DNA of 64,000 nt from Pseudovirgaria hyperparasitica (lineage: Eukaryota): the NCBI GenBank assembly GCA_010093815.1, contig ML996569.1. One strand, given 5' to 3'. The position numbers were made by a program, and so were the translations under genes. Under the pieces are notes generated by a model, which was not told where the DNA came from, did no database searches, and was given only the letters and a program-made list of their open reading frames with translations. Every line of letters begins with the position of its first letter. The stretch's first letter is position 1. Below are positions 1 to 64,000 of this stretch, piece after piece.

Positions 1-381
1 TATATATTTTATAAGTCTCAAAATTCATATCCATGAAATAGGGGTGAATAACCTACGTTGAGACCAATGCAGCGAATCGTGCCAACCTCCTCTTGTGCTA
101 AGGGACTAAGCAATTGCCCAACAACAGCTTCTTCAGTAGTCTCTTGGCCCGGAGAAAGCACTGACGACCCGCTCCAGATTCTTACTTGCACGACCTCATT
201 CTTTGATACAGCTAGCCCTATATCTCGCTCAGCATCGAATGGTTGGCCGATCAAGGTTTTGCTTCGGTCGGATCTTGGGTGGAAGCGAAGGAGCCCTGCA
301 CATCATCAGTGACTGGCTCCAAGGTCCGATGTCGAGCCATCGCAAAGCTAGCTGCACAGCAAACATACGTTGCCAGGCCAT
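1..381 (-). CDS. Fumarylacetoacetate hydrolase (FAH) family protein, 5' part; gene runs off the left edge
   Basis: ATG at 381. Exon 369-381, intron 296-368 (GTATGT..CAG), exon 57-295, next donor at 56. Spliced product MAWQRLLRF...LIGQP...LLSPL...IRCIGLN is the typical fungal FAH-family N-terminus. Confidence 0.8.
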
Positions 382-1013
382 GACGGGAGTTCTGGAGAAG
401 AATCTTGCAGATGTAAACGCACACGAAAGTTCGTGAACAGTTCTGGTGCGTCTCGATATGAAGCCCGACGAAGATATGAGTGGCAGCAAGTGACTTCTGC
501 AGTTGATCATGGATTTTTCGATATGGAATAGAGATTTCTACGACGCGTAAAGATCTGTTCTCGGATTGTCCGCAGAAGGATGGGGGGTTCAAATGCCGAA
601 GTGCCCCACCCCCACAGCTTCCCACTGCACGGGCCACGTGTACGAACCAGGGACCACGCGGTTCTCCGGGCGGCAATTGTCTACTTAGGTAGTGTGGCCT
701 TCGTAGCGAGTGTATTGTTATATTGTGGTATCACCATTCAATACGGGTTCCATCACTTTATTCTCCACAGATTTCCTTTCTAGACGAAGATGCTACAGAG
801 GCGACTACAAATTCCCGTTGCCCAGACCATTGCACCAACCTGGCTATACGCATCCACATTTTGCCCAGCTACGAAGCACTTTACCGTGCTGTATGTGCTC
901 CACACAGTTGGAGCTGTCCTGCACTTGTGCTATACTCCATCACTTTGTCAAGTACTCGAACAATCGAGAAGGAGGAAATGCTATTCTTCGGACCGTTCGC
1001 AGAGCGTCTAAGT

Positions 1014-2688
1014 TCATGCCTGCTCTATGGCACTTACAAGAGGCAGACCCCAATAACCAAACAGTTCTTCAATAGATAGTTTATCGGGACAGGCTACGTC
1101 GACAGCGGGGACTGGAGGCTGTGTCTCTTTCATCAGCTTTTCTGTGTCGGGATCCGCTTCGACCGGCTTACTCTTTCCCTTCTTTCCCTTTTTCTTCTTT
1201 GCTTTAGTCGTAGGTTTAACCTCATCCACCGCTTCAGATGCCAAGGCCACTTCCGGGGCAACGTCACAATCTGTAGGAACTTCGCACGTTGTAGGAACTT
1301 CGCACTCTTGAGCTGATTCATACATCTTCTTTCCCTTGTTCGTCTTCTTCTTGGTCGTGGTTATACGACCCCACGCCCACGTATCACCCCAGCCGTCTCC
1401 TTCCTCGCAAGCTTTAGGTTCAACCTCATCCACCGCTTTAGGTGCCAAGGCCACCTCCGGGGCACCGTCATACTCTGTAGGAACTTCGCACTCTAGAGCT
1501 GGCTCATACATCTTCTTTCCCTTGTTCGTCTTCTTCTTGGTCGTGGTTGTACGACCCCACGCCCACGTATCACCCCAGCCGTCTCCTTCCTCGCAAGCTT
1601 TAGGTTCAACCTCATCCACCGCTTCAGGTGCCAAAGCCACCTCTAGAGCAACGTCACGATCTGTAGGAACTTCGCACTCTAGAGCTGGCTCAGACTTGCG
1701 TAGCCATACAGAGTCGTCTGCAGGCCTGGCCGTGCTTGAATGGGACCCTGGTATTGACTCAGGTTCTGGTGCTGGCTCAGGCTCGGGAATTAGCTGAACC
1801 TCCTCAAGGACCAGCTCAGGATCGGAGGTAGGCCCAATATCAGAAATCGCCTCATGAATTGAACCAGGCTCAGGCTCAGAACTGAGTACTGACCTGTTAA
1901 CTGGCTCGTCGACAGTCCCCCAGCACTCTTCAACCCGTGGTTGCCGAGCAGAATCTTCCTCCATGGGGAGATCAGTCTCTCTCACAGGGCTACTCGAAGC
2001 ACGCTTGAAGTCAATAAGCAGCTCTACTATGAGTCCGAAAATCGCCTTTGTGAACTCAAGGTCAGTCAGGGAATCCATAAACTCATGTTGCGCAAATAAT
2101 TGTACGTCCGCCTGGAGTGCTTTGCTAAGATTGCTTCTCAAATGCTCTAGGAACCACGCTTTGGAGGAGGCTAGCTTCATGAAGGTTAAGTTGCCAACCT
2201 GGATCATCAAATTTATGGGTATAGTTGTACCGTAGTATTCTGCCTGCTTCTTGCTTGTGTATGCCAAATCAGCAAGCTCGTACGCAGTAGCTGCACACAA
2301 TGCCTTGATACTTCGGTCATACTCGATCAAATTCTCTGTTTCCGTAGATATGCCCACTTGTCGAAGAGTTTGATATTGCCTAGTGAAGAGAAAGTGGACC
2401 AATGTGTGAGCAACGCCGTCATCGACGTCTGAAAGGCGCATGGACGATACGTGTCCATTGCTTGCGAGCTCGGCGAATTTGGGAAATTGTTGGAGCAAAT
2501 TTTGCGGGATATTAAAACGCTGTGCATCATCTCCAAGAGTTAGGGTACAGGAGGCTCCTTCATATGGTCTGTCCTATGGAATTAGCGTGGTTGCGACGTG
2601 CCCAAACAGAGGTCACTCACGAGACCAGAGGCCGGTTGTCTTCGACGGCAGGCCAATTTGCGCTCTTCGTCTTACTCTTTTTCCCCAT
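1014..2688 (-). CDS. BTB/POZ-like domain protein with acidic, internally repeated C-terminal half
   Basis: ATG at 2688 (MGKKSK...RPLVS). Intron ~2569-2620 (GTGAGT..GCTAAT..CAG) joins to PYEGASCTLTLG...FNIPQNLL. Motif LSDVDDGVAHTLVHFLFTRQYQTL...ALCAATAYELADL is typical of fungal BTB-like proteins. 3' end may be spliced further. Confidence 0.65.
1209..1692. repeat. Coding tandem repeat, 186-bp (62-aa) unit: two near-identical copies plus a partial third
   Basis: TACATCTTCTTTCCCTTGTTCGTC starts at 1321 and again at 1507. Partial copy at ~1209-1315 contains an internal 18-bp duplication (GTAGGAACTTCGCAC). Confidence 0.9.
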
Positions 2689-3704
2689 TGTAGTGTTGGT
2701 TTCCCTGGATCGGCATAAATTCCTGGAACCTGGCGATGGCGAAAGATCGAGTGCATATCCAATGTTGCCTTGAGCAATATCACTTATATACACCAGGGCC
2801 TCCAATATAAGGAAGACAACACATAGTGCAGGCGCATGCATCAGGCAGAAGCTGATCTGTACCTAACCCTGCGCTTGCATAAGCGCCCTCGTTCCAGCGA
2901 AACGGTTCTAGGCGTCGTGCCGTTCAGCTACGCACTTCATAAGGCGGGCGAGCCAATCTTGTTCGACTTCGGTGTCCGCCATTACCTTGCTGACTTGCAT
3001 CATCACGAACATGATGCAGTATATCAGTGAGATGATAGGGCATATACATTAATGCTTCTGCCTTTTGGCAGTGAGCGGGGAAGCTGAGGGGCACCAATAA
3101 ATCTTCTTGGAGATAACCTAGGCGATCGAACGAATAGATGGACTGATTAGTTTAGGTTGAAATTCTCAATGAAACCTAGACGCTAGAGCATTGAAGGCAA
3201 TATTCGATCGATACAGATAGCCTGCATAACGCCATTCTTCACTTTGGCGGTGAATATTCACCAGATTGCTGATACCACTGGCTGCTCCCATACACCATTA
3301 CTTCCGTCGCACGATACGCGTGCAAGGTTCCCCGCTCGATGTGTTTGCTCAAAGAAAATGCGGTCACCTCGAAACTTTCTTTGGTGAATCCCTCTAAGTA
3401 AAGAACTCCCATCTAAAACGAGGATTAATCGTTTCATCCTGAATTCAGAGTAGAACATTCTCACACACTGCTTCGGTTTGTAGGGCGTGTATCAGTTCTA
3501 TGCAAGTAAAGCCTCCACTCACGAACACCAGCATACCAGAATGACGCATACGATGCAAACGTTTCTTGGTGGATTCTGCGTAAAACAATAGGCCAGACCA
3601 TTTTCTCCCTCACTGAGTGGGCATGATGTCAAGCTTAGTAGTGCTCGGGTCAAGTTCAGCAGCCGATTAAGATCATGTACGCAATCTCTGCGTCACAATA
3701 GATC

Positions 3705-5860
3705 ATGGAGTTACCACACGGGCCATTGTCCGAGAACATTGGGCTGTTGGCACAGTTTGGCAAAGTTCTCGCGAGACCGACGACTAATGTACCGCAAACA
3801 ATTCTGCTGGAACAAGACTCCCGTGGCTATGTGAGGGCACTCTCCTTCAGACAAGAGCTCCGAACAGCTGAAGCCTTTGCGTTATTACTATCTACGACAC
3901 ACGACTACAAAAAGGTAGGGGCTGTGTGTATCGAAGAGGATAGTCTGGAAAACAGGTTTATTGTGAGATCAGCCGTCAATCTAGGAGAACAGAAGCAGAG
4001 AAAACAGACCTTCGATCGACTATTGCAAGCGGGGAGAAAGTCTGCAGAATTAGGTGATTTTGAGACCAATTGCTCTATGTTACATATCTGACCGGACTAG
4101 GAGACAGCAGCGGTATACTGGTGCTTGATGCAGCTGTCGAGACAAATCACAAACGGATTCTTGGTAGATTACGGTCTAAGCACGGTCCTAAATCGCCCGT
4201 TCGTAGTCTTATTTCACGACTGGACGAAGAACTGAAGGTAGCGAGACCACTTGGAGACACTACCACGATGACAAAGTTACGACAATCTGTCCAACGATTA
4301 TCTAGTAACTTCAGATCATTCGAAGCTCTACCAAGAGTGATAGCTCATGGGATAGATGGCCGAGTAGCCATAAGAAAGATTCTGTTGATTATACATGCCG
4401 ACTTCGACTTTGGGGCCTTTCATGATCTTCAATCCAGACATAGGCCCCGTCACCCCGATCTCGAGAAAAAGCTCCGTAAGTTGTCCCAGTACGTGTCAAC
4501 TTCACAACATATCGCACGTATCATACGCCGCCACAGCAACTGGAAATTTGCAGAGGTTCTGAACGGGCCATACGCCAATAAGATCGGCGGGGCTCAGCCT
4601 GAGGGTACGGGCCTTCTCACTCGAAGCTTGTCATCCAAGAAGACGAAGGAAAGGGAGCAATTCGAAGTGGCCCTAGGCACAAGCCTCAACAAGAAATGTG
4701 CGGCTGTGCAAGCCATTGTCTATGAAGGCTGCAACTTAGAGTGCAAAGTCCACGCTGAAGTCCAGATCATCTATCACTACCTGCAGAACCCGCAAGTTAC
4801 TGTGTTACCTCGAGTCATCGCCTCCAACAAGAAGGCATGTTATCTATGCGACCTCTTCAGCAAAACTCATGGCGTATACTACATTCCCAAGACTCACGGG
4901 CGACTGTATCCGAAATGGCGTCTGCCAGAAACTGACGAACTCATACTCACAAAGCAGACAAAGAAGATTTCACGTGGTATAGTGTCGAACTTCAGTAAAG
5001 CTGTTGAGGAGGTCATCAAGCAAAAATGTCAACTACGAATGGCACGAATCCCACAACCAAGCGAAAGTAGTGCGTTTCGTTCTGGGTCCAATACCGCTTC
5101 TGTTATTTCAGGCGCGGTAGCGGCAGCGTTCCCAAGCAATACATCTATCACAGTAGCGAATCTAAATTCGGCCACAAAAGTCACCGAGACAGTTCTGAGC
5201 TCTAGGTCAGAATTCGACCGAGCGGATACTGTTCAAATAGACACGGGGTTTCTACAAAATAACGAACCATCAATTCGTGACAAAACACTACCTTCATCCA
5301 GGGCCTCCTCCGCCGTGCCTAGCGAGACTACACCACAATCTGTGACGATCAATGTGATCAAACAGGAGAGTACCGGTGACGCAGAAGGCTCTAGTCAGTA
5401 TTGTGATGCGCAGCCTGCTACGTCACTGCCCAGTCTCCATAACAGCAAATATTCAGATTCTCTAGATGCGACAGGACATCCCTTGTCACCACGGTCTTCT
5501 TGTAGAAGTGAAAGTCCAGGAAACAAATTACTGGAATCACATACTTTTCATCTAGCACAAGGTCAAGCACAGGAGATCACCATTGTTTCCGGTCAAACGG
5601 TACGAGTCCATACTCCAAAAATTCGGATCGAGATCCTGAACTCAAGCTCAAAAGCAACGGGTACAGCAGAATTAGAAAAGTGTCTGAACATCGAGTGGCT
5701 TTCACAGCGGCAAAGCACAGCCTGCCCTCATGAAAGTTTTCGTAGAATTGATGTAATGATGGAGGGCTTGGATGCTGGAGAGATTGAGTGTGATCAGCTT
5801 ATGCAGGATGGCGTAATTCTCTTCAAAGGAACGTGCTCTGTTATGATGAAAGTCATATAG
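3705..5860 (+). CDS. OTT_1508-like nucleic acid/nucleotide deaminase domain protein
   Basis: Two ORFs joined in frame by intron 4054-4100 (GTGATT..CTGAC..TAG). Zn-deaminase motifs VHAEVQI, ASNKKACYLC and HGRLYPKWRLP, plus the N-terminal V.AVCIEE motif. Confidence 0.8.
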
Positions 5861-6055
5861 ACGTCGTTGATATGCTTGTTATTATCAATTCATCTCCGTA
5901 TGAATACTAAATCACATTGCAGAGACAACATTTATTGTTGCGACCGGCGTGACATATTCACAAAAGAGCTATTCGGAGTTTTGGAGTTTTGTGCGCAGAT
6001 CGGAGAGTTAAAAACAGACTGTGGGAATTATTCGTGGTCTCGACCGCAGAAAATA

Positions 6056-6828
6056 CTAAGCCTTCTTTCCGAAGAGCCAAGCTCGGAAGATCTGTATTAC
6101 CCACCAACCACTCTCTACGACGGTACTGTTCCTATACTCCCGACCTCGATCCTCAACATCGGCCATGGCGCATACAGCACTACCTAAAGGGCCAGGGTAT
6201 CTGCGCCTGATATAAACGCCAGCCATGTTCAAGCCATTAGTGATACCGCCTGAGATTCTTAGCGAAGATCACCATCTGTATGTTGATCTGAACACTTACC
6301 ACTCGACCAGATATTCCCATCAACTTCCCAACGCTTGTCTGTCCACTGCACCTTCGGAAAGTCCTTCTTCAGCTTTGGAAGCAGAGCACGTGGCCCAGAG
6401 GCAGTTTTCCCGTCATAAATACCGCTCGACGCGGCAACAAATGCACCTGTACAGATGACAAGGATGTCCGTCCTATGAGCGTCGAAGTGGCCTCGTAAAA
6501 AGTCCAGCACGTCCTTGTCATGGGTTGCATTTGGATCGGGCCCTGGCACCATTAGAACATCGAGGGTACCAGGGGCACAGTCTGATGAGTCCAGGGTGTG
6601 TGTCATCTTGATTCTGCAATCGGCTGTGCACGATATGAATGGATGGTGCTTTGCCGACGCAATATATAGACATTCCACGTCGAGACCGAGGTCCAATAGT
6701 GGTTTTGGAAGGTCGCAGGCCTGGAGATAGTCGCGACCCAGCATGCCAAATAGGTCAATTGGAGACATATCGAGGGTCTGGACAGGCCCCGAAAAAAGTA
6801 CTCCGACGCGGAGCTTGCGATTTGACAT
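6056..6828 (-). CDS. DJ-1/PfpI family (class I glutamine amidotransferase-like) protein
   Basis: MSNRKLRVGVLF...LDVLMVPGPDP...ILVICTGAFVAASSG...RWEVDGNIWSSG. Intron from 6299 (GTAAGT) to ~6250; last exon GGITNGLNMA... ends TAG at 6056. Confidence 0.85.
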
Positions 6829-7156
6829 TATGAATAGATAGTTAGATGAGTATTCGTATGATACTGAGGGCGATGAAGGAATGTTTGACACCCGCGGTAG
6901 CTGGCCTTTATATGACTTTAGATGGCCGAATCGTTTCGTCCATCTTTAAGTCAGCTCGGTACCAAAACACGACTATGTGCAGCACCCGCGTTACCTTCCT
7001 ATTAATTTATATGGGTTGAGACTGGTATGGACTTTTTGTACTGCTGAAATACACGGCACGGGTCACAAAGTAATGCCGTTCCGTCCCGTGTCAAGGCCCG
7101 TCTCGCAGCATCGGCCATTACTCAGGTAGGACCCTGAGTATATATCAAGACATTGT

Positions 7157-7777
7157 TCATCTGATCTTCTTCTCCTTTGAAAGAATGTTCGTGTCGTAAA
7201 CTTGCACACCAAACAATTTTGCAACGGCCCAACTATGTCCGCTAACAAAGAGTGGCCCGCCTCTCCAAAACGGTAGAATGTCATGCACGCCTTGCCTTCG
7301 CTTAACCACATCTTTCTCCCAGTCACCGCGTTGAAACTGCTCAACATCTTCACGAAAGACCTTGTGCGTGCTGGCATTTGCGGCCATGACCCAAAAGCCG
7401 ATGATATGGCCCCTGTCGATCAGCGACGCAGCTAGATTTTCGATGCTACTCCGTGATTTGGCATCATGTTCCTGGAGGGCATACAACCTCAAGAGATCCG
7501 TACATGAATATTCGGCCTGATAGAGCTGCACATGCTCCAGCTGTGTGCGATGTTTCGGCGTAGGTATCGATGCGATGGAAATAGGTGATGTCCACGGAAA
7601 TGGGGAGTACATGATACGTAGGGCCAAGCTCAAGAGACAAGAGATAGGAAAGTTTAGGCCGAGGGCAAGAGAGCCTCTGAGGCCTGAGCCTAAAGTTATG
7701 ACGTATGGATTTGAGGGTGTAGCGAAATGTACCATATGGCGCTGAAAAGCTGACATGTTGATGCCTTTGGCTACCAT
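7157..7777 (-). CDS. Hypothetical protein, divergent caleosin-like
   Basis: 206-aa single-exon ORF. AFQRHMVHF, a hydrophobic hairpin with Pro-rich end (YSPFPWTSP), PKH and the C-terminal VFREDVEQFQRG..E...RR parallel the caleosin layout. Confidence 0.5.
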   Translation of the reverse strand: MVAKGINMSAFQRHMVHFATPSNPYVITLGSGLRGSLALGLNFPISCLLSLALRIMYSPFPWTSPISIASIPTPKHRTQLEHVQLYQAEYSCTDLLRLYALQEHDAKSRSSIENLAASLIDRGHIIGFWVMAANASTHKVFREDVEQFQRGDWEKDVVKRRQGVHDILPFWRGGPLFVSGHSWAVAKLFGVQVYDTNILSKEKKIR

Positions 7778-8250
7778 GACGCTTGCCAGTTCAAATCTGT
7801 TCGTCGGTCGAATGATTGAATGATTGCTACGAGTGAAAAGGAATATATGATTATGACTATTGTCAAAATTCGACGGTGTTGTTCATCGTGACGTCTATGG
7901 ACGGTTCGTCAACTTAGAATGAACTAAGCAATATGCGGTTAGGTAACTTTTTTCCTAAAATTGCGAGTCGAGCTCCCTCCTTCTCCTACAGATGATCGTC
8001 AATGCATCTTCAACACCGAACATAGTCTATCACAATATGTCGCTTACGACACGCATAAAGGAGAAGACCCAGAATGTCCAGTGGTAAGGTCACGGATATA
8101 GAGCCGGCGGGGCGGAATATGTTGCACCAACCGTTCTGCCGAGACATGACCTTCTGCTCTGGTAATTATGTGATCGGAAACAGGGTAAAATTAGATTGGT
8201 CTGTTTCAGTCATGAGATCAGAAGACTAGCATATTTCTTCCCTTGGGTTA

Positions 8251-8285
8251 CCCCAGGATCCCCAGCTTTTTCACATCCGGTGGGG
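8251..8285. promoter_or_regulatory. Cluster of three CreA/Cre1-type SYGGRG carbon catabolite repression motifs upstream of the GH43 gene
   Basis: CCCCAG at 8251 and 8260 (CTGGGG on minus) and GTGGGG at 8280, 250-290 bp upstream of the GH43 ATG. The motif is short, so chance is possible. Confidence 0.4.
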
Positions 8286-8538
8286 CTGAAGATCTTCAAC
8301 GACGAACGTGGCGCGAACAGTACTAAGTCGTTAGCCTTGGAAATGTCATTAAGCTACTGTCCTGTCCTCCCTTATTCCACTTCACGTACCTTGGCATGTA
8401 ACGTCAAGAAGCATGGATCGGCGCTTCTCATCGAATGACACAGCCCTCAAGACCTGCTATATGTTACCGATCTTTAGGGTGACAATATAAGGTAGACCAC
8501 TACGTGCTCTTCTAAGCTGTTATCACACCCCTCTCACT

Positions 8539-9831
8539 ATGTATCTCAGTCGAGTACTTCTTTCTTCTGCTCTCACATTTGCTGTGATCACACAGGCTCG
8601 TCCAGCAACGAATAACATTGCTCAAAGACTTGAATCAGCTCTGGCAAGTCTTTTCATTCCAAACATCGACAATGTAGCAGGAAACCTACATCTCCCAAAG
8701 ACTCTTGATGGATTCAACGTCTCTTGGATAAGCAATAATCTATCTGTAATCTCACAAGACGGCCTCGTAACGAGGCCAACCGAGGACTCGCAAATCATTC
8801 TCCGCGCGCGAGTTGACCATGAAGGGGCTCATCGGGAGCGCGAGTATGTTGCTTCAGTCAAGAGAGCCGTGCAACTTGATTGTTTTACGGGCTATGCATT
8901 TGCATACTTCACCGGAAACTCCAAAGAAGGAGAGAACATCTTTTTCGCTGCGACCAACGGCAACAACGCCTTAGACTGGCGTGAGCTGAACAACGGCCAA
9001 CCAGCGCTGACATCTTCGATGGGCACGAAAGGTTTGCGTGACCCCTTCATAATTCGGTCTGCCGAAGGAGATAAATTCTTCTTGCTCGCTACTGATTTGT
9101 CTATCGGTTCCGGAACATCTTGGTCCGATTCTGTCAAATTCGGTAGCCGATATCTCGAGGTATGGGAATCTAACGACTTGAAAACTTGGTCTGCACAACG
9201 CCATGTCTTGGTAAGCCCACCGGAGGCTGGTAACACCTGGGCTCCAGAAGCATTCTATGACAGCTCGATCGGGGAGTATGTCGTATACTGGGCCTCCTCT
9301 CTATACGCCGACGATGATCCAGACCGGATCGGAGCCACATATCATCGCATGCTCTACTCAACAACGCGCGACTTTGTAAAGTTTTCGGAAACATCAGTTT
9401 GGCAAGATGCAGGAAAGTCGCGCATCGATTCTACAGTAATCGAAGTCGGTGACGTGTACTATCGCTTCACTAAGGATGAGGGCGCGGCTGAGACGGGATG
9501 CACCGACATTATCCAGGAGAGATCGGATTCACTCCGGTCGGATCTATCGCAATGGACGCAAATCGCCTCGTGCATCGGCAAGAATGCTGGAACCAGCGCT
9601 GTTGAGGGGCCCACTTCTTTCAGATCAAATCCGGGTGATGTGAATGGAGACAAGTTCTATCTTTTTGTTGATGAATATGGAGACAGGGGATATATTCCTC
9701 TTGAGACTGCAGACGTCGCAAATCCACAGTGGAAAGTGTCATCATCGTACAAGTTGCCGTCAAGCCCACGACATGGAACGGTTATTGGAATAACTGCAGC
9801 AGAGCTTGAGTCTTTGACAAGCACCACCTAG
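8539..9831 (+). CDS. Secreted glycoside hydrolase family 43 (arabinase/arabinofuranosidase-like) with N-terminal Ig-like domain
   Basis: Signal peptide; GLRDPFIIRS, WAPEAFYD, RIDSTVI, EGP and PRHGTVI motifs of GH43; no introns. Confidence 0.9.
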   Translation: MYLSRVLLSSALTFAVITQARPATNNIAQRLESALASLFIPNIDNVAGNLHLPKTLDGFNVSWISNNLSVISQDGLVTRPTEDSQIILRARVDHEGAHREREYVASVKRAVQLDCFTGYAFAYFTGNSKEGENIFFAATNGNNALDWRELNNGQPALTSSMGTKGLRDPFIIRSAEGDKFFLLATDLSIGSGTSWSDSVKFGSRYLEVWESNDLKTWSAQRHVLVSPPEAGNTWAPEAFYDSSIGEYVVYWASSLYADDDPDRIGATYHRMLYSTTRDFVKFSETSVWQDAGKSRIDSTVIEVGDVYYRFTKDEGAAETGCTDIIQERSDSLRSDLSQWTQIASCIGKNAGTSAVEGPTSFRSNPGDVNGDKFYLFVDEYGDRGYIPLETADVANPQWKVSSSYKLPSSPRHGTVIGITAAELESLTSTT

Positions 9832-9966
9832 CGATCTCCACGAACGGCAATAGAAGAACCGTGATCGATGAAGTGACGATCGGTCTAAAGAAAAGTTTGA
9901 TGACTAACATTGTTTCCTGCTTGAATACCAAGTAGTGAAGATGATGATCTGTAGACTTTTCTAGCT

Positions 9967-10803
9967 TCAATAGTCGTCATCGTAATCATCATCGTCCAAC
10001 TGGGTCAACTTGTATTCCGTGAAGACCAATTTCGTTGTTCTCATATCCGACCAAGCAGCTCCAGCTAGCAGGAAGCACAAGAGAAATAAGAGTATCGGCA
10101 GTACAAGGCAGGCAGTCTCCAGAGCACATTGTTTCTTCAATGATGGGAGATTATATGTGGCTAGGAATGATGTTTGATCTTTTGTCTCACACGCCCAAGT
10201 CCCCAGATCGAAAGTGTCAAGTTCATAGGCGAACATGATTTCGTGGGCCGTGACGACGTTCGATATATTTTGAGGATCGTGGACAAGCCTTCCCACTTCG
10301 TAGGTGTCCTGGTAAAAGTGTGCGCTCTTGCTATGTCGAACAAAGGTGTAGATTATGGCTGTCAACGCGCAGATGGCAACTATGCCGAGTAGGGTGATGA
10401 TGATAATTTGTTCACATCTTACAAGCTAAGTTTGAGACCGTCAGTCACGAACTTGGAATTACCTGAAGGCACACACCTTTACGGGTTTGCGCCTTCGAAA
10501 AGTGAAGATTTCTGCGGTTGACGTGCACACAGCCATGACCAGGCTGAGACCTGCGACAGCGAAAAGCACCTTGTGGGTTGACAGTCCAATGTTATTGGGG
10601 TAGTCTGCTGGTAAGACTACCCAGTCCAGTGGATTTGACCTTGAGGGAGCCCCATCTACTCCTCCCGATCTGCCGTCATAGATCGCAAGAGATTGTGATT
10701 TGAACGCAATTATGAGGATGGCGCAAACGATGATCAAGAATGAGATAGCAGTGATAAGGAATCTGCGATGAATTATGCGTTGATAGACACCTTTGAACGC
10801 CAT
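9967..10803 (-). CDS. Four-TM membrane protein (MARVEL-like layout), function unknown
   Basis: ATG at 10803. Intron ~10427-10476 joins ORFs 10459-10848 and 9967-10365 in frame. Four hydrophobic segments with the loop motif FDLGTWAC...C before the last helix. Confidence 0.6.
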
Positions 10804-12398
10804 GGCTTTCAGGATTGCTTCAAAGAAAAACGGGATTTGTTTTATCAAGGATGAATGCTTAGGTTAAAGATGTCGGCCACAGTAATCTTAATATATGCCT
10901 GGGGCGGCGCGGACTATAGGGCATCTGATTTGTTTCTACGCGGAATAATATGGCACAGCAAGTGGAGCGACCTGCTAATCATAGCCAACATATAACCTTA
11001 TTATTATTATCATGCAAGTTTTCGGCGCGTACGGACGGCGCGCTAAATTTATTTTGATCTGAAACGAACGGGATTCATATGTAGCACACTGAGCATAGCC
11101 ACTCGAAGCTAAGCCCCTTTGGGATAAGAGCAGTTTCTCTTTTGACGAGTACAAAAAAGTCACAAGCAATCATCCGACGCTATATTCGGACGTCATTACG
11201 AGCTTTCTTTGTCTTGCACCTGGATACGACACCCAAACAGCATGGAGCAGCTGCTCAATAGCTCATCAAAGGTATAACGTGCTGTTTCTACCGTTGCTAT
11301 CCATATCATATATAAACGAATATTCAAGTTGGTAGAATTCATAGGCTTCTTAGTTGGGAGTAGAAGTTGCACACTGACAGGGTTCTATGTAGACCTAATG
11401 GTGGATGCGATGGATGCTCTACCTGAAGTACGCGAGGCCAGTTGTGTAGAGCTGCTCAGTGGTCTGATAGAAGCTTTCGCTAGTGCCAACAGTCCAACAT
11501 GTCTCCGATGTATTTCATCCATGCTATCAGAAGAGAAGCCTATTTTACCTTTACGACAACTACAAGCTCGTGGTCTTGGCACTACGGTAGCGGGGGCTCT
11601 GATATCTGGACACAGTCTAGAGATCTTGGAATTGTGTCTATCTCGAGTTTTGCCAATGGAGCTAGCTGTTGCCTGTTTATGTAGCCACGTATAATGCACG
11701 GAGTGAGAACTTGACAGTAGAGCCTCCGAAACACATGTCGATTATCATGAAGTTTCTCAAATTAGAAACCATTATCCGTAGTATCTAGTTGATGAGAAGA
11801 TTCTGGTGTCGGACGACTACCTTTACGAAGGTTTATAAGTCAAGGAAGTTCAATGTGTAGAAACTTATCGACTTATGTATTGAAGTTCTTTTCCCATTTT
11901 CCAGTATACAACAAACAACTTTATACTGTGTCTCTTGGTCCTTCCATCATCTGCTATGATACATAAATGCCGCGATTCCAGTATCCATGGATCCCTCTAC
12001 CGCTGAAATTCAATCCCCAGACACACTCATTAGTGTTCGGTAACTCGTTATAGCTACGGGGACCCAGATGTGAATCACCACAACGCTTTTTGGGCATCTG
12101 GGCTCTCATACTGGCCGTATACCATGTACACATAGATGGATATACTTCCAAGATGAGCAACATTACGATATGTTCCAATCTCAAATGGTAAAGAGTGAAA
12201 GTTTCTGGTTATTAGTACAAAGCTTTATAGCGAGCGAGAATCGTAATCCCATACCATGCCACCCTCAAATCCATCGAACACAAGCAACAAAAGAGACTCG
12301 ATTGGTCTCAATTCAATGTATATTGTCCTTCACATTTCGCAACCCAACTTCATCCTTTGTATCTAGAGACCCATTCCAACGGCGAACCCATTCCTCCT

Positions 12399-13559
12399 CT
12401 AGGCCGGTCCGAGTTCTAGAACGATGTGGACCCTCCCGCCAGTTTTCTCATGATCCTCGGACATCAGATGGATGAGCTTGATGTTTTTATTACCTAGCTC
12501 AGTGCGATAGTCCTTTAGCATAAAATAAACTCGTGAGATATGGGTTTGGGCCGTCATAAGCTCTACGACTTTAAGCTCATTGGCGGTCCTAGGGTTGATC
12601 GGGTTCAGCGTCAATGTCTTTTTCACGTCGGCCCTCATTACTTCAAACGCTTCTTCGATTGCGTAGTAGGTGTTCAGCTGGACGCCCTTTGAGGTTGTAG
12701 AATCGGTTCCTTTACCCTCTAGGATGTTATCTCGAACGATCTTATTAAGATCCTCTGTTCTAGTTCCTTTGCTTTTGCATGCTTCTCGCCAATTGCTCAT
12801 TGTCATGGATGACCATCTCAACTTCTTGCTTTGATCGTTCTCAATGTTATAGCTTTGCTTTATCACGAGAGCTCTTTGCTCAGGAGCAGCACATGTGTCT
12901 AGGATAGAGTCCCCTGTTGTAGGATCTTTGACCTCGTTCCTGACCCATGTTTGACCTTGGCCAGAGATCTTGAAATCGTCCAAATAGGAGTTTTTGCTGC
13001 CTTCCACTGGCCATGACTTTGGACCTGCGACTGCCGGCACTTCGTTATAGCCATAACTCTTAGGAGTTCCAAGAACGCTTAGGTCAATCAGCTAAGAGTG
13101 TTATAGTCGCGGACGAAGCCTACCCAGTATCACCACCCTCTTTGAATTGCTGTCTTACCTCTACACCTTTCAGCCTTTGGTCCTCCAAGTCTTTATTTGA
13201 GAAGGTTGGGGAGTTGTTTTCGACAATATCTTGCATTCTATCCCCAGGAGTCTCTCCTGGCCTCGAGCCAGGAAGAGGATCATTTTTCCCTGGCTTTTCG
13301 ATTCTGCCAGGTCTGAATCCTCGCTCTTGAACATCTGACCATTGTTTACATGGATACTCGTGACTCAGTGAGGTCACTATCTTGGCGTCAATCCAGATAT
13401 CTGTGGCAGTATTCGGGCAAGAGATAGAAACATACCATCACAGCTCGGCAGTGTCTCACATACCCTCAAGTCAGTCTTTGAACATACTGCATGAGAGCTA
13501 GAAAATGGAGAGCAAGCTAAGATCCCATACAGGATGATATTGACTTGGCTGAGACGCAT
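12399..13559 (-). CDS. Secreted uncharacterised protein (~350 aa, 3 exons)
   Basis: Signal peptide MRLSQVNIILYGILACSPFSSS. Introns 13377-13435 and 13078-13123 join three ORF-track ORFs in frame. C-terminal domain LRWS..M..W...L..IVRDNI...MLKDY..LGNK.I. Confidence 0.65.
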
Positions 13560-14741
13560 TTTGGAGACTTCCGGTGTAAGGGGCTATAAAACTAGACTGA
13601 TTAAATGTCGAAGTTTCAGAGCTCAAATCTGAGTATCAGTAGTCCTCTATATCAAGGGGCTATGAACATAAATTTATATATATGTTGAGTTTGTTGACAG
13701 GCAGTCCAGTCTGGGTCTATGCATTTCTTGATGCCAGTTCAGTGGCGCGGCTTTGTTGGTCCCGTCGAACATTTGTCCACTCAATGGCTCCGTGAGACCG
13801 TAGCTGTTGCTAAACTCTTCGTCGATCATGGAAAAAATCCTTACATGACTGACATGTGGATCTCGTTACAAGGAATACCGCTAGATAGAGTGCATGATTG
13901 TATCTACAATATGTGGTCGATTATTTATAGGAAAAGTTACGCTACGTGCCAGCATAATGAGACTTGGGATTAGCCTGAAACGACGCTATGAGCATAGAAG
14001 GATAAGAAAAGATTTTTGATGGTCTTGCATCCGTCATTCTGTGTTTGCCTGATGTTGTCAATCCATGCGGCACAGTGAAACGTTCTCGGCTAGATCATGC
14101 TCGATCTATTGTATGCGATGGATACCCTGTTCGCGCACGCCTCACAGCCTCAAATCCGCAAGTACCCAGATTGCATGCTATATACTGGCGGCGGATTGCA
14201 ACATATTTTTAGTTGGGGGCAGGTTTGATAGTGAAATGCCTGAGCGAATAGTTGCATTGTTCAAACAAGTATATCGTACCTTACTCGGCCGAGGGTTTGG
14301 GCTGATTGGGCGATAGAATAGAACGCTTAATTAGTTGGGGTACAATATTGATCATACGAGAAGGAGGCAAAGCTGCATACTACGCTGCAAGCTATGTTAT
14401 TCTGTTGGTTGGCTTTTGCTGCCTCCAACATCACAACCCACGCTAAAGGACCAGTGGAACACCGACGACAAAATGAATTTGGCGATTACGCGATTCTGTC
14501 TGCGTCACGCTGAATGTTACCAAGATAGTATGAAGTGAAGTGATGTGTCTCGTGCGCAGCAATTAAGTATATATAAGTTCGTCTGGCGCACATGTAGTTA
14601 GTTCCTGATCTTTGGAATAAGGTATTTTCGTAAAGTCTCAGATACTATAACTACTATATCGTGGTTCATATGCAGCTACAGAATATCGACATTGCTACCC
14701 AGACCGCTAGGTCGTAAATATTCGAAACGCCTTTCGACACT

Positions 14742-15979
14742 ATGTCCGCTGCTTTGGGATTTGCATTGGACGCTGCTGGTACCATAGCTACGTTCGCTCT
14801 GCTTGCAGAGGGACTCACGCACCAGCAGAAGCCAAAAGTATCTTCCCAGGTCAAGATCGTCCTTGGTGACGGAACCGATCTCCGCGATGCAGGGGGCGCG
14901 GTACCTCATATCGCACTGTGGGATGAATGTAAGTCTGAATCGCGTGTCTGTAGACTCTGACTCTCCGAACTGACGTCTCTAGACGGTCATCGTATTGGGC
15001 AACATCACCCGGGAAAGAAGGAAAAGATCAAGCAGGGTCAGACCAACGTGGAACCTATCAACATAGAACACGCGCAAACTGAACCAAAATATGATGGAGT
15101 GGACCCGGGCTACATCCTCCTTTCCCAGTCATCTGATGACGCGATCTGTGTTGCTCAAATATCCGTTATGGGACCGACAACTAGTGCCAGCTTCGTCGGA
15201 GGTATGTCGTGAAATCCTACCTCTTCCATTCTACAAACGTTGCATTCACTTACACCCATTAAGATACCGGAAAGTGGTGTGGTCAAACCTGGTATCCCAG
15301 CAGCAAGCCCATCGGAGACTCTTGAACTAATCCTGCTTGTGTATGGCTCGATGCCAACCACAACAGCGGCATTAACGCACGCGCCCTCAGCTTCCATCTC
15401 CGTGACATGCAGGGTGATGAGAACAAAGCGGCTCAATACAATGAAGACAAAGACACTTTATGTAAGAGTACCCCTAGGTTCTCTTTCTGGGGCAACCTTC
15501 TCCCCAATGGTATCATACCTTTCTTTGATCCCCCCTTGGAATACGAAGACGGAAATGGCAGGGACGTAGATCGAAGCCGTGTCGTTGACAACCATCAGTT
15601 CAATAAGGGAGTTTACATGAGTCAAAGTGCAGGAAAGAGATCGCGCTCTACAAGGAGCAATGTCAAGCGCGCAAACCATGATCCTGCACACTTAGTTATC
15701 GCGAGTGAGGGACACAAAGCGAGTGCCCAAGAGGTTTGCGACTCGGCGACATCATACGGCTGGGATATCGTGTCTGTGGACGAAAGGCTGTTCTGTGATA
15801 TTGAGCACAAGCAACTCTATCCTCTTTGTAGCTCAGATGTGTCGAGCAGTTGCTTCGACATGGACCAGAGAACATTACGTGGGCCTCTCGAGGCTAGAGG
15901 CGAGGAGGCTAGTTCTGAGAAGATGAGGTTTGGCCGATCGTATGACTCAATTGCTAATTGGACGATGACAGCTTCATGA
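14742..15979 (+). pseudogene. Cys-rich uncharacterised fungal protein gene with one premature TGA (nonsense allele or sequence error)
   Basis: Introns ~14929-14982 and ~15202-15263 give a coherent protein (AGGAVPHIALWD-YGHRIG...DAICVAQISV...GDTGKWCGQTWY...PACVWLD...LCKSTPRF). TGA at 15323-15325 is in frame with ORF 15407-15979. Confidence 0.7.
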
Positions 15980-16366
15980 TGTCGTGGGATTTTGGACAGC
16001 TCGCAGGTCACATACAGTCTCATGTTCCAAATTATAGTTTGCGGTGCACTTTTTCTGGATGATGTAGCAATGCCCCATTCTGTCATTGATCGACGTATGC
16101 AACAGGCTCTAACACCTTTTTTTATCATTCCTATGTTCTAAAGATAAGTTCGCAATGCGCTAGTCTCTATAGGGTTAGACCTGTAGAATAACCAGGACAA
16201 AGGACATTCATCAGGCAATGTGGTACAGGCAAACTTTGTTAGGGACCACATTCATTTTTTCAAATTCTGTCAGCAATAAAGCTGCTGTAATCAGATGCCC
16301 TTTGTAGTTCAAGCTTAACATACCAATCCTAACGACTTTGCGTTTCTTTCTCATCACAAATTCACA

Positions 16367-17875
16367 ATGCCTTCGCTATTTCTGCCTGACGAGGTGCTCA
16401 TGCAAATCCTCGTCGAATCCGTGAGAATACGAACCATCAAGCGTGCGTTGAGATTACGGCTTGTGTCACGAAGATTCTCTCGCATGACTTGCGAGGCTAT
16501 ATTTGAGTCAGGCCTGATTGAGATGGGTGGCCTCCAGGGCCCTAGCTACTACACAGGCACACGGTACACACGTATACATTACTCTTACACATCCACAGAC
16601 TTCCTTCAGCGGTACCTAGTCTACAAGTGCACAAGACTTCATGACAAATCTCCTCAATTCTTCTGGGCAATCCGCCAGGTTGTTGAGTATATCTGGAGAT
16701 ACCGACACCCAGACTCACCATTAGACCGGCAAAATATGGAACTCTTGCTCTCTCGAATTGCTTTTTTGTCTGTTCGGGGTCGTCATTTCGATCGGCACTT
16801 GAGATGCCTTGTGGAAGATGAGGAGCCGAGGGGCCCTATTCAGGACCCAAGCAAAGACATGAATTACATGCTTCTGAGTGCTGCTGCGTACATAGGCGAT
16901 CCCGAGTTAGTCGAAAAGCTGCTCACCGAAGACGAGAAACGTCCTCGGTTAGAAAGGCTGTGTTATTCTAGCTCGGTTGATAAGTGAGTCAATTGCTCGA
17001 AGCCAAGGCTTCAGCTCACTAACGAGCTGTCTAGCTGCTTCGATTTCCTCACTCCCTACCAGGCAGCAGCTCACGCAGGCCATGTCAACATCATAAAAGC
17101 ACTTGAGCCGAGAGTACGTGTAGGACGCAAATCATTCTCCATAGCCAGGTATGCTGCTGAGGCCGGGCACGCCCATATCATAGATCTCGCCTTCCCACCC
17201 AATGTTCCTCTTACAGGACCTTCCAGAATCGATACGTCCCAAGTTCTCCACGCCGCTTGTAAAGCACTCTCAAATCTCAGTTCTGAGAGGTTGTTCATCA
17301 TATATCATCAAAAATGGACACGACTCCTGGCACGTCTCCGGTCTGGAGCGCATCGCATCAACAACTCTTGGGCATACGACGAGCTTGAGTTTAGAGCCTC
17401 CGCAGGCTCTTTAGGTATTCTAAGATACCTGTTAACGTTTGGCATCCAGTGCAACCCCTCAGAGCACTCATCTAAGACAATGTCCCTAGATTGGTGCCTC
17501 GTTAGAGAATACTCAGGGATTTTGGATCATACACATCTCTCAAGACTCGCCGTGCTAGCAGCTCAATCCGGCCATATCAACGTCGTGAGTCTCTTGCTAG
17601 ACCTAGGTGCAGATGCAAACAAGGCGATCCCTGCCGCATGCGGGTCAGGTTCTATATCACTGGTGGGATTTCTTATCGATTCCTTTGACAAACCTCCCTG
17701 TAGAGAGTCTATGCAAGAAGGATTTCTGAGTGCAGTCGCATGTGAAGATCACGCTATGATCCACTACTTACTTGATCGTGGGCTGGAGCTTGACCATAAA
17801 TCAAGAACTCTTGCTCTGGATATAGCCAAGAAAGAAGGCTTGGAATCAATGGTTCATTTAATTGAACAAATATAA
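16367..17875 (+). CDS. F-box-like N-terminus plus ankyrin-repeat protein
   Basis: LFLPDEVLMQIL...LRLRLVSRRF is F-box-like. Intron 16984-17034 (GTGAGT..CTAAC..TAG). Ankyrin units AAAYIGD..LVEKLL, AAAHAGHVNII, AAQSGHINVVSLLLDLGADAN. Confidence 0.8.
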
Positions 17876-17968
17876 GCACTTAACGGCAGATCAGGGGTAC
17901 ACAATTCAATTATTTTCCTACAGTGGTCCTCATCATACTGGAATATATTTACACTGAGGCTACAAAGC

Positions 17969-19295
17969 TTACAGTATCTCATCGCTATCTCTAGTGGCCG
18001 ATCCATAGTCTCCTTGATTGGGCATCCTCACGATCGTATGCGTATGGAACTTCTGCGGCTCCTCGTTGTTCAGAAATACTCCGCTATGGTGGTCGAACTC
18101 GAAAATAACGACTGGACTTTGTAACCTAAAATAATACGCGTCCTCGTCTCCATATCCACCAATCCACGAGAAGTACGTATCGTCGAAATGCTTTTTCATC
18201 AACTCTTTCTTCGCCTTCCGTGACTCATCCGGATGATACAAGAGAAACTGCTCTGCAATATCTAGCACGATGCTCTGCTGCTCGGGTGATAGGGTAGAGA
18301 CCTTTACCCCCTCGTACGGCACGACCCTGTTGTCTCTGAATGCACCACACAGATGCCTCTGGTCATCTTTATTCCAACGATCCGAGCATAAATCTCCCGT
18401 CATCTTCATCATCGGATCCTTGAGCAACTTGTACGTTTGGGCCTTGGTCTGCTGCGCGGAGCTTAGACTCTGCATGAGCTCTAGCCCCAAATCTCCCTCT
18501 GTATGCAGGATTGCAGTGCCTTTCCACGGACCCTCGTCGATTATATTCGGCTCTGCGCCTGTGAATGTCGGCGCAATGAAGATTTGTCTTCTTTTAAGGT
18601 ACACCGAGAGACACAGATGGTGACCGTATAGCAGAAACCCCCAGCCCTTCGTTGTGGAAGGTGTACCGAAGAGCAGGAAATTATATGAGTACTGATTCAT
18701 GATCTTAGGCAATTGAACGAGCTCTCCAAGGAAATGGTTGATTCGCATGGCCGCTAAAGCTTTCTGGTAGCCGGCAGGCGAGAGGGTTGTCTCAAGGATT
18801 GCGAGAATGGATGTGGTAGCAGGTTCGGACAGCTCTTCCATGCGTAGGCCAAAGGGTCGCAGAAGCATCTCGGGGTTAGACCAGGCGCGCCATTCGCGGG
18901 CATTGATGGGGTAAGAGAGGCGGGCTTTTTCGTCAGGGGTGAGTTTAGATAAGAGACTGTTTGTTGCTGCTACGATAGCCTCGATAGGAACGTTTTCGTC
19001 GGCTATAGAGTATAGATCCGGTACTACTTGACCTGTGGCCGAGTTAAACTCAGTGATTACGATGAATTCAGATGTTCATACCATCGCTTGTGATCCCCTT
19101 GTATGGTTCTTCATACAATCTTTGCCAAGCCTGGGTTAGCTTGTAGAGCCACGGTGGATTCTGCTTCGATATAAAGGCCTCTGCATAGGAATCTGCATCC
19201 TGTTCTTTGGCAATTTGAAACCTTGGATTAGTCAAATCTGGGAGATGCTGCCTGAAGCCTGCGGATGTAGAATGAAAGGCGCCATTCGTAGCCAT
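17969..19295 (-). CDS. DUF3500 family protein
   Basis: ATG at 19295; intron 19033-19081. Motifs WRAWSNPE, FGTPS..WG..LYGHHL, PTFTGAEP, YFRLQSP..FEFDHH, FHTHTIVR.PN.GDYG. Confidence 0.85.
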
Positions 19296-19712
19296 CACCA
19301 CAACCGGACAACGATTTCGAGCTACGTCAGAAAGATACAACAACAATGATAAGATGCAGGTTGGATTGAGAGATACTCTGAACAGAATGCAATTGCCTGT
19401 ACTCAAGCGTGATGCTATTGTCTTCGCGTACTTGCCATATAATTTCAAGCATGTTCGGCTGACCCGAGACGTCCCCACACTGTGGCGCATGGAGGTGCCA
19501 CAAACTCTCCACAGAGCTTGTGGGGCCCCTCGGACATTCCACGTGTAGATATGGGAACGGTCGAGCGGCAATTGAGACTGCTTCTCCGGGGGTTTCTGCT
19601 CCGACAACATTTCATTCTCGCTCGTACTGTGTTATTCAGTCTTTGCAACTATCTCATTCTATATAGATACTCGAATCAGATACCTCTCATTGTCGGCACT
19701 CATCATATTATA

Positions 19713-20161
19713 ATGGCGGACACATCTCCCAAAGGCCCGTTCAAGCTTGTAACAGTCAACACAGCACCGGAGCGTGCGAAGCGATTGATTGGCCGCATGG
19801 TCGAAGCATTGAAAGATAAATACACAATCATTCACGCTGCAAACTGCGAAAGTAAACTTCCCTCTCCTACAGAACATTTCTCTTTCCATCTTTCACATCT
19901 ACACGTAGGTACTGACCCATCGCAACAGCAATCGAACAAGTCGCACCCACAGTCACAGAATTGCAACCAGACGTCCTTTTCTGCGCATCCATGTGGACGA
20001 CAGAAGAAGCAACAAAGATCCAAGAAACAGCCAAGAGACTCAGGCCTGGCATAAAAACGTACGCAATTCCACATGGGCTGCAGGTTGAGCGGGGGCCGGA
20101 TGCCATCGTCGAGCACTTATTGCAGAAAGTTCCTGGACTGTTGGATAGTATAGAGCAGTGA
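19713..20161 (+). CDS. Small conserved fungal hypothetical protein (~123 aa)
   Basis: MADTSPKGPFKLVTVNTAPERAKRLIG... spliced (intron ~19852-19928) to ...QPDVLFCASMWT...AIPHGLQVERGPDAIVE. Divergent from the DUF3500 gene. Confidence 0.75.
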
Positions 20162-20271
20162 GATTTATGCTAAGTGTAACGACGACCGAAACATCAAGCT
20201 AGCTAGAGGCATCCTGAAAAGTCTTGTATCTAGTATGGAATGCTTCAAAATCGCGTGCATAGCCATCCTCC

Positions 20272-21317
20272 CTACTTACAAGTCTCAATTGCCAGCGCTG
20301 TATAATTGTCCAAATCGTCCTTCGGCAGTCCCAGTACATCGTTCTGTAGCGCATACCTATCCTCCATGACCCTAAAGCCTCCCTCAATTATCACACTCGA
20401 ATACAACCACCTCAGCTGCCTCATCCTATCTACTTTCGCAGGATCTTCCAAACCCCTTGCAGTCCTCTCCTTCGCATCTTCATACTCTACCATCCATTCC
20501 CCTTCCCCCACTCTAGTAACCCTTAAACCATCTCCCTCCGCGTAACCGCAAGCGACATCACACACACTCTCGATCCCCTTCTTCCCTATCCTCTCGACCC
20601 GAGACTCCACCACCACCACCGCCCTCGCCATCCCCATACCCACATACTCCCAGGTACTCCCACGTACTCCCACGTACTCCCACGTACTCCCACCTACCCC
20701 CCCTAATCCTGAAAAGATCCGACTCTTATCCCAAAATCCGATAAGCAAAATCAAGCCTCGAACCAACCCATCGAGCCCGCACGCAAGACTTCATACCAGG
20801 AACTCCCCACGCAGCTCGATCCAGCTTCTCAACGCCCAAGTTCTCGATCATCTGCGCACGGGCAGCAAGTCTTCATCGGCACTCAGTGCCGCAAAGCACC
20901 TATCTTACGCTGCAGCATCAGTAGTCCAGCACGGGCTAGTATTTCGTATTTTCGTTGGGGAAGATGAAGGGTATGTGGGCGGCGACGGTGATGATGAGCG
21001 CAGATTGGATGGAGGCGGTGGCGGAGGGGAGGGAGGAGGGTGGTGATGAGGGCATGCTGGCTGGTGAGGGAGGTGTGGTTGGCGTAGTTGACCTCACGAA
21101 TTTGGACGCGGGAGGGATGGTTTTGGTATTTGGGGCTCCGCGTGCGGGTCAGGGTGGTGACGGTGTATTTGTTTGTTATCAGGAAGGTTGTAACGAAGTG
21201 ACGGCCGAGTCGACCGGTGGCCCGGAAAAGCGGTAGATGTGCGCGCGAGACGTATTGGGAGGAAGAAAGGGTGCGTCCGCCGATAGGGGCGTTGTTCTGA
21301 AGGTGTTTTTCGGACAT
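20272..21317 (-). pseudogene. CipA-like / NmrA-like NAD(P)-binding oxidoreductase pseudogene
   Basis: Rossmann start IG-ATGRLG..F...L...YTVTTLTR and C-terminal W.VEYE.AKER..RGL...NDVLGLPKDDLD are recognisable. The middle is frameshifted with stops, and the first-intron signals are mutated. Confidence 0.7.
20645..20692. repeat. 10-bp tandem minisatellite (TACTCCCACG) x ~5 inside the CipA-like pseudogene
   Basis: catactccca ggtactccca cgtactccca cgtactccca cgtactccca. Confidence 0.9.
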
Positions 21318-21783
21318 CTTATGCTGGAGGTCAGGGTTGGCGGAAATGCTTGTTGGCTTACATGAGTCGTGGATGTGCGATTTTGGTATATGCCTTCTGA
21401 TGAACGAGATGACTTGGATACGTGGGCTGTGCTTGTGGTGATACGGTTGGTTATATACATGTTGTATTGACCTACTCCTTTGCCGGTGCCGGCATGCATC
21501 GTTGTTGTACCAACAATGCAGCCCCAGGAGTTGGATCAAAATGAGCTTTGTATTCTTTGAGTACTACACCTAAATACCTCAATGATGTCGGTGGCTCCGT
21601 AGTCCGATGCTGATGATTTCTATACTCATGTCAAGTCCGTGGAACTCAGGTATGACTTGATGAGGTCCATACTCTGACTCATGCTACCAACTCGCGAATT
21701 CTCATAAGCAAGAGATTGTCACCAGATGTTAGACACACTTATGTAGAGTAGACGTAAAGCACGTGGTGTCTTCAGAAACATGC

Positions 21784-23408
21784 TCAGGAGTCGTCGTAGT
21801 ATGCATCGTAAGCTCCACGCTCCTTTTGTGTAGAACACCACTCCTCACTGGCCAATCCCTTCTCCTTTCTCTTCCGCAAGGCTTCTTTGTCCTTGCAGTA
21901 ATCACATGCCCACTCGCACACTGGCTTATCTCCGTCTCCAAAATACGCGACTATAATCGCGTGTCTACAGCTTCCCACGTTCTCGCAATAGCTGACCAGC
22001 GCCTGCATGCTGCGAGCTCGTTGCATCACATTTTGCTGTCCAGCATAATTCTTTCTCGCACCTGGAGCATTCTCCTTCCGTAGTGCATCTCTTGCCATCA
22101 TGGTAGCTGCGCGATCTCGATCCTCACGTCCGTAATACATGATACATACGGAGGCTTTGCCATCACGGCCAGCGCGTCCAGCTTCCTGGTAGAAGCCCTC
22201 GAAACTCTTAGGGATTTGCCAATGTACCACGAAGCGTACATTCTCCTTATCGATGCCCATACCAAATGCCGTTGTTGCGACTATTACGTCATAGCCCTCC
22301 TTGTTGGCAACCCAATTCGTAAGCGTCTCTGCTCGTTCAGCGTGAGGGAGGCCGGCATGATAGGCCTTGGCACCGATGCCATCACCACGAAGCCGTTCGG
22401 CAAGAATTTCACAATCGCGTCTGAATAATGTATAGATGATGCCAGGGATGTTGTCAGTTCGAATATTCTGTGTCGAGAGCTCCTCTGCACGCTCTGCCTT
22501 CTTACGGCGCTCGTGGGCCGCACGGAGCCAATCTAAGAAGTTCGGGTAGTGGTCTTCTTCATCATTCTTGTACCGCACCTCATAGTGTAGGTTCGGTCGT
22601 GAACTGGACATATTGAACGTCTTAAGTGTTCGTGGATTGAGCTTAAGGGTCTCGATGACATCGTCTCGAACCGTTGATGTCGCAGTCGCAGTGCAACAAA
22701 TGATGGGAACATCTGGAAATTCCTCTTTGAAGAACGAGAGTGACTGAAAGCTTGGTCGGAAATCATGACCCCATTCGCTAATGCAATGAGCTTCATCGAT
22801 GGCGATGCGTGCGAGTTCCTGTTGAGTATAGATCACGCGAAGAATACGACGAAAGTGATCCATCTGGCAGTACTCCGGTGTCACGTAAAGGAGTCGAGTG
22901 AGTGGATGACCGCATTGGAGGTCCTCTAGAATGGCTTTCTTGGAAGCAGAAGACGTTGTACTGTTGATCGTTGCGACCTGGATATTTGCCGCACGCATAG
23001 AAGCGACTTGATTGTTCTATGCTCATGGGTGAGCCCAGGAACAAAGCATTATTGGCGATATTGAACTCACCATCAGAGCCAGTAATGGCGATATCACGAT
23101 AGTCACTAGCAGGTAATGTTAGCAGATTAGCACACCACCTAGGAATGAAGGTGTAGCATACAGCCGTAGTCGACGACAGCCGGTAATTGAAAGCACAAGC
23201 TCTTTCCAAATGAAGTTGCTGCCTGTAAGAAGACATCTTCGCCATCGAGCGCGGCCTGTATGACCTCGCGCTGGAATGGCCTATTGCATGGTATCAGTGT
23301 GGTCTAAAGCAGAAAACTGAATGTATCTTACCTAAACGTGTCTTTTCCAAATACGCGCCTCAATGTGAAGTCGATATCGACTCTTCTGATCCTCTTGTGC
23401 GGGGGCAT
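21784..23408 (-). CDS. RecQ family ATP-dependent DNA helicase (short form, helicase + RQC Zn-binding)
   Basis: Multi-exon from ATG 23408: FR-PFQREVI, AATSFGKSLCFQLPA, LLYVTPE, DEAHCISEWGHDFRP, ATTAFGMGID, QEAGRAGRDG, CRH..I..YFGD...CDYC. Confidence 0.93.
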
Positions 23409-23749
23409 TGTTATTGCGCGTGAAGATGTGAGCTAAGTTAATTACGCGTGTCAAGGCGGAACCCAAGAGTCCAAGACACAGCAAAACGATAGGGCAGGAG
23501 CTTGCGTCTCACAGTCCATCATTACATCAATAGATTCGACGTGTATGGATACCTAGGTGGTTACAAATCGTGGGTTCTGCATTGATCAGGAACGTGTCCG
23601 CAAAAAAAGTGAGGAAGTTCCTCTTGTTATACAGACGCGCACGGCGCGCGCCCCACGGCTGCACGTGGCAGGCAGCGCCAGGCAGCGAGGCATGTCAAAA
23701 TCATATTTGATATTCTATGAAGATCAATGATACATTTATCCGTTTACGA

Positions 23750-25107
23750 TCAGTCCCAACGCCATGTTTTAATATCATTGCTCATGAAGTGTTCTGGCCC
23801 GAAGGTCGGAGTTGCTGGAAGAGCCCCCGATACAGAGTGGTCTCTCTTGAGTCGCAGAACATCGGATACAAGATACAGGCTACCGGTAATGATCATGTTA
23901 CCTTCCTGGGAAATTTGTGCTGCTTTATGGATTGCTGCGTGAACGTCTTGGCTTCCATCGATGAGTTGCGACAGAGACGCAACCTGACCAGCTACCTCGC
24001 AAAGTTCTTTCGGTTCCATGGCCTTGACCCAGGGCATACCGTCGACTGCACCGAACTTAACTGCCACCAGAGAATCACCATCTCTCAGCAGATGTTTTAA
24101 TATCTCTCGAGAATTTTTGCCCTGAGACATGCTCACCAGCCATGTAACAGGTCGGTCTTCCGGAACATATTGCTTCAGTACGAGCGCAGAGTCGACATTG
24201 TGGGCTCCATCAATCAAAACAGGGTTCTCTCGCTCAGTCAGATTTTGAATTGAGATATTTTGCGTTCGGCCAGGCCAGTGATCGGGAGGAATTGTTCCGA
24301 GGATGGATGGCGATGGCGGCTGCTGCTGTATACTTTGATATGCTGTGACGAGAGCCTGATAAGCGAGACCAAGGTTTGTGCTTTGATATTGAAGGTATTT
24401 TCTCTCTTTAAACGATTTCCAGTGCTGATCATTGGATTCGAAGTGAGGAAGAGATTTGCGTACAATCAAGGGCGCCTCTAGGATCATTGCCTGCTTTCGA
24501 ATTACATCTAGCACTGTTGGAGTATTATTACCATCTACGATGCAAGGAACACCCCTTTTGATTATCCCAGCTTTCTGGAAGGCGATCTCTTCCACAGTGT
24601 TGCCGAGAAAGTTTTGGTGATCTAGGCTTATTTTGGAGATTATAGTTACGGACGGCTTCGTGATGATATTAGTAGCATCAAGTAGACCTCCCATGCCTAC
24701 TTCAACGACAGCGAAATCCAGATTCTCACTATTAAAGATACGGAATGCAGTAGCGGTCAGTAGTTCGAACTCAGAAGCCTTGATGCTATGCTCCTGGTCA
24801 AGACGGCGTAGATCAGCCTCGACCTGTTGGAAGAGTTTTTTGGTTACGGGTGTCTCGCTGATGTTAATGCAGTCCCATCTGAATGACGAGATGAGACGTA
24901 TACGATGATACAGTGGAGCTCTATTTACCTGTCAATCAGGTGAGGTGAGGTAAAACGACCACATCGGACCCCAGAGGCATGCAGCATGGCCGAGAGGGCC
25001 GCGCAGATGGAACCTTTGCCATTGGTGCCGGCGACGTGGATGGCCTTCCAGGTAAGAGGAGTGTTGGCCAAGAGACGATGGATACGCTCAAGACCTGGTT
25101 GTATCAT
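23750..25107 (-). CDS. FOL3: Dihydrofolate synthase / folylpolyglutamate synthase (FolC family)
   Basis: MIQPGLERI...[11 protein letters not shown]...FTSPHLIDR; one intron near 24880-24928; then [36 protein letters not shown]. Confidence 0.85.
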
Positions 25108-25608
25108 TTGACAGATGTCGAGAGATAGTGAGAAAGAGAACAAAGATGGAGATGGAGAGGCGCAAAAGTCTGTCCACCGATCAGACGTGGACGGATAACA
25201 TTAGGAGATTAGGCCGTAAGGCGACAAGGCAAAAAAAGGGTAACAAGGCGAAAAGGTAACAAGTAACAAGGCAGATAATTCCCAAAACACGCCAAAACGT
25301 GTAGCCCGTGCGCCTACGAAGAGTCCGTGAGGAGGCAACAAGCCCGCCCAATCAATCCGCCCAAATCTCCGCTTCCCGCTCCACTCTCCTCTCCTCTCCT
25401 CTCGCTCTCACCCAGCCCTCCCTCTCCAAAACCTCACATTCCTCCAAGCAAGGCTAGTCGCATACATCGGCGCATCCGCCTGAAAAGCATCTCGAAAACA
25501 CCACGCGCATTCACTACACCAACCACTCCACTCTCATCTCTCCTCTTAAATCATCTTCTGTTATTCATCCTCACTCGTCAAGTTCTAGTTCGTATCTCGC
25601 GCCCAACA

Positions 25609-27193
25609 ATGGGTCTTCCGTAAGTCTTCACCTCCTAGACTGGCAACTCTTTATGCGCGCCTGCACTACATACAATACTATTGCGCCATTCCTCACTCAC
25701 AAGCCTCCTTCATGTTTGTTCGCGTGTTAATATTACTTTACAGTATCTGGTACGCCCCTACGCCATCTGCCGCCAACAATGCCACGAAAGACTACGAACC
25801 TCTCAGCGCGGCGGCGCATGCACGCTCCGCGATTCGGAGGCACCAGCATCGTTCACCTCAATCTCGTCGCGTAGCAGCGCTCACACGCATAGGCGAACGC
25901 ATGAATGAGCAGACCACAGCAAGTGAGGCCAGGAGAGCGACAGAAATAACACGCGACGCGAACGACGATGACAGGAGGCGAGACGGTATGATATTTGGTG
26001 GCGAAAGCAGTCATCCATTTCCACTGTCGGCATTTCCTGCTCCTGAACTCGAGCCTGAACCCCGTAATCGCAACTCCAGGCGCGAACATGTAGCGCGCAG
26101 CAGAAGCCGCAGTCCAGACCGTCCACGACACTTTAATCACGATGACATCCATCGGCAGGAACATCAAGACCCACGTTCTGTTAGGACTCGTACAATTACC
26201 AGACTAAGGGGTGTGGAACGTCTACTCCCAACTGCCACTGATCAGCTGCGAGACCAGTTCACGTTTGACTTTGCTCCGGCGCACCCTCGTTCTCTTTCGA
26301 GACCTTCGTACACGTCAGACTCCGAATCACCCATTGACCCTGAGCTTCGTCGACGAAGGAATCGTGTTAGGTCGTCTGATGCATCTTTTCGTCGACGCGG
26401 CAATAACACGGACGGTCTCGGCGATCGATTGCGTAGCCTTACACCGGATCTGGACTGGGATCCTATGTTAAGTACAATTCAGCCCGATCAACAGCTTCCC
26501 AGCGCCGATTCATCTTTTACAACTGCAGCCGCCTCGGCTTCGTTCTCAAACACCCAGGCTAGTTCGCGTTCTGGCAGCGCAAACTCCCAAACATCGTCCT
26601 CTAGGACACACTTGACAGTCCCGACACCGCGCAACGAGCTGGATTCCTTGCTCAACGAATGCCTGAGTTCTGACGGGCCGAGCGGATCAGATTCGGAAGC
26701 ATCTGTATTCCCAACGCACTCTGGACCTCCAATGCCATTACTAGAGATTGAGAACACCCACAGTTCTCGAATGCGACGTCATGAAGAGAGATACTCCAAC
26801 AGAGCGATGAGTAATGAGAATTCGGAGGATTGGGTCTCGCGACGAGCCCAATCTCACGGACTGGGGAATGCTGGCATTATTACCTATCACACGGATCCAC
26901 GACGAACTCTCAGGGCTATGAGACTAGTCAGGGGGGATCGTGCACTTCCCAATACTGTTCATGGCACTCGATCCCCACAAGCAGAGGGCGGTAGCAGTGA
27001 CCAGGACGCAGATACAGCGGCAGCCGCAGCGCATTTACGGGACCCTGAGCTGGAGCAGATGCGCCCGATCCTAGGAAGACTGGCCCGTCGAGATGATATC
27101 CCAGATGAGTACTGGTTGTCTGTAGGCCTTACGCCAGTCATGGCAGAGAGGGTTAATCGGACTGAACGTGGTAACAACCGGCCGGACGTATAG
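25609..27193 (+). CDS. Conserved fungal low-complexity hypothetical protein
   Basis: MGLP exon, intron 25620-25743, then a long ORF with DGLGDR.RSL.P...WD..L.TI.PD.QLPSADSSF and LARRDDIPDEYWLSVGL motifs. Confidence 0.75.
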
Positions 27194-27825
27194 GTGTCCA
27201 GACTGCTGGAAACTTCAGCTGACATGGCTGGTGGCTTCATGAGCATATGATCTTTGGGGTGGTTTGTTTTGTTGCAACTTTTTCCTTTGTGGGCCTTTCT
27301 GTGCCACGGTATTGCATCGGTTATTGGAGTTATCCATGAGACGGATCTCATGCAGAGTTGGAAACATCAAAAGTCACGGACTCGGACTAAATGCGTATTC
27401 TGAGATTTTAAGTAGATGTGTGTTATTAAAGCGGCAGGAAATGGACACTCAATTGATGCGGTTGTTGGGCCAATACAATGAATTATAAGCCCGTCAGAAC
27501 ATGAAGCGTACCTAGGTTTGTGCTAGCAGCAAGCCAAGCCACAGCAATCTCCACCAAAAAAGGATGAAAAACCTGCGGGGCATAGCACGCCCGCGCCACC
27601 GCCTGAGCCGGGCACAACAAGCACACGGGCATCTCATGACGCGCTTAGCTTAGATGACGTCGCCATTGCCTAGACTACTACCTTGACTACCTAGGTCAGC
27701 TACAAAAGCTTTGCAGCTGCCGCTCTCCTGCTTTGTACTCATCTCTACCTACCATCCATCTCCTCATCTCCATCTAAATACCATCAATCAAACATTTCCA
27801 TCTCCCAATCCCCCACACAATCACA

Positions 27826-28488
27826 ATGGCTACTCTTCACTGTAAGTAAATACTAAATCCTGCTGCCAGCCCATCTACCATCCCACCTCCCAACCTGTCG
27901 CCGACCTTTCAAACAAGAATTGATCACTGACGGAGCTTTTATCCAGACCTCCCCCCGGTCAAGCCCTCGGCCATCGCCCTGGGTACTGCCTTCAACCACG
28001 CCGTGTCCCTCGCGGTCCTCGGTCCCATCTTCGGTGAGACCTACCGCCGCGCTCAAGCAGCCAACTCCAAGGAGGAGTTCTTCAAATCAAAGGAGGCTGC
28101 CACTGCCGCTGCCACCTGGGGAAGCTCCATCGCCGGCTCAGCTGTTCAGGCGTATGGCGTGGGTGCTTTGATCAACGCGACTGGTACTCTTAGTTACAAG
28201 GGCGCTGCGTACCTCGGCAGCTTGATCTTCTTTGCCTCTTCTGCACCAACGGTGAGTTGAATGATGAATAAGTGTCGTATAATATGACTAATTCAGTATA
28301 GCTTCTTGCTCAAGTTCTCACTGAGAAGCGCCCTCTCGATACCGTTGTCGTAGGCGCTGTCTCCAAGGTCCTCGAGACTGTAGGCCTGAGCTTGTTCCTC
28401 ACCTACTGGGGTGTAAGTTGACATGGAAGAATCATAACATGTGAAGAATCTGACGCGCCGTTAGACCCGTACCAACCCCTTCAACTAA
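27826..28488 (+). CDS. Small conserved membrane protein (possibly DUF1761-like), 4 exons
   Basis: MATLH-YLPPVKPSAIALGTAFNH...GALINATGTLSYKGAAYLG...LLAQVLTEKRP...TYWG-TRTNPFN*, with canonical GT/AG introns. Confidence 0.7.
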
Positions 28489-29382
28489 ATACCTCCTCTA
28501 AGCCTGCTCTCACTCGGCGCTAAAATGGAACGACGATATGTGGTAAAAACTAGCCCAGATATGACGCCACTAGTATGGCAAGTAACTGAACGAAAGTAGA
28601 AGTCTTTCGTCTGTAGTAATACAAGAAGTAAATAATATCGAAACCATTCTACGACTTTCGTGCGATGCTGCCCATTGTGACGACATGTGAAGAACGCTGC
28701 CTGCCCGCGGGAAGTTTTAGATGCTGACAATCTAGTCTTAAGATCTGCGACTGCATATCCTGTTCCTGTGCCCTTATCAATTACGCTCTCTATTTACTTC
28801 AAGTAAGCAGTTTGAGGCGGTTGGGGCAGGACTCGTTTGGCGCGGGCGGTTCGCAGTTGATCGACAAAGATAGGCTATCTTTATCGCACCCCTCAATTAC
28901 ACACCAACTCCTGGCCGTAGCAGATAAGACATACATGGTTTCAGCTATGCAATAGCTTTCTCATCGATCTCGAACGCGGACATAATATTATGACTTGTGA
29001 ACTGCCCGGTCTACGTCACCAACGGATTCCCCTGCTATATTTCCTCTTATGGGCAAGTGTAAGCAGCACCTGAACCCCCCGCGAAACCCCGGAGTGATGT
29101 ACGACTTGCTACCCCGGCCGATTCTCCACAATTCGCATGCAACATGCCCTAAATCGCGAACTCTGTGCTGGAACTCCCACTCTCAGTGCGCGACATGCGT
29201 CCGGGGCGCCGCTTGACATATATCAGGCGGGGACCCCTAAGGAGAGAGGGACCCTTTTCCTCTTCAACTAACCTAGCCTGTCCTGTCCTGCTTCTCTGTC
29301 CAGACACAAACTGTATACATTCATCCAGCAACCACACGAGAGACAGAGACAGAGACATAGAAAGAGAGAGGGAGACAGAGCC

Positions 29383-30287
29383 ATGGATGACCAAGTAACC
29401 CGCCTCGTAGAAAAGACCTGGGGTATGTCCCCCGTCTCTCCTTCCATCACGACACCACTCTAACACACATCCCTATAGCAAAATACCAAACTCTTCCCAA
29501 ATCCCGCCGCCTCATGATCGCCATCTCCGGCATCCCAGGCTCAGGTACCACCCACCACCACCACCACCACCACCACCACCACAATCACCACAACCACCAC
29601 CCACACCTCCCCTCACAAACTCTAACCCTCCCACCCCAACCCACAGGCAAAACCACCCTCGCAACAACCGTCGCCAGCGCCCTCAACGCAAAGCACGCCC
29701 TCTCCTCCCCCGGCACTGCCGCAACCACCCGCGTCGCCGCCGCCATCCCCATGGACGGCTACCACCTCTCGCGCGCCCAACTCTCCGCCCTGCCAGACCC
29801 CGCAACCGCACACGCCCGCCGCGGCGCCGCATTCACATTCGACGGCGCCAGTTTCCTCGCGCTAGTGCAGCAGCTGCGCGAGCCCCTGGCGCCGGAAAGC
29901 CGCACGCTGTACGCGCCCTCGTTTGACCATGCGCGCAAGGATCCCGTGCCGGATGATATTGCGATTAGTCCGCAGACGCGCATCGTGGTGTTTGAGGGGA
30001 ACTATCTGAGTCTGGATCGGCGGCCCTGGAGTGAGGCGGCGGGGCTGATGGATGAGTTGTGGTTTGTCGAGGTTGGGTTTGGGGTTGCGTGGGAGAGGCT
30101 GGTGCCGAGGCATGTGCGGGCTGGGATTGCGAGGGATGAGGAGGAGGCTGGGAGGAGGGTGGATGAGAATGATTTGGTGAATGGGAGGGAGATTGTTGAG
30201 GGGCGGTTGCCGGTTGATGAGGTTGTTGTGAGTCGCGATGATTTGGGTTGGAGGCCGGATGCTTTGGCTCTGGCTCAGCAGACGTAA
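29383..30287 (+). CDS. YFH7: P-loop kinase, phosphoribulokinase/uridine kinase family (YFH7-like)
   Basis: MDDQVTRLVEKTW; Walker A GIPGSG-KTT restored by removing intron 29545-29646; PMDGYH, RRGAAFTFD, PSFDHA.KDP, EGNYL motifs. Confidence 0.85.
29548..29601. repeat. (CAC)n microsatellite in intron 2 of the YFH7-like gene; a (GA)-rich tract also lies at 29338-29380
   Basis: Direct reading of the sequence. Confidence 0.9.
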
Positions 30288-30515
30288 GGCCATAAAGGAG
30301 GTTGTGCCTTGAATGAAAGCGAGCGTTTATAGCACACCCATCGTGAATCGGAGATTCTGGATACCTATTCTTCCTGTAGCACGCCGTCTTGACTGCTTTG
30401 GGCAGTAATAGCGAAAAGCCAACTCCATCTGGGGCAGTATATGAGAACTGGTATAACCCTGCAGCAATGCTTTAATTTATATAAGCCGTTATATCGTCTA
30501 AACTGGTACATACGC

Positions 30516-31774
30516 TTAGCGCACACCTGGAATCGCTCCTTTTGCTTCATTTGCGCCTAATTCCTCTTCTTTCCATGAATCTGCGCCGACCTTTCTGCCT
30601 CCCTCGGCTCTCTTTACTCGACACCACAATCCCACCTCCTTATCCCAAACAAATTGCCACAACACGTACACCCAACTCTTGTGATACGGCAGATCGTTGT
30701 AGAACTCTCCGGCGATCTTCCTAAGGACCGGAAGACGAGTCCACGGGATGGCGGGAAAATCATGATGCTCATTGTGCAGACCCACATTGTAGGTCAGCAG
30801 ATTGAGTGGTCCGTAGTATGAGTAGGTTTCAGGCACTGGTACCATAGTCGAGGGATCCTTCGCTCCAGGAGCTTGTCTTCCGAAGACATAATGCTCCGCG
30901 ATGAAGTGTCCGGCACAAGGATGTAACGACCCAGCCAAAAACGAACTCATAATCAAGTATGCCAACGCACGACCACCGGCAAATTGAATGAGGGCGAAAT
31001 CAAAGGCGAGCTGTATGGCAACGTTGAAGAGGTGTATTTTCGTGATGGGCAACTTGTACACCATCATGGGTCGGATGGCGTAGAAAAGGATCTGGAAGGT
31101 ACAGAAGAAGGCCTTGCCAAAGACGGAGTCGAGAAAAAAAGCCTCAAGGGCGGTAGGCAAGTCTGTATCAAGACCTTCTACCCCTAAGGACTTATGGTGC
31201 GTGAGATGGTATGGCTAAATAGACGTTAACTTGATATACATTTGGCTCTTTAAGAAGACTTACTCGGAACGAGGCACTATAGGGGATGCCAATAGGTAGG
31301 TTTGCAAATACTGCGAAGGTTCTATTCGCCAACGGAGAGCGGAATGCCAAGTTATGCGATATTTCATGAATGGCGAGAAACAAGTTTTGGTTTGCGGTCG
31401 CGCCGATAATGTAGGCTGTGAGGAGGAACGGCCATGATATAATGGCAACATCTCTTAAGAGATATGCGCAGAGGATTTGTAGAGCGACGACTCCGGTAAC
31501 AACATATTTCGTAAGAGGTTCAGGGCCACACAGTTTTGTCACCTAGGACAAATGTCAGTTACATCGTCGTTAAGATCCGAACAAATCGCACCTCGGGATG
31601 AGCCTTTATAATAGCTTGGCGTCGTGTTCGGTGTGGTTCTTCTGTGTAAGTCCAGAAGAAGTGGTCGTACTCCGTCTTCCTCTCTGAAACGGCAGCAGTC
31701 TTTGATATACCACTCTGCTTAGGGAGAGAGCGTTTGCCGGTTTCTACCACTACCGCGGGAACAGATGAGCGCAT
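30516..31774 (-). CDS. DES1: Sphingolipid delta-4 desaturase
   Basis: FFWTYTEEPHRTRR..I.KAHPEV, His boxes HEISHN, YHLTHH and HNEHHDFP, HPCAGHFIAEHY; two introns. Confidence 0.95.
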
Positions 31775-32601
31775 AGCAAGTCAATTGCCTGTTGACTGAA
31801 AAGGAAGAATACTTGTTGTTCGAGGAGTGATAAATCGAATGCCCAACTGTGTCCGGAGAGGAGTGAAAGTTGGGAAATATGGAAGCTGCAACAATTTCAA
31901 GATGTGATTCGCGGAAAGGGTCGCAGCTGGTGGCGTTAGAATCCGGATCCGGATTGGCGTTCCACCAGGCGGGTACTGGCTGCACGGTGGCACCAATCTT
32001 ATCGATCTTGGCGTTTTCCATTTTCACGCATACGTTCACGTCCGCTAATCTAAGGTTTATATAAGAGCCCAAAGGAACCATATAAAGATACTGTATTATT
32101 GTATAATGTTTTATCTAGCGCCCGCTAGCGCCCTCACCAGAATCACCGCCGGAGAATCACATTTCGCGATGATCCACGCCCTTATTCGGAAATCCGATAT
32201 ATCAAAATCGAGCTCTCTCCACGACATGTAATTCCGTCTACTCTTCATGACCTATAGCCTCGTATTGCCTTAGTGCCTTAATCCCCCTAGGCTGCCTTAG
32301 AGCTTAATCCCATAGACTGCTCGCAATCTGCCGGCCGCAGGCCACCCTAGTCTATTATATCTTTGTTTAAATTTCTTATATGCTTAGTCTTAGGTATAAC
32401 GGCAGAAAAGGCTCCATCCAGAAAGATAGAGGTAAGAACACGCGTGCACGTGTGCTAAGAGAGTCAGGTTCTAGGCAAACAACGAATATAGTTTTTAAGC
32501 TCTAAACTCCTTACTTTAGTCTATAAGAAGACATCTTGAACCTTGAAAGAAGAGGAGATTTTCCTGAATACCAAGGATACGGTATTTCCACGGGCCATCC
32601 T

Positions 32602-33740
32602 CTAGAGATTCATAAAACTATCTCTATCAATCAAGATTAAGTCCCCGGCCAAAGCACGCGTATGATCTAGACTTAACTGGACTCCATTACTTGACAGGAA
32701 AGCAAGCAAACCGAAGAATGCTAATTTATTATTAGTAAGTGAAGATAACCAAACACATGACCTTACCATGGTTCACTGTACGCCTGATTTTGTGTCCCGT
32801 AGATCCGTATGTTACAGTCTGAATCCATGACCAGTCTGCCTTGTCCCATGCTGCAGATTCTCCAACTATATGCAATTGTTAGTAGACTATTCGTGAGCGG
32901 AAACCAGAACTCACTCTGTATTTCTATTAAGTGTTTTAACAATAGCAGACTAACCATTGATGCTAGAGGTATAGCCCTAGGATCAGGCGCATATTGAGGA
33001 AGTCTGGAGAAGTCCGCAACAGAATCAGGCGCAGGTTGAGAAATACTGAGGACGATGCGTTGTGCTATTCGCGAGTGTCTGAGAGATTTCAATGATTTGA
33101 CTACACCACTCCGAATATACAAATCGCACAACGCTATATCGGCAGGCTGGTGTGGCGAAACTAGCCTAACATACGATTGTGTTGCGGATCCCGGGTCACG
33201 ACAACGAGGAACACCATCTAGCCAGAGCAGTGGCTGACGATGACGATCGAACCCTTGCGCGAGGTCGTAATAGACATGCCGCTGGTCTGGACTTGCCGAG
33301 GCGGCTGCTCTTCTCCAGCGGGCATCATTGTCGCAATAGACGCGCACGCTACTACTTCCTAGGTCCCTGTTGTATCTCAGATTCGCGACTGATACCATAA
33401 TTTCGCGCACTTTGTCTAGATAATGGCTCGTTTGCGGGTCGTTCGATCGAGAGTCGATACCGAATGTATACTGTAGAATATGGCCCAAATCATCAGCCGC
33501 TCTATCACGCCCCGGCCCCTGTCCCAATGGATGGCCACTGAAATAGCTTGTCATCATATCTAGACTACGGACAGCCTGCCGTGCCATTGCAACTGCTTCT
33601 ATGACAGCTATGTCAACGCCCAAACCTATACATGATGAATCGATATAATAGCCTCCTAGAGTAGAGGGTGGAGGGTCGGAAGTAAGGCATAGTTCAAAAA
33701 ACATAGAAAATAAGATGGCGATGAATATAAGAGGACCCAT
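32602..33740 (-). CDS. Secreted zincin/deuterolysin-like protein apparently lacking the HExxH motif
   Basis: Signal peptide; YYIDSSC...EAVAMA, VYCDND.RW and IALCD motifs. Two 3' introns lead to ...NHAFFGLLAFL...* (TAG at 32602). The expected HExxH position reads LLLLKHLIEIQ. Confidence 0.55.
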
Positions 33741-34413
33741 TGTACTAGGAGTAGATGAGAGTGTAGATGGAAGGCATTTGTGATTATTCCTGGACCTATA
33801 TAACATAGAGGCCGTACTATATACTATCATGTGAAAGTAATTAGCGCAGCAACATCTTCCCCTTTCCATGAGTATTTACCTATGAGCCATATTAGAGACT
33901 AGATAGCATTTTAAGTGATCATTATCATATCCACATCAATTCGGCCCGCGGTAGAAAATATCAAGAGAGTACTAGTTTTGTATACTTAGAATGAATTTCT
34001 AATAATAATCCCCACCTGAGTAGTTTTGCGTGACTTTAGTCCGCAATATGAGATATTAATTTAGAACTCCCGGTATACTACCGGCTACACTTTCTTTGAT
34101 AAGAATGTATTTACCAATATAAGTTAGTATAGAATCACAGGTATATGAATGATGTCCTCGTATAAATCCTGAAGTGCATCATATAAACTATATACCTCGC
34201 TACGAGTATAGCTTTATGTTACTAGAAGCATAAGGTATGAGTCCAAACACCTTGTCCAATATTCTGTTATCGCAATATGGCCTGAATTTCAAGGTTACTT
34301 TACAGCTAGATTTCGATATGCGCATCCTGGACATTATTCAAGCAAGCACGTATCGGTGGTCTGACTGATGCTTATGCTGTCTACGTATTGATAATCAGAA
34401 CATTCTGGTCGGT

Positions 34414-35998
<1,585 letters not shown>

Positions 35999-36235
35999 GA
36001 TGTGGAACACCTAATTTTGAGTATGCACATGAGGAAATAACTATAGCGGATCGGCTTGACCCCGCTAAGCCCAATGTGAGACCTTAGCACGAGTACGTCA
36101 CTATTCCTGCAACATGAGCTGCTTGTAATCTCATTTGACTCTCGAATACTTCAACCGTGCATTGCACATCGTACCGCTTCCTTTCATAGTAAAACTACCA
36201 GTCGTGCACCTTAATTGCGGAATGCAGAAACTTCA

Positions 36236-37183
36236 ATGCCTCTACGGCGGTCAATTTTCACCCTCACGTCCCCTCCCCGAACACAACTATGCCAGCTAGC
36301 CAATCGCCACTCGCGCTTCCACACATCGTCCATACGGCGTGCGCAGACAGATGTATTTCCAGACCACTATGAGACCCTTTCTCTCTCTCCTGATGCAACC
36401 CAAAAAGATATTAAACGGTACGCCCCATGTCTAGCATTTTCCCCTAGGGATTCAAGTGTTCTCCCTCACATCGGCTTCTTCTTCTCGCCTCACTGCCTCC
36501 AACTGACACTCCACAGTCAATACTTCACACTATCCAAACGCCACCACCCCGACACCTCTGACAGTCCCGACTCACTCCCACGCTTCCACGCCATAACAGA
36601 TGCATACCACACTCTTGTCGATCCCGCTACGCGTTCTACCTACGACCGCGACTACGTGCGCGTTTACAACACTGCCGCCGGTGCCCCTGCATATCCCGCG
36701 GGCTCACACGCCTCACACACATCATCCTATGCCGGCTCGCGCCCAGCGTCTGGGCTGTCGCGTCGGAGGACGCGATTCAGAGGTCCGCCGCCGAGCTTCT
36801 ATCGAAACGGTAGGTATGGGACGCAGAGCGCTAAGAGGCAGGCAAATGAGCATGCCTCAGCCGGGAGTGAAGCAGAGGCTAATGCGGCGGGGCAAGGTAT
36901 GGGAGGTGGATTTGGACCTGGGCAGAGCTCGAACGTGTTTGGAGGTGGTACGCCACATTTCGATACACAAGCTCATAGGCGAACACACGAATCAATTATA
37001 AATGGCCGAGAAGCAAGGAGGCGGGCGACGGGGACTTTGATACCGGATGATCATTATGAAGGTCCGAGGTATCATCAGCTGACGATGTTTCTTATGCTTT
37101 GTGCGATAGTAACTTCTGGGGTTGCGGCAGGGGGTTTATTGAAACAAAGACCTGTTGCGCGAAAAGAGAAAAGGGGACAATAG
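36236..37183 (+). CDS. J-domain (DnaJ) protein with probable mitochondrial presequence and C-terminal TM helix
   Basis: DHYETLSL...DIKR-QYFTLSKRHHPD...AYHTLVDP..R..YD; intron 36418-36516. Confidence 0.85.
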   Translation: MPLRRSIFTLTSPPRTQLCQLANRHSRFHTSSIRRAQTDVFPDHYETLSLSPDATQKDIKRYAPCLAFSPRDSSVLPHIGFFFSPHCLQLTLHSQYFTLSKRHHPDTSDSPDSLPRFHAITDAYHTLVDPATRSTYDRDYVRVYNTAAGAPAYPAGSHASHTSSYAGSRPASGLSRRRTRFRGPPPSFYRNGRYGTQSAKRQANEHASAGSEAEANAAGQGMGGGFGPGQSSNVFGGGTPHFDTQAHRRTHESIINGREARRRATGTLIPDDHYEGPRYHQLTMFLMLCAIVTSGVAAGGLLKQRPVARKEKRGQ

Positions 37184-37458
37184 CAAGGCTATGACAGAGC
37201 ACGCAATGTAGACTTTAGACGACAGTATGTACACACAACACTCACGGGTTATGGCGCACATCCTTGTACATACATTAGAATGGACAAGATGTTGCGGCAT
37301 GTGTATGGACAGATATGCATTGTAGTGGATTGTTAGTACATGAGAGGGAACAGAGCAACGGGGGTCCAAGTGAGATAGCTTCATCCATCCACGGAGGAGA
37401 TTGGGTGTACGGATGACAGTCCTAGTGGGCTGCTGATGCGGACGTGTCCAAATCTTGC

Positions 37459-38744
37459 TTAACCCTCAAAGGTGAAACTGGCACCAACCTTGTGAGTTGA
37501 CTCATTTAGTTTTTGTGTATCAACAGAGGCGCCAACACCGAAGGTGAAACCGGGGTTGACCTTGGTATTATAAGAGAGGGCAGCGATACCGCGGTCATTG
37601 ATCTTGGCCTAGTTAAAAATATTAGTACATGATCCGTTGTGACTTCATGGATTGAAGACATACCTTGGCAAAAGATAGAGGATCAAGTTTGTACTTGCTG
37701 GCAAGCTCGATGCCTACAGTAGAGGCAGCTTTAGTGTCGTATACTGCCTTCACACCGGCCTCAACCGAGGGGTTGACCTTCTGGTAGTAGGTGGCAGCAA
37801 ACACGCTGAGGTTTTGGGTAGCTTGCACAGCGGCACTGAAGTTGCCCTGGTTATACCCAAGAGCAGCAGAGTACCGGCTGACAGCAGCCTTTTGGACGTC
37901 GTAACCAACCTCACCACCAACAAGGAAGCCCTCGTAGCCAGCCACACCGTCCACAATTGCCGAGAGATTGCCTGCAGCGGTGTAGTCGAAGAAGGAGCGG
38001 AAGTGGAAGTTCGGCTGCTTAAAGAAGAGGTTCACCTTCTGGCCAGCGTTGCCACCCTTCGAAGGGTTAAGAAGGGTCAGGGCCTCAGCCTTCAGACCTT
38101 TGGTAATGGTGTTGTCGAGCTCGACTTTGGTGCTCAAGAGCGAAGCAGTGTTGAATGATTCCGTGATGGTGATGCCTGCATTTTTCGATTGCATCAGCTT
38201 GTGTCTCATTCTGTATGTTGTGGATCTGATATACGCTCTTCCCGTCTTCTGCCGTCTATCCGGGACGGAAGACCAGACGAAGTCGAAAGTGAAGCTGTTT
38301 TGGCGTACAACAGGTACGTGTAGAGTGGAGGAGAGATGGGAATCGTTACCATTGGAAAGTGCTTTCTTTCCCTCAATCTGTACGAACATAAGTATCTCAG
38401 CTTGTATTGATGATCAACTACATACCGAGGCGCTGACGGGTCCAGAGTGAGGTGATGTTCCCTTGGTAGTGAAAGCAACGCCGTTGGCAGCCTTCAGCTT
38501 GACCTCGAGGAGAGCTGTTACCAAATTAGAAAATCGAGTCGACTGCCTTGGCTTCCTAGACACATACCAGAAGTCGCATGGTAGAAATCTCTATTGATGA
38601 GCTATTTGAAAGGTCCGTTAGTCAGTCCTTGGTCGCAGAGCTCTTGAGCTGGGCAATTGCGCGGTTACATACGTCGTTTGCGGCCTTGCCAATGTCGGCA
38701 AAGGCAGGAGGTGGAGGAGCAGGAGCTACAAGTTTTTCGGCCAT
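37459..38744 (-). CDS. POR1: Mitochondrial outer membrane porin (VDAC)
   Basis: PAFADIGKAAND-LINRDFYH, GFLVGGEVGYDVQKA, YYQKVN, KYKLDPLSFAK-AKINDRG, HKVGASFTFEG*; six exons. Confidence 0.95.
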
Positions 38745-39195
38745 TGTAACGGATGAGGTTGTCCAGAGATGGAACGAAAAGGTAATCTGAATTGTGATGT
38801 TGGTGCAATAATCTGTGAGAGTCTTGCGGTGAAAGGAGGAAAGATTTGGCGCTCAACGTTTTACCTCACAGCTAATCCGTAAGAGTGGGTCACCCTGAAA
38901 GGAAAACAACCACGGAAAATCTCGGAGCCGGACACCAAAGACGCTTCACCTCATCCACACCCGTGCACTCATCCTAGCCATGAGAGCTTCATCATGCACG
39001 ACATTCGTTCTTGGTTTTCATTACTTGACCAGTTCTCGTCCAATATACATCTCAGTCTATACTTCTAGATTCACCGACTCTACGATGAGTAATGCAAATC
39101 ATCTACAAGCCGAATACTTTCCACTAACAAGGGAGAGCGAAGACGCCAAAATGAACGACTATCTGTCCGAATCTTCATTTAGGAAGATAACACGT

Positions 39196-41364
39196 TTATT
39201 CTGCATGCTCATACTTTTTCTGATGATACGATATAGCCCTGCATCGAGTCAGTAAAAGCTTCGTAATGTGAAATATTACCAGAGCATACCGTCCACTTGG
39301 ATCTGTCTGTTTAGACCATGTCGGCGTCCATCGCATGACTGTTGACGCGCAGGAAGACGGAAAATGCTCGTCGAACATGCAGCGATACCAGTAACTATAT
39401 ACGTTAACCCTTGCGCAAAAATATTGATGGGATGAACGCATACGCTTCCTTAGTGTCCGGAACATCGTCGCCCCATTGTGGCTTCGGCTTCTTCATGTCT
39501 TCGTCACTAACGTGTAGTTCAGCGTTGTCCCTTAAGGCGTCGATCCATCCGTAGCCAACACCATCACTGAACTGCTCTTTCTGTCGCCACAGGATCTTAT
39601 CCGGAAGGTAGGGCTTGGTGTCCGGTTCCTCGCTTGTATCAAAGGCCTTTCTTAAGATGTATTTCTCGATGCGCTCTTTGGTGATCATTTTCTCCTTAGG
39701 GTCTATGTTCATTGCGATATCGAGAAACTTCTTGTCCAGGAATGGCACACGTGCTTCTACTCCCCATGCTGCAGTCGACTTATTGGCACGAAGGCAGTCC
39801 GCAAGGTGAAGATTCTTGACTCGGCGCACGGTTTCCTGGTGCAAAGCGTCTCTATCAGGAGCCGCGTGGAAGTAGAGGTAGCCGCCAAATATCTCATCAC
39901 TACCTTCGCCACTAAGCACCATCTTCACGCCCATGGCCTTGATCTTCCTGCTAAGCAAAAACATGGGGGTAGATGCTCGAATTGTAGTAACATCGAATGT
40001 CTCAAGATGGAATATGACATCGGACAAGGCATTAAGACCATCTTCGATGGTAAAAGTGAACGAGTGGTGGCGAGTTCCTAAAAATTGTGCTGCCTCCTCG
40101 GCTGCCGCAGTGTCGGGTGCGTCCTTTAGTCCTATCGAGAAGGAGTTGAGGACCGGAAAGAGCTGTACAGTAGACAGCTGGTTGTCATCATCAATACCAA
40201 CAAGCCCATTCTGTTGAGACACGCCGTTTCCGTTGGCGATCTGTTTTCGAGCTTCTTCATTCAGCCTCAGTGTCTCTCGCTGGGCAATGGATGCGACCAA
40301 ACTCGAATCAAGTCCACCTGAAAGCAAGACTCCATATGGTACCTCGGCCATTAATCTCTTGCGTACCGAGGTCTCCAGGGTCTCTCGAAGTAGTTTGTAA
40401 TTTAGAGGGGTGTCGGGAGTGGTCTCCGGTTGCATCAACCACTTGGGCACGTAGTAGCGTGTGATCTTGTCCGTATTCGAATCATATACGTGTCCTGGAG
40501 GGAAGCTCATGATGTCGTCACAGACAGGGTGTAGACATTTCAGTTCAGAGGCGAAGTATACTGCTCCTGGAGTTTCACTTGATCGTCCCATGTAGAAGGT
40601 GGTGATGCCAATTGGATCGCGTGCTGCAACAATTCGGTCTTGCACCTTGTCATGGAGTACCCATGAGAACATGCCATCAAGGTGTTTGGGCGCATCGATA
40701 TCATGCTCTAGATACTGCGCCGGGGTCAGCCGTTACTCTTCACGTCAATAATTCTCTGTAGACGCACCAATGGTATGATAACTTCGCAATCAGAGTGCGT
40801 CTTGAAATTGTATGGCTTTTGGAGGTGTTTTCGTAGGACCCTGTGGTTATAGATCTCCCCATTGACTGCCAAAGATACAGTTCCTTCATCATTGACGATG
40901 GGCTGAGCCCCAGTGTCTACATTCACATGAGCTGTTCCTCTTGCGCACGCCAAATCTCCAACAACGTACCAATACCGACAATACTCAAACGTTCGTGTAC
41001 GAGAACTAAAGCAGTTGTCAAACCAGGCCTTGCGTTGATGAGCATATACTCACTAGTATTATTCGCGATAACGTTTCCACCTGCGAATGTTCAGCATAGC
41101 TTGTGAATGTGTCGTGCTTTGATCCTCACTCCAATCTGGGCCCCGATGTCGGACGCTGCACTTAAGTCAGTATATCGATGAAATAGTGAAGGCCCAGACA
41201 ACATACGCTTTGCCCATGCGGAGTGCCGTAGGCTTAAACTTTTGGACATCCGGGTGACTACAACGACATTATCAATCATGGCAATTCATTCCAAAGACAA
41301 GGGAGCAAGATGTTGCTCTGTAAGAGGAGGGTGCGCACCGGTGGCAGGCGAAAATTCCACACAT
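39196..41364 (-). CDS. ASN1: Asparagine synthetase (glutamine-hydrolysing)
   Basis: [68 protein letters not shown]; many short introns. Confidence 0.95.
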
Positions 41365-41490
41365 GCTGTCGAAACTGAAAAGGACTGTTCACGCGATTAC
41401 GTTTATGGTGTTGAGGAAGATCAATGAGGTTTGTGAGAAGAGGGGAGAGGAAAGGCTTGTCCGTAGTTATCGCAATTTTGATCAAGAAAT

Positions 41491-41497
41491 TGAGTCA
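41491..41497 (-). promoter_or_regulatory. Gcn4/CpcA (general amino acid control) element TGACTCA
   Basis: Perfect TGAGTCA on plus (TGACTCA on minus) ~127 bp upstream of the asparagine synthetase ATG. ASN genes are established Gcn4 targets in yeast. Confidence 0.65.
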
Positions 41498-42228
41498 CGC
41501 TGAGCGAACGCGGACTGACATAACGAGCGCCCCACCATAGATAGATCTCAATGCCACTATCGGCGCCGCTAATTCGGCGACCCTTGGGCGACCCTTGCAT
41601 GCCATGCAGGCAAGACGCACACCCACGGTCCAACCCTAGCCGGCGTAAATAGAATTATTCCTGGTCAACATGAGGCTGGTGATGCACCCAACGACCGATG
41701 GAGGCAAACGTACACATACAGCACGCCCTACCTCACTTGCCAGTATGTGCTCAACAGTATTCCATATGCACATGGGAGACATCAGGAAAAGTCGTGTATA
41801 GTGATTAGGAAGTAGATTGACCCCGTTGCTATCTGACAGCCAGACGTATAACCCGTCCATCTGGTCCGTACCCAGTCAGCTCCTTACTCATTGTCGCAAG
41901 GTTTCATACTTGAAAGGGAAACGTCAACTCTCAACACAACTAAGTAACATGGAAAACAAGGGGTTTTTACCGCAAGGTCAATCAAAACAGAATGCCATGG
42001 AACCCCTGAGGCCTCCTCTTGCGATGCAAAATAAGCTAATCATCGCCAATCCTGGTATATCGTGTAAACTAAGGACGTCGATGCCAGGCTCATTTGTGTA
42101 TCCTTGGAATTCCAACATATCATTACGCCTCGTGCCTTAGGGGTCGTAGTGTCTATCACGGATGACGTGCAGAGTGATCTCGAATCATGGGATCCTTTTA
42201 CGATATATGAGTCTCAACTCAAACTACC

Positions 42229-43333
42229 TCAAAAGAAAAAATAGGCGAGAATGAAGCTGATGAGGCAAAGTCCAGCCACGTAAGGTACTGGAACGCCATT
42301 CGCAGGAGCACGTTGAAGTGTAGCTGTTACTGTTCCAGGACCACTGCGCTGAGAATCAGTGCCGATCTTCCGCTGCCTCAGGCCCTGAGTAGCTTCGTCC
42401 TTTAGTTTTACAATTGTAGCTTGGGCAGTCGCCAGTTGCTGCTTGAGTTCTTCAGTGTTTGTAGGAACTGCGGCTACCACTGTGGAAGCTCCAGAGGTGA
42501 CTGCAGCACGAGCTGTCCCAGCTACATGCTCCACAGTCTCTCTGGCGGTGGTGACCGACGGTGTGGAATCGGAGATACGCTGAGGGGTGACTGCATCTGG
42601 CGAGGGCGAGCTCGGTGCGTGATCTGCTGTAATACCGTTCGACTTCAGTGGGGTTGCGGCTTCCGAACCGTCGGCGGGCAAGAAAACGACACGAATCTTG
42701 CGTTCTTGAATAGACGACTTGGCAGTTTCTTCGATGTGCGACCACTACACGATTAGAGCAGTGTACTTATGATCTTTAATTGTAACCTACGATAGAAGCA
42801 ACGTTACTGAATTCTCTGTCGGCAGAGACTGCAACGGACTGTACGAGAAATTTGTCGCGGCATTTCGCATCTGGTGGAGGATCTTCCTTCATAGACTGCA
42901 AGAGAACTTTGATAGTGTCAGTATTCAGATCTTGTTAGATTTATATGTTATGATGTACCTTGTACTTCGACTTCGCCATGAGGCTCGATGCGACCAGAAT
43001 TTGGACGGACACAGTATCTAGGAGTAGTACGTCAATGGTGTTATGATACGGACTTGACATCAACAACATACTGTTTAGGGGCGGTAGTTTTGACCTAAAA
43101 AGCCTCAGTCAGTCACATGGAATAATCTATTCGTACAGACGGGATAAACACTTACCTTGAAGGCCACTGGGTCGGAGTGCGGATTCTTCAATCGAAGCAC
43201 ATTGGCGACTTCATGCTGGAAAGGGCCTGAGGTGTATGTTAGTCCATCACTGGAACATTTCATTGGAGCCTGGCGCGTAAATGGTTGACTTACGTTTGAA
43301 GCCGAGCTCAGGCGGATCGAGTTCGACCGACAT
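42229..43333 (-). CDS. SCS2: VAMP-associated protein (MSP domain, ER tail anchor)
   Basis: [47 protein letters not shown], coiled coil and C-terminal TM ending AYFFF. Confidence 0.93.
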
Positions 43334-43953
43334 GGTTGTTAAATGCGTGCACACGCTGTCAATAGTATTATAAACGCCTAGAAGGTTAGACGAGGGTGAC
43401 GACAAGGCCTAGAAGGTAGACTTGTTTGTGTCTGTCTAGACCGACAGTTGGCAGGCTGAGGATATAGGTCGCAACAAGGATGAAGAGTGGTGTTGATGCC
43501 GGAGTCTGGGAGACAAATGATGTAGGGATTCGATGTTCGAGTTCGAGGTGAGGTAAGTAGGTAATTAGTTGGTGGAGATCTGGGCACGAAGTCCAACCCT
43601 CCCTAGTCGGCGGGTCGGCATCCACGTCACTGCCTTCCAGGTCCCGTCCATGTGAACGGATTTATATCATCAGTGTTTTCGAAACAATAAAAAAGAAATA
43701 CTTCACTATTAAATCGTATGAAATTTCAGATTGAAAGTGCACCTAGTGTACGATATCTGCATATCAAGATGTTTTCACGTATGGTCGAGTTCGCTGACTA
43801 CCTTAACTCCGGACGGACCCGTGGTTCGCTAATACCCATACTACCCATATAATCCGAGAAGGAAGTTGCCTACATCACATCCCCACTATATCAGAAGCTT
43901 CGACTATCTCCGTTCCTTCCTACAGCAACATCACTTACTGAGAGGGTTCCACG

Positions 43954-44988
43954 ATGCCGACGGACTTAGAGCAACTCAAGGAGATGGGCTTTGACCCTGA
44001 GCGTGCTCAGCTTTCATTGAAGAAGTCCGGCAACTGTATGTATCATCAGTCATGGACCATAGTATCGATCTAACAACATATATGACAGTAACACAGGCAC
44101 TTGAATGGCTCGAAAAGAATCAGGATATGTCATGGGAGCAGATACAAGAGTCAGAGGCAGCAGCAAATCATGGGGTTGACGAAGATGCGCCAGCGCTCAA
44201 GCCTGGCGAAGAAGCGAGATCACTCAAGTGTTCCGACTGTGGCAAAGGGTTCCGAAGCACTGCCCAGGCCGAATTCCACGCCTCGAAGAGTGGTCATGAG
44301 AATTTTGAGGAATCTACCGAGGAGATCAAGCCTCTCACCGAGGAAGAGAAAGCAGCAAAGCTCCAGGAACTCAAAGAGAAACTGGCCGCTAAGCGCGTGG
44401 GCTTGACGGAGCAGGAGAAGGCGGAGAAGAAACAAAACGAGATGATCCGGCGTAAAGCAACCAAAGAGAGCCAAGACATCAAAGAGCAACTCCAAGTCAA
44501 AGAACGTCTGAAAGGTATGACGAATTATCCTATGACTATATATGTCGCTGACTACAGTACCAGAGGCGCAAGCAAAGAAGAAGGAGAAGCAGGACGAGAT
44601 CGATGCTCGTAAGCGTGCTTTGGCAAAGATTGAGGCAGACAAACAGGCCAGAAGAGAAAAGGCAGAGGCCCAGAAGGCCCAACGTGCTGGACTTGCGCCC
44701 CCTGAACCAGCAGCACCCGCAGCTCCAACCAAAACTACCGCTCCGAAGTCGAGCGCATCCTACACCGAGGCAAGACTCAGGCTGCAGACGTCCAACGGCA
44801 CTGTCACCAAGACGTTCCCTGCAGAGACAACTCTCTTCGAGGTTGCACATGCCATCGCCGCTGAGAATGGCGTCCAGGCCAGTTCATTCACGACCAACTT
44901 CCCAAAGAAATCATTCGAGCTAACTGATTTCGGGATGACACTGAAAGAAGCTGGAATGGTACCAAGCTCGGCGCTTGTTGTGAAGTAG
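43954..44988 (+). CDS. UBA + C2H2 zinc finger + UBX domain protein (UBXN1/SAKS1-like Cdc48 cofactor)
   Basis: QLKEMGFDPERA (UBA), C..CGKGF......FHASKSGH, ARLRLQT...TNFPKK..TLKEAGMVPSSALVV (UBX); two introns. Confidence 0.9.
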
Positions 44989-45862
44989 GGAGCACTTGTG
45001 CACCTATGGATGCATGAGAAGGCGTAAAGGGTGTGAAACTTCCAGAGATAATCCGATCGGGGGAGCATATGAGCACTGGAGTTGATTGAGAAGTGCATAC
45101 ATTTGATGATTGGCAAGTGGTTGGCAAAAAGTGTAGCAGGCAGAACTACTGCCCACAGATAGGGGTATCTATTCAATGACAAAACAGACAGTGTATCGAT
45201 CACAAATGAGCGAAGATCCTATGTTTACATGTTTATTCTTCTGAGGCCCTAGTGATACTGGAGGTGGTAACACTTTCCTGCTCGACCATTCCCAGATATG
45301 AAATCTCCTCGCTTGGTCCTTCGGTCGTACTTCGCCTTTGCATGACCTACCACGCTCAAATACGCGTACGCTATATCGTTCATTTACCATAGAAAGTTCG
45401 ACTGTATTTAGCAAATTTTGCTAATCACCTCATCGTACTCCCTCACATAGCGTACTCGAGTACGTACCTAAGGCAGTCTATATTGCCGGCTTATTGAGTG
45501 GCTACATACGTTGCCGTTATCGAATCTCAACCGGCCGATGCATCGCACTCGTATGAGCAACCAATCAGCGACGAAACAGCAGTTATTATAAGTACAGCCA
45601 CGGACAGCCATTCAGGACTTTGCCATTGCTGGGTCTGAAAAGATGTCATTTGTGGTAGGAAGAATTTGAAGTGAGAGAAGGGCTATTCGAGGTAGGTCAG
45701 TCTATGAGCGAATTTAGATCATCAGGAGCACAGATATCATCGTTAACACGTATACAAAGGAAAATTACCAATATTTTTTAAAATATGACTTGCGTTAAAT
45801 TCATTATACTGCCAGATACTGACCGGTCTATTACTTTTGAATTCCACAAAATGGAAGTGACT

Positions 45863-47185
45863 TTACACGCTCTTGATTGCAGGTGCTTTAAATTCGTATC
45901 CAATCTCCTTGAGCTGCGCAGCCTTTACTGAGCGTCTCTTCACTTCTTTAGTGATCCTCCTCTCCCAGCCTTCTTTGTGTAGAGGCTGTCTAAGGTGCTT
46001 TGCAGCCAACTTATTACGTGGCACTGCCTTAAACCTCGAGTTGGCGCCGGCGAAGAGATTCTTGTGTACCTGCTCCTTCGGTACTGTGCGGACTTGCAAA
46101 ATGTGGTTGAACATGAGATATTTGTCCATCGTGTTAGCAACGATCTTAGCGACCTCCGAAGACGCAAACTCGACGAATGCGTAGTGTTTAGACTGGCCTG
46201 TCTTTTTATTGCGGGAAAGACGAAGGCGGGTGATATCTCCAAATTGTGAGAAGTATGCGCGCATCTGGTGCTCGTAGAATCCGTGAGGAATGCGACTGAC
46301 TAATGTTAGCGAGCTCGAAAGGATGACTGCCATGTATGCTTACCCGACGTAAATAACGCCCCGTTCTTCTACGTGGTCTCCGGCAGCTTTGAGCCTTTTC
46401 TGAAGCGCTTTGCTACTAGGTGCGGCTGGAACGTTGTCAATAGCAGCGGGCTCATCCACCACTATCTCTTCCTCATCTTCGCTACTCTCGAACCCTTTCA
46501 GGAGCTCTGCAGTCTGGTCATCGACCTCGTCACCCTCATTATCTTCGTCAAAGGGCACTTCAACGGGTTCGGAGATCTTGCTTTCTTTCTTCAACTTCGC
46601 TAAGCTTTTCTTAGGCTTTGACTCAGATTTGGAAGGCTTTGGCTCTTCCTCTTGAGACTTTAATTCGGTCTTTACAGTCTTCAATCCCTCTCTTTTGGGC
46701 TTTGACTCGACAGTCGCTGGCTTCGATTCGCCTTTCTTTGGTTTGGTAGTATCCTTCCTCGTGACTTTGCTCTCCAGCTTCAGGGTAACGATTTCTTCCT
46801 GGTCTGTCTTCTTCACAGTCTTCTTCTCCTTGGTGGCTCCTTCAGGCTTAACAGTCCTCACTTTCTTGGACGCCGGTGCTGTCACAGGAGCTACTAGTAC
46901 TTGCTCCGTCTCGAAGAAATCGGCTGCACGCTTTCGCGTCGATTTCCGGGTCCCATTTGAGCCGCTCTGGGTGACGACAGGCTCGTTAACCGCCTTTGTA
47001 ATATTCTTTGTGGTGGCTTTCTGCTCCACAGCGTCGTTAGGCACAGGAGCTTCTTTAGTATTCTTGGCCTTCTTCGTATTTCGGACGGAGTCTGTGTCGA
47101 CTGTAGTCTAATTAGACTTCAGTCAAAATTGGTATGGCCGTTGAAACTTACTTTTTCTCTTCGAGGTCTTCAAAGAAGCCGCCAT
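45863..47185 (-). CDS. NOP15: Nucleolar RRM protein, ribosome biogenesis factor Nop15/NIFK
   Basis: Lys-rich N-terminus, GVIYVG-RIPHGFYEHQMRAYFSQFG...LSRNKKTGQSKHYAFVEF...MDKYLMFNHILQ. Confidence 0.9.
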
Positions 47186-47418
47186 GTTTGCGATTAATGG
47201 AACTGGTCTTGCTCGACAGTACTCAGGTGCTTTTGGTGCTGTACAATTTATTCTATCCTAAAGAATTGTCCACCAATTCTTAGCGTAAAAATGTTCCTGC
47301 CGAACATGGTCCGAGCCGCTAGTGTGACATCCTATGCCAAGACAAGTTTCCATTTGTTGAAGTCCAGTATGAGTTATTGGCGATCAAGAAGCTATATTGC
47401 ATAAATCTTCTCGAAAAT

Positions 47419-48103
47419 ATGGATCAATCAATCGATCTCATGGATCCTGCAGCATGGGATGACTCTGCGCTGATCGATTCCTGGGATATGGCCTTGGCAG
47501 AATACAAGGTATTGCGAATAGGTTTGTGTACGAGACCTTTGTCTAATCCTTAACAGCGCTATCACAGTATTCACGCAAGAGGAGAGAACGTCAAGGATAT
47601 CATCAAAAAGTATAGAGATGTTAAATGGGACCTGTATCATCCCATATCAATCCGAGTCACCATATGTGCTGATACCATATAGTGCCGAGGTCGAGGCCGG
47701 ATTGAAAAACATGCCTCTGGACGATGAGCTACCACCTATGAACAATTACAAACAAGACGATCAAGATGTAAAGGAGGCGGTAAAGGACCGCAATGTGCGT
47801 GTATAGTAGCTGCCTGACCAAATGGAGCCATTGACGTTGATAGACCTCCGAGCAACCACCTGATACAGCACAAGCACCGACCAACGTCAGTGTAGAACTA
47901 CCTCAGGCTTTACTTGCGACTGGTGGGCAATCTTGCGACTTGAACTTCGAGAGTGGGTATCCTGCTGACTTTATTTGGTAGTTCCCGATGAGCAGCTCAA
48001 GAACCTTATGATGGCTTGGTATTACGCCGGGTACCATACTGGGCTAGTAGAGGGACAGCGCAAGGCCCAGGAAGCCATCTTGGCTGAGACGACCAAATCT
48101 TGA
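47419..48103 (+). CDS. SMN1: Survival motor neuron (SMN) protein, Tudor-less fungal type, 5 exons
   Basis: WDDSALIDSWD.AL.EYK-RYHS (Gemin2-binding) and LKNLMMAWYYAGYHTG (YG box). Missed by the ORF track because exons are short. Confidence 0.9.
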
Positions 48104-48951
48104 GTACAATTGGAAGACCTAAACTCCCGAAAGGTGATTTTTGTCCACGAGAATGAAGCGCCAGCCTAGTCTGAGATATGATGGCCAGCTCCAAGTCTAA
48201 TATCGTTGACGAGGGCCGTGTTCGAGCGGCTCTGGCCAGGGAAATTCGAAACAAGACTCGTGACGAGAACCACGTGTGCAACAGAGCCGCGAAACGCTGG
48301 TGACTTAGAATTTCGATGTGTCTGAGACTCTAGAAACCTGTTGCAAGACGATAGGATTTGGTCCTGAAGTACACAATGAGACTTACCATTTCATGCAGGA
48401 GTCGTTGTCTTGTTGTATCAGACTGTAACGAACCGTTTAGCCTGGGTTGGGCGGCAAGGGCATGTTCACACTAATCCTAATCGAGTGTATGCGACGAACG
48501 TGAGACACCGCCCGAGACGGCTCCAACACAACTATTGTCGAGAAAGGTGTCCCTGATTGTAGACTATGTCTGAGGCTCTCTTCCAATATTGTCTGTTTCT
48601 GCGGAGAAAACATGTAATTCTAGCGGAACGCCGTCGAACCGACGGCCACATCGTTTCGAAGTTGACCCCTTCTACCCAGGTCTCTCAAACATACAATTTC
48701 ATGCTCATGTATAAGCTGCTCCAGTTCCCATCAAGTGGTCTGCTATTCTTCCACAGTTCCTCACCAAGCATAGTAATTGTTCTTCGTTCCTCTCTTTTAT
48801 CGCCTTTCCTTCCCTTGACCGAGCCGGCCCTCGCATCGCGCTTCTATTATCTTCTATCCTCCTTATCGTTTGAATAAAACTTTTACCGCAGAGCGGCTTT
48901 AGTCATCTTTATTATCTGCTCTTCGCAAGACCATATAACGAAACTAAGAAT

Positions 48952-49811
48952 ATGAGAAGCTACGCATTCATTTCGCTTCTGGCTGCGGCGGCCGGTGCCA
49001 CTATGCACGAGGCCATGCCCATGGAATCGCCTGCACCAATGGCTATGGTCGCTTCAGAAGTTGCTCCTCCTGCGGGCGCAATGACCCACACTGTAAGATA
49101 CCCTTCCAATAACATTAATGATGCCTACTAATGTCGCTCAAGGTTATTGTCGGTGGAGCAAAGCCCGCCGCTGAAGCTACCGGCGCACCTACGCCTCTTC
49201 TCTCTTACAATCCGGAGTCCGTTAAGGCCAACGTCGGCGACGTGATCGACTTCCAATTCATGCCGAAGAACCACACTGTGACACAGTCGACCTTCGGAAA
49301 ACCCTGTGTGAAGATGGAGGGCGGTGCAGACTCTGGCTTCATGCCCAATCCCGATGGAAAGGCCGGAGTCAGTTGGAAATTCACTGTGCCATCAACAGAC
49401 CCAATCTGGATGTACTGCAAGCAGAAGACGGGCAATCACTGTGGTGTTGGTATGGTTTTTGCTATCAACCCCAATGACAACACAGTCGACATGGCGAAGG
49501 CTGGTGGTGACAAAACGTTCGCGGCATTCAAGATGGCTGCGATCGCACAGAACGGTACTGCGGCGATGACGGGTGGACTTCAAGCTACTCCTACGGACGC
49601 ACCAGCTGCGCCTTCGACAGTAACTATCAGTGCAGCTGGTGGACAGCAGACTGCTGGTATCGCTGCCCAGCCGTCTGTCATACCGGGATCTGGCCAGGCT
49701 GCGGACGGCTCGAGCTGCTCTTGCTCTTGCTTATGCGGTGCAAACTCTTTCCCTCCCCAAGCAGCTGTAAATAATTTCGGTGGTTTCGCTGGTATGATGT
49801 CCAAGCCTTAG
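48952..49811 (+). CDS. Secreted cupredoxin-fold (extracellular Ser/Thr/Ala-rich) protein
   Basis: Signal peptide; intron 49093-49142; KNHTVTQS and WMYCKQ....HCGVGMVFAINP copper-site motifs; C-terminal CSCSCLCG motif. Confidence 0.85.
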
Positions 49812-50405
49812 TCCTATCACGGGTCTATGCTGCAGAGTGGTCTCAGAAAAGGGGAGGTGTTAGTGGATGAACTTGTAATAATCTCATTTGTGGTTTACAT
49901 CCTTTGGGAGGTGCTCAAACACCCCCAACGGACAGCTGGTCTCAAACCTTAGGTTTTGGGGTCTCCATCGGCGTTGCAGGATACCATAATTTAGACATTG
50001 TGCATATTGCTTGTACACAATTGCAAGAAATAGAACACAGAACCTAGTACTATCATAAACCTAAGATGAGTGTGGCTTTAGCATATGAAAGTGTCTTTAG
50101 CTCGCTTTGTGTCGAAGGTCTCTTCGAGGACATTGCCTCATAAACTGTACATATACGTTTGTAGATCAGTCAGCTTCAAGTCAACGAAAAACAGCATAGT
50201 AGTAACTTGTGTATGGCTAGAACGGTATCAAAGATGTGCTGTAATCTTCGCATTTCTCTTATATGATCCTTGCGTGTATGGCTGCAGGACTCTTATAGGG
50301 TATAAGTATTGTCCTAGGTCGCTTAACTCCCAGAACCGTTGACTCGTGACACTCGAAAGCCTCTTATGCGCCGTTCCCGTGATACGCCAGTACTCCAGCG
50401 TCTGC

Positions 50406-51686
50406 TCAGGATGTCTGTACCTTCGGGTCTCCCTTCGCAATTATGGTGTCCTCTTCTTGTTCCTCTTCGGTATCGCTGTCAGCGCGTTTCCAGTCTGAAC
50501 TCCTTCGGCTGATGCGTAGGGGAAATGGGTCCCGCGGGCTGGCAAGAGGGCTGCTAGGTGTGATGCCGCCGATGCTACCAGTGATACTTTCCGAGCGACC
50601 ATGACCGAGCTTGCCACTACGTACGCTCGCTCCATCAATCTGCTTGCTGGCATAATAGCTATTGCGTTCACTACTCAATGTAGGGGCTACAGCACCTGAC
50701 GATGAGTAAACGCTGGCTCGCTCCGCACTTGCAAATCCCGTCATTGTAGTAGGTCGGGGTCCTTGATTTGTCGACGTGGCTCCATCAACACGATCACTAA
50801 GAACACTCAAGGGAAGTGATTCGCGACTTCCTCCCCATACTGATGATGGCGCTAAAGCTCGAACAGAAGCATTGGTATCTAGTGAATTACGTCGGCGTCG
50901 CTTTGAGGATGACGCGAGTGTGAGGATGGATGCGTTGTCAGTAAGTACACCGTTCGCAGTGGCAGCTTGGTATGTCTGCGGAACGTTGTGTGGTGCCAGA
51001 TGCGGTGGTATCGCCGAAGCCGGAGATACAGGGAACTGATGAGTGAATTGCACAGGATTCTGGCTTCCTTGTGGAGCGTTGGCAACATTTCCTCCATTTT
51101 GCGTTGTCAAAAGGCCTGACGCAGCCGTGGACTGAATTGTCGTGAGGGTTGTGGTAAGAGATCGCTCTGAATGGTTCGGGGAGGAGAAAGTGCTGTTCCC
51201 CCCTCCGGCTGAGCGACTAGTCTCAGCCTTTGATTGTCCTGTCTCCGAGTGAACAGTCTCTGGATTGGTTGTGACTGTTGGTGCTGCGGATTTATTGCTG
51301 ATAGTAGGCGCACGTTGATCTCCTGTTCCTCCTTGTTCGTCTATAGAGCCAAAGCTCCCAGCTGAATGTCTAGCGGGACTGAAGGGGGAGGGATGGCCGT
51401 TGGCATCCTTATTGTGAGCCTGAGGGTATCCTGATTCAGGGTATGGATTGTTCTTCAAGCGAGTAGCCTTCTTGGACTTCGAAGGTGAGCCTTTTTTGTT
51501 TGTATTATTGTTGGAATCTGACGATGAACCTTTGAGGTTCGCAAGGCGTTTGACCCATTGCGAAAACGGGCGCCGGCGATTATGCCACGCTGAATGAAAG
51601 ATCATGTTAGCTATACCATCGTCAGAAACAATCAAAGAAATATACGTACTACTATTCTGTTTAGGCGCAGCCTCAACTTCCGCCAT
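50406..51686 (-). CDS. Conserved fungal Ser/Thr-rich disordered protein
   Basis: ATG at 51686; intron 51590-51649; motifs RRPFSQWVKRLANLK, LTDNASILTLASSSKRRRRNSLDTNASVRALAPSSVWGGSRESLPLS. Confidence 0.75.
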   Translation of the reverse strand: MAEVEAAPKQNSSTYISLIVSDDGIANMIFHSAWHNRRRPFSQWVKRLANLKGSSSDSNNNTNKKGSPSKSKKATRLKNNPYPESGYPQAHNKDANGHPSPFSPARHSAGSFGSIDEQGGTGDQRAPTISNKSAAPTVTTNPETVHSETGQSKAETSRSAGGGNSTFSSPNHSERSLTTTLTTIQSTAASGLLTTQNGGNVANAPQGSQNPVQFTHQFPVSPASAIPPHLAPHNVPQTYQAATANGVLTDNASILTLASSSKRRRRNSLDTNASVRALAPSSVWGGSRESLPLSVLSDRVDGATSTNQGPRPTTMTGFASAERASVYSSSGAVAPTLSSERNSYYASKQIDGASVRSGKLGHGRSESITGSIGGITPSSPLASPRDPFPLRISRRSSDWKRADSDTEEEQEEDTIIAKGDPKVQTS

Positions 51687-52185
51687 GATCGACAATGATG
51701 AATATGAGATGTCTCGCAAGAGCTTCGTAGGTCTCTCGAAAGAATGTACTTCTGTGGTAGTGAGAAAGCAGTTGAGGGCTTAAGCAGCAGCCTCCAAGGG
51801 ATGGAGCTTGGCTCGATGACGAGGCGTTGCTGTCGGAGGTGATCCAAGGAGTTTTTCTACCTGTAGAACGAGTGCCAATGCTACGTGTATGATAATAGCT
51901 GACTGTGTATGCGCAGAGGGCTGTCAGTGAGCGAGATTCGTGTTATGTATATGAGGGAAGTTGTGTATGGTAGGGTTGGGCAGCGGGCTGGCGCGACTGA
52001 TCAGCCAATCGCAAGGTCACGTGTGTTCGCGCCAAAGTCCTCTGACTGAAATTGAAACTCCACAAGCCTTGTAAACACAGACATCTTGGATAATCCTTCT
52101 TCTCTCCACGCGCTCTTGGTCGGTCCATCAATGATTCGAGATACCCGTGTGCCCGATACGCACGCTCTCTCATACCGCCTCGTGG

Positions 52186-55100
52186 ATGACATCGGCAAAG
52201 GTAGACACAAAGCATTCTTCACGACAGCAATTAGACCATAGCTCTCATGATCACAGATCCTCGACCATAAAACGTCTTCCGCATGATGTTATCAATACTA
52301 TCAAATCCTCCACATACATCACTTCACTAGAGGACGTCGTAAAGGAGTTGATAAAAAACTCTTTGGATGGCAATGCATCCAGGATCGAGATAGCTGTAGA
52401 TCTTAGTAAGGGCTCTTGTGTAGTAGAGGACGATGGTGATGGAATTGAGCCCAAAGACTTTGTAGAGGGCGGTGGGCTTGGCCAGATATATCGTGAGTAC
52501 TGCACGGTGTGGCTTTGCTCATACACCGCTGATAGACTAGATACTTCCCGTCATGGTTCAGGCGACCAGAGTCATGGCCGTCATGGCGTTTTTCTGACGT
52601 CTCTCAGTGCGTTGTCTTTGCTCACAATCACTTCTCGCCACCATCTGCATCGATCAAGCAACACGATAGTCTTACAGCAGTCCAAGACAGTTGCACGATT
52701 ACTTCCAGCGCCTCCGCGCCACGAGCTCTCTTTCGGTGCCCATGGAACTCGTGTAACTGTATCTAATCTGTTTGGTTCTATGCCCGTACGAGTCAAACAA
52801 CGTGCGGCCAATACGAACCACACCAAATGCTTCGATACTTTGAAGAGAGATATCGTCGGTCTCCTTTTGGCTTGGAGGTCAAGTGTCCGTGTTCGTCTTC
52901 AGAGTGCTGACGGCTCTTTTCAAGTAATCTTGAGTCAGGTTCTGGCTGTGGCACCTAGTAGATTTGATACGCCAGTTGAAAGACTGACTTCCGTTCAGAA
53001 CTTGAAAGCGGCCCCATTGCTATTGGCACAGGCTGGCTATATCAAACACCGTGACTTAAGTTCTTGGGTTCCAGTATCAGCGACCACGCCGTGTATCACG
53101 ATTAGAGGAGTGATATCTGTGGAGCCAGCACCAACAAAAGTCACGCAATTTATCTGCTTAGGTATCAGACCTGTTCCGCGAGAATCTCACAATGAGCTCT
53201 TTGATTGCATCGACCGAGCCTTCAATAATTCTTACTTTAGTGTGGATGCTAATGTCAGCGATGATGATGCCAGATATCCGTCGTGCAGACCTGGACGTCC
53301 GCCACCGATCCAAAAGAGGAGCTCGCGAAAGGCCGTAGATCGATGGCCGATGCTTGTGATCTTCATCGATATGAAGTCTACCTTCGAATATTCTGTGCTT
53401 GATGTGGCGTCTCCCGAAAGCCAAAGCTCGCTACACAAAGTCGTCGGCGTCTTAGACAGCATGTTGTTCCAGTGGCTGTCGGCTCATCATTTCAAGCCAC
53501 AACAACGAAAGATGAAGTCTGAGAACTTGGAAATACTCAAGAGCTCATCTATGCCCCTATCGGCCTCTGTATCAAAGTTGAGCACTGCATCGGCGAATGT
53601 GCGGAGTCCATCCGGCGGCACTTCTCAAACGGATGATCACATTGTCAATCACAGTGCCAACAGATCCCGGCATAATTTCAGTGATTGGAGCAGGATCAAG
53701 AGTGGCAACAGCCGATTCCTGGAGAACATCTGGAATAAAGGACCAGTGTGCGCGGACTCGACGGGCAGTTCCAAAGAGACAGGGCAGTCTTCCCCTTTCA
53801 CCTTCCATATCAACCTTCCGAAATCTACGAACACGAACAGGTCGTCAGCCGACACCAAGAAAGCATCCATTCCATGTGTGACCCAATGCGCTGACGCAGA
53901 CGTAATTCGTATGGATTCCGATGAGTCTAGGTCTAAAGACGACACAATCAGCTGGTTGGATCCTAGCTCGAAGGTAACAACGCTAATCAACGCGAGGACT
54001 GGTTGTATCTTGACAGATAAACCCTCGAGGAAGGCTACAATTTCAGCAGGCTCATCGCAGATTGCTCGCTTCTCGAGAGTTCCTTTACGCAATGAACAGA
54101 AGCATAAGCAAGCTGCCGACGACAAACGAACGCCTTGGCTTGATGATTTCCTTACCAAGTGGAAGAATCCTGTGTTAGAGACCACGGAGAAAAGAATCCC
54201 TTCCGTGTTCCACGAGAGTATGGGAAGCGAAGACACCCACAGAGGGCAGAAAGCGCTCGATGCTGCATTTGCTTATTGTCGAGAGCATCCGATGAAAAAC
54301 ATGGGTGCTATATCTCGGGGCGCCCTGGCCACTGCGAAAGTCATTGCCCAGGTCGACAGGAAGTTCATACTCGTCGACCTGGGAACATCATCCGAACAGG
54401 ACAGCCATGAACCATCCAAGAAGCGACAGCTAGTCCTCGTTGATCAACATGCTGCAGATGAGAGGTGTCGGGTCGAAGAGCTATTAGCAGAGTTCTGCGC
54501 CTATTGTAGTGCACAAATCGGCACACTATCACCACCACCACCACTAATACGACTACCAAAGCCTATCCATTTCGAAGTATCGTCCAAGGATGCCACCGCT
54601 TTGGAAGCGGCCATACCCTTCTGGACCGGATGGGGCATCATCTACGATCTCGAGACCAGCACTCCAGATCGATGCGTCCGAAAGATGACCGTCAAATCAC
54701 TCCCGCCCACCGTCGCCGAACGCTGCAAACTAGACCCCAAGCTCCTCCTCTCAATTCTCCGCGCCGAAGCCTGGAAACTCGGCACCGCGAAAGCGAAAAG
54801 GGCGCGCGCCATGCCGGCGCCGACAACGAATACAACCACGACCACGACAACAACCGACACGAAACACCCGTGGCTCCGGCTCCTAGCCTCCATACCCGAC
54901 GGTCTCCGCGAGATGATCAACTCGAGAGCATGCAGGAGTGCCGTCATGTTCAACGACAAGCTCGACGTCTGGCAATGCGAGGCGCTGGTTCGGCGTCTGG
55001 CCTGCTGTGCGCTCCCTTTCCAGTGCGCGCATGGGAGACCGTCGATGGTCCCGCTCGTCGACTTGGATTGTTGTGCCTCCTCTGTTGTCGGCAACGGTAT

Positions 55101-55245
55101 TCCCTGCGCCGACGTCGTTGGGGGTGTAAGTGTCTCCGGAGATGTGGTGCCTTTCAAGGCGGCTTTCGGGGCGTGGCAGTCTCGTCAAACCAAGGTCTCC
55201 TCGCGTGGACATTCGAGGGGCACGGGCGGGGGAGTTGAAGATTGA
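52186..55245 (+). CDS. MLH3: DNA mismatch repair / meiotic crossover MutL homologue Mlh3
   Basis: GHKL ATPase (ELIKNSLD, VEDDGDGI, HGTRVTV.NLF..MPVR), endonuclease DQHAADERCRVEE, ACRSAVMFND and CAHGRPS; intron 52493-52540. Confidence 0.9.
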   Translation: MTSAKVDTKHSSRQQLDHSSHDHRSSTIKRLPHDVINTIKSSTYITSLEDVVKELIKNSLDGNASRIEIAVDLSKGSCVVEDDGDGIEPKDFVEGGGLGQIYREYCTVWLCSYTADRLDTSRHGSGDQSHGRHGVFLTSLSALSLLTITSRHHLHRSSNTIVLQQSKTVARLLPAPPRHELSFGAHGTRVTVSNLFGSMPVRVKQRAANTNHTKCFDTLKRDIVGLLLAWRSSVRVRLQSADGSFQVILSQVLAVAPSRFDTPVERLTSVQNLKAAPLLLAQAGYIKHRDLSSWVPVSATTPCITIRGVISVEPAPTKVTQFICLGIRPVPRESHNELFDCIDRAFNNSYFSVDANVSDDDARYPSCRPGRPPPIQKRSSRKAVDRWPMLVIFIDMKSTFEYSVLDVASPESQSSLHKVVGVLDSMLFQWLSAHHFKPQQRKMKSENLEILKSSSMPLSASVSKLSTASANVRSPSGGTSQTDDHIVNHSANRSRHNFSDWSRIKSGNSRFLENIWNKGPVCADSTGSSKETGQSSPFTFHINLPKSTNTNRSSADTKKASIPCVTQCADADVIRMDSDESRSKDDTISWLDPSSKVTTLINARTGCILTDKPSRKATISAGSSQIARFSRVPLRNEQKHKQAADDKRTPWLDDFLTKWKNPVLETTEKRIPSVFHESMGSEDTHRGQKALDAAFAYCREHPMKNMGAISRGALATAKVIAQVDRKFILVDLGTSSEQDSHEPSKKRQLVLVDQHAADERCRVEELLAEFCAYCSAQIGTLSPPPPLIRLPKPIHFEVSSKDATALEAAIPFWTGWGIIYDLETSTPDRCVRKMTVKSLPPTVAERCKLDPKLLLSILRAEAWKLGTAKAKRARAMPAPTTNTTTTTTTTDTKHPWLRLLASIPDGLREMINSRACRSAVMFNDKLDVWQCEALVRRLACCALPFQCAHGRPSMVPLVDLDCCASSVVGNGIPCADVVGGVSVSGDVVPFKAAFGAWQSRQTKVSSRGHSRGTGGGVED

Positions 55246-55622
55246 GTCATGATATTCGGCAGTTTGGACTGAATAGGCCAATTATATATACATATACATG
55301 TACAACAACTAATGCATGTATAACAAGCGCCATATCTGCACAGAGTGTCTTTGATTCAATCAATTGGGAGTTAATCATCAAGAGAACCTTACTCTGGGAG
55401 TCTATCTATGTGAATAGCACTTTAGAACCATTACTATCTAGGTCTAATTACTAGTGTATAAAAAAGAGTGTAGACTTATATATAGCTCTACACTTAGAAA
55501 GTAATAGTTAGATATAATCCCTCTTATACTTATCGGGTAAGAATATTCATTCCAGGAATAAGTAGTATAAGCCAATATAGAGTATATAGAGTGCTTCTTC
55601 TTTATCATACCGCCTAATATCT

Positions 55623-56326
55623 TTATATCTCGTCTTCTTCTGACTCATCTGCGGGCATCTCATCTGCGGGCAGCTCAATATTGCCCGGCGCATGCCTGTT
55701 CACCGGACTCCAAGAGACCCCTGGGTAAATGGCTTGGGTCGTTGGCAAAGGCACCAAGCGATCTTCATCATCAAGGCGTATTCTAAAGTCTCCTAGAAGT
55801 GCAAGCATGCCAAGGTACGCTACATTACTCGTGAATACTCAATCCAAATTATAGGAATAAGTGTATAACACTAACCAAAGCTTTCTGCCTTTGCGAGATT
55901 ATAATACCTCGACGTGGTGTCAGTACACTGACGATAGTCGCGAGGAGGGATTGACCCAGTCACTTATACATTTATTAGTATTAGGAATCTCTAATCAGAT
56001 ATATTGGACGTACATAGTGGCTGATCCGTCTGTAAAAGCTGAGCGAGTATGCTCATGCTTAAAATTGTACGTGGTCCCGGGCCCGCAGCAACCCAAAGTG
56101 CAAAGGCACTAAGAGGTAAACTATCTTCGACCTTCTTTGGTGTACTAGATGGGTCGCAGATAGTTATAGTGCTGTATAAATTATTATGATCGACATATGT
56201 AACAGCGCGCAATCCGTTAGGAGTCGTCCCGCGAGTACGGATACACGCCGGCCTTTTTTCCCGAATGAAGTAGTTGTTGTCGGAAGGCACTTTGAGTGAG
56301 GGACACTGTTTCCCAAACGGGACTAG
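55623..56326 (-). pseudogene. 3' remnant of a zincin-like protein gene, damaged and truncated at the TE block
   Basis: PAC...RAVTY....STITICD and NVAYLGMLALLG resemble the IALCD and NHAFFGLLAFL segments of 32602-33740. Stops lie between them and no 5' part is visible. Confidence 0.4.
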
Positions 56327-57508
56327 TGTCTAAACGGTTAAATAGCTTCGACTCTGTCCCTAGAACTTAGCTATATATATAATTATAGAATATATTTAAT
56401 AACCTTAATTATATCTACTTTCTACTTATAATAGATTATAAGCCCGGCGCTTTACTATAAAAGCCTTAAAACACCTCTTTAATAATAAAAACTATTATAT
56501 TTTAATAAAAGTAAGTCCCTTCTCTAAAACTTAGTTATCTTATTAATCCTATTAAAGTTTTACTTTAATTCTACTACCTTATTAACTCTCGGCCTCTATA
56601 TTATTCTCTATACTATCCTTCTACCTCTTTTACCTTTACTACCTTTCTTATAAATATATAATAAATAGAAAGAGTTAGAATAAGAAACTATTAGTTCTAT
56701 ATAAAGAAAAGAGAAGGAACTTAAGGAACTTGTTAATAATAAATATATCTATTAACTTTAAACTTAACCTATCCTCTCTATCTAAGCTATCTTTAAGAGA
56801 AGAAAATTTCCCTAAGTAGAGATTAGCTTAGATAATTATATTTAAATATATATAATTATAGATAATAGTCTCTAGTAGAGTTATTAGACCCTTTAGTACT
56901 AGAGTTATAGATTTATATATAGATATAATAGATTAGAATATAAAGGATAATAAGGTAATAATTATATTACTCTTATTAATATATTAAGATCTTATTATAG
57001 GTCTTACTTTCTATAATATAGTAGTAGCTATATAGAGTTATCTATTATTACGTTTCGACCGTAATATAGATAATTCTTTAATATATCTATTTAGATTACT
57101 CGCTAACCTCTACTATAAAGATAGAGAAGATATCTATAAATATATTAATAATTTCTATTATATCTAGATGCGAATAGTAAAAAGATACGCTACTTTATCT
57201 TATATAGTTATAAAAGTAATACGCCTAATCTTTAAGTCTAAAGAGGTTAAGGGCTTATTCTTCCTTATCTTATTACCTAATACTATAGACTATATTATTA
57301 ATAATTTATTAACTTAAGATATATTATAATTTTAAGATATCGAGCTAAAGATACTTAATCTAGCTAAGAAATATAGTATTAAATCTAATACTACTAGCTA
57401 TAAGGTAAGCTATAAGGGTAAGTCCGGTTAGTCTTCTAAGTTAAAGAAGTCTAACTCCGCCTCTATCTCTATCTCTACCTCTAATACTAAATATATATAG
57501 TATAAGAA
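56327..57508 (+). mobile_element. RIP-degraded Ty1/Copia LTR retrotransposon 5' end (LTR end, PBS, gag); 5' boundary uncertain
   Basis: ATA-GATTATAAGCCC at 56431-56445 is the RIP-mutated form of the fungal Copia junction ACA-GGTTATGAGCCC. A gag (UBN2-like) frame at ~56940-57370 de-RIPs to AAAMWSHL..RFDR...LFR.L..L.YKDGED...FL.SLP. The Zn knuckle (C-T-W-C-K after de-RIP) is cut at 57508. Confidence 0.7.
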
Positions 57509-60500
57509 TGTTAGGGCTAACACTAGGATAGACTTAACTAGACTACTATAGTCTAGTACGGTCCGTGATAGGTGGACCTAGGTTAAGCTAGCTAGAATAA
57601 GCGAGACTACTATATAAGTAGGCTATATATACTTAATTCCTACTCTTTAGAAATTAACCTTATTAGGAGAGTAGACTACCCTTTTAAATATATTCCCGAA
57701 TCCTCCTATAATCTATTAGACTACTATCCTACGTCTATAATTCTTATATTTTAATTTCTCTTTATATAGCACGATAGTAGTTTATAGAAATAGCTCTAAC
57801 TACTCGTTATAATACTCGTGGTACCGCCTCTTATAGTAGACCTTCTCCTAACCTAAACGAGGAGAATAGTCTATCTATAACTACCCCTACTAATAACTAT
57901 ATCTTATAGACTATCGTACTAATAACTTACACGATATTCTATATAACTATAGAAGATATTATAGAATATAAGGATAGAGTCTATTATACTCTATCTCGGT
58001 CTAGTTTAAACTATACTAGACCTAATCTTAATACGAGGCTAGACCTTATTAATATTAATAAGTTAATCCGTTAGAATCGCCTAACATTAACTATACCTTA
58101 TAATAATATATATACTAGACTATACGAAGAGAGGTAACGATAGATTTAACTCGAGTAATAACTATATAAACTTAATAAAGCTTAAGAACGTACTACGAGA
58201 CTTAAAGCTATATTACACGCTTTAGTTCTAGTAATAACTAATCTATATTTATATAGACCTATACTAACTAAAACGATCTATTCTAGTCTACTACTATCCT
58301 AATTACCCCGACCTAAGAAACTACCTTACTTTAATAGTAAAAGTAGAAAGAGTTTCTACGTATAGGCTTACTAATATAGCCGATTCTTCTATCTATTTAT
58401 AAATAATAGTAATAAAATTAGATTCGCCTAGAACTACCTTAATCTAACGCCTTTAGAACGTTAGATAGTATACTAAATTAAATATCCTAAGGATATCTAT
58501 AACTAGGACACGTTCACTAAATTTCTCCTCTAATATTTTAGCGATAGGGCTAAATAACGCGACTAGACCTAGGGCTATATCTTTAAGACTCGATAATAAG
58601 ATAATTAATTACTATTATAACTCCTTAAATATCTTCGGCCCCTCTAGAGAGAAGCTAAAGAAGATTATATAATTTAATAGTATGATAACTTTAAACGGTC
58701 CCTCGCCCTAAATATAAAGGACCGTCTTAACCTTATAATAATAATCTCTATAGATCTCTAAGCTCTTATAAACCTTACGGAGCGATACTAGTATATAATA
58801 AATAATTAACGCCGTGCTAGTATACGACTATCTCTAATAATCTAATCTAACGTAAAATCGTCTAACTAAAACCGATTTAGTAATAGATCTTACGGGACGT
58901 TACGAGGCTATTACTATACCTTAAATTTAAAACCACGCGGATTATATTATAGATCTCCCTACTAATTAATATATTAAGATATAAGGACTAACTCGTATAA
59001 ATGACCTAAAGTTACTTACTATACCTATAGTAGAATAGACTATATAGTATCTAAGTACCGTTTAGGGAAGCTACTAAGTACTAATATAACTAACTAACTA
59101 GTTATATACTATAAGTACTAGTAGCTAGAATATATCGCGCCTAACTATCTAATATAGAATATAAAAAACTAATAGCCTACGAGAAACCCTCGCGACTTAT
59201 AGATATAACTATAATAGAGGGGTAATCTACTAAATAGTATATTAAACTATAGGCTAGACCTATCGAGGTCCCTCATAGATAATATTAGACTATAATACTT
59301 AATAGTAGATTAGCTACTAACGTTATGTTAATCTAATAAGCACGAGAACTTAACGCTAATATCTAAGCTCTAATAAGTACTATATTCTATAGTATTAACG
59401 GTCCTATTAAGTTATACGGTACCTATACTATTAAATATAGTATCTAGGATAGCGGAGGGAAATAGAAACTCTACTACTTAACCTTTATCGTAGTAGATAG
59501 TCCCTTTAATATAATCCTAGGTATACTATAGCTTAAGAAATATAACCTAAAACTAGACTTCCTTAAGAAGATAGCTAGCTAGTATATAAATCTATCTTAA
59601 TAGGAACTAGTATAGCTTATTAACGACGAATAATTCTAGAAAGATTACGAGAAGGTAATCTCTACTATCTATATACTCTTACTTACGTAAAATAGCGAGC
59701 TTAGTATTAAAGTAGACGAAAACCTACTATATTAGTATAAAATATACTAATATATTACGTTAGCGATTAATTCCTCTAAACTACCTTAATACTAATCTAC
59801 CGACCTTACTATTAATCTTAAAGACGGCTAGTAACCTCTATATAGACCTATCTACCCTCTTTTAGAACCTAAGTTATAAGCCCTTTAAGAATATATTAAA
59901 AAGAATCTTACGCGAGGATAGATTAGGCCTAGTATATCTCTAGCCGGAGCTCTAATTCTCTTTATAAAGAAGAAGGATAGGAGCCTCTATCTATATATTA
60001 ACTACTATAGCCTAAATAATATTACGCGAAAGAATCGTTATCTACTACCTCTTATCTCCGAGTCTATTAATAGACTAGAACGTATAAAGATCTTTACTAA
60101 GCTTAATCTATATAACGCCTACTATCGCCTTCGTATTAAGGAAGGTAATAAATAGAAAACGGCTTTTAGGACCTATTATAGATACTTTAAGTATACTATA
60201 GTCCCTTTTAGACTAACTAACGTGCTAGACACCTTCTAAGCGTATATTAATAACGCGCTAGTAGGCCTACTCGATACGATATATATCGTGTATCTAGATA
60301 ATATTCTTATCTTCTTAGATAACGAGGAGAAGTATATCTAGCACGTACGTATAGTTCTAGATAGGCTAGAAAAGTATAAGCTATATATTAAGCTATCTAA
60401 ATACGAGTTCTATTAGGACTATATTAACTTTCTTAGCTTTATTATTACTAATTAAGGTATAACTATAGAGAGAGATAGAGTTACTACTATTATAGACTAG

Positions 60501-63500
60501 CCTAAACTAAAATCCATTCGAGATATACGTGTCTTTATTAGCTTCGCTAACTACTACTAAAAATTTATTAAATACTTCTCCCGTTTAGCCGCACTACTTA
60601 ATATATATACTACTACTACCGACTTATCTATTACGGTCCGTAGTAGATAGAAATAGTATAATATTAAATTATAATCTATTAAATTAACTAAGGTTAAAAG
60701 AATATCCTTTAAGAAGATTAAAGAAGTATTTATAACCGCTCTATTACTAGTGTACTTCGATCTAACTAAACCTATTCACGTTAAAACTAATATATTAGAA
60801 TTTATAATCTCGGGTATACTCTCCTAGCCTAGACTAATAGAGTCTAAAAAGGTCTAATAGTATCTAGTTACGTTCTTCTTACGTAAGATAGCCGACGTGT
60901 TAGACACGTGTCTACTAGTTAATTATATATGTATATAGTAGTCGTATATAAGTAGTATACTCCACCCTTAAAGTAGTAGCTTTAAGATTCGGTCCTTTTA
61001 GTATAGTTAGTTAGTATATAGAGCCCGCCTCCTTATATAATCTTAAAGCTACTACGGGGTTATAGGTTTAACTCTCGGTCTAGTTAACCGTTATTAAATT
61101 TTATATGATTCCGTTTAGCTTACTATATTACGTGTACTTTATACACGTAACGGATAATATAGTAGTAACGTTACTACGGTAAGTTAGTATATCTAGTACT
61201 AGAGGCGGCATTACGAGTATTAATTAGGTGTATACATGATTCGTTTATACTAGGCCTATTATAGCTAGTTTAGTTTATCTTTTATAAGGTAGATACCCAC
61301 GACGCGTAAGGGTACGCGCCTTTAAAAAGGGGAGATATTATTAGACACGTGCCTGCTAGTTAATTATACATATATGTAGTAGTCATATATAAGTAGTGTG
61401 CTCCACCCTTGAAGTAGTAGCTTTAAGATTCGGTCCTTTTAGTATAGTTGGTTAGTGCGTAGAGCCCGCCTCCTTACACGACGTCGAGACTAGATATACT
61501 ATTTATAACTAAGAGCTACTAGTAATAGTAGAGTCGTTTAAGTAGTGGCGATATTATCTTAAAGGTACTATATATAATATTAAGTTACTAACTAATTACT
61601 ATAACTTAAAGGGGTTTATAAGCACGACGGTTTTAAATTATTAATAGGTTCGATAGGCTAAGTAGCTTATAAATTTCTACTTTATAATCTACTATTAACC
61701 TAGAAGTATAAACCTAGCTAATAGAATATTAAGAAGACCTAACTATAAAGAAGGCGCCTAGAATTATAGTAGCTATAGGGTCCTAGAGTAGCTATAGGCC
61801 TAACTCTTAAGGACGAGATTAGATAATAAGTTATCCGATAATTAGTAAGATGCTAACGCTAATACTAGTAATCGAATTTATAAGACTAAAGCCGGTAACT
61901 AAAGACGTAGTACTAAAGTCCCTAGCGAGCTATTTATTAGCGCTATTAGAGAGGGCGATAGTACCTAGCGTGTATATTAAGTAGACCTCGCCTAGTTAAT
62001 TATAGATCTATAAAAGATAGACCTAATAGTTTTAAAGTTATATAAAATATAGTAAGATAGGTTATTACGGACCGAAGTAGACTATAAGTAGATCTTTATA
62101 GACGGCTTACTCTACTACGATAGAAAGTACTATATACTAATAGATAACGCACGATTTACTATAGTTAGCCGATACTATAACGCTAACCTAGTAGAATATT
62201 TTAGATATATACGCACCCTAAGCTCGATTTATTAGTACTATTTTTAGGAAGATATATCTAAGTATGTTAAAGAATAGATAGCTACTTATCTAATTTATTA
62301 AAGAATAAAGGTACCTAGGTATAAGCCATATAGGAACTTATAGCCTCTACTAGTCCCCCTCTTTATATAGGAAGATATTACTATAGATTTTATAGTTAAC
62401 TTACCTCTAAGCGAGATACTTAGAATAAGTTATAATTTAATTCTTATTATTATAGATAGACTTATAAAGATATCTAGGTACGTCCCTATATAGAAGACGA
62501 TTATATTAAAAGAACTAGTATAAGTATTCTAGAATAAGATTATTAAGGTCTATAGTATACTAAAAAGGATCGTTATAGACTAAGGAAGTATATTCACGTC
62601 TAAATTCTAGATATTATTCTACGAAATGGCCGGTATAAATAGAAATATATTAATAGTATTCTATCTATAAATAGATAGTTAGATAGAGCGATAGAACTAA
62701 ACGCTCGAGGCCTACCTTCGTGCATTCTATAATTTTAAATAAGATAACTAGGCCTCTCTACTAAGTATAGTAGAATTCGCGTATAATAATAGTTATTATA
62801 GTATAATAGGTATTACGCCCTTCTAGGCGAACCTAGAACGTAGTCTAAGAATAGGTTTCAAACCTTACACGGTCTAGTTCGACCAAACGATAGATATTAA
62901 CATCCACGCGTAGGAACTAGTAATTAAAATCTTTAAAACCGCACGTAACTATCGCGTAATAATCTAGTAAGTAAATAAGTTATATATAAAGTACTATAAT
63001 AGATTAGTTAAAGATTAAGCGTATAAGAAGGGAGATAAAGTTCTCCTTAATATCCGTAATATATAAATATCGCGAGTAAATAAAAAGCTTAATTATAAAA
63101 TAGCTAGTCTCTTCCGAATTAAACGTTATATTAGTATAAGAGTCTACGAGCTCGACCTAGGAAATAATATAAAAGTCTATAACGTATTCCACGTCTTATT
63201 ACTTAAAAGGTTTTGATCTAATATATATAAACGTATGAACGTATAATTATACTCTATTATACCCTAAGATAGACTAGACGTATACGAAGTAGACTATATT
63301 ATTAAACATAGACTTAATAAGAATAGTATCTAAAAGTATTAAATCTATTAGAAGAACTATACCGAGGATAAGAATACCTAGAAACCTATAGTATATATCT
63401 TAAGTACCGCGATAGCTATATATAAATAGAGGTTATAGGATAACACGTTACTACCGTAAACCTAGCGCTATTAGGGCCGTCGTAAAAAGAAGAAGAATAC

Positions 63501-64000
63501 TATAGAAAACGAAGTATTAAATTACGAATCCTAAACGCATACTAGGAAAACTCTATAAGGTAGCCCTATAATTTAAGCGATATATAGTTACTAAACGCGA
63601 AGAAAATATAAATAACCGTTATAGATACGCGACGCGATATATTATAATAGAATAATATAGAGAAGTCTAGAATAGACTAATATAGACTATTATATATAAG
63701 AAGAATATAGAACTAAAAAACTATAAAGGTACCCTACTACGGAATTAAACTCGTAATATATAATATAAAAGGTTAGAGTACCCGAACTAATAACTACTAG
63801 GCTACTAGTTTAGGTACTCTAATATAATTTAGAAAGATAAACTAATTTATATATAATATCTATACTTAAGTAACTTAAAGGAAATTAGAACCTAAAATTT
63901 AATAGTTATAGAATAAATAAGAACGTATATAATATTATTAAGTTAAGAATTAAATTACTAGAAAACTAGTAGATAGGTATCTAAATAGTCTAAAAAGGAC
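57509..64000 (+). mobile_element. RIP-degraded Ty3/Gypsy chromovirus (5' LTR, gag, PR, RT, RH, IN, chromodomain); 3' LTR not in window
   Basis: Starts TGTTAG at 57509. gag ~58300-59172 with two knuckle relics. RT ~59800-60600 (IRPSISLAGALILFIKKKDRSL, YLDNILIF). RH with ELLVIVESFK*WRYYL. IN ~62100-62900 (EDITIDFIVNLP, EFAYNN). Chromodomain ~63280-63420 (YEVDYII...KNT*KP). TA-rich and CA/TG-depleted. Confidence 0.92.
60898..61478 (+). mobile_element. TRIM (terminal-repeat retrotransposon in miniature), 581 bp, inserted in the Gypsy RNase H region
   Basis: TG..CA ends; 140-bp direct repeats at 60898-61037 and 61339-61478; TSD CGACG at 60893-60897 and 61479-61483; PPT AAAAAGGGGAGA at 61324-61335. 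The host frame FFLRKIAD-VETRY is restored on removal. Confidence 0.92.

Follow-up and report, generated by a model that had tools for sequence, protein, structure and literature searches.

[quoted passage not shown] The layout that defines self-priming elements is a site past the LTR that complements the segment of the LTR at which the transcript starts (as set out in parts of PMC4600332 and PMC10085805). [quoted passage not shown] Self-priming is described as requiring a three-duplex “pretzel”, i.e., a central primer–site duplex flanked by two duplexes, in which site-adjacent sequence pairs with LTR sequence downstream of the primer (the account in PMC10085805 that concerns this fold). [quoted passage not shown] Experimental studies of self-priming have mainly concerned Tf1.

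The filamentous-fungus elements Maggy, Skippy, Cft-1, Boty, Grasshopper and Afut1 are coding elements, either full-length or defective. They are listed as self-priming in a passage of PMC6934838 (citing Lin and Levin 1997), and the element described here resembles them in having an ascomycete host and in that self-priming is predicted from sequence alone. Both pieces of background from which the original prediction set out, namely that Tf1 primes itself and that the same is predicted for fungal chromoviruses, are backed by the pertinent parts of PMC7175516, PMC10085805 and PMC6934838.

TRIMs are routinely annotated in fungi (e.g. in the annotation part of PMC4112212). In C. heterostrophus there are nine TRIMs, two of which are Gypsy-related (same part of PMC4112212); the terms “PBS” and “primer binding” have 0 occurrences in that paper (PMC4112212). 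A paper on bivalve TRIMs raises self-priming as a mere possibility. No paper describing a self-priming TRIM was found in open-access full text and bioRxiv (Repbase/Dfam entries and supplements lying outside this search), in line with the original suggestion that such elements are apparently undescribed. Both ingredients, self-priming and the TRIM, are known; their combination was met in no paper of that search.

The 581-bp element and its insertion into a chromovirus

The window, i.e., the whole stretch of 64,000 nucleotides that was analysed, has a GC content of 0.44–0.55 up to ~56 kb and of 0.28–0.33 from there on. The AT-rich block (56400–64000) carries the marks of repeat-induced point mutation (RIP): TpA/ApT is 1.70 and (CpA+TpG)/(ApC+GpT) is 0.10, the corresponding values for the gene-rich part (1–56000) being 0.76 and 1.21. 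An ORF of the gene-rich part matches, with 100% identity across 98% of its length, a protein attributed by one source to Pseudovirgaria hyperparasitica, a dothideomycete. Within the block lies a complete LTR element of 581 bp (60898–61478, + strand). Its features, and those of the element that surrounds it, are as follows.

59769–60896, + strand: left part of the host element, with RT and the beginning of RNase H of a RIP-degraded chromovirus Pol (RVT_1 domain at ~59997–60446, E 7e-14; tblastn of P0022 residues 215–588)
60893–60897, + strand: target-site duplication, left copy, CGACG (sequence reading; empty site in paralogous host-family copies)
60898–61037, + strand: 5′ LTR, 140 bp, TG..TA (a RIP-type transition has turned the terminal CA into TA)
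60945–60952, + strand: TATA-like box TATATAAG, presumed U3 promoter (sequence reading)
60973–60989, + strand: candidate self-primer that complements the primer-binding site exactly; R, and with it the transcript, is presumed to start here
60990–61037, + strand: remainder of R/U5; RNA folding gives a weak hairpin within it (an inner stem, and CGG/CCG closing CUUU/AGAG)
61039–61055, + strand: candidate primer-binding site, 17 nt, non-TGG (complementarity to the LTR; one base, T61038, past the LTR)
61056–61323, + strand: non-coding internal region (longest ATG ORF 27 aa; no similarity to Pol and no relevant Rfam match)
61303–61318, + strand: 6-bp hairpin before the polypurine tract (RNA fold; probably incidental)
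61324–61338, + strand: polypurine tract AAAAAGGGGAGA (61324–61335) and 3 nt to the 3′ LTR (sequence reading)
61339–61478, + strand: 3′ LTR, 140 bp, TA..CA (a RIP-type transition has turned the initial TG into TA; the primer segment recurs at 61414–61430)
61479–61483, + strand: target-site duplication, right copy, CGACG (sequence reading)
61480–63447, + strand: right part of the host element, which completes RNase H and continues with integrase and a Tf2-1-type SH3 domain (63031–63213; SH3_Tf2-1, E 2.5e-9; tblastn of P0022 from residue 588)

The LTRs were delimited from direct repeats at 60900–61035 and 61341–61476 (136 nt, 90% identical), which, when extended to TG..CA, give two units of 140 nt each (60898–61037 and 61339–61478). 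Of their 140 positions, 15 differ, all by transitions in CpA/TpG↔TpA contexts; thus, the divergence of the LTRs is RIP damage and is uninformative as to age. The structural features by which an LTR retrotransposon is recognised are all present, i.e., TG..CA direct repeats, a target duplication in the range of 4–6 bp together with an empty site, and a polypurine tract. In size, the element falls within the limits for TRIMs, its total length (581 bp) being below 1 kb and its terminal repeats (140 bp) lying between 100 and 250 bp (definition quoted from PMC6934838).

No coding capacity was detected in the 581 bp: the longest ATG ORF encodes 27 aa, and tblastn with 38 chromovirus Pol proteins (of 91 found) gave a best E of 0.025 against the element. 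Thus, a miniature, non-coding LTR element had been correctly recognised at 60898–61478 from the letters alone, with its LTRs and polypurine tract where they were placed, and the CGACG duplication can now be added. The proposal that it retains a full set of cis signals is likewise borne out, in that the LTRs, a candidate binding site and the polypurine tract have all been located.

Around the element, a Ty3/gypsy Pol riddled with stops is encoded on the + strand; the same domain search gave nothing on the − strand. RNase H-like models match on both sides of the element, both below the Pfam curated cut-offs. Alignment with P0022, a chromovirus Pol of 1240 aa, ends with residue 588 at 60896 and restarts with residue 588 at 61480, and deleting 60898–61483 restores the host reading frame. 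In the public sequencing runs X1 and X2, contigs from paralogous copies of the host family show the empty site, 60892 being joined directly to 61479, with 586 nt (581 + 5) skipped. In a second empty-site contig, which comes from a more diverged paralogue, 21 letters (18 + 3) are replaced at a joint between 60879 and 61487. The 581-bp unit has therefore inserted precisely, duplicating 5 bp of target, within the part of a chromovirus that encodes RNase H. Among the best 10 of the 91 matches to the host Pol, eight have a PF00385 chromodomain; the 91 include fish and frog proteins and proteins with “Tf2” names. As far as a match list, rather than a phylogeny, can indicate, these relatives fit the Tf1/sushi (“fungi/vertebrates”) group.

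The extent of RIP differs between the two elements. The index (CpA+TpG)/(ApC+GpT) is 0.29 for the 581-bp element and 0.62 for its 3′ LTR, against 0.10 for the surrounding block; the 581-bp element is less RIP-mutated than the chromovirus that encloses it. Both the chromovirus and the element inserted in it have been RIP-mutated after the insertion.

The candidate priming signal

The 17 nucleotides at 61039–61055, which begin one base past the 5′ LTR, are the exact reverse complement of 60973–60989 within that LTR and of 61414–61430 in the 3′ LTR. In 5000 shuffles of the LTR, its longest reverse-complement match to the 25 nt that follow it never exceeded 11 nt; in 2277 native windows of the same dimensions (140 + 25 nt) from the same AT-rich block, it never exceeded 12 nt. 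The primer segment starts 28 nt past the first base of the TATA box TATATAAG, a spacing at which transcription directed by a fungal TATA box could plausibly begin. Three statements of the original prediction about self-priming were verified: the exact 17-nt complement lies far above the chance length of ≤12 nt, the TATA box is found ahead of the LTR segment (28 nt from its first base; ~25 nt had been given), and no TGG-initiated tRNA site is present or indicated in a less RIP-mutated relative.

The last point bears on the source of the primer. No site of the TGG type lies at or near the border of the LTR, and the relative in question, from a second sample, has no listed difference in 61037–61060; hence, the missing TGG is not an artefact of RIP. 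Another conceivable primer is a tRNA or a piece of one, in which case the complementarity to the LTR would be fortuitous or would have some different function; the half-tRNA and partial-tRNA sites of other LTR elements provide precedents (the part of PMC6317226 on such sites). Priming of this kind is nevertheless very improbable here, given that a TGG is lacking and was not erased by RIP, that 17 of 17 matching letters greatly exceed what chance would give, and that the Rfam search (E up to 10) returned two chance-level matches, both outside the element and neither of them tRNA-like. A tRNA scan found 0 tRNA genes in the 64-kb window. The candidate site differs in this respect from that expected of a TRIM, which would complement a tRNA: it is not of the TGG type and complements the LTR of the element itself.

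Neither arm of the duplex, i.e., neither the primer segment nor the binding site, contains a CpA or TpG dinucleotide, and thus there is little target for RIP there. The absence of these dinucleotides from a 17-mer was not taken to indicate selection, since a rough estimate puts its chance at about 1 in 10, which is not significant.

Folding of the RNA from 60973 to 61075 predicts a minimum-energy structure in which the stem forms over all 17 bp, is lengthened by CGG/CCG and encloses an imperfect U5 hairpin. The predicted energy is −33.7 kcal/mol, compared with −21.9 ± 3.1 kcal/mol for shuffled sequences, of which 0 of 200 were as good (z −3.75). Folded alone, the R/U5 hairpin is weak (−5.4 kcal/mol). 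The third duplex, in which the sequence past the site pairs with U5, is at chance level (−13.4 compared with −12.4 ± 3.4 kcal/mol, equalled by 34% of shuffles). Thus, of the three duplexes of the Tf1 “pretzel”, the models give clear support to the central one only, and the layout of the element appears to be that of a self-primer.

As it is the central duplex alone that is clearly supported, it might instead act in packaging or dimerisation, in attenuation or in the production of hairpin-derived small RNAs, in which case the primer would be something unrecognised; there are, moreover, fungal and plant chromoviruses without a recognisable primer site (the portion of PMC2864245 on SM-Tcn1). Such a role is distinctly unlikely, because a position one base past the LTR is exactly where a binding site must be, and because the partner segment sits at the expected start of a TATA-directed transcript, which together make up the layout of self-priming elements (relevant passages of PMC4600332 and PMC10085805).

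Copies of the family in public contigs

Copies were sought in the contigs of public sequencing runs over 60400–61980, at a likeness of 80% or more. Runs X1 and X2 come from the same strain and contain 0.74 and 0.59 of the sampled words, respectively; a second sample (runs X3 and X4) carries the same species label. On this interval, which includes both host and element, X1 has 4699 contig pieces and X2 has 1778, at 80–99% likeness, and 118 of the 120 variable places in X1 are transitions. Non-identical pieces tile the internal region (61082–61187, 61162–61269, 61244–61341, 61198–61306 and 61264–61369), an alternative letter is carried by up to 27 contigs at single internal sites, and eight contigs continue past the end of the LTR into flanks that differ (agreement 0.52). 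No count of copies is given, as it cannot be read from contig depth. None of the sequencing runs listed for this stretch was an RNA run.

In the second sample, an internal copy spans 61037–61396, with 43 other letters and 16 gaps. In the X3 pieces, 33 variable places have T/A in the window and C/G in the relative, and 12 are in the opposite direction; this excess implies that the relative is less RIP-mutated. The first difference listed for this copy is at 61061, and nearly all differences are listed (37 of 43 in X3; 35 of 37 in X4), so that its binding site is very probably unchanged. The nine letters that precede the copy do not match the end of the LTR, which counts against self-priming by a TRIM-like element. 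The second sample also contains a solo LTR (X3 and X4), seen as a 134-nt match to 61346–61479 with 14 differences, within unlike flanks of normal GC content. Read together with the letters of its loose ends, it is 140 bp long, starts with TG (the less-mutated start of the LTR) and has CTTTT on both sides, a duplication which shows that it arose by independent insertion. The family of the 581-bp element is multi-copy, with independent insertions.

These copies are central to the question of whether the element could be a dead-end deletion derivative, i.e., an autonomous element that lost its interior after insertion, the related contigs then representing autonomous relatives or duplicated copies of the chromovirus around it. 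A target duplication alone cannot separate an internal deletion from the insertion of a TRIM, contig depth is no substitute for copy number, and the loose ends of X1/X2 contigs at 61246 and 61256 could mark the point at which a longer relative diverges. Against this, non-identical contigs from the same genome bridge every internal part, and the second sample has the whole internal region joined to the start of the LTR and differently mutated. Furthermore, there are paralogues of the host family without the insertion, which means that the copies are not simply duplicates of the present locus. A dead-end derivative is therefore improbable. The original view that the element is not the single-copy product of one deletion is upheld by the tiling variant contigs, the second-sample copy and the solo LTR with its distinct duplication, CTTTT.

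The same contigs bear on the hairpin ahead of the polypurine tract, which has a 6-bp stem (61303–08/61313–18), a 4-nt loop and a predicted energy of −7.5 kcal/mol. Two of the pairs are lost in the second-sample copy, one through G61304A and one through T61313C. The letter at 61313 is C in 22 contigs of X1, which carry most of the depth there; one pair of the hairpin is thus owed solely to a RIP-type C-to-T change that is absent from most contigs of the family. As its pairs are not kept in the second-sample copy, the hairpin was ruled out as a functional signal, and it is probably incidental. The original prediction had placed both a polypurine tract and a short hairpin before the 3′ LTR: both are present, and it is the hairpin, with two of its six pairs broken in the second sample, that is not conserved.

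Proposed mechanism and relation to known elements

Taken together, the locus is probably a member of a multi-copy, non-coding, TRIM-like family of LTR retrotransposons of a dothideomycete fungus, living as a parasite by self-priming of the Tf1/sushi type. RNA polymerase II would start at or just after 60973, ~28 nt past the start of the TATA box, and the first ~17 nt of the transcript would fold back over R/U5 onto the 17-nt site one base past the LTR. As in Tf1, the RNase H of a helper's reverse transcriptase would then cut the duplex and free the 5′ end of the RNA as a primer, from which minus-strand DNA would be made, the polypurine tract priming the plus strand. Re-copying from the primer would give each daughter its binding site and keep primer and site exactly complementary. 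Gag, protease, RT/RNase H and integrase would be supplied in trans by a hypothetical self-priming Tf1/sushi chromovirus.

No coding helper that shares the LTR or the binding site of the element was found within the window. BLAST of the element against the window matched only the element itself, other matches being ≤31 nt with E 0.03 or worse. Short colinear matches at 61992–62168 were considered as possible relatives and judged to be chance, as they lie inside the integrase coding region of the host. The LTR aligned with the rest of the AT-rich block with scores of 50 and 37 (shuffles, 38.7 ± 4.7, maximum 52), and the enclosing chromovirus has no LTR similarity to the element that is detectable by BLAST or by alignment compared with shuffles. 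The LTRs of that chromovirus were not located: BLAST and BLAST on RIP-collapsed sequence were unspecific, and transition-tolerant local alignments, with scores of 85 and 53, did not rise above shuffles (73.7 ± 9.5 and 49.7 ± 5.3, respectively). Nor was its binding site, inverted-repeat scans giving only chance-level matches of 10–13 nt. Scans of metagenomes gave 0 matches for the binding site plus 4 nt and 0 for the primer–gap–site arrangement.

Compared with Tf1/Tf2 (S. pombe), Tj1, Tosmo1–3 and Tcry1, the element shares a site after the LTR that complements the presumed transcript-start segment of the LTR (these elements being treated in parts of PMC7175516, PMC10085805 and PMC4600332). Further likenesses to the Tf1/Tf2 group, as described in those parts, are the enclosure of R/U5 by a central primer–site duplex, a polypurine tract ahead of the 3′ LTR, and an LTR ending in CA. 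It differs from the group in having neither gag nor pol and in an LTR of merely 140 bp; its duplex is 17 nt, whereas that of Tf1 (in the part of PMC7175516 cited above) is 11. A further difference is that the third “pretzel” duplex is at chance level; cleavage and priming of the Tf1 kind are predicted here.

With known TRIMs, the element has in common a length below 1 kb, terminal repeats of 100–250 bp, a binding site and a polypurine tract, and a non-coding, multi-copy and presumably helper-dependent nature (features given in parts of PMC6934838 and PMC4112212). It is unlike them in its binding site, since the definition requires complementarity to a tRNA (definition in PMC6934838) and the site complements the element's own LTR. 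As the quoted definition expects a tRNA-complementary site, searches that require one could miss or mislabel self-priming elements of fungi.

Self-priming is the rule in the Tf1/sushi group, including many fungal chromoviruses (passages of PMC10085805 and PMC6934838), and thus a deletion derivative that keeps the signal is to be expected. The biological surprise is accordingly limited: a derivative of a self-priming chromovirus should retain the priming signal of its parent. A naturally selected element of 0.6 kb consisting of cis signals only would define a minimal RNA for self-priming and would serve as a compact self-priming reporter in a helper-dependent assay.

A further and rather doubtful reading is that the element is a natural minimal substrate of the Tf1 type, which would combine the signals for packaging, self-priming by an unusually long primer of 17 nt, strand transfers and integration in ~0.6 kb, and that its small size and the CpA/TpG-free primer and site may keep the family functional in a RIP-proficient genome that destroyed larger relatives. 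Two observations are cited alongside this reading: the lower RIP load of the element, and the little-mutated solo LTR in GC-normal DNA of the second sample.

RIP in the small element and in its host

The non-coding 581-bp element (60898-61478) interrupts the coding region of a chromovirus, which occupies the following positions in the window:

59769-63447, + strand, interrupted at 60897/61484: Pol of a chromovirus degraded by repeat-induced point mutation (RIP), with reverse transcriptase, RNase H, integrase and a Tf2-1-type SH3 domain

The 581-bp element is less mutated by RIP than the surrounding chromovirus: the ratio (CpA+TpG)/(ApC+GpT) is 0.29 in the element (60898-61478), 0.62 in its 3′ LTR, and 0.10 in the block 56400-64000. 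Either some of the RIP damage predates the insertion of the element, or short repeats are hit less by RIP. The contigs of X1 and X2 (two sequencing runs of the same strain) indicate that the host chromovirus belongs to a highly repeated family in this genome; the LTRs and primer site of the host copy were sought within the window and were not found.

Sequence surroundings

The window has a sharp border at about 56370, between a GC-normal, gene-bearing region (GC 0.49) and the AT-rich, RIP-mutated block (GC 0.29). An isochore-like layout is known from some Dothideomycetes, and the layout at this border is like it. The 11-nt string that comprises the TATA box and the next three bases (60945-60955) occurs again at 57612-57622, upstream of the coding region of the host chromovirus; this repeat may be due to chance in AT-rich DNA, or may be a promoter motif shared by both.

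Related copies in other contigs

Loose contig ends lie within the internal region of the element: six X1 contigs depart from the window sequence after 61256 and continue with an identical string of 11 letters; a single X2 contig joins the window sequence at 61246. The segment 61246-61256 could be hypervariable, or could mark where the miniature form parts from a longer, possibly coding relative.

In X3 and X4, runs of a second sample with the same species label, contigs aligned to 61037-61396 hold a copy of the internal region, preceded by nine letters that mismatch the LTR end and adjoin adapter-like letters and a restriction site. This copy, which also has several small insertions where the polypurine tract meets the LTR, may be rearranged or may carry a variant of the LTR end. 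Other X3/X4 contigs, aligned to 61346-61479, hold a solo LTR that belongs to the family of the 581-bp element and is 140 bp long. Its flanks are GC-normal, do not resemble the window sequence, and give an apparent 5-bp duplication (CTTTT); the start of this LTR is less mutated by RIP than that of the window copy.
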